Below, one piece after another: positions 1 to 64,000 of a DNA stretch of 64,000 nucleotides. Below the pieces are notes generated by a model, which worked only from the letters and a program-made list of their open reading frames with translations, ran no database searches and was not told the DNA's origin. This stretch comes from a bacterium (GTDB lineage: Bacteria > UBA8248 > JACPRG01 > G963555815). The DNA is taken from assembly GCA_963555815.3 (NCBI GenBank), contig CAUVWX020000001.1, forward strand, positions 512,001 to 576,000, written 5' to 3'. Both the position numbers and the translations under genes were made by a program. Numbering within the stretch: position 1 is the first letter of the stretch; every line of letters starts with the position of its first letter.

Positions 1-931
1 TGGTGTTGGCGAGGCCCAGGGACAGCAGGTGCTGGACCAGTTCGGCCGCCGCAAGCTCCCGATCCAAAAATCCCCCCGGTCTCCAGCGGGTGAAGGCGAG
101 GACGCCGAGGAAATCCTCTGCCACCCGAAGAGGGAGACCGAGGAAAGAGGCCACGGGCCACGCCGGCTCTTCGGGATGGATGAGGTGACTCTTGCCCCGC
201 TCTCGGCTCAGGGTCTGCAGATGAAGGACCTCCCCGTGGGAGAGGACCCAGCCCACGAGGCTTCGGTCGACGTCGACCGGGCGTCCCTCCAGGGGGTCCT
301 CCGAGCGGCAGATACAGCGGGCCACTTCAAAGCGGTCCTCCCCGGGGGCCCGCAGGGCGATGAGGCAGGCATCATAGTCCAGGAGTTTCTTTGGCAGGTT
401 GCAAGCGGAGTCGAGGAAGGCCTCCTCATCGCAGGAATGGGTGAGGGCCCTCGCGTAGTCTCGCATATCGGAAAGGGAGATGGCCCCCCGGCCAATCTGC
501 CGGTAGACGTCAGAGTTCTCCAGCAGGTAGGAGATGAGCCGCGAAAAGCCAAGGAGGATCTTTTGAACCTTGGGGGTGAAGACATACTGACGCTTGCTGT
601 CTATGCAGAGGACGCCGGTCCCCTCTGGGGTGCGAATCGGGACGGCCATGAAAGATTTAATGTCCTCTGGCCCGCTGTAGAGGCCGAGGGCAGAGATGTC
701 GTGCTTAAACTCCACGGAATTCAAGGGTTCGCCGTGTTCGGCCACCCAGCCGACAAGCCCCTGCCCGCGCGCAATACGGGCATCGGTCGTCAGATGGTCG
801 CTGAGGGTGTGATAGATCCTGAGAGACAGCATCCCCTCCGCGGGGCTGGGGAGAAAAACCCCCGCCGTGAAGGCGTCTGTGACGTTGCTGACGAGCTCGA
901 TCAGGCTTTGGAAGTCTTGCTCAAACTTCAT
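1..931 (-). CDS. tandem GAF-domain protein, partial (runs off left edge)
   Basis: Manual translation from ATG at 931: MKFEQDFQSLIELVSNVTDAFTAGVFL...GQGLVGWVAEHGEPL...IKSFMAVPI...GVLCIDSKRQYVFTPK, then a second GAF-like SLVGWVL. No stop seen toward the edge, which explains its absence from the ORF track. Confidence 0.75.
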   Translation of the reverse strand, partial: MKFEQDFQSLIELVSNVTDAFTAGVFLPSPAEGMLSLRIYHTLSDHLTTDARIARGQGLVGWVAEHGEPLNSVEFKHDISALGLYSGPEDIKSFMAVPIRTPEGTGVLCIDSKRQYVFTPKVQKILLGFSRLISYLLENSDVYRQIGRGAISLSDMRDYARALTHSCDEEAFLDSACNLPKKLLDYDACLIALRAPGEDRFEVARCICRSEDPLEGRPVDVDRSLVGWVLSHGEVLHLQTLSRERGKSHLIHPEEPAWPVASFLGLPLRVAEDFLGVLAFTRWRPGGFLDRELAAAELVQHLLSLGLANT

Positions 932-1134
932 CTAAGAGGGACTTGCAGAAGGCATCAGCTGAGGCACCCAGGACGGTAGAAAACTAACACCATCCGTCTT
1001 CCATGACAAGGGATTTTAAGAGATGGGACTTTTTCAAGGCGCCAGTCGGTTCTCACTCTCGCCCCTCCTCGTCTATAATGACTGAAAAATGACTGAAAGC
1101 TTCCCCATGGATGACTTCCCACCGGAGGTGACGG

Positions 1135-1515
1135 ATGATTGTCGGCATAGGGACTGACCTCGTCGATGTGGCGAGGCTTCAATCGGCGGGCACGCGATAC
1201 GGGACGCGGTTCTTCCGCCGGGTGTTCACATCCGCCGAGATCGCCTATTGCGAATCCCGCCCGCGAAAATACACGCACTATGCCGCCCGCTTCGCTGCCA
1301 AAGAGGCCGCTTTTAAGGCCCTGGGCAAGGGCTGGCCTCATGGTGGCCTCTCGTGGACGGAGATCGAGGTCCTCCCCGCCGAGGGGGGCCGTCCAGACCT
1401 TCATCTGTACGGTGCCGCAGAGCGAAGAGCCCACTCGCTCGGCGTCAGAAAGGCCCACGTGAGCCTCTCCCACACTGACGAGATGGCCCTCGCCGAGGTC
1501 ATCCTGGAAGACTAA
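1135..1515 (+). CDS. acpS: holo-[acyl-carrier-protein] synthase
   Basis: MIVGIGTDLV, ARFAAKEA and HVSLSH motifs; GGAGGT RBS. Confidence 0.95.
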   Translation: MIVGIGTDLVDVARLQSAGTRYGTRFFRRVFTSAEIAYCESRPRKYTHYAARFAAKEAAFKALGKGWPHGGLSWTEIEVLPAEGGRPDLHLYGAAERRAHSLGVRKAHVSLSHTDEMALAEVILED

Positions 1516-1560
1516 AGCGTCTCCAGTAAAAGGGGAAAAGGCGCTGCGTTCCCGAAGGGG

Positions 1561-2730
1561 CTAGACCCGCATGGGCATGATAACGCAGAGGTATTCCTCT
1601 TGACTCGGTGCTTTCTTCTTCTTCCCCTTGCCGGAGGGGGGTTTCTCTTGGCCTTCGGTTCCATCGGGCCGGAAAAGGCCTGGACTCAGAGGGTCATTGA
1701 GCGCGACTTGAACTGACTCGGTTTCAATGGCGTTCAGAAAGTCCAGGACATATCTGGCGTTGAATCCGACGGTGACCTCCTCTCCCTCATAGTCCACCTC
1801 GAGGGTCTCGTGGGCCTCCCCGAGCTCCCGAGCGTCGGTGAGCAGGGAGAGGGTCTTCGGCTCCAGTTTGAACTTGACCATGCGGGACCTCTCGTCGGCC
1901 ATCTGAGACACCCGGCGAAGCCCTCCCCAGAGAGCGGCACGGGAGAGGGAGACCTTTCGCTCGTTCTGGCTGGGGATGACCTGGCGGTAATTGGGGAACT
2001 GGCCCTCGATGAGCCTTGAGACGATCAGTAAGGAACCCAAGGCGAATAGAACGTGATTTTCCTGAACCTGTACGCGGACGGAGTCTTTCACCTCAGAGAG
2101 GAGTTTTAGCAGTTCGGCGACGGCCTTGCGGTGGACGATGAATCCAACCGGCTCTTGAATGGACTCACAGGCCCGGGAGATGAAGGCCAGCCGGTGCCCA
2201 TCGGTTGCCACCAGGCTCAGGCGCTTCTTTTCTCCCTCCAAGAAGACCCCGTTGAGGGCGTGACGGGTCTCGTCCGTCGAGATGGCGAACATGGTTTTCC
2301 GGAGCATCTCCGCCAGATCCTGGGCCTTCAGGTCAAATGTGGACCCTTCCTGCAGGGAGGGGACCGCGGGGAAATCCTCTGCTGGAAGCCCCGGGAACCG
2401 GAAGACGCTTTTTGCGCACGTGAGGCGCAGCCATTGATTCTCTTCCAACTTGAGGGAGACCTCGGCGGAGGGGAGTTCTTTGACGATGTCAAAGACCTTT
2501 CGGGCAGGGAGGGTGATCTGGCCCGGGGAAAGGATCTCGGCCTCGTAGGTCCCCTGGAAGCTAATATCCAGGTCGGTGGCGGAGACGACCACCTTGCCCT
2601 CCTTCTTTTTTTGAGGCACCTGGAGGAGGAAGTTTTGAAGGATGGGCATGGCGCTGGTGCGGGTCTCGACGATCCCCTGCACTCGGGCGAGCGCTTTCTG
2701 AAGCTGCTCTTTGGAGATCTTGAGGTCCAT
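1561..2730 (-). CDS. dnaN: DNA polymerase III beta clamp
   Basis: SATDLD, ATDGHRL, SRLIEGQFPNY, GFNARY motifs and C-terminal IMPMRV. Confidence 0.96.
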   Translation of the reverse strand: MDLKISKEQLQKALARVQGIVETRTSAMPILQNFLLQVPQKKKEGKVVVSATDLDISFQGTYEAEILSPGQITLPARKVFDIVKELPSAEVSLKLEENQWLRLTCAKSVFRFPGLPAEDFPAVPSLQEGSTFDLKAQDLAEMLRKTMFAISTDETRHALNGVFLEGEKKRLSLVATDGHRLAFISRACESIQEPVGFIVHRKAVAELLKLLSEVKDSVRVQVQENHVLFALGSLLIVSRLIEGQFPNYRQVIPSQNERKVSLSRAALWGGLRRVSQMADERSRMVKFKLEPKTLSLLTDARELGEAHETLEVDYEGEEVTVGFNARYVLDFLNAIETESVQVALNDPLSPGLFRPDGTEGQEKPPSGKGKKKKAPSQEEYLCVIMPMRV

Positions 2731-2816
2731 GATTCCCCTGGAGGCTGTCGCTCTTGGAACCTACGCGATAACCGCGCTCGGTTTAGATCCCCTTTGAGGG
2801 AAGCGGTGGGTTGCCT

Positions 2817-5177
2817 TTAGGGCTCGATAGCGGTCTCCGCCTGAAGCGGTTCAGCCGCCCGGGATCCGACAATGGGAATGATCACCCGTTCCCCCGTGCT
2901 CAACCGGGAAAGGATTTTGTCAAAATTATATCTGGCCACGAGCCAGAAGGGAACCCCATAGCGTTGACGGGCGAGGTCCCAGATATTCTCCCCGGTCTGG
3001 AGGGCGTGGAGCTGGGTCCCCTCGACCTGGTAGACCTCAAAGAAGTCCTCTTCTAGCCCCCTGTGATACTCAAGCCGTCTTGCCTCGAACACCTCCACGC
3101 CCACTTTTTCAAAGGTGAGTGAGATCCGCTGTCCGACCTGAATGGCCCTCCCGCGCCTGAGCCTGTTCAGGCGTCGGAGGGCCTGGGTCTTCACCTCAAG
3201 CCAATCGGCAAAATGGCCCAGGGTCTCCGCCGGCTCAACGATGATCCAGCCCCGCTCCCTGGAGGTTTCTGGAAATCCAACCTCGGAGATGGCGAGAGGA
3301 GAGGGAGGCGGGGCCTCCTCCTCGGCCGGGGGCACCTTCGGGCTCCCGTCTGACGGGACGGTTTCCTTTTCCAAGGCCTCGTCAGGGATCTTCTCAGGGA
3401 TGTCCTCTTGGACAGTCACAATCTCCTCTTTCTCAGGTTTCTCAGAAGGTTTTAAAGGGCTCGGTTTCGGCTCATCCTGTTCAAGACGGGCCAGCATCGT
3501 TCTCTCCACCCCGGGGATGGCGAGGACCACCCCTTTGCGGACGTGGTTCGGGTTCCGAAGGCCGTTGGCGGCCATAAGGGCCTTGACGGAGGTCCCAAAG
3601 AGGCGGGCGATCTCGGTCAGCGTATCCCCCCTTCGCACTTGATACGACTGAGGACGCTCCCGCTTGATGGACGCCTGCGTCGAGGGAATGGTCAGAACCG
3701 TCCCTTTACGAACGTGGTTCGGGTTCCGAAGGTTGTTGGCGGCCATGAGGGCGTTGACGGAGGTCCCAAAGAGGCGGGCGATCTTGCTAAGCGTATCTCC
3801 CCTTTGGACTCTATACGACCCGGGGCGGCCTTGTTCTTTGGACCCCTGCCCTGAGGGGATGGCGAGGACCGCCCCTTTCCGGATGCGGTCCGGGTCTCGG
3901 ATATCGTTGACCGCCACAAGGGCGTTGAGGGAAGTCCCGAAGAGGCGGGCGATCTTGATGAGCGTATCTCCCCGCCGGACTCGATACCACTGGTCTCGCT
4001 GTTGGCTTCTCGACTTTTCCTCGGAAGGAATGGCGGCATAGGCCCTGGCGATCTCTTCTCCACTCCCCGGAGGCACCCGAAGGGGATAGCCTCTCGGGAG
4101 ATACCGCCTTCCATCCAGGATAGGACGGCGAAGGGCCGGGTTCAGCGCTCGGATCTCCTCCTGCCCCAGGCCAAGGTGCCGGGTGATGGTCTCCATTCCA
4201 ATGTAGTCAGGAATTTCGAAAACATCGAATTTCAAGGGAGACGCAAAGGGAACCCCGCCGAAATATTTTTCTGGGTGATTGTCGACCTCTCTTGCCGCCA
4301 GAAATTCGGCGTAAAAATTCTTCGAGGCGAAGCCGAAGACCCGCCCCCTGTAGCGTCGGATAATGGTGGAAAGGTCTTTGGTCCCCACCGTGCGGACGGC
4401 TTTTTTCATCCCTCCGAGGCCATGGTTATAGGCTGTTACGGCGAGGGGCCAGCTCCCCAGTTCCGCAAAGTTCACTTTCAGGAGTTTTGCCGCCGCTTCA
4501 GTGGCGAGAATGGGGTCCCGGCGCTCATCGATGGCGTAATTGATGGTGAGGAACCTTCGGCCCGTGTCCCGCGTGAACTGCCAGATCCCCGCAGCCCCGT
4601 ATCTGGAAAGGGCGTGGATCTGAAAGGAGGACTCCACATGGGCGATGGCGATGAGATCCTCCGGCAGGCCGTGCTGGCGAAAGATCTCCTTCATGCGGTC
4701 CAGATAAAGCCCGGACCGGACAAGGCCCTCGCGGAACCTCTCTTTAAGTCCCAGTTGCCCGCGAATGTTCTTTCGGGCCTCCTGCAGGCTGTAGCCGCGC
4801 TCCGGGCGCGTCAGCTCGAGATAAATCCGCCTCTGGGGGCTCGACAGCTGCGAGGGGTCGGGCGAGTGTTTCCTCCAGGAGTCAAGGAGCTCACGGTAGC
4901 GCCTCTTGGCTCGACGAGTCGCGGCCTCCCGCCGTTTGGGGCTGACCTTGCCTGAAGGGCCGCGCCCATCAAGCTGGATGACTTCATAGACCAGGTCCAG
5001 GTGATCGGTATCGTGGATGACAACCTGATTCCTGCCGTACTTGGTGAAGATGTCGATCCAAAATTTTTGAGCCGTCTCCAGACCCTTGGGAGTGAGAAAG
5101 GCATCCTGCGCCCCGCCGAGGCCAGGGAAAAGGAGACTGAGGGAGATGAAGAAGAGAAAGAGGCGAATCCACATCAA
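2817..5177 (-). CDS. lytic transglycosylase (MltD-like) with multiple LysM domains
   Basis: Signal peptide; SLT motifs VESSF, AAGIWQF, AYNHG; repeated YRVRRGDTL..IA LysM units. Confidence 0.9.
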   Translation of the reverse strand: MMWIRLFLFFISLSLLFPGLGGAQDAFLTPKGLETAQKFWIDIFTKYGRNQVVIHDTDHLDLVYEVIQLDGRGPSGKVSPKRREAATRRAKRRYRELLDSWRKHSPDPSQLSSPQRRIYLELTRPERGYSLQEARKNIRGQLGLKERFREGLVRSGLYLDRMKEIFRQHGLPEDLIAIAHVESSFQIHALSRYGAAGIWQFTRDTGRRFLTINYAIDERRDPILATEAAAKLLKVNFAELGSWPLAVTAYNHGLGGMKKAVRTVGTKDLSTIIRRYRGRVFGFASKNFYAEFLAAREVDNHPEKYFGGVPFASPLKFDVFEIPDYIGMETITRHLGLGQEEIRALNPALRRPILDGRRYLPRGYPLRVPPGSGEEIARAYAAIPSEEKSRSQQRDQWYRVRRGDTLIKIARLFGTSLNALVAVNDIRDPDRIRKGAVLAIPSGQGSKEQGRPGSYRVQRGDTLSKIARLFGTSVNALMAANNLRNPNHVRKGTVLTIPSTQASIKRERPQSYQVRRGDTLTEIARLFGTSVKALMAANGLRNPNHVRKGVVLAIPGVERTMLARLEQDEPKPSPLKPSEKPEKEEIVTVQEDIPEKIPDEALEKETVPSDGSPKVPPAEEEAPPPSPLAISEVGFPETSRERGWIIVEPAETLGHFADWLEVKTQALRRLNRLRRGRAIQVGQRISLTFEKVGVEVFEARRLEYHRGLEEDFFEVYQVEGTQLHALQTGENIWDLARQRYGVPFWLVARYNFDKILSRLSTGERVIIPIVGSRAAEPLQAETAIEP
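3510..3995 (-). repeat. three tandem LysM-coding repeats (about 170 bp period)
   Basis: Near-identical DNA blocks, e.g. acgtggttcgggttccgaagg at 3541 and 3712, and gaggcgggcgatct three times. Confidence 0.85.
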
Positions 5178-5393
5178 AACAGGGTTCCTCCGAGGGAAAT
5201 TTCATCAAGCGGCAGGGGCCGGACAAGATTTCCAACCGGCGGTCAAGAATTAACAGAAACGAGCCGAGGCGTCAAGGGGAAGGAGAGGGGTTTGACTGGT
5301 AGAGGAATTCTTTGCGATGACTTAAAGGGAACCTGTGGGCAGGAAAGCTTGTAATATCCAGCGTGCAATCGAACTCGCTGCGTATCTCTTTTT

Positions 5394-5711
5394 CTAATCC
5401 CAAAAATACGGGCGGTCTTCAGGACGGACCTCGGGACGTTCTTTGAGACGCTTCTTGAACTCCTCTTTGGCCTCCTCTTTTTTCTTCTTCTGGGCCGTGG
5501 CGAGCCCCTGAATGCCCGGGGCTTTCGGCTTATTGCGGTACTCCGCGAAGGGGTCTGCGATGTGACGCTCGACCGTCACCTGCTTTCCCCGGACTTTGAT
5601 CTTGACCTCTTTCCCAGGGGCGACGCCAAGGGCCCCAAGGGCCTTTTGGGAAAGCTCTATGCGGCCCTCCTTATCCACCGACGCGATCTCGACGTGCTCT
5701 TTCGGCTCCAT
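5394..5711 (-). CDS. AbrB/MazE/SpoVT-like DNA-binding protein with charged C-terminal tail
   Basis: VDKEGRIEL...LGVAPGKEVKI..RGKQVTVER swapped-hairpin pattern; ATG at 5711. Confidence 0.65.
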   Translation of the reverse strand: MEPKEHVEIASVDKEGRIELSQKALGALGVAPGKEVKIKVRGKQVTVERHIADPFAEYRNKPKAPGIQGLATAQKKKKEEAKEEFKKRLKERPEVRPEDRPYFWD

Positions 5712-5875
5712 AAAACAAGAATATAGACACGGGCTGACTGTCTGTCCAGGGCGCATCCAGGCGATCACGGCCCAGGACCAAAATTCTCCGAAACCATATG
5801 ATATTATGAGAACTATCTGAGCCACACAGATCCCTGGCGGCTCTGAGTGTGGCCCTTCTAGAGAAGAAGGAAGAG

Positions 5876-7930
5876 ATGAACGGGGGAACCGACAAACCTG
5901 AAGTGGTCCCCCCAAAAACTTCTGCGCTTCGGACGCTCACCAAGGAGCAGCTGACAAAAATCCTTGAGGCGCATCAGAAGTGGGTGGAATCGGGGGAGAA
6001 AGAGGGGGAAAAAGCCGATCTCTCGAACACTGACCTCCGACGACGCAACCTCTCCGACACCGATCTCCGACTGGCCAATCTGAGTGGCGTTAACCTTCAA
6101 GAGGCCAATCTGCTTAAGGTCAACCTCGAAGGGGCGAGCTTGTCCAAAGCCAACCTCAAGGAGGCCAACCTGGTGAAGGCCAACCTTAAGGGAGCGAATC
6201 TGGATGAGGTCAACCTCAAGGAGGCCAACCTGACCGGGGCCAACCTCGAAGGGGCCAGTCTGAGGAGGGCCAAGCTCCAGAGGGCCAGCCTGAACGAGGC
6301 CGAGCTCCAGGGGGCCTTCCTCCACGAGACCAATCTCGATCATGCCGACCTCCACGGGGCCAGCCTGACTGATACAGACTTCCGGGGGTCAAACCTGAAG
6401 GGGGCCAGCCTCCAGGGGGTCGTAAACTTCTCAGGGGTGAAATTGGGCGGGGCCAACCTGGACGCAGTGACGCTCCCTGGTGACCTTCACAGGTTTGAGC
6501 CTCTGAGAATTGTTGATGAGGCATCCAAAAGCGCGCGAAAAATCTTCCTCACGATGCTGCTGGCATGCCTCTATGCCCTGCTGACTATTGCCACGACGAC
6601 AGACACCCGGCTCCTGACCAACTCTGCCTCCTCGCCCCTTCCCATCCTCGGGACCGCGATCCCCATCGTCTGGTTCTACTTAGCAGTGCCCCTCCTCCTT
6701 CTTGGCCACTACATTTATTTCCATGTCCACCTATTGCGCCTGTGGGAAGGTCTGGCGGATCTTCCCGCTGTCTTCCCCGACGGGAGGCCGCTAGATAAGC
6801 GGGTCTACCCCTGGCTCCTGAATTGTCTTGTGCGGGCCCATTTCCCGCTGCTGAGGAAAAACCGCCCGCCACTTTCTCGCCTGCAGGTGCATATCTCCTT
6901 CGTCCTTGGCTGGTGGGTCGTCCCGGCAACGCTCCTTCTCTTCTGGACGAGATATCTCCCCCGCCACGAATGGGCCGGGACCTGGTTTCATTTGGCCCTT
7001 CTGGCGATTTCAGCCTTTTGCGCTCTTTGGTTCCTCCAGCTCGCAAGGAGAACGCTTCGCGGCGAGGAGTTAATCCCTGTTCGTCTCAAGGGAAGATGGA
7101 GGGCCTGGGGACCATACACATCGGCCTTGAGGAGGATTTACGCGCCCTCTGCGATAGCCCTTGGCATCGGCGCCATCTTTTCTTTGTTCGCCCTCGGAGC
7201 GATTGATGGCGTTCCCCCTGCCTACTTCGCCCCTCCTGCTCGCTTCATACGGCAGGCCACTGCGCCTATCGCCCCCGACCTGAAACCGATCAACATCCGG
7301 AGATGGGTGCCAGGCGCCTTCGCGCTCATTGGCCTCAGCCCCTTCGCGGACTTCAGCGAGGTAGAGGTTTCAACCAAGCCCCCAAACTGGACGGGGCAGA
7401 ACGAAGATGAGATTGCCCTGGTGAAAGGGGCCCGTCTCAGGGGAAGAGACCTGCGATACGCCGCAGGGTTTCGTTCCTTCTTAGTCAATGCCGACTTGCA
7501 GAAGGCAAAATTTCAAGGGGCCCTCCTCCACGAGGCCGACCTCCAGAGGAGCGACCTCCAGGGGGCTGACCTGCAGGAAGTCGTCCTGTTTTCGGCGAAC
7601 CTCCAGGGGGCCAACCTGCTCCAGGCCAATCTCCAGGGGGCCAACTTGCTCCAGGCCAACCTCCAAGGGGCCGTGCTTACCCAGGCCAACCTCCAAGGGG
7701 CCGATCTGCGCGGGGCCAACCTTGAGGGGGTCGATCTTCTCCTGGCCAACCTCAAGGGGGCTGACCTGACGTTTGCCGTGGGGCTCACGCCTTCTCAGCT
7801 CAGGCCCGCGGTATCTTGGGAGCTCGCCTTCTACAGCGCCAAACTCCTCAAGGAACTCGGGCTCCCGCCCGACCACAATGAGAGGCTCCCAGAGAAACTG
7901 GTCGAACTGATAGAGAAGGGCCAAAGATAA
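5876..7930 (+). CDS. pentapeptide-repeat membrane protein
   Basis: A(N/D)LxG repeats at both ends flanking several hydrophobic helices; ATG at 5876 after AAGGAAG. Confidence 0.88.
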   Translation: MNGGTDKPEVVPPKTSALRTLTKEQLTKILEAHQKWVESGEKEGEKADLSNTDLRRRNLSDTDLRLANLSGVNLQEANLLKVNLEGASLSKANLKEANLVKANLKGANLDEVNLKEANLTGANLEGASLRRAKLQRASLNEAELQGAFLHETNLDHADLHGASLTDTDFRGSNLKGASLQGVVNFSGVKLGGANLDAVTLPGDLHRFEPLRIVDEASKSARKIFLTMLLACLYALLTIATTTDTRLLTNSASSPLPILGTAIPIVWFYLAVPLLLLGHYIYFHVHLLRLWEGLADLPAVFPDGRPLDKRVYPWLLNCLVRAHFPLLRKNRPPLSRLQVHISFVLGWWVVPATLLLFWTRYLPRHEWAGTWFHLALLAISAFCALWFLQLARRTLRGEELIPVRLKGRWRAWGPYTSALRRIYAPSAIALGIGAIFSLFALGAIDGVPPAYFAPPARFIRQATAPIAPDLKPINIRRWVPGAFALIGLSPFADFSEVEVSTKPPNWTGQNEDEIALVKGARLRGRDLRYAAGFRSFLVNADLQKAKFQGALLHEADLQRSDLQGADLQEVVLFSANLQGANLLQANLQGANLLQANLQGAVLTQANLQGADLRGANLEGVDLLLANLKGADLTFAVGLTPSQLRPAVSWELAFYSAKLLKELGLPPDHNERLPEKLVELIEKGQR

Positions 7931-8112
7931 GCCGGTTTGAACTGCGGTGAACTGGCCAAGGGTCTTCTGCCCACCCATATAATCGTCAATCATTCCTTTT
8001 TTCTCTAACAGGCTCTAGCCCTCGGGAGACACCGATATGTCTTGCCATTCGAGGGCCTAGACCCTTAGAATCAAGAGGTTTCAATCAAAAGGCATTCACT
8101 TTCTCTCTGGAG

Positions 8113-9297
8113 ATGGGCATGAAATCTTTAATTTCAGAGCGGGCTCGCGGTCTCCGCCTCTCCAAGATCCGCGAGATCTTCGAGATCGTCGCGAAGATGG
8201 AGGATGTCGTCCGGCTGGAGATCGGAGAGCCGGACTTCGACACCCCCGCCAATATCATTCAAGCGGCCAAGGACGCCCTGGACGATGGATATACCCACTA
8301 CACCTCCTCTGCCGGGATCTTGGAGCTCCGGGAGGCCATCGCCCGAAAGCTCGCCCGCGAAAATAGGATAACGGTGGACGCGGCCACCCAAGTGGCCGTC
8401 ACGACAGGAGCGACGTCCGCCCTCTTTCTCACCATTCAGGCCACGGTCAACCCGGGAGAAGAAGTCCTTCTTCCCGACCCGGGCTGGCCCCCTTACGCGT
8501 CCATCGTCCAGCTGACGGGGGCCACCCCCGTCTTGTATCCCCTCCTGGAGAAGGAGGGCTTTCGGGCCAGGGCCCACCTGATTGAACCCCTCATCACCCC
8601 CAGGACGAAGGTCCTCCTGGTGAATTCGCCGAGCAACCCGACCGGCGCCGTCCTGGACCGGGAGGGCATGGAGGCCATCTGTGAGCTGGCGAAGAAACGG
8701 GACCTCCTCGTCATCTCTGATGAGGTCTATGAGCGGATTGTCTTCGACCCTCACGTCCATCACTCCCTTGCCACCCTTCCTGGGATGACCGAGCGGGCCA
8801 TCACGGTGAACTCGGTCTCGAAGACCTACGCGATGACCGGCTGGCGGATAGGATTTGCCGCAGGTCCAGCCGAAGTCATCGCCCCCATACCGAAGCTCCA
8901 GCTCTATGCGAACTGCCACCCCACCGCGGCCGCCCAAAAGGCCTGCGTTGCCGCCTACGACGGGTCAGAATCCACCGTCCAGGAGATGGTGAAAAGCTAC
9001 CAGCTTCGGCGAGACTACATGGCGAAGAATCTGAATGAGCTCCCCGGCATCAAATGCCCCACCCCCGGGGGCGCCTTCTATCTCTTCCCCAACATCGAAG
9101 GGACGGGGATGGACTCGATGACCTTCGCCAAACACCTTCTGGAGAAGGGGAAGGTGGCCTCAGTCCCCGGAGACGGTTTTGGGCCCCACGGGCAGGGGTA
9201 TATTCGCCTCTGCTACGCCCAGTCCATGGAAGATCTCGAAAAGGGGGTTGAGCGGATGGGGAAGGTGACGGCGGCCCTGGCGAAGGCGGGAAGCTAA
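8113..9297 (+). CDS. PLP-dependent aminotransferase class I/II (aspartate aminotransferase-like)
   Basis: GEPDF, NSPSNPTG, SDEVY and SVSKTYAMTGWRIG motifs. Confidence 0.93.
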   Translation: MGMKSLISERARGLRLSKIREIFEIVAKMEDVVRLEIGEPDFDTPANIIQAAKDALDDGYTHYTSSAGILELREAIARKLARENRITVDAATQVAVTTGATSALFLTIQATVNPGEEVLLPDPGWPPYASIVQLTGATPVLYPLLEKEGFRARAHLIEPLITPRTKVLLVNSPSNPTGAVLDREGMEAICELAKKRDLLVISDEVYERIVFDPHVHHSLATLPGMTERAITVNSVSKTYAMTGWRIGFAAGPAEVIAPIPKLQLYANCHPTAAAQKACVAAYDGSESTVQEMVKSYQLRRDYMAKNLNELPGIKCPTPGGAFYLFPNIEGTGMDSMTFAKHLLEKGKVASVPGDGFGPHGQGYIRLCYAQSMEDLEKGVERMGKVTAALAKAGS

Positions 9298-9392
9298 GAT
9301 CGGGTTTTTGACACCCTCGCTAAACTTCTAGAAGCCCCGAAGGCCACTCTAGGCTTGAACAGGTCAGGGTCTACGGGATGGGGAAATCGGGT

Positions 9393-9494
9393 TCATCCCC
9401 GGCGAAATACCCAAAGGATGCCGAGAAGGACAATGAAGGCCATCCCCACCAGGATGATAATCCCGCCTACGACGAAGAGAAAATCCAAGTCCAT
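9393..9494 (-). CDS. small single-pass membrane peptide (33 aa)
   Basis: MDLDFLFVVGGIIILVGMAFIVLLGILWVFRRG*: one hydrophobic helix with a basic C-terminus. Confidence 0.55.
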   Translation of the reverse strand: MDLDFLFVVGGIIILVGMAFIVLLGILWVFRRG

Positions 9495-9634
9495 GATTGA
9501 CTCGCCCTACCGCGCGAAAACGAAGAGAATCTCCGTCTCTTCTCTAAACGAAACCCAATATAGCCAGCTTGCTTCAGACGGGCAAGCGGCGGCGTGGATT
9601 CCCAGGCGACCCCTGAGATTTCTTCAGAACTTTC

Positions 9635-10291
9635 TCAGGGGTAGGCCTGATATTTCTTCTCAGCCTTACCGGCGAGGACGGCCGATTCCGGCTGCTTCAC
9701 CTCTAGGACATAGGGCTGATCCACCGAGAGCTTGAGAAGTTGTTCCAGGAGTTTTTGGTCTTCCTTCCCCTCCCACTTTCCCTCTTCCAGCTTCACGAAG
9801 AGGGGCCTCCCGCCGTTGAAGATGAGGGTCGGGACGCCGAAGACCCCATGCTTTTCGACGGCCTCCATGTGCCCTCGGGCCACCCCCTCCAACTGGCTTC
9901 GGCTCTTGAGATCACTGGCGAAGCGCTCCCCATCGAGCCCCGCCTCCTTGGCCACGTCGAGGAGGATGAGCTGGTTCGTGATGTCGAGGTTCTTCTGATG
10001 TCTCGCCCGAAAGAGGAGGAGATGGAATCGCCCAAAGGCCTCCTCCCCCTGAAGGGCAGCGCACCTGGCCGCCTCGAGGGGTGGAAGGTCCCGGCTGGGG
10101 AAAAAGTCGTCCTCCCAGATCTTCCATTCCGGACCCCGCTTCTCCTGAAAGTTCACCTGTTCCAGGATGAAGGGCTTATAGACGACCCGAAGGAGCCGAC
10201 TCTCCCTTAGACGTTCGAGCCACTCCGTGGCCCGATAGGCAAAGGGTCAGACGTAGCAGACATAGCAGGTGACGTCGAGGGCTTGATTCAT
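9635..10291 (-). CDS. DsbA/FrnE-family thiol oxidoreductase, probable selenoprotein (UGA at 10247-10249)
   Basis: ATG at 10291 with GAGGGGAG RBS gives MNQALDVTCYVCYV-UGA-PFAYRATEWL..., in frame with ORF 9635..10156, which carries the GVFGVPT cis-Pro loop. Confidence 0.85.
10215..10235 (-). promoter_or_regulatory. candidate bacterial SECIS hairpin
   Basis: UCGGGCCA-CGGAG-UGGCUCGA stem starting 11 nt 3' of the UGA, with a G-containing loop. Confidence 0.65.
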
Positions 10292-10377
10292 GATGAGCTC
10301 CCCTCGCCCTTTCTGATTTAAAGAAAATGTCCTGGAAACCCCCTGGCTCTTCGTAATCCCCCAGGCCCAGTGAATTT

Positions 10378-10977
10378 CTATTTCGAGCCTTTAGTGGTCC
10401 CCGGCGACAAGATACCGACGAGGGCATAGTTTTCTGCCTTGGGACTCCATCGGCCCCCCACGCGAAACCCAAGCCTGCGGAGCATCGCCCCCATGCGAGC
10501 GGCGGAGATCCGGTCGTCGAGGGGAGGCCCGGTTTCGGTCCGCCGCTTCTTCCAGTCGATGATGGCGAAGATCCCTCCCGGGCGAAGGAGACGCCTTGCC
10601 TCCCGAAGGAGGAGAGGGGGGTCATCAACCTCGTGAAGGACATAACTGAGCAGGCAGAAGTCGGCCACCCCTTTGGCAAAGGAGGAGGTGTATTCCCTCG
10701 AGGGTTTCAGGACGAGGTTCGAGACGCCGGCCTGAGCAGCCCGCTCCCTTGCCACCCGCAACATCGCCCGCGAGGTGTCGCAGGCGAAGACCCGCCCCTT
10801 CTCTCCTACGATCTTGGCAGCGGGAATGGCGAAATAGCCAGGTCCACACCCAAGGTCCACAGCGACCATCCCGCGGCGAAGGCCCATCCGCCGAAGGATT
10901 TTAAAAGGAGGGGTGGTTCGAAGGCGAGTGGGGCGGATGAGGAGATACATCTCCTCCGCTGGAAACTTCCAGGCCAT
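10378..10977 (-). CDS. class I SAM-dependent methyltransferase
   Basis: VDLGCGPG motif I; LLRPGG; DWKK...GPP pattern. Confidence 0.88.
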   Translation of the reverse strand: MAWKFPAEEMYLLIRPTRLRTTPPFKILRRMGLRRGMVAVDLGCGPGYFAIPAAKIVGEKGRVFACDTSRAMLRVARERAAQAGVSNLVLKPSREYTSSFAKGVADFCLLSYVLHEVDDPPLLLREARRLLRPGGIFAIIDWKKRRTETGPPLDDRISAARMGAMLRRLGFRVGGRWSPKAENYALVGILSPGTTKGSK

Positions 10978-11211
10978 GCCGAAACCTCTTTCGTGAAAGT
11001 AAAAGAGGGTGCATTTTCACCTGCGAAGTTCTATAAATCAAGGGAAGGAACCAGGGTCGTTCGAGATATTTTATCTTCACAAACCCTCTTTTGCCCTTTG
11101 AGATCATCCCCTTCTCCTGTTCGTCGTAATGGCGAGGACCGCGGTCCTCGCCCGGAGAAGGCCTTAAGACGGCGGACCTGCCTGGTGCGCGAGAAGAAGA
11201 AGTGGGGGGCC

Positions 11212-11532
11212 ATGGACGCGCAGGCCCTGCGTCATCGGATAGAAGGCTATCTCTATATCTTCGAGTCTCTACCCTCCCGGGAAGACACCCTCTCCGGGTG
11301 CATCCAGCGCCTTCGGGCCCTGGCCAAGGAGGCGGGCGATGAGGAAGAAAAGAAAGAGCGGGCGAAGCGCCTAGACCTCCTCGTTAAGGAGGCCAAGGCT
11401 TGCGTCAACTGGTCGGAACTGGGAGTAGCGGGAAAGACGGCCCTCTTCAACCAGCTTCAGCGAAGTGAGCGTTATCTGGAATTGAAACCAGAGATCGATC
11501 CCTGTCTGACCGAGGTCTTCTTCAAACCGTGA
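11212..11532 (+). CDS. hypothetical protein (106 aa)
   Basis: ATG after GGGGGG; helical, charged, coding-like sequence MDAQALRHRIEGYLYIFE... Confidence 0.5.
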   Translation: MDAQALRHRIEGYLYIFESLPSREDTLSGCIQRLRALAKEAGDEEEKKERAKRLDLLVKEAKACVNWSELGVAGKTALFNQLQRSERYLELKPEIDPCLTEVFFKP

Positions 11533-11670
11533 AGAAAAATCCAAGGGCCGCCCGGATCCCCCTGCCGGTGACCTCATCATCATTGTCCAGGGCAGATCAG
11601 GAGACCTTTTTTCCCTTTGCGTCTTCGTTTCCGGGGACTAATAAAGTATAGTAGCGAGGGTATGAGGTTT

Positions 11671-11686
11671 GGGGGGGGGGGGGGGG
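11671..11686 (+). repeat. G16 homopolymer just upstream of nuoA start
   Basis: 16 consecutive G ending 4 nt before the GTG at 11691. Confidence 0.9.
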
Positions 11687-11690
11687 CAGC

Positions 11691-12083
11691 GTGGAACTGG
11701 TTAACCGGTTTTTCAGTGACTACACTGTCATCCATCCCTATATCCCCATCTTCATTTTCATCCTGGTGGCGGCGGCCTTCGGAATCGGGACCCTCCTCCT
11801 GGCCTATCTCATCCGGCCCAACCGGCCAAACACTGAGAAACTCTCCCCCTATGAGTGCGGGATCCCGCCCCTCACGCGGGCGGGGGAACAATTTTCCATC
11901 CGGTTTTACATCGTCGCCATCCTCTTCCTCCTCTTTGACGTGGAGGCGGTCTTCCTGTTTCCCTGGGCAGTGGTCCACGGCCGGCTCGGCCTTTTTGGCT
12001 TCGTCGAGATGATGCTCTTCATCCTCATCCTCCTCGTCGGTTACTTCTACGCCTGGCGTAAAGGGGCCCTGGAATGGGTGTAG
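11691..12083 (+). CDS. nuoA: NADH-quinone oxidoreductase subunit A
   Basis: YECG, FDVE..FLFPWA and KGALEW motifs. Confidence 0.95.
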
Positions 12084-12550
12084 TGGAACACGCCTTCGAG
12101 GAGAACATCTTCACGACAACCCTCGATTACCTGGCCAATTGGGCCCGAAAGTCATCCCTTTGGCCCATGCAATTCGGCCTGGCCTGCTGCGCGATTGAGA
12201 TGATGGCCACAGGCGCCTCCCGATATGACCTCGACCGCTTTGGGATCATCTTCAGGGCGAGCCCGCGTCAGTCGGACGTGATGATCGTGGCCGGGACCGT
12301 CACCTACAAGATGGCCCCGGTTTTGCGTAAGATCTATGACCAGATGGCAGAACCCCGGTGGGTGGTCTCCATGGGGAGCTGCTCGACGGCAGGAGGACCT
12401 TTCAACACCTACTCCACCCTCCAGGGAGTGGACCAGGTGGTCCCCGTCGACATCTATGTCACGGGCTGCCCTCCCCGCCCAGAGGCCCTGATGTGGGGGA
12501 TTCTGAAGCTGCAGGAAAAGATCCAGCAGGAAAAGTTTCTTCGAAAGTAG
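12074..12550 (+). CDS. nuoB: NADH-quinone oxidoreductase subunit B
   Basis: [18 protein letters not shown] and GCPPRPE (N2 cluster ligands). Confidence 0.97.
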
Positions 12551-12636
12551 CCCAGGGAAACGATGACCGTGAGTCAGGAAAGCCAAAGGGACCAGGGAGG
12601 CCAAAGGGACGACGGGAAGGTTTTTTTGGCGCCCTT

Positions 12637-12654
12637 TTGTGAATTTTTGCACAG
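12637..12654. promoter_or_regulatory. Rex- or CRP/FNR-like palindromic operator
   Basis: TTGTGAA-TTTT-TGCACAG versus Rex consensus TTGTGAA-N4-TTCACAA; lies in the nuoB-nuoC gap. Confidence 0.5.
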
Positions 12655-12686
12655 GTTAGGCTGATCTCCGTCTGAGAAGGGACGAG

Positions 12687-13343
12687 ATGACCAAAGAGAA
12701 CCCCGCCGCCGCGGCTGAGCCCGAGGAGCCCAAAGAGCCCCCGGCCGAGAAACCCTCGGCCTCGGGGGAGAAAGAGGCCCCGTCGCCGGCGAAGGCAGAG
12801 AAGAAGCCCGACGAAAATCTCGAGGACCTCCCCTTGATGAAAGCCATTCGTGCCTTCTCAGGGGAAGGGGTGGAAGAGGTTTCCTCCTTCACGGGAAAAG
12901 AGGACGAGCTCACCGTCGTCGTCCGGCGGGACCAGATCCACCCACTTTGCCTCCACCTCAAAGACCAACACAATTTCAATTTTCTAGCGGACCTCTGCGG
13001 CGTCCACTACCCGGACCGGGATCGCCCCTTTGAGGTGGTCTATCACCTCTATGGCTTGGAGCGAAGGGAGCGCCTTCGGCTGAAGGTCCGCCTTGGGGAG
13101 GCGGAGGCGGCCCCAACCGTATCTGACATCTGGCGGACGGCCAACTGGCTCGAACGAGAAGCCTACGACATGGTGGGGATTGATTTCGAGGGCCATCCCG
13201 ACCTCAGACGGATCCTCCTCCCGGACGACTGGGAAGGCCATCCCCTCCGAAAGGAGTATCCCGTTCGCGGGGACGGGTTCGGGCTTCAATGGGTGGAGCG
13301 CCACATCCCGCCAGCCGCCCGGCCCATAGCCCATCGAGAGTGA
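12687..13343 (+). CDS. nuoC: NADH-quinone oxidoreductase subunit C (low-complexity N-terminal extension)
   Basis: [22 protein letters not shown] and GHPLRKEYP motifs. Confidence 0.95.
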
Positions 13344-13347
13344 GACG

Positions 13348-14472
13348 ATGACCCAGGTCACCCCAGAGACCATCGTCCCCCAGGTGGAAGAGCTCATCCT
13401 GAACATGGGGCCGCAGCACCCCAGCACCCACGGGGTCCTTCGCGTCATCCTCCGGCTAAAGGGGGAGATTGTGCAAGGGGTTGATGTGGACATCGGCTAT
13501 CTCCACCGGGGCGTCGAAAAGATCGGCGAGAACATCACCTACGCCCAGTTCGTTCCCTACACAGACCGAACGGATTACGTGGCCTCCCCGGCCAACAACC
13601 TGGGATATGTGGAGGCGGTGGAGAAGCTCGCCCTGATGCAGGTCCCAGCCCGGGCCCAGTACATCCGGGTCATCACAGCCGAGCTCACCCGGATTGCGAG
13701 CCACCTCCTCTGGCTCGCCACCCACGCCCTGGACATCGGGGCCATGACGGTCTTCCTCTATTGTTTCCGGGACCGGGAGAAGGTCTTGGACCTCTTTGAG
13801 ATCGCCTTTGGGGCCCGACTCACGGTCCACGCCTTCCGCGTCGGGGGCATCTACCACGACCCCCCCAAACTCTTCTACGACAAGTGTACGGAGTTCGCCC
13901 GCGAGTTTCCCAAGGCCATCTACGACTATGAAGACCTCCTCACCGAGAACCGCATCTGGCAGTCCAGGACCCGCGGAGTGGCCGTCCTTTCCGCCGAGGA
14001 CGCCATTGACCTCGGGGCCAGTGGGCCCATCCTGAGGGCCTCCGGCGTGGCCCATGACGTGCGGCGTGCAGAGCCCTACGCCGCCTATGAGGATTTTGAC
14101 TTCACCATCCCGGTGGGAAAGAACGGCGATGTCTATGACCGTTACCTCGTCCGTGTGGAGGAGATGCGCCAGAGCGCCTTCATTATCGAGCAGGCCGCCG
14201 CCGACCTCCCCTCCGGAAAGACCATGGCCAAGGTTCCCCGGGTGTTGAAGCCAAAAAGGGGGGAAGTCTACCACCGGATAGAGAGCCCCAAGGGGGAGCT
14301 GGGCTACTATCTGGTCAGTGACGGGACCGACCGGGCTTACCGGCTGAGGATCCGTCCCCCCTCTTTCGTGAATCTGCAGTCGATCTCCACCATGATGCAG
14401 GGCGGCCTCGTCGCGGACGCCGTCGCCGCCATCGGGAGCATCGATATCGTGCTCGGGGAAGTGGATCGTTAA
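13348..14472 (+). CDS. nuoD: NADH-quinone oxidoreductase subunit D
   Basis: [23 protein letters not shown] and GEVDR; no NiFe-binding CxxC. Confidence 0.96.
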
Positions 14473-14511
14473 GGTCAGCGCCCCCCCCAGCGGAGGCCAA
14501 GGTGTACATAG

Positions 14512-15594
14512 ATGTGGCTTGAAGTTGGCTTCGCCCTCATCAAGATCCTGATTATCTGGGGGGCAGTCTCGTTCCTGGTGGCCTACATGGTCTACTTCGA
14601 GCGAAAGGTCATCGGGCACATTCAGGTGCGCATGGGTCCCATGCGGGTCGGCTACCACGGCCTCCTTCAGCCCATTGCCGACGGTCTAAAACTCTTCCTC
14701 AAAGAAGACATCATCCCGCACCAGGCGGATCGACCGGTCTTCCTGATGGCCCCGCTCTTCGCCCTCATCCCCGCCTTCATCGTCTACTCGGTCATCCCCA
14801 TCTCGGGGAACTTCTTCATTGCCAACATCGACATTGGGATCATCTACATCCTCGGGATCTCCTCCCTCGGTGTCTTCGGCATCGTCATGGCGGGCTGGGC
14901 CTCGGGGAGCAAGTATTCCCTGCTGGGGGGGTTCCGGAGCGCGGCCCAACTCATCAGCTACGAGATCTTTCTGGGGTTCGCCCTGATCGGCCCTCTCATG
15001 GTGGCCGGGTCCCTGAACCTCCTTGAGATTGTCGAGGCCCAGAAGAACGTCTGGTTCATCTTCTATCAGCCGCTGGCTTTCGTCCTCTACTTCGTCGCCG
15101 GGCTCGCCGAGACCAACCGCCACCCCTTTGACCTCCCCGAGGCCGAAACAGAGCTGGTGGGGGGCTTCCACACCGAGTACAGCGGCATGAAGTTCGCCTT
15201 CTTCTTCCTGGCCGAGTACGCCAACATGATGGTGATCTGCTCCATCGGGGCGATCATCTTCTTCGGGGGCTGGCAAATCCCGCAGTTCCTGGAAACCATC
15301 ATCTCGGGTGGGGTGGACCTGGTCACCTCCCTGGTGGCATCGGCCCTCGGCGCCGCCCCTACGGGGTTGGCTTCCCTGGTCCAGAACATCGGGGGGGTGG
15401 TGAAGGCCGTCCTCATCTCAGGACCTCTCTGGTTCTTCCTCAAGGTGCTGTTCGGGATGTTCCTGTTCTTCTGGATCAGGGGGACCCTGCCGCGCTTTCG
15501 CTATGACCGGCTCATGGCAATGGGGTGGAAGTTAATGTTCCCGCTGGCTCTCTTGAACATCTTCATCACCGGCATCGTTCTGCATCTCGTTTAA
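14512..15594 (+). CDS. nuoH: NADH-quinone oxidoreductase subunit H
   Basis: [19 protein letters not shown] and LPRFRYD motifs. Confidence 0.96.
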
Positions 15595-15607
15595 AGGGGA
15601 TCCCAAG

Positions 15608-16129
15608 ATGGAATGGCCATTTTTTCTCATCTTTGCGGTCGGGATGATCGCCTCCTCCGTGATGGTCATCAGCCTGAGAAACATGGTCCACAGCGCCCTC
15701 TCTCTCCTCCTCAGCTTCTTCTTCGTGGCTGCCCTCTACGTCATGCTGGGAGCGGAGTTTCTCGCCGCCATCCAGATCCTCATCTACGCCGGGGCCATCA
15801 TGATGCTCTACGTCTTCGTCATCATGCTCGTTAATGTGCGCGAGCAAATGGGGGTTCGTCAGTGGAACCGCCAGCGGGCCTTCGCTTTCATCATCGGCGG
15901 GCTCCTGGCCGCCGAGTTCCTGGTCATCCTGTTGACGGGATTCTTCGATTTGCTGCCCCCGGCGAGGGTTGTCGCAGAAGGGGCGAAGGCCACTGCTGAG
16001 ATAGGCAACACCGAGGCCTTCGGGAGCGTTCTCTACACCCAGTTCCTCTTCCCCTTTGAGGTGGTCTCCCTCCTCCTCCTGGCGGCCATGATCGGGGCCA
16101 TCGTGCTGGCCAAGCGAGAGATTAAGTAA
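15608..16129 (+). CDS. nuoJ: NADH-quinone oxidoreductase subunit J
   Basis: AEFLAAIQILIYAGAIMMLYVFVIML; FPFE. Confidence 0.95.
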   Translation: MEWPFFLIFAVGMIASSVMVISLRNMVHSALSLLLSFFFVAALYVMLGAEFLAAIQILIYAGAIMMLYVFVIMLVNVREQMGVRQWNRQRAFAFIIGGLLAAEFLVILLTGFFDLLPPARVVAEGAKATAEIGNTEAFGSVLYTQFLFPFEVVSLLLLAAMIGAIVLAKREIK

Positions 16130-16432
16130 ATGGTCCCCATTCCTTACTACCTCGCCCTGGGGGGCATCATCTTCCTGATTGGGGCCGTCGGGGTCCTGAC
16201 CAGGCGAAACATCATGATCATCCTGATGTCCATCGAACTCATGCTGAACGCCGTCAACCTGACCCTGATTGCCTTCTCCAGGGCCCATGGGAACCTAACG
16301 GGGCAGGTCTTCGCCATCTTTGTCATCGCGGTGGCGGCGGCCGAGGCTGCCGTCGGACTCGCCCTCATCATCTCCATCAACCGGCGAAGAGCCACCCTGA
16401 ACGTCGACGAGATCAACCTGTTGAAATGGTGA
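16130..16432 (+). CDS. nuoK: NADH-quinone oxidoreductase subunit K
   Basis: SIELMLNA and [10 protein letters not shown] motifs. Confidence 0.96.
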
Positions 16433-16437
16433 TGTGA

Positions 16438-18459
16438 GTGCTGAATTTTTTGCCTCTCGTTCTCGCTTTTCCGGCCCTGGGGGTCTTGGTGAACGGATTC
16501 CTCGGGCGCTACATCGGAAGGAAGGCCCACTGGCCCGCCATTATCTCCACCGGCCTCTCTCTGGGGCTGTCCCTCTTCTTCCTCTACCAGGCGGTCTTTC
16601 GGGGCCTGAGCGGCGAGGTACGCCTCTTTGAGTGGATCGCGGCGCCAAGCTTTCTGGCCGAAGTGGCGTTCCTTCTGGACCCCCTCAGCGCCGTGATGCT
16701 CTTCGTGGTGACGGGAGTGGGGTTCGTCATCCACGTCTACTCGGCCGGGTACATGCGCGGGGACCCGGGCTACTCCCGCTACTTCGCCTATCTGAACCTC
16801 TTCATGTTCTCGATGCTCCTTCTCATCCTGGCCAACAACTACCTCCTCATGTTCGTCGGCTGGGAGGGGGTGGGCCTCTGTTCCTATCTCCTCATCGGCT
16901 TTTGGTACCACAAGAAGTCAGCCGCCGACGCGGGGAAAAAGGCCTTCATCATGAACCGCATCGGGGACGCGAGTTTCCTTCTGGGCCTCTTTCTCATCTT
17001 CCAGACCTTCGGGACGCTGAACTACGCAGGCGTCTTCAGTCAGGCCGGGGCCGCGGTGCCGGGCTCCGCCATCGCCGGCGCGGCGACGGCCATTACGCTC
17101 CTCCTCTTTGTGGGGGCCGTGGGGAAATCGGCCCAGCTTCCCCTCTACACCTGGCTTCCGGACGCCATGGAAGGCCCCACTCCGGTCAGCGCCCTCATCC
17201 ACGCCGCCACCATGGTGACCGCCGGGGTTTACATGGTGGCCCGCTCGAACGCCCTCTATCTCCTCTCCCCCGTGTCTATGAGCGTGGTGGCTCTGGTCGG
17301 GGCCCTCACGGCCATCTTCGCCGCCTCCATTGCGCTCGTCCAGAATGACATCAAAAAGGTCCTGGCTTACTCCACGGTGAGCCAGCTCGGCTACATGTTT
17401 CTGGCCCTTGGGGTGGGGGCCTTCGGGGCCGGGATCTTCCACCTCATGACCCACGCCTTCTTCAAAGGTCTCCTGTTCCTCGGCGCAGGGAGCGTCATCC
17501 ACGCCCTGCACTCCGACCCGGAGGAGGGGCGAAGACAGGATCTTCGCTACATGGGGGGGCTTCGTCGCCACCTCCCCCTCACGGCCATCACCTTTTACGT
17601 GGGAGCCCTCGCCATCGCCGGGATCCCGCCCTTCGCGGGCTTCTTCAGCAAAGATGAGATCCTGGCCGAGACCTTCAAGGGGGGCCACTACTTCCTCTAC
17701 GCCCTGGGGATCATCACCGCCTTCATGACGGCCTTCTACATGTTCCGCCTCATCTATCTCGCCTTCTACGGAAAACCCCGGGGCGACCCTCACGTTGTCT
17801 CCCATGTCCACGAATCCCCCGCCGTAATGACGGTCCCCTTGGTGATCCTCGCCGTCCTCGCCCTGGTGGGGGGCTGGGTCGGCATCCCGCAGATGAACCT
17901 CTTTCACGACTATTTGGCGCCTGTCTTCCCAGACGGGGGCCACGCCGGCATCCAGCTGGTGGCCGCTTCAGCGGGGAGCGAATCAGGCGGGTTCGGTGCC
18001 CTGGAGCTGTGGCTCGCCGTCTTTTCGGTGGCGGTGGGGGTGTCGGGGTGGATGCTGGCCCGCCACATGTATCGAAAGAGGCCAGACCTCCCCGCCAAGG
18101 TGGCCGATCGATTCCGTGGGGTCTACCGGCTCCTCCTCAATAAATACTGGGTGGACGAGATCTACCACGCCGTCTTCGTGCGGCCCTCGATGCGCCTGGC
18201 TCATCTTTGTTCGAGCATCGACACCAAGGGCGTGGACGGGGCTGTCAACGGGGCCTCATGGGGAACGGTGGGCCTCAGCAAGCTGTCTGGCATTTTCGAT
18301 CTTAAAACGGTGGACGGTGCCGTAAATGGGATCGCGGTCATTCTCATCAACTCGGCCCGGGGGCTCCGCCGCCTTCAGACAGGCGTCGTCCAGAACTATG
18401 CCCTGGTCATGCTCCTTGGCATTTTCATCACCGTGAGCCTCTTCCTCCTTCTCGGTTGA
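16438..18459 (+). CDS. nuoL: NADH-quinone oxidoreductase subunit L
   Basis: GWEGVG, KSAQLPL.TWLPDAMEGPTPVSALIHAATMV and HAFFK motifs. Confidence 0.97.
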   Translation: MLNFLPLVLAFPALGVLVNGFLGRYIGRKAHWPAIISTGLSLGLSLFFLYQAVFRGLSGEVRLFEWIAAPSFLAEVAFLLDPLSAVMLFVVTGVGFVIHVYSAGYMRGDPGYSRYFAYLNLFMFSMLLLILANNYLLMFVGWEGVGLCSYLLIGFWYHKKSAADAGKKAFIMNRIGDASFLLGLFLIFQTFGTLNYAGVFSQAGAAVPGSAIAGAATAITLLLFVGAVGKSAQLPLYTWLPDAMEGPTPVSALIHAATMVTAGVYMVARSNALYLLSPVSMSVVALVGALTAIFAASIALVQNDIKKVLAYSTVSQLGYMFLALGVGAFGAGIFHLMTHAFFKGLLFLGAGSVIHALHSDPEEGRRQDLRYMGGLRRHLPLTAITFYVGALAIAGIPPFAGFFSKDEILAETFKGGHYFLYALGIITAFMTAFYMFRLIYLAFYGKPRGDPHVVSHVHESPAVMTVPLVILAVLALVGGWVGIPQMNLFHDYLAPVFPDGGHAGIQLVAASAGSESGGFGALELWLAVFSVAVGVSGWMLARHMYRKRPDLPAKVADRFRGVYRLLLNKYWVDEIYHAVFVRPSMRLAHLCSSIDTKGVDGAVNGASWGTVGLSKLSGIFDLKTVDGAVNGIAVILINSARGLRRLQTGVVQNYALVMLLGIFITVSLFLLLG

Positions 18460-18500
18460 GGAGAGATGACTTCTAAGTTCTGACTGGGAGTTTCGCTTCT

Positions 18501-20096
18501 ATGACAAACGCCCTCGGCTTCTCCGTCCTTTCGATAACGGCCTACGTCCCTATCGTAGGGGCCATCCTGATCATGTTCCTCTTCTCCAGGCAGCGACCAC
18601 TCGCCATCAAGTGGTTCGCCTTCGGTGTCTCGCTGATCTCCCTCTTTTTCTCACTCTTCATGATCCCCTACTTTGAGCCGAGCAATGTCCAAATGCAGTT
18701 CGTCGAACGCGCGGAGTGGATCCCATCCATCGGGGTCCAATACTTCTTTGGCATCGATGGGATCAGCCTCCCCCTCATCATCCTGACCACGCTCCTCAGC
18801 TCCGTTGCGGTTCTCTGCTCCTTCAGCAACATCGGGGAACGGCAAAAAGAGTACTACGTGAGCCTCCTCATCCTGGAGACAGGGATGCTGGGGGTCTTCA
18901 TGGCCCTTGACGTTTTCCTGTTCTACGTCTTCTGGGAGGTCATGCTGGTCCCCATGTATTTCCTCATCGGCATCTGGGGGGGACAGAGGAAGCTCTACGC
19001 CGCCATCAAGTTCTTTCTCTACACACTCTTCGGGAGCGTCTTCATCCTCCTGGGTTTTCTGGCCCTTTACTTCCTAAACGCAAACCCCGCCTACGGCTCC
19101 GGCGAGTTCACCTTTAACTTGCTTGAGCTCTACCGGATGGCGCCGAGGCTGCCCGAGAATTTTCAGTTCTGGATCTTCCTCGCTCTCTTTGTGGGCTTCG
19201 CCATCAAGGTCCCCTTATTCCCCCTCCACACCTGGCTTCCAGACGCCCACGTGGAGGCCCCCACGGCGGGAAGTGTCATCCTGGCCGGGGTGCTCCTCAA
19301 GATGGGGACCTATGGCTTTGTCCGCTTCAGCCTCCCCCTGCTGCCCAAGGCCAGCTTCAACCTTGTCCCTTTCATCTCCCTTCTGGCCATCATCGGGATC
19401 ATCTACGGGGCCCTTGTGGCCATGGCCCAGAAAGACATTAAAAAACTGGTGGCCTATAGCTCCGTGAGCCATCTCGGGTTCGTCATGCTGGGGATCTTCG
19501 CCCTGAACTCCCAGGGTCTTCTTGGGGCCCTTCTCCAGAACCTGAACCACGGTCTCTCCACCGGGGCCCTCTTCTTGATCGTGGGGATCCTCTATGAGCG
19601 CAGACACACCCGAATGATCGCCGACTACGGAGGTCTCTCCAGCGTGATGCCGGTCTTCACGGTGGTCTTCGCCATCGCCATGTTCTCATCCATCGGGCTT
19701 CCCGGCCTCAACGGCTTCGTGGGAGAATTCCTCATCCTCCTTGGGGTCTTTCAGACGAGCACGGTGTACGCCGCCTTCGCTGTCACGGGGATCGTCCTCG
19801 GGGCGGGCTATATGCTCTGGCTCTTCCAGCGGATGATGTTCGGGCCCGTGACCCATGAGGAGAACCGAAATCTCCGGGACATGAACCGCCGCGAAGTCGC
19901 CTACATGCTCCCCATCCTCGTCCTCATGTTCTGGATTGGGATCTACCCCAAGCCTTACCTCGAAATCATGGAACCAAGCGTCAAGAACCTCATCCAGCAC
20001 GTGGAGCTGGCCCGGGGGACGCCCGAAAGCCTATCCGCCCAGGCGTCTGAGGCCTTGAGACAGCATCAGTACCTGACCACAGAATGGAGCAGGTAG
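18501..20096 (+). CDS. nuoM: NADH-quinone oxidoreductase subunit M
   Basis: FWEVMLVP and HTWLPDAHVEAPTAGSVILAGVLLKMG motifs. Confidence 0.96.
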   Translation: MTNALGFSVLSITAYVPIVGAILIMFLFSRQRPLAIKWFAFGVSLISLFFSLFMIPYFEPSNVQMQFVERAEWIPSIGVQYFFGIDGISLPLIILTTLLSSVAVLCSFSNIGERQKEYYVSLLILETGMLGVFMALDVFLFYVFWEVMLVPMYFLIGIWGGQRKLYAAIKFFLYTLFGSVFILLGFLALYFLNANPAYGSGEFTFNLLELYRMAPRLPENFQFWIFLALFVGFAIKVPLFPLHTWLPDAHVEAPTAGSVILAGVLLKMGTYGFVRFSLPLLPKASFNLVPFISLLAIIGIIYGALVAMAQKDIKKLVAYSSVSHLGFVMLGIFALNSQGLLGALLQNLNHGLSTGALFLIVGILYERRHTRMIADYGGLSSVMPVFTVVFAIAMFSSIGLPGLNGFVGEFLILLGVFQTSTVYAAFAVTGIVLGAGYMLWLFQRMMFGPVTHEENRNLRDMNRREVAYMLPILVLMFWIGIYPKPYLEIMEPSVKNLIQHVELARGTPESLSAQASEALRQHQYLTTEWSR

Positions 20097-20099
20097 GAG

Positions 20100-21578
20100 A
20101 TGCCGCTTAAGCTCCCCGACATCAACCTCTTCGCGATCATGCCGGAGATCGCCATGACGGTCCTCGTCTGCCTCGTGCTCTTAGTGGACCTCTTTGTCCC
20201 CCAGAGGCGAAAGGCGCTCTTGGGCCTCCTGACGCTTTTCGGGGTCGTCGTGACGGGCCTTCTCACCCTCCCCCTGATCGGAATGGAGGCCGACCTCTTC
20301 AGCGACATGTACCGGGTGGACTCCTTCGCCATCTTCTTCAAGTTCATCTTTCTGGCGATAACCGCCCTCACGGTCCTCATCTCCATGCGATACCTCTCGA
20401 TAGAGGAGATCCACCTGGGGGAGTACTACGCCCTGGTCCTCTTCAGCGTCATCGGGATGATGGTGATGGCCGGGGGGAGTGACCTCCTGACCATCTACAT
20501 CGGCCTGGAGCTTCTCTCCATCCCCATCTACATGCTGGTCGGCTTCATGAAGCGAGACCTCTTGTCCCAAGAGGGAGGGATCAAATACTTTCTCCTGGGG
20601 GCCTTTAGCTCGGGGATCATCCTCTACGGGATCGCCCTCGCTTACGGCATTACGGGGACGACGAACCTCGCCGCCATGCACGCCGCCTTCGGAGAGACGA
20701 CAGGCCCCAATATTCTCCTCACCCTCTCTGTCATCATGATCGTGGCTGGGTTCGCCTTCAAGATCGCCCTCGTCCCCTTTCACATGTGGGCCCCGGACGC
20801 CTACCAGGGGGCCCCCACCTCCATCACGGCCTTCATGAGCGTGGGGACCAAGGCGGCGGCCTTCGCGGGGCTGCTCCGGATCTTCGCCGTCGCCTTCGAG
20901 GGGATCGCCGATCAGTGGGCCATCCTCCTCTGGCTCCTGGCCGTCTTCAGCATGACCTGGGGCAACATCGCCGCCATGGTCCAGTCCAACCTGAAACGGC
21001 TCCTGGCCTACTCTTCGGTGGCCCACGCCGGCTACGTCATGATGGGCCTCGTCGTCGGCAGCGAGATCGGGATGGCAAGCGTCCTCCTCTATCTGGCCGT
21101 CTACATCTTCATGAACATGGGCGCCTTCACCATGGTGATCCTCCTGTGCCGCCAAAACTTCCGAGGAGACCGGGTGGAGGATTTTCGGGGGCTCGCGAGG
21201 GCCCACCCCTTGGCCGGCATCGGCTTTGTCATCTTCTTTCTCTCTTTGGCGGGGATCCCGCCGACGGCGGGATTTGTCGGGAAGTTCTATCTCTTCTCAG
21301 CAGCCATCGAGTCAGGCTATATCTGGCTCGCCCTCATCGGGGTCCTGAACAGCGTCCTCTCCGTCTACTACTACTTCAAGATCGTCGCAAACATGTACAT
21401 GGCAGAACCGGCGGGGAAGGTCGATATCTCCACCTCCGTCCCGCTCCGTCTCGCCCTTGGCTTGATGGTGGCCGGGGTCCTCCTGATCGGGGTCTATCCC
21501 GACCCCCTGATCTCTGCGGCCAAGGCCTCAGTGGCCCCTTTCTTCCAAGGGGCGTCGGCCATCGCCCTGGTTCCCTAG
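20100..21578 (+). CDS. nuoN: NADH-quinone oxidoreductase subunit N
   Basis: FKIALVPFHMWAPDAYQGAP and KRLLAYSS motifs. Confidence 0.96.
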   Translation: MPLKLPDINLFAIMPEIAMTVLVCLVLLVDLFVPQRRKALLGLLTLFGVVVTGLLTLPLIGMEADLFSDMYRVDSFAIFFKFIFLAITALTVLISMRYLSIEEIHLGEYYALVLFSVIGMMVMAGGSDLLTIYIGLELLSIPIYMLVGFMKRDLLSQEGGIKYFLLGAFSSGIILYGIALAYGITGTTNLAAMHAAFGETTGPNILLTLSVIMIVAGFAFKIALVPFHMWAPDAYQGAPTSITAFMSVGTKAAAFAGLLRIFAVAFEGIADQWAILLWLLAVFSMTWGNIAAMVQSNLKRLLAYSSVAHAGYVMMGLVVGSEIGMASVLLYLAVYIFMNMGAFTMVILLCRQNFRGDRVEDFRGLARAHPLAGIGFVIFFLSLAGIPPTAGFVGKFYLFSAAIESGYIWLALIGVLNSVLSVYYYFKIVANMYMAEPAGKVDISTSVPLRLALGLMVAGVLLIGVYPDPLISAAKASVAPFFQGASAIALVP

Positions 21579-21709
21579 TGGTCCTCTGAATAAAATTCCC
21601 ACCTTTTGAGGCCATTGTGAAAGGCGCAGGGGTTTTGGTATAAAAGAGGCCTGGCCCCTGCCGCCCTGGTCCATCTTCAGACCCTGGATTCTCTGACGCT
21701 AAGGCACTC

Positions 21710-23128
21710 ATGGACAAAAAGCGCCGTATTTATCTTCTCCGAGACCTCCCACCCGAGGTGGTCGCCGTCGCCTTTGCGAAGACGAGCCGCTCCCCCAAGG
21801 CCTTTGACGAGATCGCCAAGGAGCTGACCGAAAGCGCCTCGGCCGAGTTCCACGAGAAATGGGTCGTCGGCTATGGCCACGCCTCGGTGGCCGAGCACGC
21901 CGTCCTCTCCATCGCCATCGAGAATGTCTCCCGTTACGCAACGGAAGTCATCGAGGCAAACCGTCTCGCCTCTTACACCGAAAAGTCCTCCCGCTATCAG
22001 GTTTTCAAGCCGGACGACTACCATGTCCCGGACGAGGTGGACGCCTCACCCCTCGGACAGGAATATCGTCAGGCCATGCGGTGGATGTTCGAGAACTATC
22101 ACGCTGTCCAGGCGAAGCTGGACGCCTTCATCAAGGAGAAAGAGGTCCTCCAAAGGAGAGAGAACGAAACGGATCGGGGATACAACGTCCGCGTTAGGGC
22201 CCACGCCCTCGACCGCTCGCGCTTTCTCCTCCCCACCGCCGCCCTGGCCAATGTGGGGATGACCGTCAACGCCCGACACCTGGAGCACGCCATCACCAAG
22301 ATGCTCTCCCACGATCTGTCCGAGGTCCGACAGATCGGGGCCACCCTGAAGGAGGTCAGCCAGGCGGCCGTCCCAACCCTCGTCAAGTATGCAGACGCCA
22401 ACGCCTACCTGAAAGACACAGGGGCAGCCCTGAAGGCGCTCACCGCCTCGATCTCGGTCGACGGCCCCCCCGTCTCAAAGGCATCCGACCCTCAGGAAAA
22501 TTATGCCCGGCTGGTCCAGGTCCCCGAAAATCCAGACGTCGCCCTGGCGGCGGCCGTCTTGTTCAAATACAGCCACCTCCCCTACGAGGTCATCCGGGAG
22601 AGGGTGGCCCAGATGCCCCGAGAGACTCGGGAAAAAGTTATCGAAGAGGCCCTGAGCCGAATAGAACGTTTTGACATCCCCATCCGGGAGATGGAGTACC
22701 TGACCTACACCTTCGAGTGTCTCGTGGACCAGGGGGCCTTCCTCGACCTCAAGCGCCACCGGATGTGCAGCCAGAGCATCCAAGCCCCGACCATCCGCCA
22801 CGGGTTCACGATCCCCGAGCTCGTCGAGGACGCCGGGGTGAAACAAGAATATCTGGCGGGGGTGGACAAGGCCGAAGAATGCTTCGAGAAGTTTTTGGCG
22901 GATTTTCCGAACGAGGCCCCCTACTTTGTCTTAAACGCCCATCACCGCCGCTTCCTTTGGCAGATGAACCTCCGGGAGGTGATGCACGTGGTGAAGCTCC
23001 GCTCCGACCCCAAGGGGCACTTCACCTACCGGATGGCGGCTCAGCAGATCTACCACGAGGTCTCCCGAGTCCACCCCCAGATCGCACGCTATATCGAGGT
23101 GAATTTAGAGCCCGCCAGCGGGAGATAA
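21710..23128 (+). CDS. thyX: FAD-dependent thymidylate synthase, long two-domain type
   Basis: GHASVAEHA, EKSSRY, DLKRHR and NLRE motifs spread over duplicated Thy1 domains. Confidence 0.85.
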   Translation: MDKKRRIYLLRDLPPEVVAVAFAKTSRSPKAFDEIAKELTESASAEFHEKWVVGYGHASVAEHAVLSIAIENVSRYATEVIEANRLASYTEKSSRYQVFKPDDYHVPDEVDASPLGQEYRQAMRWMFENYHAVQAKLDAFIKEKEVLQRRENETDRGYNVRVRAHALDRSRFLLPTAALANVGMTVNARHLEHAITKMLSHDLSEVRQIGATLKEVSQAAVPTLVKYADANAYLKDTGAALKALTASISVDGPPVSKASDPQENYARLVQVPENPDVALAAAVLFKYSHLPYEVIRERVAQMPRETREKVIEEALSRIERFDIPIREMEYLTYTFECLVDQGAFLDLKRHRMCSQSIQAPTIRHGFTIPELVEDAGVKQEYLAGVDKAEECFEKFLADFPNEAPYFVLNAHHRRFLWQMNLREVMHVVKLRSDPKGHFTYRMAAQQIYHEVSRVHPQIARYIEVNLEPASGR

Positions 23129-23324
23129 GACCCGGGGAAGGACACTTCGAGCAAACCCGCCCTCAATCCCGCAAGGCCGGCCCCCCACGACTGATCCTCT
23201 GAACACAGCGGCAGGTGGACGGACCCGAAATTGTCTGATAGAATTGAGCGTTTTGGACACAGAAGCGCGATGTCTTTCCACCCCATACAATTCCCCGGGA
23301 CTCCGGGGTGAGGAGGGTTTTTAG

Positions 23325-24503
23325 GTGCCTATCAAACCGCACGGCGGGGTCCTCGTTGACCGGATGGTCCGGGAGGAGGAGCGGCCCGCCTTGGACAAAA
23401 AAGCCCAAGGGCTGCCGAAAATCGCCCTGTCGGCCCAGGAGCATTCCGATCTCGAACTCATCGCGACGGGGGCCTACAGCCCCCTAAGGGGATTCATGGA
23501 GGAGGAGGACTACCAGGCTGTGGTGGAGGACCAGCACCTCGCCTCGGGCCTTCCCTGGACGCTTCCCATCGTCCTCGGGGTGGACGAGAAGACGGCCCAG
23601 ACCCTTTCCATAGGTGACGAGATTACCCTCACGGTCGGGAAGGAAACGACCGGGCTTCTTCGGGTCACCTCTCAGTGGAAGCCGGACAAGGAGAGGGAGG
23701 TGGAGCAGGTCTTCGGGACAAAAGATTCGGACCACCCCGGGGTTCTCCAGGTCTTCGAGCGAGGCCCTGTCCTCATCGGGGGGCCTATTAAACTCTTTCG
23801 AAGAGGGGCCGCCACCGAGTGGTCCAACTTCCATCTGGAACCCAAGGAGACCCGCCTTCTCTTTCAGCTCAAGGGGTGGAAGACGGTCGTGGCCTTCCAG
23901 ACCCGAAACCCCATTCATCGCGCCCACGAGTACATTCAGAAGTGCGCCCTAGAATGTGTGGACGGCCTCCTACTTCATCCCCTGGTCGGGGCCACCAAGG
24001 AGGACGACCTGGCGGCGGACCTCCGCATGGCCTCCTACAGGGTGATCCTGGAGAGCTATTTTCCCAAGAACCGGACGGTCCTCTCCGTGTTTCCGGCGGC
24101 CATGCGCTACGCCGGGCCGAAGGAGGCCATCTTCCACGCTATCGTGCGAAAGAACTACGGCTGTACCCATTTCATCGTGGGTCGGGACCACGCCGGCGTC
24201 GGATCTTACTACGGCTCCTATGACGCCCACCATATCTTCCACGAGTTCGAGGCCTCGGAGATCGGGATCACCCCCCTCTTCTTCGACCACGCCTTCTACT
24301 GCCGTGGGTGTGAGGCCATGATAACGGCCAAGACCTGCCCCCACGGGGAAAAAGAGCGCGTCTTCCTGAGCGGAACTCGTGTGAGGGAAATTTTAGACCG
24401 CGGGGAGCTTCCACCCCCCGAGGTGATGCGGCCTGAAGTCGCCCGGGTCTTGCACCAGGCTTACGCCGAGCGGGCAGGACAGGGTTCTGACGGCGGCTCT
24501 TGA
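23325..24503 (+). CDS. sat: sulfate adenylyltransferase
   Basis: QTRNPIHRAHE, MRYAGPKEA and GRDHAG motifs. Confidence 0.96.
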   Translation: MPIKPHGGVLVDRMVREEERPALDKKAQGLPKIALSAQEHSDLELIATGAYSPLRGFMEEEDYQAVVEDQHLASGLPWTLPIVLGVDEKTAQTLSIGDEITLTVGKETTGLLRVTSQWKPDKEREVEQVFGTKDSDHPGVLQVFERGPVLIGGPIKLFRRGAATEWSNFHLEPKETRLLFQLKGWKTVVAFQTRNPIHRAHEYIQKCALECVDGLLLHPLVGATKEDDLAADLRMASYRVILESYFPKNRTVLSVFPAAMRYAGPKEAIFHAIVRKNYGCTHFIVGRDHAGVGSYYGSYDAHHIFHEFEASEIGITPLFFDHAFYCRGCEAMITAKTCPHGEKERVFLSGTRVREILDRGELPPPEVMRPEVARVLHQAYAERAGQGSDGGS

Positions 24504-24514
24504 GGAGAGAGAAA

Positions 24515-25132
24515 GTGATCAAAGATAAACCCAGAGGGTTCACGGTCTGGTTCACAGGCCTTCCCTGCTCAGGGAAAAGCACGATTGCCGTTCTTCTCGG
24601 AGAGAAACTTCACGAGCGCGGTTTTCCGAACGTCGAGGTCTTCGACGGCGACGAAGTGCGCCGCAATCTCAGCGCCGACCTCGGCTTCTCAAAAGAGGAC
24701 CGCGATAAGCACATCATTCGCCTGGGATACCTCTGTCACCTCTTGACCCGAAACGGGGTTCCCAACATGGCGGCGGTCATCGCCCCCTACCGGGCCATCC
24801 GAGACGCCGTGAGGGCCGAGGTGGGGCGCTTCGTGGAGCTCTACGTCAAATGCCCTGTTGAGGTCTGTGCAAAGCGGGACGTGAAAGGGATGTACGCGAA
24901 AGCTTTTAAGGGTGAGATTAAGAATTTTACGGGGGTCTCAGACCCCTATGAAGAGCCCCTCAACCCCGAGATAACCGTCGAGACGGACAAAGAGTCGGTT
25001 GAGGAATCTGTCGCGCACATCCTCACCCGCCTGGAAGAATTCGGTTACATCGAGCCCGCCGATTACGTCTATTCCGAGGAAGAGAATCAGACCATCCAGG
25101 CCAAACTGAAAGGCTTGGGATATATCGACTAG
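24515..25132 (+). CDS. cysC: adenylyl-sulfate kinase with extra C-terminal LKGLGYID tail
   Basis: GLPCSGKST P-loop, DGDEVR, RDVKGMY, FTGVSDPYE; GTG at 24515 follows GAGGAG (alternative TTG at 24500). Confidence 0.95.
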   Translation: MIKDKPRGFTVWFTGLPCSGKSTIAVLLGEKLHERGFPNVEVFDGDEVRRNLSADLGFSKEDRDKHIIRLGYLCHLLTRNGVPNMAAVIAPYRAIRDAVRAEVGRFVELYVKCPVEVCAKRDVKGMYAKAFKGEIKNFTGVSDPYEEPLNPEITVETDKESVEESVAHILTRLEEFGYIEPADYVYSEEENQTIQAKLKGLGYID

Positions 25133-25390
25133 ATTGGGGACCAGGCGATCTCCCTCCAACTCTCCCCCTAAGAAGGGAGATAAAACCCAGTGACCCCATC
25201 GACGCGCCCTCGGAAGATCCGGGACATCAGTCGCGGAAAAGTCGTCGCCCTTTTATTCAAACGGGCCATTTTCCCCCGTCAAGCTTTTTCTACCTTCTTA
25301 CAAAACCCTGACTTTTCCCTTGACTTTAGGCCGCGTCAATCATCTAGCCTATAGACGAAGATCGTACAGCACATTTTTTGGGGGCGTTGC

Positions 25391-26215
25391 ATGGCACTGA
25401 TCCCACCGTTCTTTGTCGATTGTGTGGTCGCAATAGGAACTGATGATCCCGATGGAAATCGAACATGGATAGCGTCCGGCTTTCTCTATGGCTACCACCT
25501 AGGTGATAAACCCGATGGTAAAAAAGAATATGGGATATATCTCGTAAGTAACCGCCATGTTTTCGAAGACATGGCACAAGTCTACTTGCGGCTGAACCCA
25601 CAGGCAAATGAGCCTGATCGAGAATACACCCTTACTCTCCTAGACAATGACGGAGCGCCTCTATGGGTGCCCCATCCAAACCCTGAAATAGACGTAGCAG
25701 TAATAACGATCAATATTGGGTGGCTCGAAGAACAAGCTATGCAAGTGGCGTATTTCCGAAGTGACCTAGAAGCAAATGTTGAAAAGCTAAAAGACCTCGG
25801 AATAACTGAGGGTGACTTTGTATATGTTCTAGGCTTTCCCATGGGATTTGTAGGAGATCTGAGAAACACCGTCATAGTCCGCGGTGGTTCCATTGCTAGA
25901 ATACGCGACGTCTTGGCGGGGACCAGCCAAGAATTCCTTGTAGATGCATTTATTTTTCCAGGAAACAGTGGGGGACCGGTTGTATCAAAACCAGAGGCAT
26001 TATCGATTGAGGGGACAAAATCTCAAAAGACAGCCTTCCTCATTGGTATAGTTAAGTCGTATGTTCCGTATCGAGATGTAGCCATCAGTTTGCAGACAAA
26101 AAGGCCTAGGGTCATTTTTGAGGAGAACTCCGGCTTAGCAGCGGTTCATTCCGTCGATTGTATTCATGAAGCGATCCAGGAGCATCTCAAAAAGGAAGAA
26201 GCTAGCAAGCTATAA
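25391..26215 (+). CDS. trypsin-like serine protease
   Basis: Catalytic triad NRHV / IDVA / GNSGGP; visibly more AT-rich than its neighbours. Confidence 0.85.
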   Translation: MALIPPFFVDCVVAIGTDDPDGNRTWIASGFLYGYHLGDKPDGKKEYGIYLVSNRHVFEDMAQVYLRLNPQANEPDREYTLTLLDNDGAPLWVPHPNPEIDVAVITINIGWLEEQAMQVAYFRSDLEANVEKLKDLGITEGDFVYVLGFPMGFVGDLRNTVIVRGGSIARIRDVLAGTSQEFLVDAFIFPGNSGGPVVSKPEALSIEGTKSQKTAFLIGIVKSYVPYRDVAISLQTKRPRVIFEENSGLAAVHSVDCIHEAIQEHLKKEEASKL

Positions 26216-26295
26216 TTATCTATTACTGATGATCAGGCAGAAATGGATATCGCTCCAATTGCCCCTCCGATCATTTCACCGGACAGGCGGGCCGA

Positions 26296-27699
26296 TCAGG
26301 CTCTGGGAGAAATCACTCGCCCGCGCATCAAGGGAGAGGCGGGAAGGCCAAAGAGGTCCAGGATGGTGGGGGTCACGTCGTAGAGGCTGAGGCCGTCGAG
26401 GCGGGTTCCCAGACCGGTCCGACCCCCTTTGAGGTCTGCCTTCTTCGCCATGATGAATATCCCGTGGGTGTCGTGGTTGGCGTCGTCAGGGCCCGTGTCA
26501 TTCTCTCGGGTGTGGATGGACCTATGGCCCACGGTCCCGACAGAGCGCCAGTCCAGGTCTCCAAAATAGACGATGAGATCGGGCGGGATCCCCCGGACCT
26601 CCTGATAGACCTCCTCGGGATAGAATACGCGGGTCCCGAGGGGGCGCCCTGATTCGTCGGAAAGCTCTTCCATGCCCTGCTTCAACTCTGCCCGAATCTT
26701 CTCCACGTCATTTGGGGCGATGACCCCCTGGGGTTCCCGGCCCTTTACGTTGAGATAGATCCGGCCATAGTACCCCCCCTCTCCCCAGACCATGGTCCGG
26801 TCCCAGTTCACCTCGAGCTTGCTGAGGGAGGTGAGCTTCTTGGGGTAGGCGGAAAGGCTCAAATATTTCTCTTTCATGAGCCATTCGTTGACGCACAGCC
26901 CCCCCTCCATCCTCTTCACCCCGTGGTCAGAGAGGACGATGATGACCGTGTCCTCATCAATGCCCTCAATCAGCTCGCCGATCTCCTTGTCCACATAGCG
27001 GTAATAATCGCGGATGACGTGCTGATAGGGGTTCCCCGGGGGGTGCTTGATGTGGTCCTCATCGTGAAACTTCCAAAAGCCGTGGTGCATGCGGTCCACC
27101 CCGATCTCCATCGACATAAAAAAGTCCCACGGCTTTCGGGTGAGGAGGTGTTTAAGAACCCTAAAGCGTTTTTCTGTCATCTCGTGGATCTGTTGGAGGA
27201 GCCGCGGTTTGTCGTCGGTCCGGAATCCCTCCACGTCAAACTGGTACCCGCCGACAAGGCGCTGAATTTCCTCCTTGAGCTCAGGGGGATGCGTGAAAGG
27301 GACCTCGGAGTTCGGGGTGAGAAAGCAGGAGATGAGGCAGCCCCGGACGGGCTTCACAGGATATGAAGGAGGGACCCCGACGACCACCACCTCCCGGCCG
27401 GTGCGGCCCAGGATGTCCCACAGGGTCTCCTCTTGGACCGAGAGAGAGCTGGTGATCCCCAGGGCCCCGTACTGATAGGAGGTCCGGTTTCGGAACCCAT
27501 AGATCCCGAGTTCTCCAGGGTCCCGCCCCGTCATCATGCAGGCCCAGGCTGGAACCGTGATGGGGGGGATGGTGCTCTGAAGAGGTCCCCAGACGCCGGC
27601 CTCCATGAGCCGCCTGAGGTTCGGAAGTTCTTGTCGCCAGCGGTCAAAGACCAGGCGAGGGTCTGCGCAGTCGAGGCCCAGGAGCAAGACCTTGGTCAT
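26296..27699 (-). CDS. alkaline-phosphatase-superfamily / nucleotide pyrophosphatase-phosphodiesterase
   Basis: LGLDCA, PPITVPAW, DRMHH, SDHG and NHD motifs; ATG overlaps the upstream stop (ATGA). Confidence 0.88.
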   Translation of the reverse strand: MTKVLLLGLDCADPRLVFDRWRQELPNLRRLMEAGVWGPLQSTIPPITVPAWACMMTGRDPGELGIYGFRNRTSYQYGALGITSSLSVQEETLWDILGRTGREVVVVGVPPSYPVKPVRGCLISCFLTPNSEVPFTHPPELKEEIQRLVGGYQFDVEGFRTDDKPRLLQQIHEMTEKRFRVLKHLLTRKPWDFFMSMEIGVDRMHHGFWKFHDEDHIKHPPGNPYQHVIRDYYRYVDKEIGELIEGIDEDTVIIVLSDHGVKRMEGGLCVNEWLMKEKYLSLSAYPKKLTSLSKLEVNWDRTMVWGEGGYYGRIYLNVKGREPQGVIAPNDVEKIRAELKQGMEELSDESGRPLGTRVFYPEEVYQEVRGIPPDLIVYFGDLDWRSVGTVGHRSIHTRENDTGPDDANHDTHGIFIMAKKADLKGGRTGLGTRLDGLSLYDVTPTILDLFGLPASPLMRGRVISPRA

Positions 27700-28961
27700 G
27701 AGGCCATTTCCCTTGGGTGGGCGAGGAGGGCCGCATTCTCCTCCTCCCCCAGACACCGCGTGTAGATGGCCTCGATGGCCGACAAGGAGCGCCCTTCCGT
27801 CACCTCCTCCCGATAGGTCCGGGCCGCCCCGTCGCCCAGCCGTTTCGCCAGGGCGGGGGACTGAAGGATTTGGATGGCCCCCTCGGCCAGGGCTTTCGGT
27901 CCAGGCCGAGAGACAACGTAGCCGTTCTCGCCATGGCGAATCCCCTCGGCGGAGCCCTCACTGACGAGGATAGGCCTTCCAGCCGCCAGGTAGTTCAAGA
28001 GTTTAATGGGATAGCCGGAGCACCGAAGGCGCGGACAGACGAGGAGGTCGGCCCCCCGCATCAAACGCCACTCCTCATCCAAGGGAGGTTTCACGCGAAA
28101 GGAGACCCGGTCCGACAGCCCCAGGGCCCTCGCCAGGGCGGCATAACGGGAAGGGTCAGAATGGGTGGTGATGACCAGGCGGACTTCTGAGAGCCTCGAG
28201 GCCACCTCGGCGAACCCCTCCATCAGGAGGTCGATATCCTGATAAGGATGGAGGTTTCCCGTATAGAGGATGAAGGGATGGCGCTCTCCGTCTGTCCTGG
28301 AAGGAGTTCCATCGGCGGGGCAAAAGATCAGAGGGCGGATGCAGGAAGAGCGATCCGCCGCCACCCCCAAGGCCCGAAAGGCCCGAAGGGTTCTCTGGCA
28401 AAGGGCAATGCAGTGGTCTGACCGACGCGGAAGCTCCCGGTCCAGCAGTCGGCCCACCCAATGCGCCAGGGCCCGCTTCCACGAGGCCTGAAAATAGGTG
28501 GGGAGCTCCTCCTCAAGGAGGGTGTGGCTGTGATAGAGGACGGGAATGCCCGTCCACCTTCCGGCCAGCAGGGAGATGAGCAGCCCCTCGTAGCTGTGGG
28601 CGTGGAGGAGCTCAACCCCCTCCCTGCGGATGACCCGCAGGAGCTCTCTCAAGACGAAGAGGTCGAGAAGAGGCTTATAGAGATGAGGGCCCGGGTAGTC
28701 TACAGCATAACGAAGGGGACAGGCAGCCCGGTGGATCCGCAAGGAAGCGGTCGGACGGGAGCCCCCGAAGGGGTAAGTGACCACGTGAATCTTGTGTCCC
28801 CTCCTCTCGAGGCTCCCGGCCAGATCCTGGATAAGGACCTGAGAGCCCTGAACGCTTGGGAAGGGACAGGGGGCCACCATGGCCACCTTCCGACGAGATC
28901 CTGTTTCACCCATCTGAGGGAGCGTCTCAAGATCATCAAGAACGCTTAGAGAGCCGGTCAT
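27696..28961 (-). CDS. glycosyltransferase family 4
   Basis: LLHAHS, YTGNL and YPIKLLNYLAAGRPI GT-B motifs; start uncertain. Confidence 0.85.
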   Translation of the reverse strand: MTGSLSVLDDLETLPQMGETGSRRKVAMVAPCPFPSVQGSQVLIQDLAGSLERRGHKIHVVTYPFGGSRPTASLRIHRAACPLRYAVDYPGPHLYKPLLDLFVLRELLRVIRREGVELLHAHSYEGLLISLLAGRWTGIPVLYHSHTLLEEELPTYFQASWKRALAHWVGRLLDRELPRRSDHCIALCQRTLRAFRALGVAADRSSCIRPLIFCPADGTPSRTDGERHPFILYTGNLHPYQDIDLLMEGFAEVASRLSEVRLVITTHSDPSRYAALARALGLSDRVSFRVKPPLDEEWRLMRGADLLVCPRLRCSGYPIKLLNYLAAGRPILVSEGSAEGIRHGENGYVVSRPGPKALAEGAIQILQSPALAKRLGDGAARTYREEVTEGRSLSAIEAIYTRCLGEEENAALLAHPREMAS

Positions 28962-28971
28962 CTCTCTTTAC

Positions 28972-30648
28972 TCATTCCAGGTATCCAAGGTCCCGAAGCC
29001 GCCGGAAGGCCGTGCCTTCCCACCCCTGGGCCGCCGAAGGCGTTTCTTCCCCTGTCACGGCAACGGGGACGGGATGAGGCTCAGGGGCGCTCAGGATTTC
29101 TTCCAAGACCCGACCGTCCATCCCCACCGAAGGGGTGATCCCCAAAAGAGCGAGAAGCGTCGGGGCAAAGTCCACAAGATGGGGGGTGAACTGGCACTTC
29201 CCCAGGCGCACCCCCTCACCTGAGAGGACAAAGAATCCCTCTGGTCGGTGTGAGCCGTTCATCCCCCGGCCCCTGGCCCCCTCCACTCCCTGGAGAGACC
29301 GAACGAAGGGGCCCTTGGAGCGGGCTGGACTTCGAAGGCAGGAGTAGCTATAGCCCTCGTCGAGGGCGAGCTCTAGGAGAATGTCAGGAACCCGGCCCAC
29401 AAAGGGACCCCAGTAAACCTCCTCTCGCCGAAGGGCCCGCTCAACGAGGCGCCTCCCCGTGACGGGGTGTCTGAGAACCTTTAAGCGGCTGATGATCTCC
29501 TCCCTCAGATTCTCATATTCCCTGCCAGGCTCCACCGTCCCCTGAGGCTCCCTCCCTCGAAGGTTGATCCAAAGAGAGGGGAAATAGCTCAGCTCCTCGG
29601 AATAGACCCGGGTCTTCGCCCATTTGATCTGGCCGAAACGCAAGCGGGACTCCAACCCATTTGCCAGCTTGCCTCCGCCTGCACGAAAGACCTGTTCTTG
29701 AACCCTCCTCGGGAGATAGCCGAGGCCCAGCGTCTTCAGGGCTGAAAGGGCCCGGTAGCCCGCCCCCACTTTTCGAAAGGTCAGATGGCCCTCCCCGGCC
29801 AGCCAAGCGTTTAAGTGGATAATCTGGTTTCCTGTCCCCCCCGCCCCGTGGTCCGATACGACGAGGACTGTGACGTCATCGGGCGCCTTTTGCAGCAGGG
29901 AACCGATGGCTGAATCCACACGACGGTAGACATCTCGGATGGCGTCTCCAAAGCGCCTCGCCCCCTCTGAGTCATATCGGGGAGAGGATGGGTCGAAGAA
30001 CTTCCAGAAATGATGGCATACCGTATCTGTCTGGCCGAAGACGACACAGAAGCAATCCCACGTTTCCCGGCCCAGGAGGTACTCCGCCACGCGAGTTTCC
30101 TGCTCCAGCGATTTCAGGATCTCTTGATAGGCCCGCTCGTGCCAGCCCTTTCCGATCCGATCCTCCCGGCAAGCCGAGAGGGGGAAGAGTCCCGCCTCCT
30201 TGATGACCTCCTGGTAGAGCCCTCGAGGATGAAAAAAACTCTCGTTGAGACGCCAGGCCAGGGGGGAGTCGAATCCGCTGACCATACAGCCGTTGACAGC
30301 TTCAGGGGGGTATGTGGCGGGCATGCCGACGACGGCGACTCTTCGGCCGGCCTCACTGAGGATCCCCCAAAGACTAGAACTTTGCCGGTCTCGGGAGCTG
30401 GCGAATCGGACGGCATAGCGGCCGCCCTCCCTCAAGGTGAAGTCCACGAGACCGTGCCGCCCGGGGTTCTGACCGGTCATAAAGGAGGTCCAGGCGGGAT
30501 AGGTGGAGGGGGGAAGGGTCGACCGGACTCGCCCATAGGCCCCCTCCTTGAGGAGACGGGCCAGATGGGGGAGATCTCCCGCTCGGGCCCACGGCTCGAT
30601 GAGGTCCAGGGTGCCGGCGTCGACGCCGATGATGAGGAGGCGTCTCAA
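28972..30648 (-). CDS. alkaline-phosphatase-superfamily / nucleotide pyrophosphatase-phosphodiesterase
   Basis: IGVDAG, PPSTYPAW, DTVCH, SDHG, GSHRPEG; ends LRDLGYLE. Confidence 0.88.
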   Translation of the reverse strand: MRRLLIIGVDAGTLDLIEPWARAGDLPHLARLLKEGAYGRVRSTLPPSTYPAWTSFMTGQNPGRHGLVDFTLREGGRYAVRFASSRDRQSSSLWGILSEAGRRVAVVGMPATYPPEAVNGCMVSGFDSPLAWRLNESFFHPRGLYQEVIKEAGLFPLSACREDRIGKGWHERAYQEILKSLEQETRVAEYLLGRETWDCFCVVFGQTDTVCHHFWKFFDPSSPRYDSEGARRFGDAIRDVYRRVDSAIGSLLQKAPDDVTVLVVSDHGAGGTGNQIIHLNAWLAGEGHLTFRKVGAGYRALSALKTLGLGYLPRRVQEQVFRAGGGKLANGLESRLRFGQIKWAKTRVYSEELSYFPSLWINLRGREPQGTVEPGREYENLREEIISRLKVLRHPVTGRRLVERALRREEVYWGPFVGRVPDILLELALDEGYSYSCLRSPARSKGPFVRSLQGVEGARGRGMNGSHRPEGFFVLSGEGVRLGKCQFTPHLVDFAPTLLALLGITPSVGMDGRVLEEILSAPEPHPVPVAVTGEETPSAAQGWEGTAFRRLRDLGYLE

Positions 30649-31739
30649 GACCCAATCCCCTTCTTTGCCCCACTGGGGTCCACCGCGGTCTCTTCCTTAC
30701 CCACGGCTTCGCCCAAGACGCCTTCCGCGGCCCCGGCGACCTCCCCCTTACATTGATGATACGCGTGGGAGCGCAACAGGAAGATGAAGCCTCCGAGAAG
30801 GCTGATGAACCCGCCTACGAGAAAGCCGAGAAAGGCGAGGAGGATGGCAGCCTCCGCCTCGATCCCCACCCGAGTAAGGAAGAAGACAAAGGCCCCCTCA
30901 CGGACCCCGATCCCGGCCACAGAAAGAGGGATGACCGTCGCCGTGATCATCAGGGGCCCGACGAAGAGGATGTCCAAGGGCCTGACCGGGGCTTGCACCG
31001 AAAGGGCCGTCCCGTAATACATGAGCGTGGTCCCAAGGTGGACCAGAATAGCGAGCCCGACCGCCTGAACAATGAGGACCCGGTGGCGACGATAGATGGT
31101 GATGGTTTCGACGAAACGGCCCATCTTCTCCGCCCATCCTCCCGATTTCCACCTCCTGATGTCGACGAGTCGGCCAAAGAGCCCGGGAAAAAGGAGGAGG
31201 ATCAGGGACAGGGAGAGGGGAACACAAAAGATGAGGAGAAGGGAGAAGACCCCTTGCCTTCCAACAAACCTGGCGCCAGCAAATGAGGTGACTGCCACCA
31301 AAAAGGAGAGAGAGAACAGCCCGATCACCTTGTCTACCAATGTGACTGAAACCGAGGCCGCCGTTCGGCCGGAATACTTGGCCATGTCATACGTCCGATA
31401 GACGTCAAGGCCGATGGTGCTCGGCGTGAAGGTGCCGAAGAAACGGCCTTCGAGGAAGGAAGAGATGAGAACTTTTAAAGGGACGGCGAGATCCTGTCCC
31501 TTCAGAAGCAATCGCCACCGAAGGATGCTCGAGAATACCCCTCCCGCCTTGAAGAAGAGCGCCAGGAGGAGCCAGGCGGGGGCCATATCCCGGACGACGA
31601 CCCAAAGTCGATCAAAATCCACCTGCCAAAGGAGGGTGAGGATGAGCAGGACGCTCACCCCGACCTTCAAAAGGGTCCCCCAACCCCCTCGAAGGGCGTG
31701 GGAGACTCTTGTCACCAGACCTGCCATCTCAGTCCTCAT
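30645..31739 (-). CDS. lysylphosphatidylglycerol-synthase TM domain / flippase-like membrane protein (UPF0104)
   Basis: RWRLLL, PSTIGLD and P.SVAGIGVREG motifs; multiple TM helices. Confidence 0.82.
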   Translation of the reverse strand: MRTEMAGLVTRVSHALRGGWGTLLKVGVSVLLILTLLWQVDFDRLWVVVRDMAPAWLLLALFFKAGGVFSSILRWRLLLKGQDLAVPLKVLISSFLEGRFFGTFTPSTIGLDVYRTYDMAKYSGRTAASVSVTLVDKVIGLFSLSFLVAVTSFAGARFVGRQGVFSLLLIFCVPLSLSLILLLFPGLFGRLVDIRRWKSGGWAEKMGRFVETITIYRRHRVLIVQAVGLAILVHLGTTLMYYGTALSVQAPVRPLDILFVGPLMITATVIPLSVAGIGVREGAFVFFLTRVGIEAEAAILLAFLGFLVGGFISLLGGFIFLLRSHAYHQCKGEVAGAAEGVLGEAVGKEETAVDPSGAKKGIGS

Positions 31740-33405
31740 ACCCCAGGGCCCGAAGGCGCTTCTCGATGGCGGAGGCCTCCTCGGGGAGATAGCCCTCAGA
31801 GGGAGTACCCTCAGGCGGCCGTGGACTTTCAGGAGCGCTCACCTCTTGGCCCCTCTTCTTGGGCTGAAAGTCCGCCTCAAAGATCTCAGACAAAGGCTTT
31901 CCGTCCATCTCTTTTGGGACGGAGAGGCCGAGACTATAGAGGATGGTGGGGGTGATGTCAGCGATGTGGGAGCCAGTGACCGGCCGGCCCGAGGCCACGT
32001 GAGGCCCATGAGCCAGGAAGATCCCGTCGGGGCGGTGAAAGCCGTTTGGCACCTGGGCGCTCGACCGGATGACCTCTCGGCCCCCAAACATCGGCCGACC
32101 AAGGTAGCTGTAATTTCGGGCGACGAAGAACAGGTCCGGGGCGTAGGGGGTTTCGGGCCCGTGGTAGACCTCTTCTCGATACTGCACCGCGTCCACGATC
32201 CGCTCCCCTGTCGCCGGGTCCTTCAGGGCCAGCAACGAATCGCGAAGCCGCGCGCGCAGGGCCTCGTAGGCCTCCCCCGGGGGGACGATCCCCGCTCCGT
32301 CCCGCACCACATTAATGTAGATCCCTTGAGCTGGAATGCTGGGAAAAAAGGCCTGGGTCCGATCCCAGTCCAGGGTGACCTGAACGTCGGTCCGAAAGGC
32401 GGACTTGGTCTGACGCACCCGCTTTCGGGCAAGGGCCTGAAGGGACTGCGGGATAAGGCGTTTTAGCCAGCCCACCTCGTTCAGCCCCACGGCGTGGTAG
32501 AAGAGGCGCTGCTGCAGGGCCACCCGGCCCCTCATCTTGAGGAGACCCTGCTGCTCCAGCCAGGTGCTCACGTTGATCCAGGCCTGGGTGGGTCCAAAAC
32601 CGTGGTCAGACATGACAAGAAGAAGGGTATCAGAGGAAAGCCGCTCCACGAGGCGCCCGATAAAATCATCCATCAGACGATAGCAGTCAATGACCAAGCC
32701 TCGAAGCCGACGGGCGATTTCGCTCCTGTAGAGTTCGGTCTCAGGGTCCAGATATTTCCAGAAGACGTGCTGGAGCCGGTCGGGCAAGATGAAGACCCCC
32801 ATGAAGAAATCCCAGGGGCGGCTCTCCATAAGGTGGAAGAAAAGTTTCTGCCGCTGGGAGAAGCTTTTCCGTATCAGGTCCAGGTATGCCAGGGCGTCCT
32901 CGTAGCGCTCGGCGTCGTACTTGGGCAGGTCGATATCCGGCAGGTAGTCTCCGATCTCCCGATGGATCTCCTCCTTGAGCTCCGGGGGATAGGTATAGTT
33001 CGCCTCCGGCCCCGGTGTCATCATCCCCGAGACCATGCACCCGTCCACCGCTTCGGGTGGATAGGTCATGGGGACATTGAGGATGATGGTCTTCTTTCCG
33101 ACCCCATTCAGGAGCTGCCAGAGCCGGGGGGCGCGGATAGAGGATAGACTCAGAAGGGGGCGGTCGGGATGACGGAGGGGAGAATCTCGAAAATCGAAGA
33201 CCCCGTGTTTCCCCGGGTTTACTCCCGTAATGCATGTGGACCAGGCCGTCGGTGTCACCGGTGGAACGGTGGAGGCGAGGACCCCAGAGGCTCCCCGCCT
33301 TTGGAGGTTCGCAAGATGGGGAAGCGTTCCATCCTCCATCCAGGGGCGAAGGAGATAGAAGGTGGCCCCGTCAAGACCCAGGAGGACGACCTTGGAGATG
33401 GACAT
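31729..33405 (-). CDS. alkaline-phosphatase-superfamily / nucleotide pyrophosphatase-phosphodiesterase
   Basis: LGLDGAT, PPVTPTAW, DRLQH, SDHGFG, GFHRPDG; ends LRALGYED. Confidence 0.88.
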   Translation of the reverse strand: MSISKVVLLGLDGATFYLLRPWMEDGTLPHLANLQRRGASGVLASTVPPVTPTAWSTCITGVNPGKHGVFDFRDSPLRHPDRPLLSLSSIRAPRLWQLLNGVGKKTIILNVPMTYPPEAVDGCMVSGMMTPGPEANYTYPPELKEEIHREIGDYLPDIDLPKYDAERYEDALAYLDLIRKSFSQRQKLFFHLMESRPWDFFMGVFILPDRLQHVFWKYLDPETELYRSEIARRLRGLVIDCYRLMDDFIGRLVERLSSDTLLLVMSDHGFGPTQAWINVSTWLEQQGLLKMRGRVALQQRLFYHAVGLNEVGWLKRLIPQSLQALARKRVRQTKSAFRTDVQVTLDWDRTQAFFPSIPAQGIYINVVRDGAGIVPPGEAYEALRARLRDSLLALKDPATGERIVDAVQYREEVYHGPETPYAPDLFFVARNYSYLGRPMFGGREVIRSSAQVPNGFHRPDGIFLAHGPHVASGRPVTGSHIADITPTILYSLGLSVPKEMDGKPLSEIFEADFQPKKRGQEVSAPESPRPPEGTPSEGYLPEEASAIEKRLRALGYED

Positions 33406-33486
33406 TCCTACTCACACCCTCTCAAACTAAAAACCCGCCCACGACCACGGGCCAAAGGTGGGCCCATTTCTTAACTGGAGCCAATA

Positions 33487-33538
33487 CGAGCTCTTTAACC
33501 CTCATTCAACGTATCCGAGAGCCCTCAGACGCTCCTGC
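33487..33538. repeat. 52-bp direct repeat, copy 1 (3' end of sulfatase-like gene)
   Basis: cgagctctttaaccctcattcaacgtatccgagagccctcagacgctcctgc; 50/52 identical to 35621-35672. Confidence 0.95.
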
Positions 33539-35598
33539 AGTTCTGGGTCCACTTCAACGGGCTCCAGGTTTTCAGAGTACCGGGGGTCATTCTCGACCAA
33601 TGTGATGAAATGTTCCAGTAGTGACTCCATTTCTTCCGCTATCTTTTTTTCAGAGCCGTAGATGTTTTCTTGCTCGTTCGGATCCAATTGAAGATCGAAA
33701 AGAAATCTCTCCTGCTCCGTCTCAGGCTTTTCCTGATTGATAAATTTATATCGCCCACGAACCAAAAACCGGTGAGAACTAAGCTCGCGGCCAGGGGGCT
33801 CGCGTGAGATTTCTCCATAGATGGCCGCACTGCTCTCCTCTCCATATACGAGCGGCAACAGGCTTCTTCCCTGGAAATCCCCTAGGCCCGGAAGACCGAG
33901 GAGCTCCATGAGTGTCGGCATTAGATCCACCTGGGATCCCGACCCCTCCACCTCAAGTCCCGCGGGCAAGCTGCCGGGGTACCATAAAATGAGAGGCACC
34001 CTGAGCACTTCCTCAAAGACAGTGCCTCCATGGCCAAACCCCCGATGCTCGTAGAATTCCTCTCCATGGTCAGAAACAAAGACAATCAATGTGTTATCCA
34101 AAAACCCCCTTTCCTCTAGATTCGAGAAAAGGAATTGGAAGTTGTCATCAAAGTAACGGGTCTCTCCGTCGTATTGCGCCTGAAGGTTATGTAATTCCGC
34201 ATCCGGCAATTCCGGCGTGGTTCCATCTTCAGACGGATCCGGATGCCAAGTCAGACGCTCACCCGGATAACGGGGATCGAACAAGCGATCGTAGGGTTCA
34301 GGGGGTTCATAAGGAGCGTGGGGATCTAAGTAGTGCAAATAGACAAAGAATTTCGTCCTCTGGCCATCATAGTTTTCCACAAATGTCACATAATCGACGT
34401 AGTTCAAGACTCCACGTGTAAACTTGTCCGCACGAGGATTGCGATTTTCTATCTCCTCTCGGTTATCATTCCCGTCTCCATCAACCTCCTGAATTAGACG
34501 AAATGCCCTGCGGAGGAGGTGGCTTTTCTTCCTATCAACGATGAAAAGGCTGGTTACAACCCTATCGGACAAAGAAACAAATTTCTTCCAAACGAGAATG
34601 CGTGGCAAAAAAACGAACTTTTTCCAGACGAAAACATTCTCTAGCGACGGTTCACTGGCGAGGATCAGGGAAGGATATATCGGCGGATTTGGAACACTAG
34701 ATCTCTGGTGGTTTCGCCTGAAGGGATTCCACATCGGGTTGTGATAGTCGCATCCTACAAGCAGGCCACTGCTTTCAGTAATCAATGGGTTCGCGATAAA
34801 CGCAGCTGTGTTGTATCCGCGTCCGCGCAGAATCTCACAAAGCGCCTTAACCGGTGCCTTCTTTTGGAATGACGTTCCGTTTATTCCATGGACTGAGGGA
34901 AATACACCGGTCAAAATCGTTGCCGTCGCCGGCGGAGTCCAACTCGCGTTCGCATAGAAATTCGTAAATTTCACCCCCTCTCCCGCGAGCCTTGAAATAA
35001 AAGGGGACGTCTCCCTGGAATAGCCGTATGTGAAGAGCCGATCGGCCCGCAACGTATCCACAAGCACCAGGAGCACATTTGGAAGTGAGCGGTCTTCGTT
35101 CCGGACCTCGCGGAGACTTTTTAGAGAATAAAATGGCCGTGCAAATTCGTAGGAAAGAAAGGCTAGCATGGAAACGGTGACACCCAGCGCAAACATGCGG
35201 GCCAGTCGCCTGGGTGTATATATCAGTCCGAACCAAAGGGCCGTGGCGATCACGATGGCCGCAGGGATCGTGAAGATGAGTCTTCGGCCGATAAAAATGG
35301 TGAACGCCAACGCGAGGAACACAACGAGGTGGAATAAAAACGTGTTTCGGCCCTGCGCCCGGCGGTCGCGATCTCCCAAAAGGCGCGAATACAGGAGAAA
35401 ATGGCCCGCTGAGACTGGGAGAATCATCAAGGAGTTCAAAATGATGGCGGAGATCAGGAGATCCAAAAGATCGATCGCCGCGAAGGGATTGATCTCAGGT
35501 CTTTGGAAGGCCAGGAGGGCCGTTTCAAATACGCCCAGGCCTGCTGAGACCGCCAGCCATCCCAAAAAATCTCGCCGAAGTAGGGACCAGCGGTTCAT
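33502..35598 (-). CDS. membrane-anchored sulfatase-like hydrolase/transferase
   Basis: About 5 N-terminal TM helices, then PNVLLVLVDTLRAD, ASWTPPA, DPHAPY, SDHGEEF.EH...HG; ends LRALGYVE. Confidence 0.88.
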   Translation of the reverse strand: MNRWSLLRRDFLGWLAVSAGLGVFETALLAFQRPEINPFAAIDLLDLLISAIILNSLMILPVSAGHFLLYSRLLGDRDRRAQGRNTFLFHLVVFLALAFTIFIGRRLIFTIPAAIVIATALWFGLIYTPRRLARMFALGVTVSMLAFLSYEFARPFYSLKSLREVRNEDRSLPNVLLVLVDTLRADRLFTYGYSRETSPFISRLAGEGVKFTNFYANASWTPPATATILTGVFPSVHGINGTSFQKKAPVKALCEILRGRGYNTAAFIANPLITESSGLLVGCDYHNPMWNPFRRNHQRSSVPNPPIYPSLILASEPSLENVFVWKKFVFLPRILVWKKFVSLSDRVVTSLFIVDRKKSHLLRRAFRLIQEVDGDGNDNREEIENRNPRADKFTRGVLNYVDYVTFVENYDGQRTKFFVYLHYLDPHAPYEPPEPYDRLFDPRYPGERLTWHPDPSEDGTTPELPDAELHNLQAQYDGETRYFDDNFQFLFSNLEERGFLDNTLIVFVSDHGEEFYEHRGFGHGGTVFEEVLRVPLILWYPGSLPAGLEVEGSGSQVDLMPTLMELLGLPGLGDFQGRSLLPLVYGEESSAAIYGEISREPPGRELSSHRFLVRGRYKFINQEKPETEQERFLFDLQLDPNEQENIYGSEKKIAEEMESLLEHFITLVENDPRYSENLEPVEVDPELQERLRALGYVE

Positions 35599-35620
35599 AC
35601 TGTGTGCACCAAGCTCGAGT

Positions 35621-35672
35621 CGAGCCCTTTAACCCTCATTCAACGTATCCGAGAGCCTTCAGACGCTCCTGC
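35621..35672. repeat. 52-bp direct repeat, copy 2 (upstream of sulfatase-like gene)
   Basis: cgagccctttaaccctcattcaacgtatccgagagccttcagacgctcctgc. Confidence 0.95.
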
Positions 35673-35779
35673 GGTATCGTCGGCGGGGCCGTGGAGGCGA
35701 GCAGGCTTTCCAGGTCAGGTGCCCCAACAACCGCCGGCCCGGCTGCCACATCCACTTCGGTGCGGAGGATGAAATGCAC
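35636..35779 (-). CDS. 47-aa ORF ending QERLKALGYVE (small protein or gene remnant)
   Basis: GTG directly after the gcvH stop, with AGGAGG inside the gcvH 3' end: MHFILRTEVDVAAGPAVVGAPDLESLLASTAPPTIPQERLKALGYVE*. Confidence 0.45.
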   Translation of the reverse strand: MHFILRTEVDVAAGPAVVGAPDLESLLASTAPPTIPQERLKALGYVE

Positions 35780-36169
35780 TTAGCCGCCCTCCTCCTTAAC
35801 GTAGGCACCATAAGCCTCAGCGGAGAGCAGGCCATCCAGCTCGCCGAGGTCCGACATCTCAATGACAACCATCCAGCCATCCTCATAAGGGTCGGAGTTG
35901 ATCACCTCGGGCTGCTCTTCAAGAGCGGAATTGACCTGGGTCACCTTGCCCGAGACCGGGGCAAAAAGGTCGGAAACCGCTTTGACAGACTCCACCGTCC
36001 CAAAGGAATTGCTGGCTTCCATCTCAGCGCCCACCTTAGGAAGCTCCACGTGGACCACGTCCCCGAGCTCCGCCTGGGCGTGCTCCGTGATCCCCACCGT
36101 GGCGTGGCCCCCATCCACACGGACCCACTCGTGCTTCCTTGAGTACTTCAGCTCCTCAGGAAATTCCAT
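35780..36169 (-). CDS. gcvH: glycine cleavage system H protein
   Basis: HEWV, lipoyl-lysine motif ESVKAVSD, NSDPY. Confidence 0.95.
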   Translation of the reverse strand: MEFPEELKYSRKHEWVRVDGGHATVGITEHAQAELGDVVHVELPKVGAEMEASNSFGTVESVKAVSDLFAPVSGKVTQVNSALEEQPEVINSDPYEDGWMVVIEMSDLGELDGLLSAEAYGAYVKEEGG

Positions 36170-36505
36170 CGCCACGCTAGACTCCTCCCTACTCATTCAT
36201 CCCCGAAGCCACTGAGGAACAAATGGGCCCTATCTTTTCCCAGATGCCCGTCATTCGCGCCTGTCGTCGAGAACTCTGAATACCAAGATGCCAGAGAGCC
36301 TCGACCCGCGCAAGACTGAATTGGAAGGGGGCGATTGAAGGCTTCCTATTGGCTACTCGACTGCAGCATCCTCTGTATGGCAAAGGATCTGTCTATGTGT
36401 TTCCAGGATTTGATGCGGAAGGAGCGAGTGAAGGGCCCCCCCGATGTGAGGACCCTCGGAAAAGTCTGCGAACCCTAGTGCGGTCTTGGGCGGGATTTTA
36501 GTCTT

Positions 36506-37618
36506 TCAGGCCTTCACTTCTTCCCGTACGCTGAAGCGCTCCTCCAGCTGGCCCAGGCGTTCTACGACCCCTGTGTACTCGAGCTCATTCATCCCCAGCA
36601 TGGCGGGGCCTGAGAAGCCCTGGCGGCGGACCTCGACGGCCTTCTTAGAGATCTCCGCCCGGATGTGGTCCCAGAAGGGGTGATCGAAGGCGTCGGCTGG
36701 CTCAGTGAGGCGCCCCTCGTGAACGCAGAAGGCGAGGCAGCTCACGCCCGGAGGCCCGTCGAAGAAGGACATGGGGCTCCCGTAGTGAACCGGCATGAGG
36801 GGCATGTTGTGGCTTCCCCGCATGCAGCCTGCCACCAAGTGGCCGATGCTGTAGGGAGCAAGGAGCTCCCCTGTGGCGGGAAAACTGCCCTGGGAGCGGA
36901 TCAGCATGACAGGGTCATCTTTTCCGGTATAGGTCCCCGCAATATTGTGGAGTCGCGATGTGCTCACTACCGCAGCTATCTCCCCATCCAGGCGGGAGTG
37001 GACCGACTCCACCACGAACCGCGAGTTGTCCCGAAGGAGGGTGGCGATGTCGTAGAGTTCCTCTGGGGCGTTGAGCTCAATGACGCGGTCCTCCTCGGAG
37101 GAAGCCACGTCCATGATGGTTAACTTAAAGCCCTCCTTCATCTTCGGGCTCAGTATCAGGCCGGGACACCACATGGGGTCCAAAAAGGAGAGATAGACCG
37201 GGAGGTTATAGGCCCCCGGGTCCGTCTTGTCGGCCTGAAAGAAGAGGAAGGGCTCATTGGGGCGCTCCTCGAAGGTCATCTCTGCAACAGCGGGCCCCAG
37301 CCCCCGGACATTCCCCGAGAAGGCGTCCTTCAGAAGATCCTGACCCGCGCCGTAGAGCCCCTGAGATTTGGCCACTTCCGTCCCGGCCTTGAAGGCGTCC
37401 CAGGCGAGTTTATGGATGGCCTCATCGCCCGTCCCTCGAGTGTGGCTGAGGAGGATGCCGATGTCGTCTCCCGTCGCCCCCACATAGCTATCGATGGCGA
37501 TGGCGGGCCCTTCTCGCGAGACAAAGTCCCGCACCGTTTCAAGCAGTCGTTTACTCGGGCGGATATGCCCGCCCACACTTCCGATGTCCGCCTTAAGGAC
37601 ACTTAACGTAATCTCCAT
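36506..37618 (-). CDS. fbp: bifunctional fructose-1,6-bisphosphate aldolase/phosphatase (class V FBPase)
   Basis: KADIGS.GGH, YGAGQDLL, YTGKDDP and RGSH motifs. Confidence 0.93.
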   Translation of the reverse strand: MEITLSVLKADIGSVGGHIRPSKRLLETVRDFVSREGPAIAIDSYVGATGDDIGILLSHTRGTGDEAIHKLAWDAFKAGTEVAKSQGLYGAGQDLLKDAFSGNVRGLGPAVAEMTFEERPNEPFLFFQADKTDPGAYNLPVYLSFLDPMWCPGLILSPKMKEGFKLTIMDVASSEEDRVIELNAPEELYDIATLLRDNSRFVVESVHSRLDGEIAAVVSTSRLHNIAGTYTGKDDPVMLIRSQGSFPATGELLAPYSIGHLVAGCMRGSHNMPLMPVHYGSPMSFFDGPPGVSCLAFCVHEGRLTEPADAFDHPFWDHIRAEISKKAVEVRRQGFSGPAMLGMNELEYTGVVERLGQLEERFSVREEVKA

Positions 37619-37924
37619 TTCTTCTCCTCCTCACAGACGATAAAAGGCCGATATATTAAGAGAACAATAGATGCAAATGGATTGACCGAATGAAAAAACA
37701 ACTATCAGAAAAAGAGTGACGTCAGTATATCCCCCCTTCCAAAATTCGGCAAGATCTCTTTTTTTTCAGCCCGGATCACCCTTGAACCATCCCTTTCGAG
37801 AAACCTTCTATCCTCGTAAAACAACCCCCTTGGACGAGAGTCTGAAAGAGGTTAGACTGACTCCTGAAAGGAAAGACCCCTATGGGCGGACTGGGCCCTT
37901 GAGACCCTGAATGCCTTCGCTTGG

Positions 37925-38416
37925 ATGGAACCCAGGGGAATGTTGCTAAAGGTCCACCTCTTTGCAGCCATCATCTATATCGCCTCACTCTTCGCCATGG
38001 GTGTTCTGGCCATTCCCCTTCTTCGAAGGAAGGCCCCCGAGGAGTGTATGGCGCGGGTTGCCGGCATCCTCCGTTTTTATCACCCCTACGCCCTCTTCCT
38101 CCTTGGTCTCATGTTGATGACGGGGGCTTTTCTCCTGACGGATCTCAAGATCGCCATTGGGGCGAATTTCTTTACCATCACCTACAAATCCCTGAGTCTG
38201 AAACTTCTCCTCGTCTTTCTCATCATCTTTTTCAGCAGTCACCAGTTCTTTGGCGTTGGCCTCAAGCTCACCCGGGCCAATGCCCCTCTTGAGCTCCGCC
38301 AGTTCACCATGCCGATCGAGGAGCAAATGAAGGTGCTTCGGAGACTTCAGATCGGGACCTACCTCAATCTGGCCCTCGCCGTCGGCGCCTTCTATCTCGG
38401 CTGGACCATGCGCTGA
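37925..38416 (+). CDS. 4-TM membrane protein (CopD-like / unknown)
   Basis: Four hydrophobic segments; HLFAA; KLLLV. Confidence 0.6.
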   Translation: MEPRGMLLKVHLFAAIIYIASLFAMGVLAIPLLRRKAPEECMARVAGILRFYHPYALFLLGLMLMTGAFLLTDLKIAIGANFFTITYKSLSLKLLLVFLIIFFSSHQFFGVGLKLTRANAPLELRQFTMPIEEQMKVLRRLQIGTYLNLALAVGAFYLGWTMR

Positions 38417-38505
38417 GGATCTTTTAAGGGGGCACTCCGACCTTGGCGGCGCCCTCCTCCCTACAAAGGTTGTCCTGGATAGATCAGGGGCGAGCGTGAA
38501 GGCCC

Positions 38506-39345
38506 TCAGACGGAAACGGCTGCCAGGAACAGGATGAACCGCCCCATCAGCTCGCCTGTGAAGACCGTGAGGATGGCGATGTAGAAAAACCCCGTCGCAG
38601 TCCGGGTGGCGTGGATCCGAAGGCTATAGAAGATGACCAGGGCCACGAGGAGAGTCCCGAGGAGACCGAAGAGGGCTCGTCCCCAGAAGAAGACGCCCCA
38701 AGAGGAGAAGAGGGCGCCCTCCCCCCACACGGCGGCAAAGTGCCTCGGCTCAAACCCGAAGACGACGAAGGCAATCAGCGCAACCCCCTGGGCCACGAGA
38801 ACCGCCACAAGGAGCCAACTGAAACGGTGGATAAGCCTCAAGGGGAGGCTAGGGTCCACCAGATACCAGTGGCCAAAGAGCATCCCTGTGAAAACGGTCC
38901 CAAGGGCCAGAGCCGAGAGGAAGAAATTCACAGGCAAGAGACCCGCCTGAAGGCTCGACATATCGACAGTCCTGAAGACCGCCGAGCTGCTGAACAGCAC
39001 AAAGGCGCCACAGACGACGCTCAGGCCGAGGAGACCTCGGACCAGCCAGTCTCTCCAAGCGTAGAGAGATACGAGATGTAAGAAGACGAGAAGCAGATAA
39101 AGGGAAAGGCCCCCAAACTCCCGTCCCTCCCATGTGGCCCAGAGGCTCTGACTAAATAAAGAACCGAGACGGGTATACCCCTCTGGGGGGGGCTGAAGCC
39201 AGTAGCTGAAAAGGAGCATCCCGATAAAGATCCAGGTGCAGGTCTGAAAAAAACGTCGGCCGAGCGTCCGCAAGGGAACCAAGAGGAGGAGCGAGACGCC
39301 GCCGATGACGAGCTGGGCCAACACCAAACCAAAGAGACGACTCAA
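38506..39345 (-). CDS. multi-pass membrane protein of unknown function
   Basis: About 8 TM helices; GHWYL and ATGFFY motifs. Confidence 0.65.
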   Translation of the reverse strand: MSRLFGLVLAQLVIGGVSLLLLVPLRTLGRRFFQTCTWIFIGMLLFSYWLQPPPEGYTRLGSLFSQSLWATWEGREFGGLSLYLLLVFLHLVSLYAWRDWLVRGLLGLSVVCGAFVLFSSSAVFRTVDMSSLQAGLLPVNFFLSALALGTVFTGMLFGHWYLVDPSLPLRLIHRFSWLLVAVLVAQGVALIAFVVFGFEPRHFAAVWGEGALFSSWGVFFWGRALFGLLGTLLVALVIFYSLRIHATRTATGFFYIAILTVFTGELMGRFILFLAAVSV

Positions 39346-39530
39346 TGGGAAGACTCCTTCCAGAACTCCTGGGTGGCAGGCTAGGAGTTCTCCCTAAAGA
39401 TGTCAACGGGAATTGAGGGCCTCTTAAAGGCGGGCTCGAGAGGTTTTTTCAGCAACAATATTCCTTCACCCACCAGTTTTGGTTTGGCTTTTCGAAAAAA
39501 TTCTCAGCAATTCTCGGCAATCAAGAAAAG

Positions 39531-39581
39531 AGTTGACAAGAGTTGACAAGAGTTGACAAAGGAGGAAGAAAATAATACATT
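39531..39581 (+). promoter_or_regulatory. sigma70 promoter of csp with triplicated -35 box
   Basis: AGTTGACAAG AGTTGACAAG AGTTGACAAA; the last TTGACA is 17 bp from TACATT (39576-39581). Confidence 0.7.
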
Positions 39582-39636
39582 TTTACTGCCAGTTGTCAGG
39601 GTGCTGTTGACAGGCCGTCCGCATGGGAAGTGTGCC

Positions 39637-39668
39637 GCGAGCCTCAGACACGGGGTTTGCTTTTTTTT
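39637..39668 (+). terminator. intrinsic-terminator-like hairpin in csp 5' leader
   Basis: GCGAGCCUC-agacac-GGGGUUUGC followed by U8. Confidence 0.55.
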
Positions 39669-39740
39669 ATGCCGGACCCGAAGACGCGCCGTGACAAGAG
39701 GAAACTCCTGGCCACAGGAAGAGAGGAGGTGATGAGAGGA

Positions 39741-40022
39741 ATGGCGCGTGGGACCGTCAAGTGGTTCAACGAGGCGAAGGGGTTTGGCTTTATCACCCAG
39801 GAAGACGGAAAGGACGTATTTGTCCACTTTTCGTCTATAAAGGGAGATGGCTTCAGGACCCTGGGGGAAGGCGAAGCCGTCGAGTTCGACATCGAGACGG
39901 ACGCCAAAGGCCCAAGGGCCGTGAACGTGGTGAGGGCCGGCCAACAGTCGAAGCAGCCGGGACAGCCGGGACAGCCGGGACAGCCGGGACAGCCGGAGCA
40001 GTCGGAACAGCCGGCTCCTTAA
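39741..40022 (+). CDS. cold-shock protein with QPG-repeat tail
   Basis: [15 protein letters not shown] and DVFVHFS (RNP1/RNP2). Confidence 0.95.
39954..39998 (+). repeat. 9-bp tandem repeat (cagccggga)x4 plus a variant
   Basis: Read directly from the sequence; encodes [15 protein letters not shown]. Confidence 0.9.
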
Positions 40023-40083
40023 CCAGACTCATGCCAGAGGGCACAGGGAGCAGGCAAAGCCCGTTTCCAGCTCTCATGATGGC

Positions 40084-40126
40084 GACAAAGGCCCCGGAGA
40101 TTTCTCCGGGGCCTTTGTCTTCTTTT
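40084..40126. terminator. intrinsic terminator between convergent csp and amidase genes
   Basis: Perfect inverted repeat gacaaaggccccggaga / tctccggggcctttgtc followed by ttctttt. Confidence 0.85.
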
Positions 40127-40206
40127 GGGGACTGACAATCCTTCCCCCTCCCAGCGAATCCTCCATCAGAGCCAGCGACCCTTGTTCGAAGGAGGCCTCC
40201 TGATCT

Positions 40207-41139
40207 TTAGAAGATATTCTTGGGCAACATGGCGTGGACCCCCTTATTACTGTTCACAAGCTGGGTCACTCGAAAGTCGACGGCGATGCTGCAGAGTGTA
40301 TAGGCATCCTCTGGGCTGAGACCCTGGACCTCTACGAGAAGCTCAATCATCTCCCGAAGGGCCCCTTTCGCGGCGTCATCCAGGTCGGGGTCAAACCCCA
40401 TCGTGATGTGATGAGTCGGGGTCTCGGCGCGGGGCACCTTGAGCGAAAGATCTTTTCGGACAATCAGGGTGAAGACCCCCGTCATGGCCGTCTCGATAGC
40501 GGTCAGGTTGACCTCGCCATCCCCCTGGGCGGCGTGGCCGTCGCCGGCTGAAAAGAGGGCGCCCGGATTGAAGACGGGGAGATAGAGTGTGGTTCCGGGG
40601 ACCAGCTCCTTATTGTCCATGTTGCCGCCATACTCTCTGGGCGGGAAGCTCGAGACCCGCCCGTATCTCGGAGGCGGGGCGACCGACAGGATCCCGAAGA
40701 AGGGCCGAAGGGGCACCTGGGTGTCAGAAAGCCCTTTCGCCACCATCCGCTCCCGGTCGAGAGGAATGACAACATAGCGGGAAAGGCAAAAATCCTCGGA
40801 GAGGGTCCCCATCAGCGGCAGCATCAGATTCCAGCCCCAGTCCTGGCGGAGCTGGACATCTTCTATCCGAACCTCCAGGACATCCCCAGGCTCAGCCCCC
40901 TTCACCCAGATGGGACCGGTCATGATGTGAGGGCCGGCGCCCCTTTCCACCTCCTCGTGGATGGATTTGAGCTCCGGCAAAACCTTGACCCTGTCCTTGA
41001 GGAGATCCGGCGGCCCTCCCCCCGAGACCGTATGGACGGTCACCCGGTCTCCCGACTCAACGGAGAGAACCGGCTTGAGCCGGCTGTCAAAGAAGCCCCA
41101 ATGGACGGTCTTTGGCGAGGCGTGAAGCTCGTGCTGCAT
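40207..41139 (-). CDS. acetamidase/formamidase family protein
   Basis: HIMTGPI.V.GAEPGD, GGNMD and GDGHAAQGDGEV motifs. Confidence 0.92.
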   Translation of the reverse strand: MQHELHASPKTVHWGFFDSRLKPVLSVESGDRVTVHTVSGGGPPDLLKDRVKVLPELKSIHEEVERGAGPHIMTGPIWVKGAEPGDVLEVRIEDVQLRQDWGWNLMLPLMGTLSEDFCLSRYVVIPLDRERMVAKGLSDTQVPLRPFFGILSVAPPPRYGRVSSFPPREYGGNMDNKELVPGTTLYLPVFNPGALFSAGDGHAAQGDGEVNLTAIETAMTGVFTLIVRKDLSLKVPRAETPTHHITMGFDPDLDDAAKGALREMIELLVEVQGLSPEDAYTLCSIAVDFRVTQLVNSNKGVHAMLPKNIF

Positions 41140-41196
41140 CCTTCACCTCCAACAGATGAAGGCCATCGGCAAACGGCGGAACTCACTCTAAAGGAT

Positions 41197-42645
41197 CTAT
41201 TCGTGAGTCCAGAGCTGGTTTCTTGTGGGCTGGCCGGGATTGATGCTCCCCTCGGGGTGGATTCCCAGGGCCCTCTTCTGAACCCGACCGAGGGCCTCCT
41301 CAACCTGGATCTTGCGGGCGGCGGCCTCTCTGAGGGTGCTGATAAAGACCGCCTCCACCGTGGCCCAGTCGGAGAACCCGGGCTGGAACCACCCTCGCCG
41401 GGTGCCGTGGATGGCGGGAGCAAAGGCCGAATGCCTCATGACAAAAGGAAGATTGAGCGTGGATTTCCGGATTGGCAGCCCACCTCCCGGCCCCTCAATC
41501 CACTTCTCCTGGACCTCCTTTGAGCTCATCCATTGGACGAGGAGATAGGCCGCCTCGGGGTTCTTGCTGTATCTGCTAATGACAAAGGGCCCGGCCTCGC
41601 CCCACCCCCCCGGTTCCATCCCCTCTTCCCTGACGGGGAGAAGGGAATAGCCGTAGAGCCCCACGGCCTTAGAGATCCTCGGGTCGTCAATAGCGAAAGA
41701 GAAGTCACTCCGATGGATAGCTTGGGCAACGTTCCCTTTGGTCATCCAGATAAAGAGACCCATGCGGCCAGTTTCGGTCACCTGGGGGGGAGCAAATCTT
41801 CGCATGTCAAACCACCACTTCATGGCCTCTATATTTCGTGGATGATCGAAGGTGGGACGCCCCTCCTCGTCAAACAGGCTACCCCCCCACCCCTGCAAGA
41901 CGGTGTACCACTCCCAAGCGGTGGACTGCTCCCGTTCTCCTGACAAGCCTATTCCATAAAAATCTTCCTCCAAGACCTTCCCCGCGAGTTCCTCACCCTT
42001 TTTTCGGGTAAAGAACTCGGCGACGTCCCTCATCTGCTGAAAAGTCTTCGCGGGCCCCAGGTCATAACCGTATTTCCTCTTAAAGACGGCCTGCTCCTCG
42101 GGGTGCGTGAAGAGGTCATTTCGATACCAGTAGATCTCCTGGAAGTTGAACGTCAGAAAGCAGGCCCGCTTTCCGCCTTCGAAGAGACAGTTGTCATCCC
42201 AAAGGGGCTGGAAAAAATCCTCGGGGTCGAGGTCCGGGTCCCGGAGCTCGCGGTCCTCCATAAAATCGTTAATCCAGCGCACATGGCCGTTGAGGGCCCA
42301 GTCCTGAGCCCGGTTGTGATGCATTTGAAGGACGTCGAAATGCCCAGTTCGGGAAAAAAGGTCGGCGTCGCCCTTTTCGTTCCATTGCTCAAGGCTATAT
42401 TTCTCGATCTTTACGTTGATCCCGGTGCGGGCGACGAACTCTCTCTCGACGAGCTTCAAGAGGCCGTTCATGACAGAGACGAGGGCCACCCCCAGGACGA
42501 TGGTCTTCCCCCGGTATGGCCGGGCCGCCTCCTCCAGGGTCAAACCAAAGGCCCCGGGTGTCAGAATCAAGCCCAGGGCAGCGACAAACCCCAGCCTTAG
42601 AGTCCCTTTCAGGGCCCCTCGCACAAATAAGCTTCTTTTCATCAA
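41197..42645 (-). CDS. extracellular solute-binding protein (carbohydrate ABC type)
   Basis: Signal peptide; YWYRNDLF; AEFF; SKNPEAAYLLVQW. Confidence 0.85.
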   Translation of the reverse strand: MMKRSLFVRGALKGTLRLGFVAALGLILTPGAFGLTLEEAARPYRGKTIVLGVALVSVMNGLLKLVEREFVARTGINVKIEKYSLEQWNEKGDADLFSRTGHFDVLQMHHNRAQDWALNGHVRWINDFMEDRELRDPDLDPEDFFQPLWDDNCLFEGGKRACFLTFNFQEIYWYRNDLFTHPEEQAVFKRKYGYDLGPAKTFQQMRDVAEFFTRKKGEELAGKVLEEDFYGIGLSGEREQSTAWEWYTVLQGWGGSLFDEEGRPTFDHPRNIEAMKWWFDMRRFAPPQVTETGRMGLFIWMTKGNVAQAIHRSDFSFAIDDPRISKAVGLYGYSLLPVREEGMEPGGWGEAGPFVISRYSKNPEAAYLLVQWMSSKEVQEKWIEGPGGGLPIRKSTLNLPFVMRHSAFAPAIHGTRRGWFQPGFSDWATVEAVFISTLREAAARKIQVEEALGRVQKRALGIHPEGSINPGQPTRNQLWTHE

Positions 42646-42723
42646 GAGGCCTGGTTCCAGAGATGGGCTTCGAGAGACAGCGCTATCTTCCTCTCCTCCG
42701 ACGGAGAGCCCCCAAGCGACCGT

Positions 42724-43461
42724 TTAGAGTCTATTGAGGCATTTTACCACCTTGATCATCATATCGTTCAGGGCCTGCTGGAGGATCCTCCCGCCGGTCT
42801 CGTTCACCACGTTCCCATCCTCGTCCTGGCCGAAGCTCCCCCAGGGCGTGACGATACTTCCCCCGGATACCTTGAAGACTTTCTTTATGACGGATGTCCT
42901 GGAGGCCAGGATCTCCCGCGTCTCGATGTCCACGAGGCGCCCCGCCACCTGGACAGTATAGGTGACCGACCCTCCGCTACCGCCAAGCCCGAACCTTCCG
43001 ATTGAGATGCCCCGCCGGCCCTTTCCCTTCACGATGTTGAAGTCTGTCACCGATCCCATGAAGGCCAGGTTCGTCCCCAGGTGTTTTCCCACTTGGGCGG
43101 CCGTGTCGTCATCGACGAGGTCCGAGACATTGTGTCTCAGCTCCCTCATGATCTTTTCGAACTCGGGGCCCGTTGCCTCTATCGTCCGAAAACCGGCGTC
43201 CTGAAGGAACTCAATGAGAAAATCGCTCGATGCGTTCCCCAGAAAGGCATACCGAGAGAGAGATTTGTTGACAAAAGCGAAGATGGCCACCTTCTGGCCG
43301 AAAAACTTATCGCTCACTTCGGGGATCGGCTGGAGGACCGCCTCCTGCCCCACCTCAAATGCCACCTCGGGCTCTTGAGCAAATCCCTGCCCTTGCGCAA
43401 AGCCCATTACAAAAAGGGCTGCGAACAAGAGGACTCTGCCTGACCATGACCACCTTTTCAT
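42724..43461 (-). CDS. CsgG/HfaB-family protein
   Basis: Signal peptide; VAIFAFVNKS; TAAQVGK..G; GSVTDF; RLVDIETREIL; ATG at 43461 after GGAGG. Confidence 0.75.
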   Translation of the reverse strand: MKRWSWSGRVLLFAALFVMGFAQGQGFAQEPEVAFEVGQEAVLQPIPEVSDKFFGQKVAIFAFVNKSLSRYAFLGNASSDFLIEFLQDAGFRTIEATGPEFEKIMRELRHNVSDLVDDDTAAQVGKHLGTNLAFMGSVTDFNIVKGKGRRGISIGRFGLGGSGGSVTYTVQVAGRLVDIETREILASRTSVIKKVFKVSGGSIVTPWGSFGQDEDGNVVNETGGRILQQALNDMMIKVVKCLNRL

Positions 43462-43925
43462 CTTCCCTCCTCCTCGCTCTCTCCCCGATGTCCCCGCAAC
43501 TTTCTTAAGTTTTCCCCTTCGGCCGCACTCGGGGTTAAACCCGCCACCAGGAACGAAATCCCACCTAGAACCAAATAGATGACCCTTCTCTGGAATCGCA
43601 TTCTCGCCTATATCAATAGGATAAATTTTCTCACAGCCCGCTTTGGGATTCAACGGCGACTCAGGTAATTTTAAAAATAGGTGAAGAATGACCCTGGAGC
43701 AAGGCAAAAGCTTCGGGCCTGCGATAGGGAGTTTTTCACCCCTTCGGAGGAAATGAGCGGATGGTTTGACACGGAGGCCTGCAGGCGATAGCTTTGTCCC
43801 GTTTCCAGAATGTGGCGGTGATTGCGGGACTATTCCGAAGAGGACCGCCGGCTCGACTTGCACGGTCGGCTTGACCGAGGAGAGGGCCCCTTCTCAAGGG
43901 ACTTCTCCTAAAAAAGGCTTTGCCC

Positions 43926-45692
43926 ATGAGCTCTACTTCCTACCAAACGGGGCCCGTCCGGGGGATTTCACGCTCCACTTCCATTCTCCTCATCCTCCTT
44001 ATCCTTGGGCTCGCCCTCACCCTGCGGACCGTGGGGATTGGCCAACCGATCAGCGCCGCCTTTCACCCCGTGAACTCTTTAGCGGCTGGATTCAGGTTGA
44101 CGCTGGCGCCCCTCTTGGGAGGCGAATCCCCCCTCGATAACTTCTTCGGCCAGCTTTTTGTCTTCTACCGGGGGGTGACTGCCCCTCTTGTCCTGCTCAT
44201 TGAGCTAAAGGTCCTGGCCCTCCTGGGGGCGAGGTTTTCAGAGTTTCTCCTCGCCCTCCCTTTTGTCCTGATCGGGGTGCTCGGGGTTTTTTGTCTCTAT
44301 GCCCTGGGTCGGCGCTGGTTCGGCACCAGGGCGGGCCTTCTCGCGGCCCTCTTCCTCACCCTCGCCTCCTGGCACGTGGCAAACTCCAGGACCCCCCAGG
44401 CCCTGGTGGCCGTCTTCCTGGTTCAGGTCCTGGTCTTCCTCACGTTAGACAAGCTCTTCGAGACAAGACGTCGGATCTGGGCGCTCTTGGCGTCCCTTGC
44501 TCTCCTCTTAGAAGTCCTCTCCAATAACGGCTTCCCCTTCACTATTGTAGCGGTCTTGTATTTTCTTCGGGCCAGGGGGGAGAGGTCTTGGCAGAAAACC
44601 TGGCATCTTCTTCGGCAGACACGGTTTCTCCCCCTCGCGGCCATCCCGCTCGTGGCCATTCTGGCCCAGGGGCTTTTGTTCCTCCTCGCCATCCGGCGAA
44701 ATGAATTGATGGGTCTTCTGGCCTGGTCCAATCAACACAGCCGCTTCTTCTTCGACGTCGGCCCCTCGGTCATCATTCACGGCGAGGGGCAGGGCATCGT
44801 GACCAATATGCTGGGAAGCCTTCGCAACATCGGGGTGGGGCTGAATTTCTTCTTCGCCTTCTTCGGCCTTCTCGGCTTCATTGTCTATTTCCGCCACCTC
44901 TGGCAGTTCAACATCAAGGGATTTCTGGTTTTTTGGTATCTTGTCCTGGGGGTACCCCAGATCATCTTCTTCTTCACCTTTCCCGAGATTGCGGCGACCA
45001 ACATCGCCATCCCGATCCTTCTCCTGGGGTCCTCCCTCTTGTCCGACCTGTGGCAGATATCGCGAAGAAAGGTCGTCTTGCAAGTGGCGGCGGGAGGCCT
45101 TTTGGCCGGGGTCGCGCTGGAAGGTTTTTTGGCGTCCCTTCACGTGAACTACAGCTTCTCCACCCCCAACCGCGCTTGGTATTTTCCGGCTGAGGCCGAG
45201 AACGGCTACGGGTCAGGCCGCGGCTATCGCGCCATCAAATCCACCGCCTACTTCGTCCGGACCCAGATCCCAGAGGAGGCGAAGGTCCACGTGAACCATC
45301 ACGACCTCCTCTCAGAGCTCTATTTCGACCGGCAGCTTTGCCTCTGCGGTGGGCAGGGACTAAAAACCCTTTTCAGAAAGGACGAAGACCTTCGCACCCC
45401 CGACATCGACTACTTCGTGGAATACAATCCACTTCTGGACGGGTGGGGAAATCTCACCGATCTAAATGCCTACAGGGCGTGGAAGGAAAAGAGCGTTCGG
45501 GGCCCCGAATTTCCCCTCATTGCGACCATCGTGGACGGAGACCTGGTCCTGGCAAAAATTTTCAGCCGAAGGCCGGCTGAGCCCTTGAGGTTTGACCACG
45601 GCGACCTGGCCAGAAGGTTTGGCGAGGAGTTTTACTTCCCCAAGATCTTTGCCCAGAATCCCCGCGTCGGGATGACCTTCTGGCGGGAGTGA
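43926..45692 (+). CDS. GT-C membrane glycosyltransferase (ArnT/PMT-like, GT39)
   Basis: LYALGRRWFG..AGLLAALFL...WHVANSR pattern; many TM helices. Confidence 0.7.
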   Translation: MSSTSYQTGPVRGISRSTSILLILLILGLALTLRTVGIGQPISAAFHPVNSLAAGFRLTLAPLLGGESPLDNFFGQLFVFYRGVTAPLVLLIELKVLALLGARFSEFLLALPFVLIGVLGVFCLYALGRRWFGTRAGLLAALFLTLASWHVANSRTPQALVAVFLVQVLVFLTLDKLFETRRRIWALLASLALLLEVLSNNGFPFTIVAVLYFLRARGERSWQKTWHLLRQTRFLPLAAIPLVAILAQGLLFLLAIRRNELMGLLAWSNQHSRFFFDVGPSVIIHGEGQGIVTNMLGSLRNIGVGLNFFFAFFGLLGFIVYFRHLWQFNIKGFLVFWYLVLGVPQIIFFFTFPEIAATNIAIPILLLGSSLLSDLWQISRRKVVLQVAAGGLLAGVALEGFLASLHVNYSFSTPNRAWYFPAEAENGYGSGRGYRAIKSTAYFVRTQIPEEAKVHVNHHDLLSELYFDRQLCLCGGQGLKTLFRKDEDLRTPDIDYFVEYNPLLDGWGNLTDLNAYRAWKEKSVRGPEFPLIATIVDGDLVLAKIFSRRPAEPLRFDHGDLARRFGEEFYFPKIFAQNPRVGMTFWRE

Positions 45693-45707
45693 ACTTAACT
45701 CACCTCG

Positions 45708-46517
45708 ATGGAACTGAAAGCGCTTTTCTCAGTCAAAAAGCCTCTCCTGGGCATGGTCCACCTCCTCCCACTCCCCGGGAGCCCCAGCTACGGCGGGGAC
45801 TTGGGGGTGATCCTGGAGCGAGCCCTCGAGGACGGACAGACCCTTCGGGCGGGGGGTGCACATGGCCTCGTCATTGAGAATTTTGGGGACCTCCCCTTCC
45901 TTCCGGGGAGGGTGGAGGCCATCACCGTGGCGGCCATGACCCGCGTCGTCTCTGAGGTCCGCCGGTCCGTGGACCTCCCCTGCGGGGTGAGCGTCCTTCG
46001 GAACGACGCCGAGGCGGCCCTCAGCATTGCGACTGCCACAGGATCATCCTTCATCCGCGTCGGGATCCACATCGGCGCCATGGTGACCGATCAGGGGATC
46101 ATCCAGGGTCGAGCCCACAAGACGCTTCGCCTTCGGAGCCAACTTGGCGTCCCTCTAAAAATCTTCGCCGACCTTCAGGTGAAACACGCCCATCCCCTTG
46201 GCACCCCGGACCCAGAGCGCGAGGCGAGAGATCTGACGGGAAGGGGGTTGGCCGACGCGGTGGTGGTGTCGGGCGTGGCGACGGGGGAACCGGCTGACCT
46301 AGAGGTCGTGGACCAAATTAAAAGTGCGATCCCAGAAACCCCGGTTCTGGTGGGCAGCGGTGTGTGCGAAGAAAATGTGGAGGCTACGCTGAAAGTGGCG
46401 GATGGGGCCATCGTGGGCACCCACCTGAAGGAAGGGGGGCTCATCGACCGTCCCGTCGACCAGGCCCGCGTGGAGGCTCTGGTGCGAAAAGGCCGTTCAG
46501 TCCCTCTGTCTTCCTGA
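45708..46517 (+). CDS. BtpA/SgcQ family TIM-barrel protein
   Basis: GMVHLLPLPGSP, IENFGD.PF, VKHA and DGAIVGT motifs. Confidence 0.9.
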   Translation: MELKALFSVKKPLLGMVHLLPLPGSPSYGGDLGVILERALEDGQTLRAGGAHGLVIENFGDLPFLPGRVEAITVAAMTRVVSEVRRSVDLPCGVSVLRNDAEAALSIATATGSSFIRVGIHIGAMVTDQGIIQGRAHKTLRLRSQLGVPLKIFADLQVKHAHPLGTPDPEREARDLTGRGLADAVVVSGVATGEPADLEVVDQIKSAIPETPVLVGSGVCEENVEATLKVADGAIVGTHLKEGGLIDRPVDQARVEALVRKGRSVPLSS

Positions 46518-46526
46518 AAGGTTCTC

Positions 46527-47480
46527 ATGGAGATCATCTCCGTCAGCCGCAGGACGGACATCCCGGCCTTCTACGCCGAATGGTTTCGAGGCAGATTCCG
46601 GGCGGGATGCGTGCGGTGGCGAAATCCCTATGGAGGCAAACCCCAGGAGGTCTCTTTGCGGCCTGAAGACGTGCGGGGCTATGTCTTCTGGTCCAGGAAC
46701 TACGGTCCATTCCTTTCTGTTTTGGATGAGATCTCTAGGACTGGAGTCCCTTTCTATTGCCACTACACCCTCACGGGGCTTCCAGGGGCCCTGGAGCCCA
46801 GAGTCCCGCCCTGGACTCGGGGCGTCGAAGTGGCTCGCACGCTGGCCGACACCTTCGGCCCTGACCGCCTCGTCTGGCGCTACGACCCCATCGTCCTCTC
46901 CTCAGCGACGCAGGCGGATTTTCATCGGCGCCGGTTTGGAGAGATGGCTCGCCACCTTGCCGGGGCGACCCGGCGCTGCATCATGAGCTTCACCGTCTTC
47001 TACCGCAAGGTGCTGCGAAACGCAGAGGATCTTCGGGCCGAGAAGGGGATCCGTCTCCTTGACCCGAACGTAGATGAGAGGCGGGCGCTGGCCGCTGAGC
47101 TCTCCGAGATGGCGCATGCGGAAGGGATCGCCCTGGAGGCATGCTGCAGCGATGATCTGCTTTCCACTGCCGGGGGTGGGAAGATCGGGAAGGCGAGGTG
47201 CGTGGATGCGGCCCGGCTGCTGGCGCTAGGGGGTCGCGCGGAGGAAGTCCGGGAATCGGTGCCCTCTCGGCCTACGCGCGAGGAGTGCGGCTGTTCCGCG
47301 AGCCGGGACATCGGCGCCTACGACACCTGCCCCCATGGATGCGTCTACTGCTACGCCAATTCCAGTCCAGCCCTCGCCCTAACACATTTTCGGACCCTCA
47401 GGGCCGGAAACCCTCAGAGGGTCGAGCTCGTCCCCCGAGAGGAACAAGGGGCTCAACGCGCCGCAGGCCACTCTTCCTAA
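46527..47480 (+). CDS. DUF1848 family protein (radical-SAM-like)
   Basis: IISVSRRTDIPAFY, WRYDPI and DIGAYDTCPHGCVYCYA motifs. Confidence 0.88.
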   Translation: MEIISVSRRTDIPAFYAEWFRGRFRAGCVRWRNPYGGKPQEVSLRPEDVRGYVFWSRNYGPFLSVLDEISRTGVPFYCHYTLTGLPGALEPRVPPWTRGVEVARTLADTFGPDRLVWRYDPIVLSSATQADFHRRRFGEMARHLAGATRRCIMSFTVFYRKVLRNAEDLRAEKGIRLLDPNVDERRALAAELSEMAHAEGIALEACCSDDLLSTAGGGKIGKARCVDAARLLALGGRAEEVRESVPSRPTREECGCSASRDIGAYDTCPHGCVYCYANSSPALALTHFRTLRAGNPQRVELVPREEQGAQRAAGHSS

Positions 47481-47724
47481 TGCCCTGCCGCTCTTCTGGT
47501 CACCTGAAAGTTCAATGGGAAAAACAGGTTGGCCGGGGAGGGAAACTTACCGAAGCAACGTCTATGGAATACCCCTTTACATGGGGCCCTCAGCTTCTAA
47601 CCCTTCTTCTATTTGGCTCGGACCTACATTCCAATCGCTAAAAGAATTAAAGAATCCAGCCTGGCACAGGCATTCAGAGCGTCCGAGCTACGGCCTGGGA
47701 GAGATCAATCCTCCCAGGTGGAGA

Positions 47725-47838
47725 CTACCGACGACGAGCCTTTTTCTTAGCTTTCTTCTTCGTAGTCTTTTTCTTCTTAGTCGTTGCCTCCTTCTTTGCT
47801 TTCTTCTTTGTGACCTTCTTCTTTCTCTTTACTGGCAT
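47725..47838 (-). CDS. small Lys-rich basic protein (37 aa, histone H1-like composition)
   Basis: GGGAGG RBS, then MPVKRKKKVTKKKAKKEATTKKKKTTKKKAKKKARRR*; downstream hairpin cctgggag...ctcccagg. Confidence 0.75.
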   Translation of the reverse strand: MPVKRKKKVTKKKAKKEATTKKKKTTKKKAKKKARRR

Positions 47839-48311
47839 ACAACTTCCTCCCTTCGTTGTCTCTACGTGCTCTCATCAATCCTCACGCCTGCGCCAAAGCC
47901 TGAGGCTAAAATCTAGAATAATATGATGCATAAAAAAAATTTAGCAATCTTTTTCGTCACAAAATGAAAAAAAATTTACATCCAGTGACGGGGATTTTTT
48001 CGATCCGTCGGTCCGAGATCAGAATCAAGAAAGAAAATCATTTCGTCCAAGTGATTTCTGACTCCCTACTCACCTCGAAGGAAGATTCATGCAAATCCCT
48101 ATCATATAAGGGTTCGCATAGAGTTTAGTTTTTTAATGGTCGCTCTTGAACGTCCACCCGACGTCTTTGAAGAAGGAGTCGCCGGCCATTTCTTTCGTTC
48201 AGAACGGGCAGAAAGATCGCGATGTTGTGAGGAGAAAAAAGTTTGCTGAAACTTTAGACAAACGTGGAAAAAATGGAAATTGATCTAAAATTCTTTAAGT
48301 CCGCCGCCGTT

Positions 48312-48692
48312 CTAAGATCTTGCCCGTGGGTCTGCGTAAGATTTCAGGATCTCTGGAAGGACCTCTACGAAGGTCGAGCGGATGAGGACCTCGTTGCAAC
48401 CTGCCTCTAGCGCCTGTTGTCGAAGCTCCACGCTGGTATGGCGCAAAAAACCGACGATGGGGATCCCTTGCGTCTTTGAATTCCCCTTGAGGTTTCGGAC
48501 AAGGCTCACCGGGTCTCCCCCCACTGAGTCCAGATCCACCACGATGAGGGGTGGGACCTCCTGACTTACGGTCTCAAGGACCTGCTCACAGGTGACAAGA
48601 CACCGCATGGATATGCCAAGCGCTCGGGCCGCCGCGTCCAGCTTGGACGAGAAAAAGAGATCCCCAACGGCAATGAGGATGGGACTGGCCAT
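48312..48692 (-). CDS. single-domain response regulator receiver (atypical)
   Basis: PPLIVVDL, IPIVGF and ALEAGC CheY-like pattern. Confidence 0.8.
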   Translation of the reverse strand: MASPILIAVGDLFFSSKLDAAARALGISMRCLVTCEQVLETVSQEVPPLIVVDLDSVGGDPVSLVRNLKGNSKTQGIPIVGFLRHTSVELRQQALEAGCNEVLIRSTFVEVLPEILKSYADPRARS

Positions 48693-48960
48693 ATCTCCCT
48701 CCCAGAGGGGGTCCGCTTAGACCCGGAGAAGAGAGCTCCGGGTGCCTCACCCACCTATTGTATCCCAGAGGGCGAAATTCTTATCTTCTGTGGAGCCCTC
48801 CCCGCTCTCGTTTCAGCTCCGGCTCAACCGATGGCCACAACTCCCACCGGGAGGTTAAGAGGATAACACGGGCATACAGGGGCGGCGTTGACACGAAATC
48901 CTTTCCACCCTATTTTGAAGAGTATCCCTTTAATCCCCTCTCTCGTAGAGGTGTATTCAA

Positions 48961-50073
48961 GTGCCCACGCTGCTGACGGCGAAGAACGGGAAGCCTGATC
49001 TCAAGGGCCTCACCGAGAGGGAGTTCCTGGAACTCGCCGAGGATCTCGGCCTTCCCCCTTACCGGGGACGACAGTTAGCGCGCTGGGTCTTCGTCCGGGG
49101 GAGCCGGTCCTTCGATGAGATGACGGACCTGCCCAAGGACCTTCGGCCTCGCCTGGCGGAATCATGCACGATTACCCACCTCGTCCCCGAGACCTTTCAG
49201 GCCTCCCGGGACGGAATCCGAAAATTTCTCTTCCGCACCTCCGTCGGCCATCCCTTCGAGAGCGTCCTCATCCCAGACTCAGGCCGCCTCACGCTCTGTC
49301 TCTCGGTCCAGGCGGGGTGTCGCATGGGGTGCGCCTTCTGTGCTACGGGAACCTTGGGACTTCTGGAGCAGCTCAAGGCCGCCTCGATCGTCGATCAATA
49401 TCTCGCCGCTCGTCGGGCAGCCCCCGAAGAGAGGATGACGAACCTGGTCTTCATGGGGATGGGGGAACCTCTCGACAACTATGAAGAAGTGGCAAGGGCA
49501 CTTCGGATCTTGACCCATCCCGCGTGGCTGGCGGTCTCACCTCGGCGAATCACGGTCTCAACCTGCGGCCTCGTCCCGGCGATGACCCGGTTCAAGGCAG
49601 AGTTTCCCCAGGTCCGCCTGGCCGTCTCCCTCGGTGCACCTGACGATGAGCGGCGAAACCAGCTTATCCCCGTCAACAAGAAATATCCCCTCGCCGTCCT
49701 CCTGGACGCCTGCCGACAGATTCATCTTCCACCACGTCAGCGCATCACGTTCGAGTACTGTCTCCTTTCCGGCGTCAACGATTCCCCTGAAGATGCGAGC
49801 CGCCTGGGCGAACTCCTAAAGGGGATCCGGTGCAAGGTGAACCTTATCCCCTTTAACGAATCCCCAGGGCTCCCCTACCGAAGACCCGAAGCGGCCGTCG
49901 TCAACCGGTTTGCCGCCCTGCTGTCGAAGGTCGGGATGACGGTCACTGTCCGGGAAAGCCGCGGGCGGGACATCGATGCCGCCTGCGGGCAGTTGGCGGG
50001 AAAATTCTCTCCGGGTCCAAATTCCACGGCCCGGATTCCATTGACAGACCCCCCCCGCGGGCGGATAGATTGA
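48961..50073 (+). CDS. rlmN: 23S rRNA m2A2503 methyltransferase
   Basis: GCRMGCAFC, MGMGEPL and DIDAACGQL motifs. Confidence 0.95.
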   Translation: MPTLLTAKNGKPDLKGLTEREFLELAEDLGLPPYRGRQLARWVFVRGSRSFDEMTDLPKDLRPRLAESCTITHLVPETFQASRDGIRKFLFRTSVGHPFESVLIPDSGRLTLCLSVQAGCRMGCAFCATGTLGLLEQLKAASIVDQYLAARRAAPEERMTNLVFMGMGEPLDNYEEVARALRILTHPAWLAVSPRRITVSTCGLVPAMTRFKAEFPQVRLAVSLGAPDDERRNQLIPVNKKYPLAVLLDACRQIHLPPRQRITFEYCLLSGVNDSPEDASRLGELLKGIRCKVNLIPFNESPGLPYRRPEAAVVNRFAALLSKVGMTVTVRESRGRDIDAACGQLAGKFSPGPNSTARIPLTDPPRGRID

Positions 50074-50100
50074 CGGCAAGTCTTTCTGAGGGCCGCTAGG

Positions 50101-50586
50101 ATGCAGGCAGCTGTCTATCCAGGGACTTTCGACCCTTTCACCAACGGTCACTTGGACATCATCCATCGCTCGGCTCGGATGTTTGACCGCGTGATCGTCT
50201 GCGTCGCCAAGAATCTCAAAAAGCCCCCCTTTTTCTCCATCGAGGAGCGCGTGGGGTTCATCCGCGAGGCCTTGGCAGGGGTTTCGTCGGTTTCGGTGGA
50301 GCCCTTTGACAGCCTCCTGGTGAAATTTGCACGGGACCAGGGGGCGAACGTCATCGTCCGGGGGCTTCGAGCCGTCTCTGACTTTGAGTATGAATTCCAG
50401 ATGGCCCTGATGAACCGAAGCCTCGACAACGAGGTGGAAACGGTCTTCTTGGCACCCCGTCAGGAGTATTCCTACCTCAGCAGCGCCATCGTCAAGGAGG
50501 TGGCCCAGTACGGGGGCGACGTCTCGGGCCTGGTGCCTGCGGCCGTGGAGAAGGCCCTGAAGAAGAAGTTTTCGCCCCGCAGATGA
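50101..50586 (+). CDS. coaD: phosphopantetheine adenylyltransferase
   Basis: YPGTFDPFTNGH and RGLRAVSDFEYE motifs. Confidence 0.97.
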   Translation: MQAAVYPGTFDPFTNGHLDIIHRSARMFDRVIVCVAKNLKKPPFFSIEERVGFIREALAGVSSVSVEPFDSLLVKFARDQGANVIVRGLRAVSDFEYEFQMALMNRSLDNEVETVFLAPRQEYSYLSSAIVKEVAQYGGDVSGLVPAAVEKALKKKFSPRR

Positions 50587-50662
50587 AGGCCCCCAGTCCT
50601 CCCCTGTGAGGCGTTTCGGAAGGGGATGGGGGGCCAAGCTGAGATGGAGATTAACCGGAAAG

Positions 50663-50839
50663 ATGCTCTACTACATCGGACGGGCGATGCAGGTAGTGGC
50701 GCTGCTGCAGGTTGGGACCGCTTTGTTTATCGGAGTGACCCGGGAAGGGGCGGTCAGATACGAGCTTCAGTGGCTGGGGATCGGCGTGGCCATCTTTCTG
50801 ACAGGCAAGCTGCTTGAGCGAAAGGGGGCATCGGGATGA
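50663..50839 (+). CDS. small 2-TM membrane protein
   Basis: MLYYIGRAMQVVALL...; stop overlaps the next ATG. Confidence 0.6.
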   Translation: MLYYIGRAMQVVALLQVGTALFIGVTREGAVRYELQWLGIGVAIFLTGKLLERKGASG

Positions 50840-51999
50840 AGGACGGTCGCTATGACTGCATCGTGGTCGGGGCGGGACCGGCAGGTTCTACAGCCGCAAG
50901 GAGGCTGGCCCAACGGGGATGGGAGGTTCTCCTCTTGGAGCGGGATGCCCTAGATCGCCGAAAGGCCTGCGCCGGAGGTATCAGCCCCAGGGCCTTGCGC
51001 GGCCTCGATTTCAGCATCGAGTCCGTCCTAGAGCATACCGTTGGCATGTACCAGTTCTCCTATAAGGCCCGCTCTTTCCTCAAGGGCAAGCCCATTGATC
51101 TCGCCATCCACATGGTCCGCCGCTGCCGGTTCGACGCGCTTCTCGCTCAGAAGGCCGCCGAGGCGGGGGCAAGGGTGTTGGCCCACTCTCCCGTCGAGGA
51201 GGTGCACGAAGAGGCGAAGGGCGTCTGGGTGCGGTGCGGAGAGAAGAGGTACCGAGGGGCGGCCCTCATCGGGGCCGACGGGGGCCGGGGGATTGTGGCC
51301 AAGACTCTTGGCCTCACCAAGGGCCTTCGACGGGGTCTCGCCATTGAGGCAGAAGTCCAGGTCCCACCAGAAGCCCTCGGACTCGCTCAAAAGGCCATCC
51401 ACTTCGATCTCGGCGCCCTCCCCCGGGGCTACCGTTGGATCTTCCCTAAAGGGGACCATCTCAACATCGGGGCCATCACCACCCTCGACCGCGTGGGGGG
51501 CCTGAAGGCCTCTCTCATGGATTACCTCCAGAATCATCCCCTGCTTCGAGAGAATTCGAATCTCAGCATAACGGGTGCTTCCGTCCCTCTCCGATCGAGT
51601 CATGCCCCGCTGAACACTTCCCGGGCCATCGTCTGTGGAGACGCCGCGGGCCTCATCGATCCCCTCACGGGCGAGGGGATCCAGTACGCCATCGAGACGG
51701 GGAACCTGGGGGCAGAGGTCGTAGATGGCTTCCTGAAGAGGGGAGAGTCCCTAGAGGCCTACAGCCGCCACATCGGTCAGACAGTCATCACCGAGCTCAC
51801 CTTTGCCGACCGGTTCGCCCGCCTCCTCCTGGACCACCCATACATCTGCTATCTCACGGGCGTGAGGAGCCAGCGGGTGATGAACCTTCTGGCCGACATG
51901 GCCTCGGGACGAAAGACCTACTCCCAGATCTACCGGGAGACCCGCAAGAGGTTCGCCTGGCGCTTCCAAAGGCTCATCTTCGAGGGGATCGGGATCTAA
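50836..51999 (+). CDS. geranylgeranyl reductase family FAD oxidoreductase
   Basis: VGAGPAG, KACAGG, GYRWIFPKG and GDAAG..DPLTGEGI motifs. Confidence 0.9.
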   Translation: MKDGRYDCIVVGAGPAGSTAARRLAQRGWEVLLLERDALDRRKACAGGISPRALRGLDFSIESVLEHTVGMYQFSYKARSFLKGKPIDLAIHMVRRCRFDALLAQKAAEAGARVLAHSPVEEVHEEAKGVWVRCGEKRYRGAALIGADGGRGIVAKTLGLTKGLRRGLAIEAEVQVPPEALGLAQKAIHFDLGALPRGYRWIFPKGDHLNIGAITTLDRVGGLKASLMDYLQNHPLLRENSNLSITGASVPLRSSHAPLNTSRAIVCGDAAGLIDPLTGEGIQYAIETGNLGAEVVDGFLKRGESLEAYSRHIGQTVITELTFADRFARLLLDHPYICYLTGVRSQRVMNLLADMASGRKTYSQIYRETRKRFAWRFQRLIFEGIGI

Positions 52000-52051
52000 G
52001 CAGGGCTTCGCCACAAATCCTTCGCCCCCTGTATAACGCCAGAGCAGTTTC

Positions 52052-53752
52052 TTAGGAAATTCCCAGGATCTCCCGGGCGTGACGGCGGGTCGTCTCTGTG
52101 ACGGCCTTCCCTCCCGACATCCTCGCGATCTCCTCGACACGATCTTCCAGGGTGAGAGACCGCACCTCGGTCCTCGTCCGACCCCTTGAGGGCGCCTTTG
52201 AGATGAGGAAGTGGTGGTCAGCCAGAGCGGCGATCTGGGGGAGGTGGGTGATGCAGAAGACCTGGCGGCCCCGGGAGGTGCCCTTGAGTTTTTGGCCGAC
52301 CACCTCGGCGACGGCCCCGCCGATGCCGGCGTCCACCTCGTCAAAGACGAGCGTGGGGACCTGATCCCGATCCGCCAGAACCGCCTTGACGGCAAGCATC
52401 ACGCGGGAGAGCTCCCCTCCCGAGGCGATCCGAGAAAGGGGCCGAAGCCCCTCGCCGGGATTGGGCTCGAACTGAAACTCGACCCGGTCAATCCCCTCCT
52501 CCGAGAGGCGAAGCCTTTTTCCATCCCGCTCGACGAAGCTCTCCGGGTCCTCTTCCTCCCACAGGGGCACCTCAAAGGAGACCCGCTTCATCCCGAGGGT
52601 CTGGATCTCCCTCTCGATGGACTTGGAGAGGTGGAGGGCACCCTCGCGCCTCACCTTAGAGAGGAGAAGGGCCTCCTTTGCCACCTTCGACCGAAGGGTG
52701 TCAAGGGCCCGGGTGGTCTCGGCGAGTGTCTCCTCGCGCCGGGACAGGGACTCCAGCTCCTGCTGGGCTTCTTGCTGAACGGTCAACACGGAATCCAGGG
52801 ACCCGCCATATTTCTTCTTCAGCGTCCGAAGGAGGTGGAGACGCTCTTCAGCCTGCTGAAGGCGTTCGGAGTTCGCCTCGACGCGTTCGGCGTAGTCCCG
52901 GAGCCCACGGGCCAACTCTTCCACCTGGAGGAGGGCTTCTTTCCCCTCCTGCGCTGCCCCCGCCTGCTCCGGGTCGATCTCGCCAAGACGCGCCAGGAGC
53001 CCTGTCAAGGAGGCGAGCCGTTCGGTGACGGAACCCTCTGAGCTATAGAGCGCCTCAAAGACCTCTTGAGCGAGCTGCCGTCTCTCTTCAGCATGAGAGA
53101 GGAGGCGGATCTCGGCCTCGAGGGTCTCCTCTTCCCCGGCGAGGACACGGGCCCCTTCGATCTCCCGGACCTGGAATTCAAGAAGTTCTATCCGACTCTG
53201 TTGGTGGGCCTCCTCCTGCTCAAGCTCTCTCTTTCTGGCCTCCAGCGCCCGGACCTCGCGGACCCCTTCGGCCAGGGCCCCTCGCTTCCCCTCCAGGCCA
53301 GCGAAGGCATCGAGGACCTCCAGATGGTTCTCCGGGTGGAGGAGGCGCTGGTGTTGGTGCTGGCCATGGATGTCGACGAGGAATTCCCCGATCTTGTCGA
53401 GCATTCCCACCGTGGCGGGGGCCCCGTTGACGTAGCAGCGGTTTTTCCCCTCTGAGGAGACGACCCGACGCAGGAGGAGATCGGCCCCCTCGGTGGAGAG
53501 GCCAAGGGCGGCGGCGCGCTGAAGGGCGTATGCATCCTCCTTCAGCGAAAAGAGGCCCGAGACCTCGGCATCCCGGGCACCCTTTCGGATGAAGTCTGAA
53601 GAGGCCCGGCCCCCCAGCAAGAGGTGAAGGCCCTGGAAGATGATGGACTTTCCAGCCCCTGTCTCCCCCGTCAGGACATTGAGGCCCCGGCCAAATTCAA
53701 CCGAGAGATCTTCGATGAGGGCGAAGTTTCGGATGTGAAGGGAGCTCAGCAT
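52052..53752 (-). CDS. recN: DNA repair protein RecN
   Basis: TGETGAGKS, SGGELSR, FDEVDAG and THLPQIA motifs. Confidence 0.96.
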   Translation of the reverse strand: MLSSLHIRNFALIEDLSVEFGRGLNVLTGETGAGKSIIFQGLHLLLGGRASSDFIRKGARDAEVSGLFSLKEDAYALQRAAALGLSTEGADLLLRRVVSSEGKNRCYVNGAPATVGMLDKIGEFLVDIHGQHQHQRLLHPENHLEVLDAFAGLEGKRGALAEGVREVRALEARKRELEQEEAHQQSRIELLEFQVREIEGARVLAGEEETLEAEIRLLSHAEERRQLAQEVFEALYSSEGSVTERLASLTGLLARLGEIDPEQAGAAQEGKEALLQVEELARGLRDYAERVEANSERLQQAEERLHLLRTLKKKYGGSLDSVLTVQQEAQQELESLSRREETLAETTRALDTLRSKVAKEALLLSKVRREGALHLSKSIEREIQTLGMKRVSFEVPLWEEEDPESFVERDGKRLRLSEEGIDRVEFQFEPNPGEGLRPLSRIASGGELSRVMLAVKAVLADRDQVPTLVFDEVDAGIGGAVAEVVGQKLKGTSRGRQVFCITHLPQIAALADHHFLISKAPSRGRTRTEVRSLTLEDRVEEIARMSGGKAVTETTRRHAREILGIS

Positions 53753-53768
53753 GGGCGGGCCCCCACAC

Positions 53769-54653
53769 TCATGGGTCGACCTCGGCGCTCCTCTCGCCCG
53801 GTCGCGCCCCCCAGCCGAGCTTGCTTCGAAGGAGGTGGAAAAAATCTTTCTGGTGAGCCTTGATGAGGCGAAGCGTATGCGGGCTCTTTTTGACCTCCAC
53901 CACGTCGCAGTGCTGGAGGGGAAAGCCCGCCTGCCCATCAAGCGTCACGTGGACGTCCTCGTCCGGGGTCGTCAGGACCACCTCAATCCGGGCGCTTTCG
54001 GGAAGGACCAGAGCGCGGTTCGAGATGGTGAAGGGGCAGATGGGGTTCACGAGGAGGGCTGGGAGCGTGGGGTGAATAATGGGACCCCCTGCCGCGAGGG
54101 AGTAGGCAGTTGAGCCGGTGGGGGTCGAGATAATGAGGCCGTCGGCCCTGTAAGAGGTCACATATTTTCCGTCGACATATGCCTCCAGTTCCACAATCCT
54201 GGCCAGGGCCCCCTTGTTGATCACCACGTCGTTCAGGACCACATATTCTGCGACCCGTTTCCCACTCCGGTGGATGTGAGCGACCAGCGTCAAGCGCTCC
54301 TCTATCTCGTATTTTCCCTTGAGGACTTCCTCCAGCGCCGGGTAAAGCTCTGTGAGCGTCACCTCCGTGAGAAATCCCAAAGAGCCCAAGTTGACCCCCA
54401 GGATGGGAACCTGAAGGCCGTCCACGTGCCGGGCGACACTCAGCATGGTCCCGTCTCCCCCGAGGACGATGAGCATCTCCACTAAGAAAGGAAGGTCCTG
54501 CCGCTCATGGGAAGAGGAGAGGTCATTGAGGGCCGCCGTCTCACGGTCCATGTAGACCGTGCTCCCCCGAGCCTCAAGCCACCCCGTGAGCTCGTGGACG
54601 ACGGCCTGGGCTCTTTCCTTTTGGGGCTTGCAGATGACGCCGATCTTCTTCAT
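53769..54653 (-). CDS. nadK: NAD(+) kinase
   Basis: GGDGT, ND and TPTGSTAYSLAAGGP motifs. Confidence 0.96.
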   Translation of the reverse strand: MKKIGVICKPQKERAQAVVHELTGWLEARGSTVYMDRETAALNDLSSSHERQDLPFLVEMLIVLGGDGTMLSVARHVDGLQVPILGVNLGSLGFLTEVTLTELYPALEEVLKGKYEIEERLTLVAHIHRSGKRVAEYVVLNDVVINKGALARIVELEAYVDGKYVTSYRADGLIISTPTGSTAYSLAAGGPIIHPTLPALLVNPICPFTISNRALVLPESARIEVVLTTPDEDVHVTLDGQAGFPLQHCDVVEVKKSPHTLRLIKAHQKDFFHLLRSKLGWGARPGERSAEVDP

Positions 54654-54694
54654 AGACGTTGGGAGACCTCCCACCACTGGCTTCAGCCCCTAGA

Positions 54695-55972
54695 TTAACC
54701 CTTCCCGGGCTCCTCTGGAAACGGCAAGAGAGACTCCTCTGAGAAGGCCGACTCCTCAAGTTGCTCTCCGGTCAGACGGACAACCGCCCCGGAATACCGG
54801 TTCAGGTGACGTTGGGCCTTGGAAAATGCCTCCTGCGCCTTGTCCAGGCCCTTGCCAACCTCCCCGAACTTCTGCTCAAAGTGGCCGAAGTGTCGCTGGG
54901 CCTTTTGGACCTCCTCGATGGTCTTTTCCACGCCTCTGGCCATTTCATAGTAATCATGGGCCACCGCGATCCCACGAAGCGTAATGGCGAGTGTGTTCGG
55001 AGAGACGGGGAAGACGCGCTTCTTTGAGAGGTTCTCATAGAGCGCTCCATCGCGGATGGCCTCAAAGTAGAGCGTCTCGCTCGGCAAGAACATGAGGGCC
55101 ATGTCCATGCTCCCCGTGTCGGTCCGGATGTATTCACTGATCCGAGCGGCTTCCCGCTTGAGGAGTTTCCCGAAGGTCTTTCGCGCTTCAGCGAGCGCTT
55201 CTGGATCCCCCGTCTCAAAGAGGGCCAGGATCTGCTCGCGGGGGAACTTACTGTCGATGGGGAGGCTCGCCCTGGGGAACTTGACCAGGGCATCTACCCT
55301 GCCGCCCCCCTCCACTCCCGCCTGAAGCTCATACATATGACTGGGGAGGAAATCGGACAAAAGCCGCTCCAGCGTGGCCTCCCCAAACCCCCCTCGGAGG
55401 TGGGGGAGCTTGAGGAGATTGTTCAGCTCGTTGATGGAGGTCCCGACGGCTCCAACACTCTGGAGCTGGGCCTCGGCAGCCTTGAGATGTTCCTGAACCT
55501 TTTCAAAATGCTTAAATCCTTCCTGAATATTTTGATCCAACTTCGTCTGAACCTTCTGCCCGATCTCACTCAGGCGCTCATCGACCTTGGTTCGGATGGC
55601 CTCGAGTTGCCTCTTGCTTCCCTCCTCGAGGTCCTTGAACTTCCGCTCCAGAGACTCGGTGGTCCGAGAGAGCCCTTCCTGGGACTCACGCCGGCCCTGG
55701 GAGAGCTGCTCCTCGACCCGTTTCTCAAGGTTCAAAAACCCCTTCGAGAGGCGGTCTGAGATCTCCTGTCTGAGGTCACCCGAGCTTCTCGCGATCCGCT
55801 CCGCCAGATCCGCCGTCTGTCTTTGTAAGGCCTCCCCCACCTTCTGCCCTGAGAGGATATCAATCCCCCCCGACAGACCCCCGCTGTCCCCAGAGCCCCT
55901 CAGCCTCCAGAGGATGAAAAGCCCCAGGGCCAGCGTCAGGAGAAAGCCTGCGATGAGGATGAATAGCTCCAT
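54695..55972 (-). CDS. rmuC: DNA recombination protein RmuC family
   Basis: N-terminal TM plus coiled coil; RGGFGE, PIDSKFP, MFLPSE and VSPNT motifs. Confidence 0.88.
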   Translation of the reverse strand: MELFILIAGFLLTLALGLFILWRLRGSGDSGGLSGGIDILSGQKVGEALQRQTADLAERIARSSGDLRQEISDRLSKGFLNLEKRVEEQLSQGRRESQEGLSRTTESLERKFKDLEEGSKRQLEAIRTKVDERLSEIGQKVQTKLDQNIQEGFKHFEKVQEHLKAAEAQLQSVGAVGTSINELNNLLKLPHLRGGFGEATLERLLSDFLPSHMYELQAGVEGGGRVDALVKFPRASLPIDSKFPREQILALFETGDPEALAEARKTFGKLLKREAARISEYIRTDTGSMDMALMFLPSETLYFEAIRDGALYENLSKKRVFPVSPNTLAITLRGIAVAHDYYEMARGVEKTIEEVQKAQRHFGHFEQKFGEVGKGLDKAQEAFSKAQRHLNRYSGAVVRLTGEQLEESAFSEESLLPFPEEPGKG

Positions 55973-56187
55973 GAACTCGCCTGAGATTTAGAACCGCCTT
56001 TCTACGAGGGCTGAGATTTCATGGAAGGCCAAATAATTCAATGGGTTGATTTACTCCAGGCCCCCTTGGCTGCGGGTTTTCTCCCCGTTGAAGTATCCTA
56101 CTTTTTCTCGCCCTTTAATTCAATTTAGAGAAGAAGAGCGTGGGAACAAGTCCACGAGGTGAAACATTTTTGGGACCACGTCGTGAT

Positions 56188-57558
56188 TCATCCAGATCGG
56201 GGGTTTTTCCCATCCGGGCGTTCCGCCTCATAGGCCTCGGCCAGGAGCTCGACCGGGTGCACCACCCGGACGGAGAGGCCCCGGCGTCTAAGCCCGCCCG
56301 CGATCTGAATGAGACAGCCCGGGTTTCCCATCGCCACGACGGGCGCCTCTGTCTCCTCGATATGCCTCACCTTTCGCTCTAGAAGACGCTCAGCCATTTC
56401 GGGCTCGGTGAGGTTGTACGTGCCTGCGCTCCCGCAGCAGACATCGGTCTCGGAGAGCTCCACAAGTGTTAGGCCGGGAAGGCTCCTCAAAATGTCCCGG
56501 GGAGGACGTCGCACCTTCTGAGCGTGGACCAGGTGGCAGGCCTCGTGATAGGTCACGCGAAGATTTAAAATGCCCCTGGGACTTCGAAACCCCTGGCTGA
56601 CAAGAAATTCGGAGATGTCCCGGACTTTCTCGGAAAAGCGCTCTGCCCGTTCCCGGTAGCCGGGCTCTACCTTCAGAAGTTCTCCATACTCCTTCATGAA
56701 GGAACTGCAACCGGCCGAATTGGTGATGACAAATTTTGCCCCTGACGCCAGGAAGCTGTCGATATTCTTGCGGGCAAGGCGCCTGGCCGTTTCTCGGTCT
56801 CCTGAATGGCCGTGCAGGGCCCCGCAACAAATCTGGGCCTCCGGGACGAGGACGGAATAGCCGTTTTCAGCCAGGACCTAAATGGTGGCTCGGTGGATAT
56901 GGCTGAAGGCGAGGCTCATGACGCAACCTGTCTGGAGGGCGACAGGGGGTTTTCGGGTCCCGGTGTCCCCAGCCCCTTTCCCGACCTCTCTTCGAAGGGC
57001 CCGGGAAGAAATGGGCGGCATCATGGCCTCCAAATCCAGAAGCTGCTTTGGAACGAGTCTGAAGAAACCCGAAGCTTTTAGGAAGTTTCGGAGTCCGCTT
57101 CGCCGGTAGAAATCAAGGAGCACGGCCACTTTCGAGAGACGGGTCGGATGGGGGAGGAGGTGGCGGAGGGCCATCCGGCGTAGCCACCCGTATCCCGATC
57201 CCGACCCCCTCGCCTTCTCCACTCCCACCCTTGCCACCTCGATAAGACGCCCATACTGGACCCCCGATGGACAGGCCGTCTCGCAGGCCCGGCACCCCAG
57301 GCACAGGTCGAGATGGCGCTGGACGATGGGGGTATAACCGATGAGCCCCTCCGCCACGCCCCGCATGAGGTAGATCCGGCCCCGGGGGGAATCAAGCTCG
57401 TTGCCAAGCTCCATATAGGTGGGACAGGCGGGCAGACAGAGACCACAGTGAATGCAGTCCGTCAGGAGGTCCATAGAGAGGACGTCGGGCCCTTCACTCG
57501 GCCAAAGATTTTCACGCTCAGGGTCCCTCACGCCGGTTCCCTGGACTGTCGGATTCAT
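56188..57558 (-). CDS. glcF: glycolate oxidase Fe-S subunit with one in-frame TAG (56878-56880); pseudogene or readthrough
   Basis: CIHCGLC and CLGCRAC ferredoxin motifs; after ...RATI-TAG the frame continues VLAENG...QICCGAL...NSAGC and joins ORF 56188..56697 (YHEACH, CCGSAG). Confidence 0.85.
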
Positions 57559-57574
57559 CCTCTCTCGAGCCTCC

Positions 57575-58948
57575 TCAGATCCAACCCAAAAACCGACCCG
57601 GATTGAATAGCCCCCCCGAGTCCAGGGCGGCCTTTGCCCGACGCATGAGCTCCAGATTCAGGGCGGGCACAGAAACCTCGTCCCAGAGGTCGAGGGTCTC
57701 CTTCAGACGCGAATCCATCGTCTCCAGGATAGCATGGCCCCCCACCTCCCGGACCGCCCCCCGGACCCTCGCCACCATGTCCCGGACCCGCTCAGTGGGC
57801 AGCGCCCCTCTCTCTCGCCCAAACCAGACCCGGACGACCCCGCTTCCTGCGTGAGCCTGAAAGCGCCCTTCAAGACCCTCGTATCGAAGGGGTCTCCCCT
57901 CCTCCAAGACCCTCTCGATGGCCCAGCCCACCCGGGTCAGAGGGACCATCAGCCTGAGGAGGAAACCTCCCTGCTGGACTGGCGAGAGCGAGGAATCTTG
58001 GAGGGAAAAGAATCTTCTCGCCAGAGTGGCATCCTGGTCTTTGAGTCGAATGAAAACCTCAGCCCCGGCCTGGCGAAGAAGAGATTCTGCCCGGTCCTGC
58101 TGCCCCTCCACCTCCGCTCGGTTTCCTGAAAACCCAACCCCGAGGACATGGGGAAATTTTTCAAGTTTTTCAAGAGGGAGGTTCAGCCCCTTCTCGCTAA
58201 AAAATTCTCCCTGGAGCCATTCCAGATAGATGGGCAAAAACCTTGCGCCCAAGAGGGCTTCTAGTCCTGCTTGGGCCTTTTCGGACTCCCCGAAGCCCGC
58301 CAGGAGGGACCCTTCCCCTGCGGCCTGAGAGTGGAGCTTGAAGGTGATCTCTGACATCACGCCCAAGATACCGAGAGAGCCAATGTAAAGTTTATTGAGG
58401 TCGTACCCGGCAACGCTCTTGACCACGCGGGCCCCAAAGGTGATGGGCCTTCCGTCGGCAAGCAGGACCCGCATTCCCAGGATGAGGTCCCGCGGGGCCC
58501 CGAATCCCAGGCGAAGGGGGCCGCTTGCGTTGGTGGCCGCTATTCCGCCCAAGGTCGCCGAGTCCCCCTCGGGTGGGTCGACGGGAAGGTGCTGTTGATG
58601 TTCTTGCAGAAAGGCGTTCAACTCACCCAGGGTCGTGCCCGCTCTCGCCGTGATGACAAAATCGGCCTCTTGGTACTCGACGACGCCCGAAAGGCGCCGG
58701 GTCCCAATCACCCAGTCGAGGCGCGAAGGCCAGTAGCCCAGGTGCTGCATGGTCCCGCCACCCCAGGGGACGAGGGCCTTCCCCTCGGCGCTGGCCAGAC
58801 GGAGGATGGAGGAGAGCTCTCCCTCATCCGCCGGGAATAGAACGGCCTCCGGCCTCATTCCACCGAGGGCGTAGGGCTCCATTCCCGCGCCGTCCTGGAC
58901 GCCCCCGGGCCCTAAAATATCCCGGACCTGTTGAAGGGCTTGCCCCAT
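57575..58948 (-). CDS. glcE: glycolate oxidase FAD-binding subunit
   Basis: ATLGG...NASGP, VVKSVAGYDL.KL and FNPGR motifs. Confidence 0.88.
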   Translation of the reverse strand: MGQALQQVRDILGPGGVQDGAGMEPYALGGMRPEAVLFPADEGELSSILRLASAEGKALVPWGGGTMQHLGYWPSRLDWVIGTRRLSGVVEYQEADFVITARAGTTLGELNAFLQEHQQHLPVDPPEGDSATLGGIAATNASGPLRLGFGAPRDLILGMRVLLADGRPITFGARVVKSVAGYDLNKLYIGSLGILGVMSEITFKLHSQAAGEGSLLAGFGESEKAQAGLEALLGARFLPIYLEWLQGEFFSEKGLNLPLEKLEKFPHVLGVGFSGNRAEVEGQQDRAESLLRQAGAEVFIRLKDQDATLARRFFSLQDSSLSPVQQGGFLLRLMVPLTRVGWAIERVLEEGRPLRYEGLEGRFQAHAGSGVVRVWFGRERGALPTERVRDMVARVRGAVREVGGHAILETMDSRLKETLDLWDEVSVPALNLELMRRAKAALDSGGLFNPGRFLGWI

Positions 58949-59029
58949 GCAGGCTTTCCTACGAGGGGGTAGATATCAGGACCGTGAATCCTGGACGGCT
59001 TAAAACGCCCGTCGGCAAGGGGGCTTATC

Positions 59030-60475
59030 TCAGATCCAGAGGCCGGCCGGAACCCGCCTCCTGCCAGCCTTTACCTCGCCGCAGCGCCCAGGGGTGGGAA
59101 AGATCTTGGCCGGATTGCAAATCCCACCGGGGTCGAAGACGGCCTTCACTCTCTTCATGGTCTCGATAGCGTCTTCGCTGAATTGGGAGGGAAGATCTAC
59201 CATCTTTTCCACGCCGATCCCATGCTCACCCGTGAGAGAGCCGCCGAGCTCGACACACATCTGAAGGATCTCAGAACCGGCCCGAATTGTCTTCTCCGTC
59301 TCGCCCGGGTTTCGCTCATCAAAGAGGATGATGGGGTGGAGGTTTCCGTCCCCCGCGTGGAAGACATTGGCGATAGTGAGTCCGTGCTTTTCGCCGATGG
59401 TTTCTATCCGCCGAATGGCCTCGGCGATCCGGCTCCTGGGGACCGTCCCGTCGAGGCAGTAGAGATTGGGGCTCAGCTGCCCGAAGGCGCCGAAGGCCAT
59501 CTTCCGGCCGGCCCAAAGCCGCGTTCGCTCTTCCTGGGTCTGGGCTACCCGGAACTCCGTTGCGTCATTCATCCGACAGGCCCTTTCGATCTCCTGGACC
59601 CCTTCCTCCATGCCCGCCACCGGACCATCGAGCTCGATGAGGAGGACGGCCGTCGCGGTCTGGGGAAACCCGCTCTCCAGAGTCTTTTGCACCGCCCGGA
59701 TGGTGTGGCGATCGATCATCTCCAGGGCCGCCGGGATAATGCCGTTGGCGATGATGTCGGAGACGCTCTGGCAGGCCGAGTCCATGGAGTTGAATACCGC
59801 AAGCATGGTTTTTGTCCCCTCGGGAAGCGGGAGGAGCCGGACCGTGAGCTGGGTGATGATGCCGAGGATCCCCTCCGAGCCGATGATCACACCCCGAAGG
59901 TCCAGGCCCGGGACGTCTTCCACACTGCCCCCCAGCCTGGCCACCTCGCCATTTGGGAGGACCATTTCGATCCCCAGAACGTGGTTCGTCGTCACCCCGT
60001 ACTTCAGACAGTGGGGGCCCCCTGAATTCTCCGCCGCATTCCCGCCGAGGGTGCACGCCATCTGGCTGGAAGGGTCCGGGGCATAGTAATAACCCATGGG
60101 GCCGACGGCCTCAGAGAGATGGAGGTTGACCACACCGGGCTGCACCACCGCCCGCCGGTTCGCAACGTCCACCGCGAGGATGCGATTCATTCGGGAAAAG
60201 CCGATGAGGATACCCTCTTCCGAAGGGAGCGCCCCCCCGCTGAGGCCCGTCCCAGCGCCCCGGGCCACAAAAGGAATATCCATCCCGGCAGCCAGCTTGA
60301 CGACCTCAACCACTTCTTCTGTCGTGGCCGGGAGGACTACCGCAATCGGAAGGGTTCGATAAATGGTGAGGGCGTCGCACTCATAGACCAGAACCTCCTC
60401 CTTCTCAGAGAGGACATGCTCTCTGCCCAGGACGGACCGAAGGCCCTGGACCAGCTCCTCCTTACGGGCGTTCAT
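59030..60475 (-). CDS. glcD: glycolate oxidase FAD-linked subunit
   Basis: RGAGTGLSGG, PDPSS, HAGDGNLH and GEHGIG motifs. Confidence 0.92.
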   Translation of the reverse strand: MNARKEELVQGLRSVLGREHVLSEKEEVLVYECDALTIYRTLPIAVVLPATTEEVVEVVKLAAGMDIPFVARGAGTGLSGGALPSEEGILIGFSRMNRILAVDVANRRAVVQPGVVNLHLSEAVGPMGYYYAPDPSSQMACTLGGNAAENSGGPHCLKYGVTTNHVLGIEMVLPNGEVARLGGSVEDVPGLDLRGVIIGSEGILGIITQLTVRLLPLPEGTKTMLAVFNSMDSACQSVSDIIANGIIPAALEMIDRHTIRAVQKTLESGFPQTATAVLLIELDGPVAGMEEGVQEIERACRMNDATEFRVAQTQEERTRLWAGRKMAFGAFGQLSPNLYCLDGTVPRSRIAEAIRRIETIGEKHGLTIANVFHAGDGNLHPIILFDERNPGETEKTIRAGSEILQMCVELGGSLTGEHGIGVEKMVDLPSQFSEDAIETMKRVKAVFDPGGICNPAKIFPTPGRCGEVKAGRRRVPAGLWI

Positions 60476-60554
60476 GGGTTCTCTGCGGCTCAAGAGGGAT
60501 AATGGTGGCTTCTAAACGTCTCAATGGCGTCGTTGCCAGAAGGAAACAATACGA

Positions 60555-61109
60555 TTAGCCCTCGTACTCCTCTTCCAGCAGGATCTCGATCATCCTCCTG
60601 GTCCGGAAGTAACCCCCCTCACCGATCCGGATGTGACGGATGACCCCTGTCTTGTCGACGAGATACTTGGTGGGCCAGTAGCGGTTCCGGTAGGCGTTCC
60701 AGTTCGCAAACTCGTTGTCGAGGGACACCGGATAGTGAACCCCAAGCTTTTGGAGCGCCTGGCGGACGTTTTCCAGCTTCCGCTCATAGGAGAACTCGGG
60801 CGCGTGATTGCCGATGATCACCAAACCCCGATCTTTGAACTCTTCATGCCAGGCCGCCAACTGCGGCACGTCGTTGCGGCAGTTGAATCACCCGAAGGTC
60901 CACATGTCCACCAGGACGACCTTCCCCCGGAGGGACGACCAATCCAAGGGCTCCGAGTTCAGCCACAGGTCACTGCGGATGGGGGGCGCCTCCTGGCCTA
61001 GCTCGGAGTAGGCGGAAATGTGGGCCCGGCCTGGGAAAAAAAGGAATGTGGCCAGAGAGAAGGCCAAGATCCCCAGGATCCAGAAGAGACTCCGAAACGC
61101 AGGCTTCAT
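60555..61109 (-). CDS. DipZ-like thioredoxin/redoxin, probable selenoprotein (UGA at 60888-60890)
   Basis: ...LRGKVVLVDMWTFG-UGA-FNCRNDVPQL...HAPEFSYE...NRYWP; the two track ORFs are in frame. Confidence 0.88.
60858..60885 (-). promoter_or_regulatory. candidate bacterial SECIS hairpin
   Basis: CAACUGC...GCAGUUG stem with inner GCA/UGC pairing, starting 2 nt 3' of the UGA. Confidence 0.55.
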
Positions 61110-61289
61110 CGTTTCCTCCTCAAAAGGACCGGAGAAAAGGCTCCAATAGTCTCATCATTATACAATGAAAACGCCGTCCAAGCTTGGCCGAAATTGGTTC
61201 TTATATTGATCGCGGAGGCCCTCTTCGGTTATCCTCTAAGGGCCTTTCTCTTCTCCCCGCCCAACCATCCCTGCCTGAGGACATTTCCT

Positions 61290-61832
61290 ATGGACTTGAC
61301 TACCCTCAAAGACCTTTTAGAGGCCGCGCTGATCATCGTCGGCCTCCCGCTCGCCTTCTTCGGGGTCTACCGGATGCAGCGCCGGGAGATCTCGACCAGG
61401 GAGGAAACCATCCACGGTCTTCGGACAGATTTCACGTCGCTTCAGGAGAAATTTCGCTCCTACTCCGATGAGGTCATCACCAAGCACCGGGAGACCTGGG
61501 CACGGATCCAGGAGCAAGAAGGTGCCCTCCTGGCCGGCCACCGGCAGCGCACCCTGGAATCCTTCGGGGCGCAATTTGCCGCCTTCGAAAGAAAACTCCT
61601 AGGGGTCCAGGATGACCTCGGCCATCTGAGGGGGAACCTCCTGGGGACCTTCGAAGATTTCTATGACCATCGCCGTCACGCCCTCTTGACCCGTGAGGCG
61701 GCGGGAGCGACCTCTTGGGAGCTCCTGGCCGAGACCCGCCAAGGGTATATGGAGGACCCCTTCGTGGCTGGCGCCATGCAGACCCCGGCGAGGGACCGCC
61801 AGGGTGACGGCAAAAACCCTTCCCCAGGCTGA
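61290..61832 (+). CDS. hypothetical protein, N-terminal TM plus coiled coil
   Basis: GAGGA RBS; MDLTTLKDLLEAALIIVGLPLAFFGVY... Confidence 0.55.
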   Translation: MDLTTLKDLLEAALIIVGLPLAFFGVYRMQRREISTREETIHGLRTDFTSLQEKFRSYSDEVITKHRETWARIQEQEGALLAGHRQRTLESFGAQFAAFERKLLGVQDDLGHLRGNLLGTFEDFYDHRRHALLTREAAGATSWELLAETRQGYMEDPFVAGAMQTPARDRQGDGKNPSPG

Positions 61833-61980
61833 CACGGGTTTTTTAGGGTTTAGAGCGGGAAGAAAAGCGTCTTTCAAGAGAGAAGAAGCGCCTCGCAAGG
61901 TATGGCTCTGGCTGCGGGGAGGTGATCATCCTGAAAAGTCTTTCAGGTAGCTGAGAGATTTTTAGGCGAGGGTGAACCTT

Positions 61981-62685
61981 CTACTGGGGCGGGGCCTCGA
62001 AGAGCTGTGTCTTATCTCCCTCCAGCTTTGGCCCTCTCACCTCTTCCCTCACTTGTTCTTCAGGCTCCAGGCGGCTAAGGGTCATAAAGAAACTCCTGAC
62101 GTCGTCTTGCGACCAGTCTATGGGACCCGTCACCTTTTTAACGAGTCGGCCCGCTTTGTCCACGATAAAGCTCTCGGGGACGCCCTGGGTTCGGTAGAGA
62201 CGCCTCATTGCCCCCCTTGTGTCGAGGAGGGAGGGATAGGTCACGTTGACCCGCTTGATGTAAGGTTCGACGACCTGCTTTCCCAAGGCATCAACGCTGA
62301 CACTCAAGATCTCAAAGTCCTCCCCTGCCATGGATTGATAGAGCTGCTCCAGGCGGGGCTTTTCCCAAATACAGGGGGGGCACCAGGTCGCCCAGAGGTT
62401 GACCAGGACAACCTTGTTTCCCCGGTAGTCAGAAAGGGAGATGTCGTTGCCGCTGAGGTCCGGCAGGGTGAAATCGGGCGCCGCCACCCCCTCGCGGAGA
62501 GGTTCCCTGAGACGCCGCTCCTCCAGGACTTTCGGGTCCCGGAACAAAAAGCCATGGGCGGCGAGGCCCAGGGCGGCCAAGACCGGCACAAGGATGAAGA
62601 TGACGATGAGGCGGCGGTCTCCCCGTTTCGCCCTCGCTGAAGGACTTTTTTCCTCGATCCCGCCTGGCCGGTTCTCTTCACTCAT
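61981..62685 (-). CDS. TlpA/ResA-like thiol-disulfide oxidoreductase
   Basis: TM anchor; APDFTL; NLWATWCPPC; GVPESF. Confidence 0.9.
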   Translation of the reverse strand: MSEENRPGGIEEKSPSARAKRGDRRLIVIFILVPVLAALGLAAHGFLFRDPKVLEERRLREPLREGVAAPDFTLPDLSGNDISLSDYRGNKVVLVNLWATWCPPCIWEKPRLEQLYQSMAGEDFEILSVSVDALGKQVVEPYIKRVNVTYPSLLDTRGAMRRLYRTQGVPESFIVDKAGRLVKKVTGPIDWSQDDVRSFFMTLSRLEPEEQVREEVRGPKLEGDKTQLFEAPPQ

Positions 62686-62723
62686 TCAGGGGGCTCCTGG
62701 GTGACGTCCCTGCCACCAAACGA

Positions 62724-63407
62724 TTATTTCTCCCTGAGGAGAACGAGTGCCTCTTGGCGAAGTCGCTCGAGATCTTCCGCTTCGTCGCTGTGGTAGTAGC
62801 CTCGGATCCGCCCTCTGCGATCCTCCAGGACGAAACGGGAGCTGTGGGCGAAAAGTTGAATCGGCCCTGGATGATGTGCCCAAGCCTCTCTGGGCTGAAT
62901 GAATCTGAGGAGGGAAACAGGGCCTCTCGCCTCTTCTCGGGGGTCCACCACGCTCAGGAGGAATCCCTCCTGGGCAAGGCGGTAGATCGCCCGCTTCTCG
63001 CCCGTCAAGAAGAGCCAGCGGTCGGGGTGAGCGCCCAAAGTGTCAGCAAAACGAGAAAGCACCTCCGGCGTGTCAAGCTCCGGGTCAATGCTGATGGAGA
63101 CAATCCGAAAATCTTTTTCGCCCGCGAGATCCGCCTAGATTTTCAGCAACTCAGCGTTCTGGAAAGGGCACGTGTCAGGGCAGTGGGTGTAGATGAAATT
63201 CGCAACCCAGACCTTGCCCTGCAAGTCAGCCTGTCGTATCTCACGCCCGCTCCGCTCAATCATGGAGAAACCGGGGACTTGGCCATAGACATCCAGGCCC
63301 TTTTGCCGGCCGAACAGCGACCACGCCGCCACACTGACCACACCTGCGACGAGGAGGCCGATCCAGACAACCTTTTGCGGGAACTTCCGCGACCCCATAC
63401 CTGTCAA
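62724..63407 (-). CDS. SCO1/SenC copper chaperone with one in-frame TAG (63135-63137); pseudogene or readthrough
   Basis: FIYTHCPDTCP; after LLKI-TAG the frame continues ADLAGEKDFRIVSISIDPELDTPEVL...HSSRFVL..IRGYY. Confidence 0.85.
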
Positions 63408-64000
63408 GTGCTCCTCCAGGAGGCGAAAGGCCGATAGCGATCAGGGGCACCCGTCCTGACACTGACCACGTCTTGATCACCCTCGGACCTCTTTGGGTGA
63501 AGCCCTAAAAAGGCCTCGCGAAGGTGAAGCTCATAGGGTGGATGACCTGAGTGGTCTCTCACATCGATGACGGTCAAGTCTAGCGTGAGAATCACGGTCT
63601 TCTCAGCCTCCACGGCAAAACACAGGGCCGTCGGACTCGTGAGGTCTCTGATCTCCTTCTCCTCGCCGGTCTCTAAAATTCCCCAGATGGCGCTGATCGT
63701 GATGCTCACTCCGTCAAACTCCTGTGGCTCCATGGTCCTTCGAAGGAGGGGGATCGAAGAGCCATCTGTGAGCCTTCTCAGGTCTGTAGACAACTCGGTG
63801 GGAAGCGTTATCCACCCCTTTCGTCGGGGAAGCCCCGCAGGATGAAGGCGGACCGCCTCCACTCGGACAACGACCTTTTCAAAGTCTTCAATGGCCTCCC
63901 GGTGGTCGGTCAAACGAACTTCTAACGTGCCAGGGAGACCGTCACCCTCCCCATGAGCCACGGAAAAAGCCCCGAGACTGATCAGGCCTGCAAGGAAGAC
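63404..64000 (-). CDS. DUF4382-like exported protein, partial (start beyond right edge)
   Basis: GTLEVRLTD...VVVRVEAVRLH; frame is open to the edge with signal-like VFLAGLISLGAFSVA. Confidence 0.55.
   Translation of the reverse strand, partial: VFLAGLISLGAFSVAHGEGDGLPGTLEVRLTDHREAIEDFEKVVVRVEAVRLHPAGLPRRKGWITLPTELSTDLRRLTDGSSIPLLRRTMEPQEFDGVSITISAIWGILETGEEKEIRDLTSPTALCFAVEAEKTVILTLDLTVIDVRDHSGHPPYELHLREAFLGLHPKRSEGDQDVVSVRTGAPDRYRPFASWRST

Follow-up and report, generated by a model that had tools for sequence, protein, structure and literature searches.

A portable C-terminal tail shared by APS kinase and alkaline phosphatase-fold enzymes, and its possible role as a tyrosine sulfuryl shuttle

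The 64,000-nucleotide stretch of bacterial DNA analysed here (the window) carries, in two convergent operons, genes for sulfate activation and for several enzymes of the alkaline phosphatase (AP) fold. The features are as follows.

23325..24503, + strand: sat, ATP sulfurylase (TIGR00339 and NF003166 above cut-off; the sole copy found in the genome by tblastn)
24500..25132, + strand: cysC, APS kinase with a 26-residue extension bearing the tail (TIGR00455, 212.8 bits versus a cut-off of 138.7)
25070..25132, + strand: the CysC tail (alignment A4, column counts)
25391..26215, + strand: trypsin-like gene (PF13365), GC 0.46, between the convergent operons
26296..27699, - strand: tailless NPP-like enzyme of clade 1, 467 aa, the proposed loader (PF01663; conserved columns)
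27696..28961, - strand: GT4 glycosyltransferase (PF13439, PF00534)
28972..30648, - strand: tailed NPP-like enzyme B, 558 aa, basic insertion of net charge +9, tail at about 28975-29007
30645..31739, - strand: flippase-like membrane protein (LPG_synthase_TM; PF03706 and TIGR00374 above cut-off)
31729..33405, - strand: tailed NPP-like enzyme C, 558 aa, basic insertion of net charge +10, tail residues 539-558 at 31732-31791
33502..35598, - strand: membrane-anchored sulfatase-like enzyme, 4-5 TM segments followed by the catalytic domain, GC 0.51, tail at about 33505-33555 (PF00884, hydropathy)
33487..33541, no strand: copy 1 of a 55-nt direct repeat (family D2), covering the last part of the sulfatase-like gene plus the next 15 nt
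35621..35675, no strand: copy 2 of the repeat (95%), by repeat comparison what remains of the end of a tandem sulfatase-like gene since deleted
35636..35779, - strand: 47-aa chimeric ORF, by sequence comparison a scar made of a gcvPA 5' remnant and the last sulfatase-like codons
35780..36196, - strand: second copy of gcvH, surviving from a duplication of gcvH-gcvPA (TIGR00527; paralogue at C1:74480-74896)

A promoter and terminator scan of the locus remained at chance level. The trypsin-like gene is missing at the equivalent place in genomes G001, G002 and G003-G005, and is outside the sulfation system.

CysC is an APS kinase by its TIGR00455 score and its intact P-loop (GLPCSGKST); it ends in KLKGLGYID, 26 residues past the core end LEEFGYI, and solved APS kinases align to it only up to about residue 185. 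Corresponding C-termini are found in enzyme B (RRLRDLGYLE), in enzyme C (KRLRALGYED, within a region predicted to be helical from 541 to 553), in the sulfatase-like enzyme (ERLRALGYVE) and in the 47-aa ORF (ERLKALGYVE), while the NPP-like enzyme at 26296-27699 has no tail; these ends confirm an earlier note on this DNA, which had placed the tail on CysC and three AP-superfamily enzymes and found it lacking in that one. In its full form the CysC tail reads [YF][ST]xEExxx[IV]xx[RK]LxxLGY[LI] (residues 191-210, with Tyr208 invariant, from the column counts of A4); the acidic first half of this motif is missing in enzyme B and in the 47-aa ORF. Among the genome's ORFs of at least 200 aa, 7 of 2,079 end in LxxLGY followed by 1-3 residues, against 0.14 expected, which is beyond chance; the 3 that lie outside the window are membrane sulfatase-like paralogues, of which the genome holds four with a tail.

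Although five tailed C-termini are present, as the earlier note had counted, the independent tails are four, because the tail of the 47-aa ORF is a copy of the end of the sulfatase-like gene. Over codons 1-29 this ORF shares 69% identity with the beginning of the intact gcvPA at C1:74479, and at the DNA level the resemblance to the gcvPA region continues through gcvH (72% over 657 columns); together with 15 downstream bases, the last 12 codons repeat the end of the sulfatase-like gene over 55 nt at 95%, and a Pro directly precedes the last 11 residues. In G001 the counterpart is interrupted by a stop at codon 15 and lacks a tail; the ORF thus shows neither of the marks of a dedicated microprotein, namely an open frame kept in kin and a full acidic helix. 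Judged by these comparisons, the ORF is a decayed gcvPA start that a deletion has joined to a duplicate of the sulfatase-like 3' end; its description as a stand-alone tail peptide fails, and it probably lies outside the tail system. Misassembly at the scar was ruled out, as contigs of 4/4 runs cross the junction. A comparable 36-aa fragment exists in L001, and the scar illustrates deletion as a way for new tail carriers to arise.

A profile of the tail was built and its carriers were listed across genomes. In bacteria and archaea the tail recurs on several unrelated carriers: APS kinases, putative RHH proteins (among six small carriers one scores above the RHH_1 cut-off and three more match weakly), decayed kinase shells without a catalytic core (L128, L143, L172, L188), bare peptides of 42-45 aa, with their own start in L168, L180 and L190 and with a basic, Phe-rich N-terminal stretch in P0334, P0366 and P0382, and fusions to orthologues of the tailless enzyme (7/120; 3/80 loci), which arise in at least two places of a quick tree. 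The profile matches 980 representatives at 50% identity with E<=0.001, and APS kinases are 111 of the best 120 longer carriers; almost all the carriers seen are proteins of Sat/CysC/AP-fold clusters. Counts obtained with profile A4 are lower bounds, as it overlooks real tails, including those of enzyme B and of the window's sulfatase-like enzyme at E<=0.05 and that of the G057 CysC at 1e-4. The CysC tail is conserved in Chloroflexota, Planctomycetota, Acidobacteriota, Thermodesulfobacteriota and Aminicenantes, and on non-enzyme carriers the L, G and Y of the tail are invariant. The tail is therefore a genuine portable module, and in this the variety of its carriers bears out what had been proposed. 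Neither the tail nor the bare peptides have a model in Pfam or NCBIfam; ESM Atlas returned only 'hypothetical protein' clusters of 62-113 members, a profile search of PDB sequences gave a best E of 0.016 with unrelated acidic helices, and a literature search that covered few subscription journals found nothing on the tail.

In A5, an alignment whose rows were collected by the entire enzyme, Tyr occupies the invariant position in 119/119 rows that bear a tail; in contrast, the aromatic upstream in the tail varies (Tyr 91, Phe 26). With a C-terminal pattern that allows any residue at this position, Tyr is present in 172 of 173 distinct C-termini, the lone exception matching nothing and looking spurious; in no case, among the A5 rows or these 173 C-termini, is it replaced by Phe. 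The distance from Tyr to the C-terminus is variable. A likeness to the HbYX-type gate motif of the proteasome was considered and dropped, since the position of Tyr varies and a Gly precedes it. The kinase core also closes with LxxxGY[LI], and its end is matched by the tail profile at 12-16 bits, so that the motif may in part be no more than helix capping. In 119 rows (effective 72), mutual information between the tail and the core did not rise above noise. In AlphaFold models the tail has a higher pLDDT than the linker, both in a natural fusion (87/85 versus 61) and in enzyme C (77 versus 54-58); pLDDT is silent on where the tail helix sits.

The tailless enzyme belongs to the NPP-type AP superfamily (PF01663) by its Thr48 nucleophile and two-metal ligand set: D10, T48, D202, H206, D258, H259 and H409 are conserved in 98-100% of clade-1 rows, with equivalents in the tailed rows. 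The NPP fold was recovered by Foldseek and by VIA-align (Z 30.3, rmsd 3.3, 343 aligned residues); the VIA-align rows reach no further than model residue 447-475 and leave the tail helix (468-480) essentially unmatched, which is not proof of a new fold, and among solved AP-fold chains none has an element matching the tail. At least 7,999 of 8,000 scored candidates match the tailless enzyme, and for this large family, labelled only 'alkaline phosphatase family protein', the tail offers an annotation marker. Formylglycine-dependent (type I) sulfatases carry the signature C/S-x-P-x-R. This signature is absent from the sulfatase-like enzyme, which has Thr at the place of the formylglycine Cys (W-T-P-P-A-T, no CxPxR), and from its three paralogues (W-T-x-P-S). 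Its hydropathy profile shows four segments above threshold and a fifth, by eye, just below; two paralogues give five. Judging by its basic loops, the enzyme probably carries its tail on the outer side. PAPS-dependent sulfotransferases of families PF00685 and PF13469 were not found in the genome, which is 95.7% complete (0/1 each; controls match in 2/14). Genomes like the present one make PAPS yet show no classical sulfotransferase.

The expected association of tailed CysC with a tailless NPP-like/AP enzyme was found in 26/31 loci versus 16/49, counts on which Fisher tests overstate because of kinship. Where tailed CysC occurs without the clade-1 enzyme, a second tailless clade lies beside a tailed enzyme in 7/7 genomes; tailed CysC is present in only 5/15 genomes with the clade-1 enzyme. 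Some tail carrier is found in 14/15 Chloroflexota genomes with the tailless enzyme, and G058, which has this enzyme, yielded no tail genome-wide. The tailless enzyme was also examined at 35 metagenome loci with good flanks: 20 lack a free or cis tail in the vicinity, and 13 lack a nearby tail of any kind. The tailless enzyme often adjoins sat, and its orthologues are fused to Sat in 8/80 loci; in 7 of those 8 the neighbouring gene is a tailed CysC. Replacement of CysC by an RHH protein amounts to about 2-3 events, and G002 and G006 combine the tailless enzyme and tailed CysC with no homologue of B or C. Complementation of the tailless enzyme in trans by the CysC tail, proposed earlier, agrees with the co-occurrence and with the cis fusions, which it predicts, but CysC is not an obligatory donor.

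The reading that we favour, tentatively, is that the tail is a portable Tyr-tipped helix on a flexible linker, serving as a sulfuryl shuttle in a predicted AP-fold sulfation pathway. It is suggested by a Tyr that is always kept and never Phe, and by a pattern of fused or separate carriers that parallels PatA versus DltX. Sat and CysC, by the established chemistry of the families to which we assign them, would produce APS and PAPS; the Thr of the tailless NPP-like enzyme would take sulfate from either and hand it to the tail Tyr as an aryl sulfate. Enzymes B and C would then each bring the loaded arm that they carry into the active site of the same protein, there to sulfate, at the inner face of the membrane, a glycolipid or glycan made by the GT4 enzyme, and the flippase-like protein would export the product. 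An enzyme without an arm would be served by a free tail on CysC, on an RHH protein, on a decayed kinase or on a bare peptide, a step for which the distribution of carriers is observed and the function conjectural. In the weakest step, such an arm would also serve the membrane sulfatase-like enzymes on the outer side, where no membrane candidate for a loader is evident. That the transferred group is sulfate is presumed from gene context alone. The frequency of tail carriers in Chloroflexota, the second tailless clade, the raised tail pLDDT, the lack of classical sulfotransferases and the haloarchaeal AP-core proteins without which glycans stay unsulfated (see below) speak for the shuttle; the tail-poor metagenome loci, G058, the few RHH swaps and the acceptor left unexplained in G002 and G006 speak against it, and the conserved Tyr hydroxyl could simply make a hydrogen bond. 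It is conceivable, if doubtful, that bacteria and archaea share a widespread sulfation route, so far undescribed, in which AP-fold enzymes pass sulfate on from APS/PAPS by way of a tyrosine-O-sulfate arm borne on a protein; that arm could come fused to loader, transferase, APS kinase or RHH regulator, or free as a microprotein.

Several other explanations must be weighed. The helix could be a non-covalent lid or activator without which the active site or substrate pocket is incomplete; it would act in cis where it is fused and in trans on tailless enzymes, with the Tyr hydroxyl as no more than a hydrogen-bond partner. We consider this rather unlikely, though it accounts equally well for the cis fusions, the cargo-free carriers and the co-occurrence, needs no loader for an extracytoplasmic tail, and fits both the raised pLDDT and the two genomes with only the tailless enzyme and the CysC tail; one tail would however have to suit two divergent cores (two-metal NPP-like and sulfatase-like), solved AP-fold chains offer no matching element, and the long unconserved linker and the total lack of Phe are unaccounted for. 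The docking tag of the earlier note is also rather unlikely in our estimate. Here the tailless enzyme would be a hub, perhaps a pyrophosphatase or PAP phosphatase aiding Sat, to which tails recruit CysC, RHH regulators and tailed enzymes for APS/PAPS channelling. The Sat fusions with their neighbouring tailed CysC, the 26/31 loci, the predominance of APS kinases among the best longer carriers and an amphipathic helix on a variable linker all suit such a tag. Tails kept without cargo, on kinase shells and bare peptides, argue against a pure PAPS-channelling role, tailed CysC is present in only 5/15 genomes with the clade-1 enzyme, and the likely periplasmic tail of four membrane sulfatase-like paralogues argues against one five-part complex, so that the proposed assembly is left weakly supported.

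If the tail were a signal for localisation, turnover or regulation that some factor from beyond the cluster recognises, such as a protease or a membrane anchor, this would explain a C-terminal element on unrelated folds, and the basic, Phe-rich start of some bare peptides could bind membranes; the near-confinement of carriers to Sat/CysC/AP-fold clusters, the variable distance of Tyr from the C-terminus and the probable presence of the tail on both membrane sides make this reading improbable. We give still less credence to a tail that matters only within the tailed enzymes, its copies on CysC, RHH proteins and peptides being recombination debris like the 47-aa ORF. Such debris does arise, as the window and the L001 fragment illustrate, and the tail resembles the kinase's own last helix; but the CysC tail is kept across the five groups named above, from Chloroflexota to Aminicenantes, the profile finds 980 representatives, and L, G and Y do not vary on non-enzyme carriers.

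Returning to the tyrosine shuttle, its components can be compared with known systems. The NPP-like enzymes share fold, Thr nucleophile and two-metal ligands with the Xanthomonas NPP (2GSN/7MW8), ENPP4/6/7 and phosphonoacetate hydrolase (1EI6); they differ from NPPs in identity (about 16%), in their linkage to sat/cysC, in the tail, which NPPs lack, and in having T-x-P-A-W (T-V-P-A-W, T-Y-P-A-W; also T-P-T-A-W) in place of the T-F-P-N-H of Xac NPP and ENPP, which is absent here. The sulfatase-like enzyme resembles LtaS, EptA and CptA in having a predicted N-terminal TM bundle and, after it, a domain of the sulfatase kind whose nucleophile position is taken by Thr, but its NCBIfam scores are far under cut-off (about 30 versus 404-970 bits). 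LtaS, EptA and CptA use lipid donors and are not known to have such a tail. The pairing of a GT4 enzyme with a flippase-like protein recalls gpgSDF of P. aeruginosa and hexSDF of C. difficile, which are reported to pair a GT4 with an AglD2/YbhN-type flippase, predicted there as here, in making a modified glycolipid (PMC12713373 for gpgSDF); the partner there is a deacetylase, in place of AP-fold enzymes and sulfate activation.

Also comparable are Agl30 and Agl31 of Halobacterium salinarum, AP-core proteins needed for glycan sulfation (PMC11980604), and Agl7 of Haloferax volcanii, likewise needed (PMC3892788). As there, the present locus has AP-core or sulfatase-annotated proteins in a glycosylation cluster, one membrane-bound and one soluble; deletion there removes glycan sulfation, and the likeness is one of core and context. 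Homologues on haloarchaeal plasmids carry the tail. Haloarchaeal genetics thus shows AP-fold proteins adding glycan sulfate with a donor unnamed in PMC11980604, whose main text does not contain the words donor, PAPS or active site, and the tail provides a handle on this question.

The tail itself has a parallel in the C-terminal Tyr acyl-shuttle motif of MBOAT-SGNH systems, carried by DltX (with DltB/DltD) and PatA (with PatB) (PMC12148441). There too a short C-terminal motif with an invariant Tyr is either fused or borne on a microprotein, in loci for envelope-polymer modification. The motif there is FxYxxF and not LxxLGY, the partners are MBOAT and SGNH proteins and not AP-fold enzymes (the 13 locus genes scanned here include no MBOAT or SGNH gene), and the group is an acyl with a demonstrated covalent Tyr intermediate, where here a sulfuryl is presumed. 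If the shuttle reading is true, the tail would be the sulfuryl counterpart of DltX and PatA, and a natural aryl-sulfate donor.

The earlier note reported five C-termini in the window that share a tail, a short helix with LxxLGY near its end; all five carry it, and the convergent paralogue lacks it, both as first described. The features concerned are as follows.

21710-23128: 472-aa double-domain ThyX-like gene
23325-24503: sat, ATP sulfurylase
24500-25132: cysC, APS kinase, tailed
25391-26215: trypsin-like gene, low GC (0.46)
26296-27699 (-): tailless NPP-like enzyme (clade 1, Thr48 nucleophile)
28972-30648: enzyme B, NPP-like, tailed
31729-33405: enzyme C, NPP-like, tailed
33502-35598: membrane sulfatase-like enzyme, tailed
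35636-35779 (-): 47-aa ORF
35780-36330: duplicated gcvH and its upstream region

Across the whole genome, LxxLGY followed by up to 6 residues closes 11 of 103,341 stop-to-stop frames, and with 1-3 following residues it ends 7 of the 2,079 ORFs of at least 200 aa (expected, 0.14). These seven are CysC, enzymes B and C, the sulfatase-like gene of the window and three membrane sulfatase-like paralogues located elsewhere. A fifth such paralogue (G000:C1:401135-403213) is tailless, and its nucleophile motif is altered too (D-T-S-Q for W-T-x-P).

Sat and cysC are convergent to an operon consisting of the sulfatase-like gene (5-TM type), enzyme C, a flippase-like gene, enzyme B, a GT4 gene and the tailless enzyme. 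Related genomes (G001, G003-G005) retain the NPP-GT4-flippase block facing convergent sat-cysC, in G003 in broken-up form; in G002 the tailless enzyme still adjoins sat-cysC, and in G006 it lies apart from the tailed cysC. The trypsin-like gene sits between the convergent operons, where G001 has a different ORF and other family members have none, so that this position looks like an insertion site. The ThyX-like gene adjoins sat, and is near sat also in G001-G003. Searches of the host genome (95.7% complete) turned up no member of PF13469 or PF00685. Its one CysH bears CC..RK and CxxC motifs, which mark iron-sulfur enzymes able to use APS, so that there may be no consumer of PAPS in the genome outside this pathway.

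All three soluble enzymes (tailless, B and C) have the NPP fold, with an intact two-metal site and a Thr nucleophile, while the membrane enzyme has Thr at the formylglycine Cys position of sulfatases, and the Arg is absent. A quick tree of the 85 of 138 rows left after thinning separates most tailed enzymes from two tailless clades. The tailed enzymes are longer by an insertion of about 40 residues, basic in B (net +9) and C (net +10), and one of them is fused to GT1/GT2 domains; on these grounds they would face a membrane-bound glycan. Clade-1 enzymes are without the insertion, and 8 of 80 loci encode a fusion of such an enzyme with Sat, which suggests that clade-1 enzymes face the nucleotide donor.

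The tail is not confined to this lineage: among the best 80 GTDB loci of CysC relatives, 31 have it as an addition to CysC, in several phyla. A profile of 46 tails matched 980 representatives at E<=0.001. Inspection of the best 150 matches shows mainly RHH-like (small ribbon-helix-helix-like) proteins 60-80 aa long, the ends of CysC and NPP-like proteins, and short peptides made up of a linker and a tail, a few of them perhaps partial gene calls; the best 120 longer carriers comprise 111 APS kinases, 5 PF01663 proteins and 4 without a domain. RHH-like tail proteins stand at the head of sat operons, and on a plasmid of Halogeometricum borinquense one adjoins a tailless sulfatase-like gene within a glycan cluster. 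Kinase shells of 93-163 aa retain the tail beside a tailless enzyme (loci L128, L143, L172, L188), and bare tail peptides of 42-45 aa begin at a start codon of their own, preceded by a purine-rich stretch (L168, L180, L190 and related loci). The tail is also fused directly onto clade-1 enzymes (7 of 120, and at L139, L149 and L159).

Several further arrangements were seen. At L168, L180 and L190 a CobW-type GTPase lies between the tailless enzyme and the bare peptide, a placement consistent with a need for metal loading. The bare peptides P0334, P0366, P0375 and P0382 open with a run rich in Phe and Lys that may be a membrane-binding helix, and the RHH-like proteins P0250, P0392 and P0393 bear two tails in tandem. 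In a second cassette (L017:11911-16415, L243:1093-5424), three large NPP-like genes, all tailless, precede a gene for an RHH-like tail protein of 63-64 aa. In genome G043 a second CysC-like gene (L242:4861-5487) has a changed P-loop, and its decayed tail lacks the final LGY.

The earlier note suggested testing whether tailed CysC co-occurs with tailless NPP homologs. It does: in CysC-centred loci, which were chosen for likeness to a tailed query, a tailless AP-fold (alkaline-phosphatase-fold) enzyme is present in 26 of 31 with tailed and 16 of 49 with untailed CysC, and in the 44 with at least 3 kb on both sides a tail donor accompanies the enzyme in 21 of 21 cases and the enzyme occurs in none of the 17 donor-less loci. 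Among these loci, 35 contain a clade-1 enzyme; tailed CysC is present in 20 of the 35, and 12 of the remaining 15 have an RHH-like carrier. On the tree this swap amounts to only about 2-3 events. Centring on the enzyme instead, a free or cis tail occurs in 35 of 80 metagenome loci (20 CysC, 13 small carriers, one of them a frameshifted CysC end, and 3 cis; one locus has two). In the 35 well-flanked loci the count is 15, or 22 if tailed AP neighbours are included, and a tail is found in 15 of 21 enzyme-centred loci with sat or cysC nearby versus 2 of 19 without. Among 121 Chloroflexota genomes, 15 have the clade-1 enzyme, 14 have tail profile matches and 6 have both; of those 15, tailed CysC is present in 5 and some tail carrier in 14, none being found in G058 by genome-wide follow-up. 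Where tailed CysC occurs without the clade-1 enzyme, a clade-2 tailless enzyme stands beside a tailed one (7/7 genomes), and sat adjoins this pair in all 5 genomes examined for it. From these CysC-centred, enzyme-centred and genome-wide counts, tails accompany tailless enzymes, one carrier can replace another, and CysC is dispensable.

The 47-aa ORF, previously taken for a stand-alone peptide, turned out to be a scar, made of the start of gcvPA and a copy of the end of the sulfatase-like gene. A 55-nt direct repeat (95%) covers the end of that gene plus 15 downstream bases and, in its other copy, the end of the ORF; over its first 29 codons the ORF agrees at 69% with the start of gcvPA (intact copy at C1:74479), and DNA likeness to the intact region extends through gcvH and further upstream (72% over 657 columns). 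In G001, of the same genus, the gcvPA remnant is interrupted by a stop at codon 15 and two tandem sulfatase-like genes come after it; the junction between these two genes matches the scar-to-gene junction of the window. The simplest history is that a deletion brought the gcvPA remnant up against the final codons of the first of the tandem genes. The second tandem gene of G001 (L101:4964-7171) is split into two frames. An assembly error was ruled out, as the junction is crossed by contigs of 4/4 public runs with no differences listed there (four studies, possibly including the source of the assembly). Only 11 tail residues are kept, after a proline, in the ORF, which could be translated behind gcvH. 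The intact gcvH-gcvPA operon is at C1:71571-74896 (within G000:C1:71571-75400), and the conserved stretch upstream of the duplicated gcvH could be a regulatory RNA or promoter.

The tail is described by no Pfam, NCBIfam or PDB entry, and no published description of it was found within a limited coverage of papers. New here are the deletion scar, the carriers that have no cargo, the fusions in cis, a second clade of tailless enzymes and counts that speak against CysC as obligatory tail donor.

In an alignment gathered on the whole enzyme, each of the 119 rows that extend far enough has the terminal L, L, G and Y, and the aromatic position 17 residues before the end motif holds Tyr in 91 rows and Phe in 26; with the terminal aromatic left free in the pattern, Tyr was found in 172 of 173 distinct C-termini. 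The end of the kinase core, LxxxGY[LI], resembles the tail (12-16 bits with the tail profile) and tolerates changes, and from this resemblance we would guess that the tail began as a duplicate of the kinase's final helix. The GY that closes the kinase core is altered in 12 of 31 CysCs with the added tail, against only 4 of 47 without it (kinship not controlled), as if the added tail had relaxed the constraint on it. AlphaFold2 models show a helix at 541-553 in enzyme C (pLDDT 77, after a linker of pLDDT 54-58) and at 468-480 in a natural clade-1 fusion (pLDDT 87/85, after a linker of pLDDT 61; tail present in only 10 of 118 rows). The raised values are compatible with docking on the enzyme core, and do not indicate the site.

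The genomic context, together with the reports on Agl7 (PMC3892788) and on Agl30 and Agl31 (PMC11980604), makes it probable that the product of the pathway is a sulfated envelope glycolipid or glycan. How the tail would contribute is far less certain, with three main readings. A non-covalent lid would account for all carrier distributions, and yet gives no reason for the strict Tyr hydroxyl; we regard it as rather unlikely. A docking tag, to which we assign a similarly low probability, is consistent with the Sat fusions and the tailed kinases, but the cargo-free tails do not fit it. The remaining readings, even taken jointly, appear quite improbable. We tentatively propose, as the likeliest single reading but one less likely than not, that the tail is a sulfuryl shuttle acting through its Tyr, which would fit both the carrier distributions and the strict Tyr hydroxyl. 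Its weak point is the tail of the membrane enzymes, which probably lies outside the membrane, without an evident loader. Aryl sulfates are known donors of PAPS-independent transferases. The tyrosine motif of DltX/PatA (PMC12148441) likewise occurs fused or as a microprotein, a close formal parallel to the tail as a shuttle.

Follow-up and report, generated by a model that had tools for sequence, protein, structure and literature searches.

Is a gene that lies between two direct repeats a mobile cassette, or can such an arrangement be left behind by ordinary gene loss? We asked this of a 64,000-nucleotide stretch of DNA from a bacterium of the GTDB lineage UBA8248 (contig CAUVWX020000001.1, positions 512,001 to 576,000; hereafter the window), in which a single sulfatase-like gene, S0, is flanked by copies of the DNA that encodes its own C-terminal LGY peptide. 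A reading of the window from its sequence alone had proposed an attL/attR-like arrangement through which surface-modifying enzymes could be inserted, excised or swapped, and, as its fallback, the remnant of a tandem array that had collapsed. We find that the fallback matches both the architecture of a sister genome and the alignment across the junction: the upstream copy probably remains from a tandem twin that was deleted, and S0 is a chimera that likely arose by ordinary homologous recombination.

The repeat and the gene between its copies

The copies at 33487-33538 and 35621-35672 share 50 of 52 nucleotides, as had been described, and 52 of 55 once extended. Each consists on the minus strand, again as claimed, of 1 nt, 11 codons, a TGA stop and 15 nt of 3′ flank. 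The exact core is 31 nt long, whereas shuffling the window's triplets 30 times never produced an exact repeat longer than 21 nt. Copy 1 (33487..33538, minus strand) is the true 3′ end of S0 (33502..35598, minus strand; 698 amino acids). The sequence-only reading had suggested looking for further copies; a search of the 2.08-Mb genome (two contigs) returned these two alone, and the repeat pattern occurs in two of seven family genomes, twice in each, with no match in the other five. A scan against Rfam gave one match, which we judge to be chance, and no sigma-70-like promoter was found in 33300-36500.

The enclosed gene is AT-rich, as had been noticed: its GC content is 0.514 (51% versus 61%) and its GC3 0.57, compared with 0.56-0.65 and 0.71-0.81, respectively, for 15 neighbours. 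Values as low as those of S0 are found in 0.9% of 639 long frames of the genome. Another AT-rich gene of the window (GC ~0.46-0.52) encodes a trypsin-like peptidase at 25391-26215, between apsK and NPP1, and was not picked up among the labelled genes of the corresponding locus in the sister genome G001.

Repeats of other kinds also occur in and beyond the window. A 171-nt unit is present in three tandem copies at 73-79% identity (3513-4025), two genes have 15-nt-period, pentapeptide-repeat-like sequences (6062-6462 and 7495-7777), and five 9-nt repeats (39944-40015) give a cold-shock-like protein a tail of QPG repeats. G001 carries a 36-nt palindrome that matches 40084-40119 of the window. Two identical 74-nt sequences in direct orientation, 4.1 kb apart and not at a tRNA, lie beyond the window (G000:C1:1146643-1146716 and 1150746-1150819).

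The repeat could in principle be an assembly error, and its 31-nt core is spanned by no unitig: the unitigs of the four sequencing runs break there. Unitig depths of the unit relative to its two flanks are low and inconsistent (2.9 versus 4.3/3.9 in X1, 7.3 versus 4.9/4.6 in X2, 2.7-3.1 versus 3.6/5.9 in X4 and 3.9 versus 3.7/3.3 in X6). Nevertheless, the upstream junction and the unit are carried by unitigs of all four runs, which come from four studies and were picked by this very sequence, so that presence of the unit in 4/4 is by choice; two of them show strain differences, with 9 and 13 listed within the unit. In addition, the exact 47-residue frame that crosses the junction is on record in another assembly, on an independent contig of 2,152,400 nt; other long assemblies contain the unit as well, and both repeat copies have counterparts in G001. 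An assembly error is thus vanishingly improbable.

A tandem pair in the sister genome

Comparison of the gcvH-to-NPP interval across relatives, which the sequence-only reading had recommended, proved informative. In G001, a sister species that shares 90-92% identity over most of the flanks and is the sole sister genome compared as DNA, two tandem paralogues, A and B, lie between gcvH and NPP3. Paralogue A encodes 706 amino acids and is intact, and paralogue B (L016, G001:C6:453963-456167) has an in-frame TAA at codon 582. The position of this stop is Gln in another strain's protein, and 48 inserted codons follow the membrane helices of B. Both paralogues end in the repeat, with tail copies that match at 51/55 and 49/55, and both are AT-rich with a GC content of 0.52 each; the AT-richness of S0, being common to A and B, is therefore older than the present arrangement.

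The two paralogues have diverged very unevenly. Their dS is 0.62-0.70 at the ends and ~4, that is saturated, in the body, and it falls to 0.14 in the last 11 codons, a value that rests on 8 synonymous sites. Beyond the stop codon, 11 of the 15 non-coding nucleotides are alike between A and B, which we count against a collapsed pair. The non-coding edge of the repeat is the point at which the 3′ flanks of A and B cease to be alike, and it lies at the same place in G001.

The upstream copy and the deletion junction

Copy 2 (35621..35672, minus strand) is probably an orphan 3′ end, comprising 11 codons, a stop and 15 nt, of the deleted upstream paralogue. It matches the tail of G001 A at 50/52 and is followed by a G001-like A-B spacer. 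This old A-to-B spacer of 37 nt (35599..35635, minus strand), the first 15 nt of which lie inside the repeat, now precedes S0, and it aligns with the A-B spacer and B start of G001, not with the region upstream of G001 A. At the deletion junction itself (35668..35672, minus strand), 2,125 nt are absent relative to G001. The microhomology there is GCAGG if the lost gene had CAG, as do S0 and B, or AGG if it had the letter of G001 A; a B-type tail peptide is present in protein P0180, which bears on these letters.

On the other side of the junction is a decayed 5′ remnant of gcvPA (35673..35779, minus strand), 29 residues of which are 69% identical to the start of an intact gcvPA-like gene at C1:74479. 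We take this 463-aa gene, which lies 3′ of the other gcvH, to be gcvPA from its position and sequence. The G001 counterpart of the remnant has an in-frame TAG. The upstream anchor of the locus is the genome's second copy of gcvH (35780..36196, minus strand; TIGR00527 over cut-off), 75% identical in DNA sequence to the one at C1:74480-74896. Together with ~36 codons of gcvPA, this second gcvH (35673-36196) represents part of the glycine cleavage operon, duplicated long ago. The downstream anchor, NPP3 (31729..33405, minus strand), is phosphodiesterase/nucleotide-pyrophosphatase-like and has its own LGY peptide, with no DNA repeat (27/52). An orphan LGY tail is found upstream of NPP3 in another genus too (L041:278-388; G005:C113), where it follows an insertion-sequence-like transposase fragment at the edge of a contig.

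Reciprocal chimeras of A and B

At the sites where A and B differ, S0 combines a B-type start with an A-type body. The sequence 5′ of its start is B-like at 20 of 22 informative sites, the first 86 columns of the coding-region alignment hold 13 B and 4 A sites, and the body is A-like at 571 of 636 sites (65 B). Downstream of the repeat, the sequence is B-like again at 13/17 sites. The 5′ crossover zone falls at 35467..35520 (minus strand; B-type before it, A-type after it) and the 3′ zone, from A-type body to B-type flank, at 33492..33568 (minus strand), which takes in most of the repeat. Each switch is significant (Fisher p 6e-10). The sites from 33568 to 33486 are mixed (5 A and 8 B), and the 3′ switch is therefore placed in or just before the repeat, within ~75 nt that include it.

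The body of S0 may not be a simple orthologue of A, to judge from a dS of 0.29 between the two, twice the 0.14 of NPP3, and from patches at 73-74% identity; it may be a close paralogue of A or partly imported. S0 has experienced purifying selection, with a dN/dS against A of 0.27, compared with 0.22 for NPP3. Strain differences in S0 comprise 9 replacement and 6 silent changes.

A third allele is the reciprocal of S0. Two other assemblies encode proteins, P0002 and P0124, that have an A start and a B body, with 14 A and 1 B sites in columns 1-45 and 1-2 A and 126-127 B sites in columns 53-315, and they switch the opposite way to S0 within the same 5′ block. They have Gln where G001 B carries its stop, and their tail peptide is identical to the orphan tail of the window. 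This allele is known from proteins of indel-rich assemblies, and its linkage to NPP3 is by equal contig sizes only: NPP3 pieces lie on contigs of the same sizes as those of P0002 and P0124. The frameshifts in the two proteins are probably sequencing errors, since NPP3 on the equal-sized contigs is in pieces too. No near-identical A-body piece was found in a short-protein search (36 matches, the best at 59%).

The reciprocal structures of S0 and P0002/P0124 indicate that the conserved gene ends, tail included, were crossover points, most likely for ordinary homologous recombination, and the three alleles, as their sequences read, entail at least three crossovers within the two conserved end blocks. 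The proposal that the tail acts as a recombination handle holds in a generic sense, given the A-to-B switch of S0 within ~75 nt including the repeat and a tail dS of 0.14 against saturation in the body, and is not supported in its attL/attR-like form.

A possible order of events

A relative with more tandem copies and chimeras with breakpoints in conserved blocks, both found here, are features of a collapsed array, and the history of such an array may be sketched in three steps. The bodies of an old pair would have diverged to saturation while crossover or conversion partly homogenised the ends. A pair of crossovers, in the 5′ block and the tail block respectively, would then have swapped the bodies between slots, either here or in the G001 lineage, probably through RecA (recA is present in the genome). 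Finally, a deletion of ~2.1 kb at 3-5 nt of microhomology, likely by slippage or end-joining, would have removed the first gene bar its tail. Ancestral orders of A then B and of B body then A body require four events each. If the B body came first ancestrally, the third allele would represent a tail-by-tail loss, which is the event that the sequence-only reading had in mind, yet by homology.

The Neisseria lgt locus offers a parallel to this collapse. Homologous ends of the lgt paralogues drive the variation in their number. As at the S0 locus, these are tandem surface-modifying paralogues whose number varies between relatives. One report describes five lgt genes in six Neisseria strains and two in one (PMC2192810). 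The S0 locus differs from this gene accordion in its enzyme family, in that one loss here is a microhomology deletion that leaves an orphan tail, and in that no phase-variable tract is shown here.

Site-specific or reversible excision

Direct repeats around an AT-rich gene are also what attL/attR elements and integron cassettes present. The genome's own att-like repeat (C1:120591/126398), unlike that of S0, overlaps tRNA-Leu and adjoins an integrase. As the sequence-only reading had stated, no recombinase is encoded in the window: PF00589, PF00239 and PF07508 have no match there. Genome-wide they have 6, 4 and 3 matches, respectively, none within 140 kb and the nearest ~143 kb away, although a recombinase might still act from such a distance. 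The integron integrase model TIGR02249 has no match over cut-off in the genome, and no tRNA was found near the repeats. A search for an attC-like hairpin in both copies and on both strands found none (z 0.07 to 0.66; flanks -0.71 and -1.60). Likenesses to Xer/dif or integron core sites, judged by eye from their motifs, were too weak to retain. The S0 unit thus differs from integrative elements and integron cassettes in being without an integrase, a tRNA, an attC-like hairpin and a second cargo.

Alternative cargo was sought between the repeats, and in this small sample of three alleles only bodies A and B were found, with no match in five other family genomes. The genome holds no silent reservoir of cassettes, its other paralogues being merely 31-49% identical and none having a B body. 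Among metagenome contigs, the tail pattern gave no match (close records may be left out), and a protein scan gave 55 loci with best segments 22-45% identical, none of them close. We also rejected an origin of the repeat by target duplication: G001 has two copies as well, each ending a whole paralogue.

Could the repeats nonetheless act today as attL/attR-like sites, with reversible excision and a mixed population of cells with and without the enzyme? A 31-nt exact core around one 2.1-kb envelope-related gene would suit such a role, and the tail block did act as a crossover point. Deletion between short repeats can proceed without RecA and without known recombinases (PMC5426353). The closest parallel is wzy of Salmonella Typhimurium, likewise a single 2-2.5-kb envelope gene flanked by direct repeats with no adjacent recombinase known, which works without an adjacent integrase by a mechanism that PMC12074656 leaves open. 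The same paper describes 113-bp identical intergenic repeats there, with both the empty site and the circle shown. The S0 repeats are instead 52 bp long with two mismatches, mostly coding and traceable to a deleted paralogue, and neither an empty site nor a circle is seen in the assemblies or in the unitigs, which break at the core. The upstream copy, moreover, is already accounted for as a deletion stump, and the unit is present in all four runs, chosen by this sequence, and in other long assemblies. The two copies mismatch at 2 of 52 sites, and neither an integron integrase, a nearby recombinase, a hairpin or a tRNA nor other cargo or an extra copy accompanies them. The coding-side edge of the repeat, aligned to G001, is the deletion junction, and the 5′ ends have crossed over too, so an attL/attR-like cassette is unsupported. 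We consider reversible excision at work today quite improbable, and a site-specific or reversible cassette unlikely. The repeats could still permit rare loss of S0, of which no instance was seen.

The S0 protein

S0 matches the Pfam profiles PF00884 (Sulfatase) and PF16347 (SGSH_C), and no NCBIfam family over its cut-off. In the predicted structure (pLDDT 80), four long N-terminal helices, which are likely a membrane anchor, precede a domain of the alkaline-phosphatase superfamily with the sulfatase fold, and a C-terminal LGY helix lies at 685-693. Foldseek relates the model to S1 sulfatases and phosphonate monoester hydrolases with E ~1e-23 and a TM score of ~0.65 by target. The metal-site residues Asp181, Asp510 and His511 are invariant. 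The formylglycine (S1) sulfatase signature is (C/S)xPxR. S0 fails this signature because the nucleophile position is Thr221, invariant in 94/94 aligned sequences, and the position of the arginine, four residues further on, is mostly V, T or I in the same alignment (residues 221-225 of S0 are T-P-P-A-T). S0 has the fold and the metal-site residues of a sulfatase and is, by its threonine, not a formylglycine sulfatase. S0 differs from S1 sulfatases and phosphonate monoester hydrolases in its threonine at the nucleophile position, its N-terminal helical anchor and its LGY tail. Its neighbours include sat, apsK, three NPP-like genes, a flippase-like gene and a GT4 gene, from which we infer that S0 is a predicted membrane-anchored, Thr-nucleophile ester transferase or hydrolase that may act on a cell-envelope substrate.

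The LGY tail and the 47-codon frame

Within the window, an LGY peptide forms the C terminus of the APS kinase, of two NPP-like proteins and of S0 (25100-25132, 28972-29010, 31729-31770 and 33502-33540), and it is likewise found at the end of 92 of 119 S0 homologues. It also ends two small unrelated proteins of 99 and 63 amino acids in family locus L171 (13832-14131 and 18337-18528). The peptide looks like a portable docking tag, and a literature search for it found no description, the tail strings surfacing in unrelated papers only.

Conservation of the peptide alone yields DNA matches of 19-35/52. The other six LGY tails of the genome match that of S0 at 22-28/52, and among 80 family loci, of which 57 have the tail and 13 have it twice or more, none of 30 same-locus pairs exceeds 35/52. 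Repeats at the DNA level are therefore not a family trait of these tails.

The upstream repeat copy closes a frame of 47 codons (35636-35779, minus strand) that the sequence-only reading had overlooked. It begins right after the gcvH stop, and the gcvPA remnant, in frame with the orphan tail, supplies its first 29 residues. Such a frame might be a selected microprotein that provides free LGY peptide, or a stump kept for translational coupling to the gene behind it. Its GTG start directly follows the gcvH stop, an inheritance from gcvPA; an identical frame is called in another long assembly; and family locus L171 has its small LGY-tailed proteins. Against a selected role, decayed gcvPA makes up the first 36 codons and is interrupted by an in-frame stop in G001, the protein forms a cluster of one member with no Pfam match at E 0.1, and an in-frame fusion arises by chance once in three. 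We thus regard selection as very unlikely and the frame as accidental. Short frames that end in LGY, in L123 and at L171:13114, look like frameshifted gene ends and were set aside as microprotein candidates.

Implications

A bolder version of the handle proposal would have the conserved start block, the LGY tail and the following 15 nt kept as handles by which this genus exchanges whole catalytic bodies, the membrane anchor on one side and the docking tail on the other staying fixed, with the gene still popping out and in between the 52-nt repeats as a recombinase-free cell-surface switch. We view this as a long shot. Were it true, the locus would join Salmonella wzy as a second case in which repeats turn an envelope gene on and off, with body swapping in addition. 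The reading that we favour, of a tandem pair shuffled and then eroded, makes this locus a clean and ordinary case, with two reciprocal chimeras among its three alleles and one orphan tail. The LGY peptide itself, a separate matter, is the more interesting object. The case cautions that a direct repeat built from the last codons of a gene can mimic att sites.
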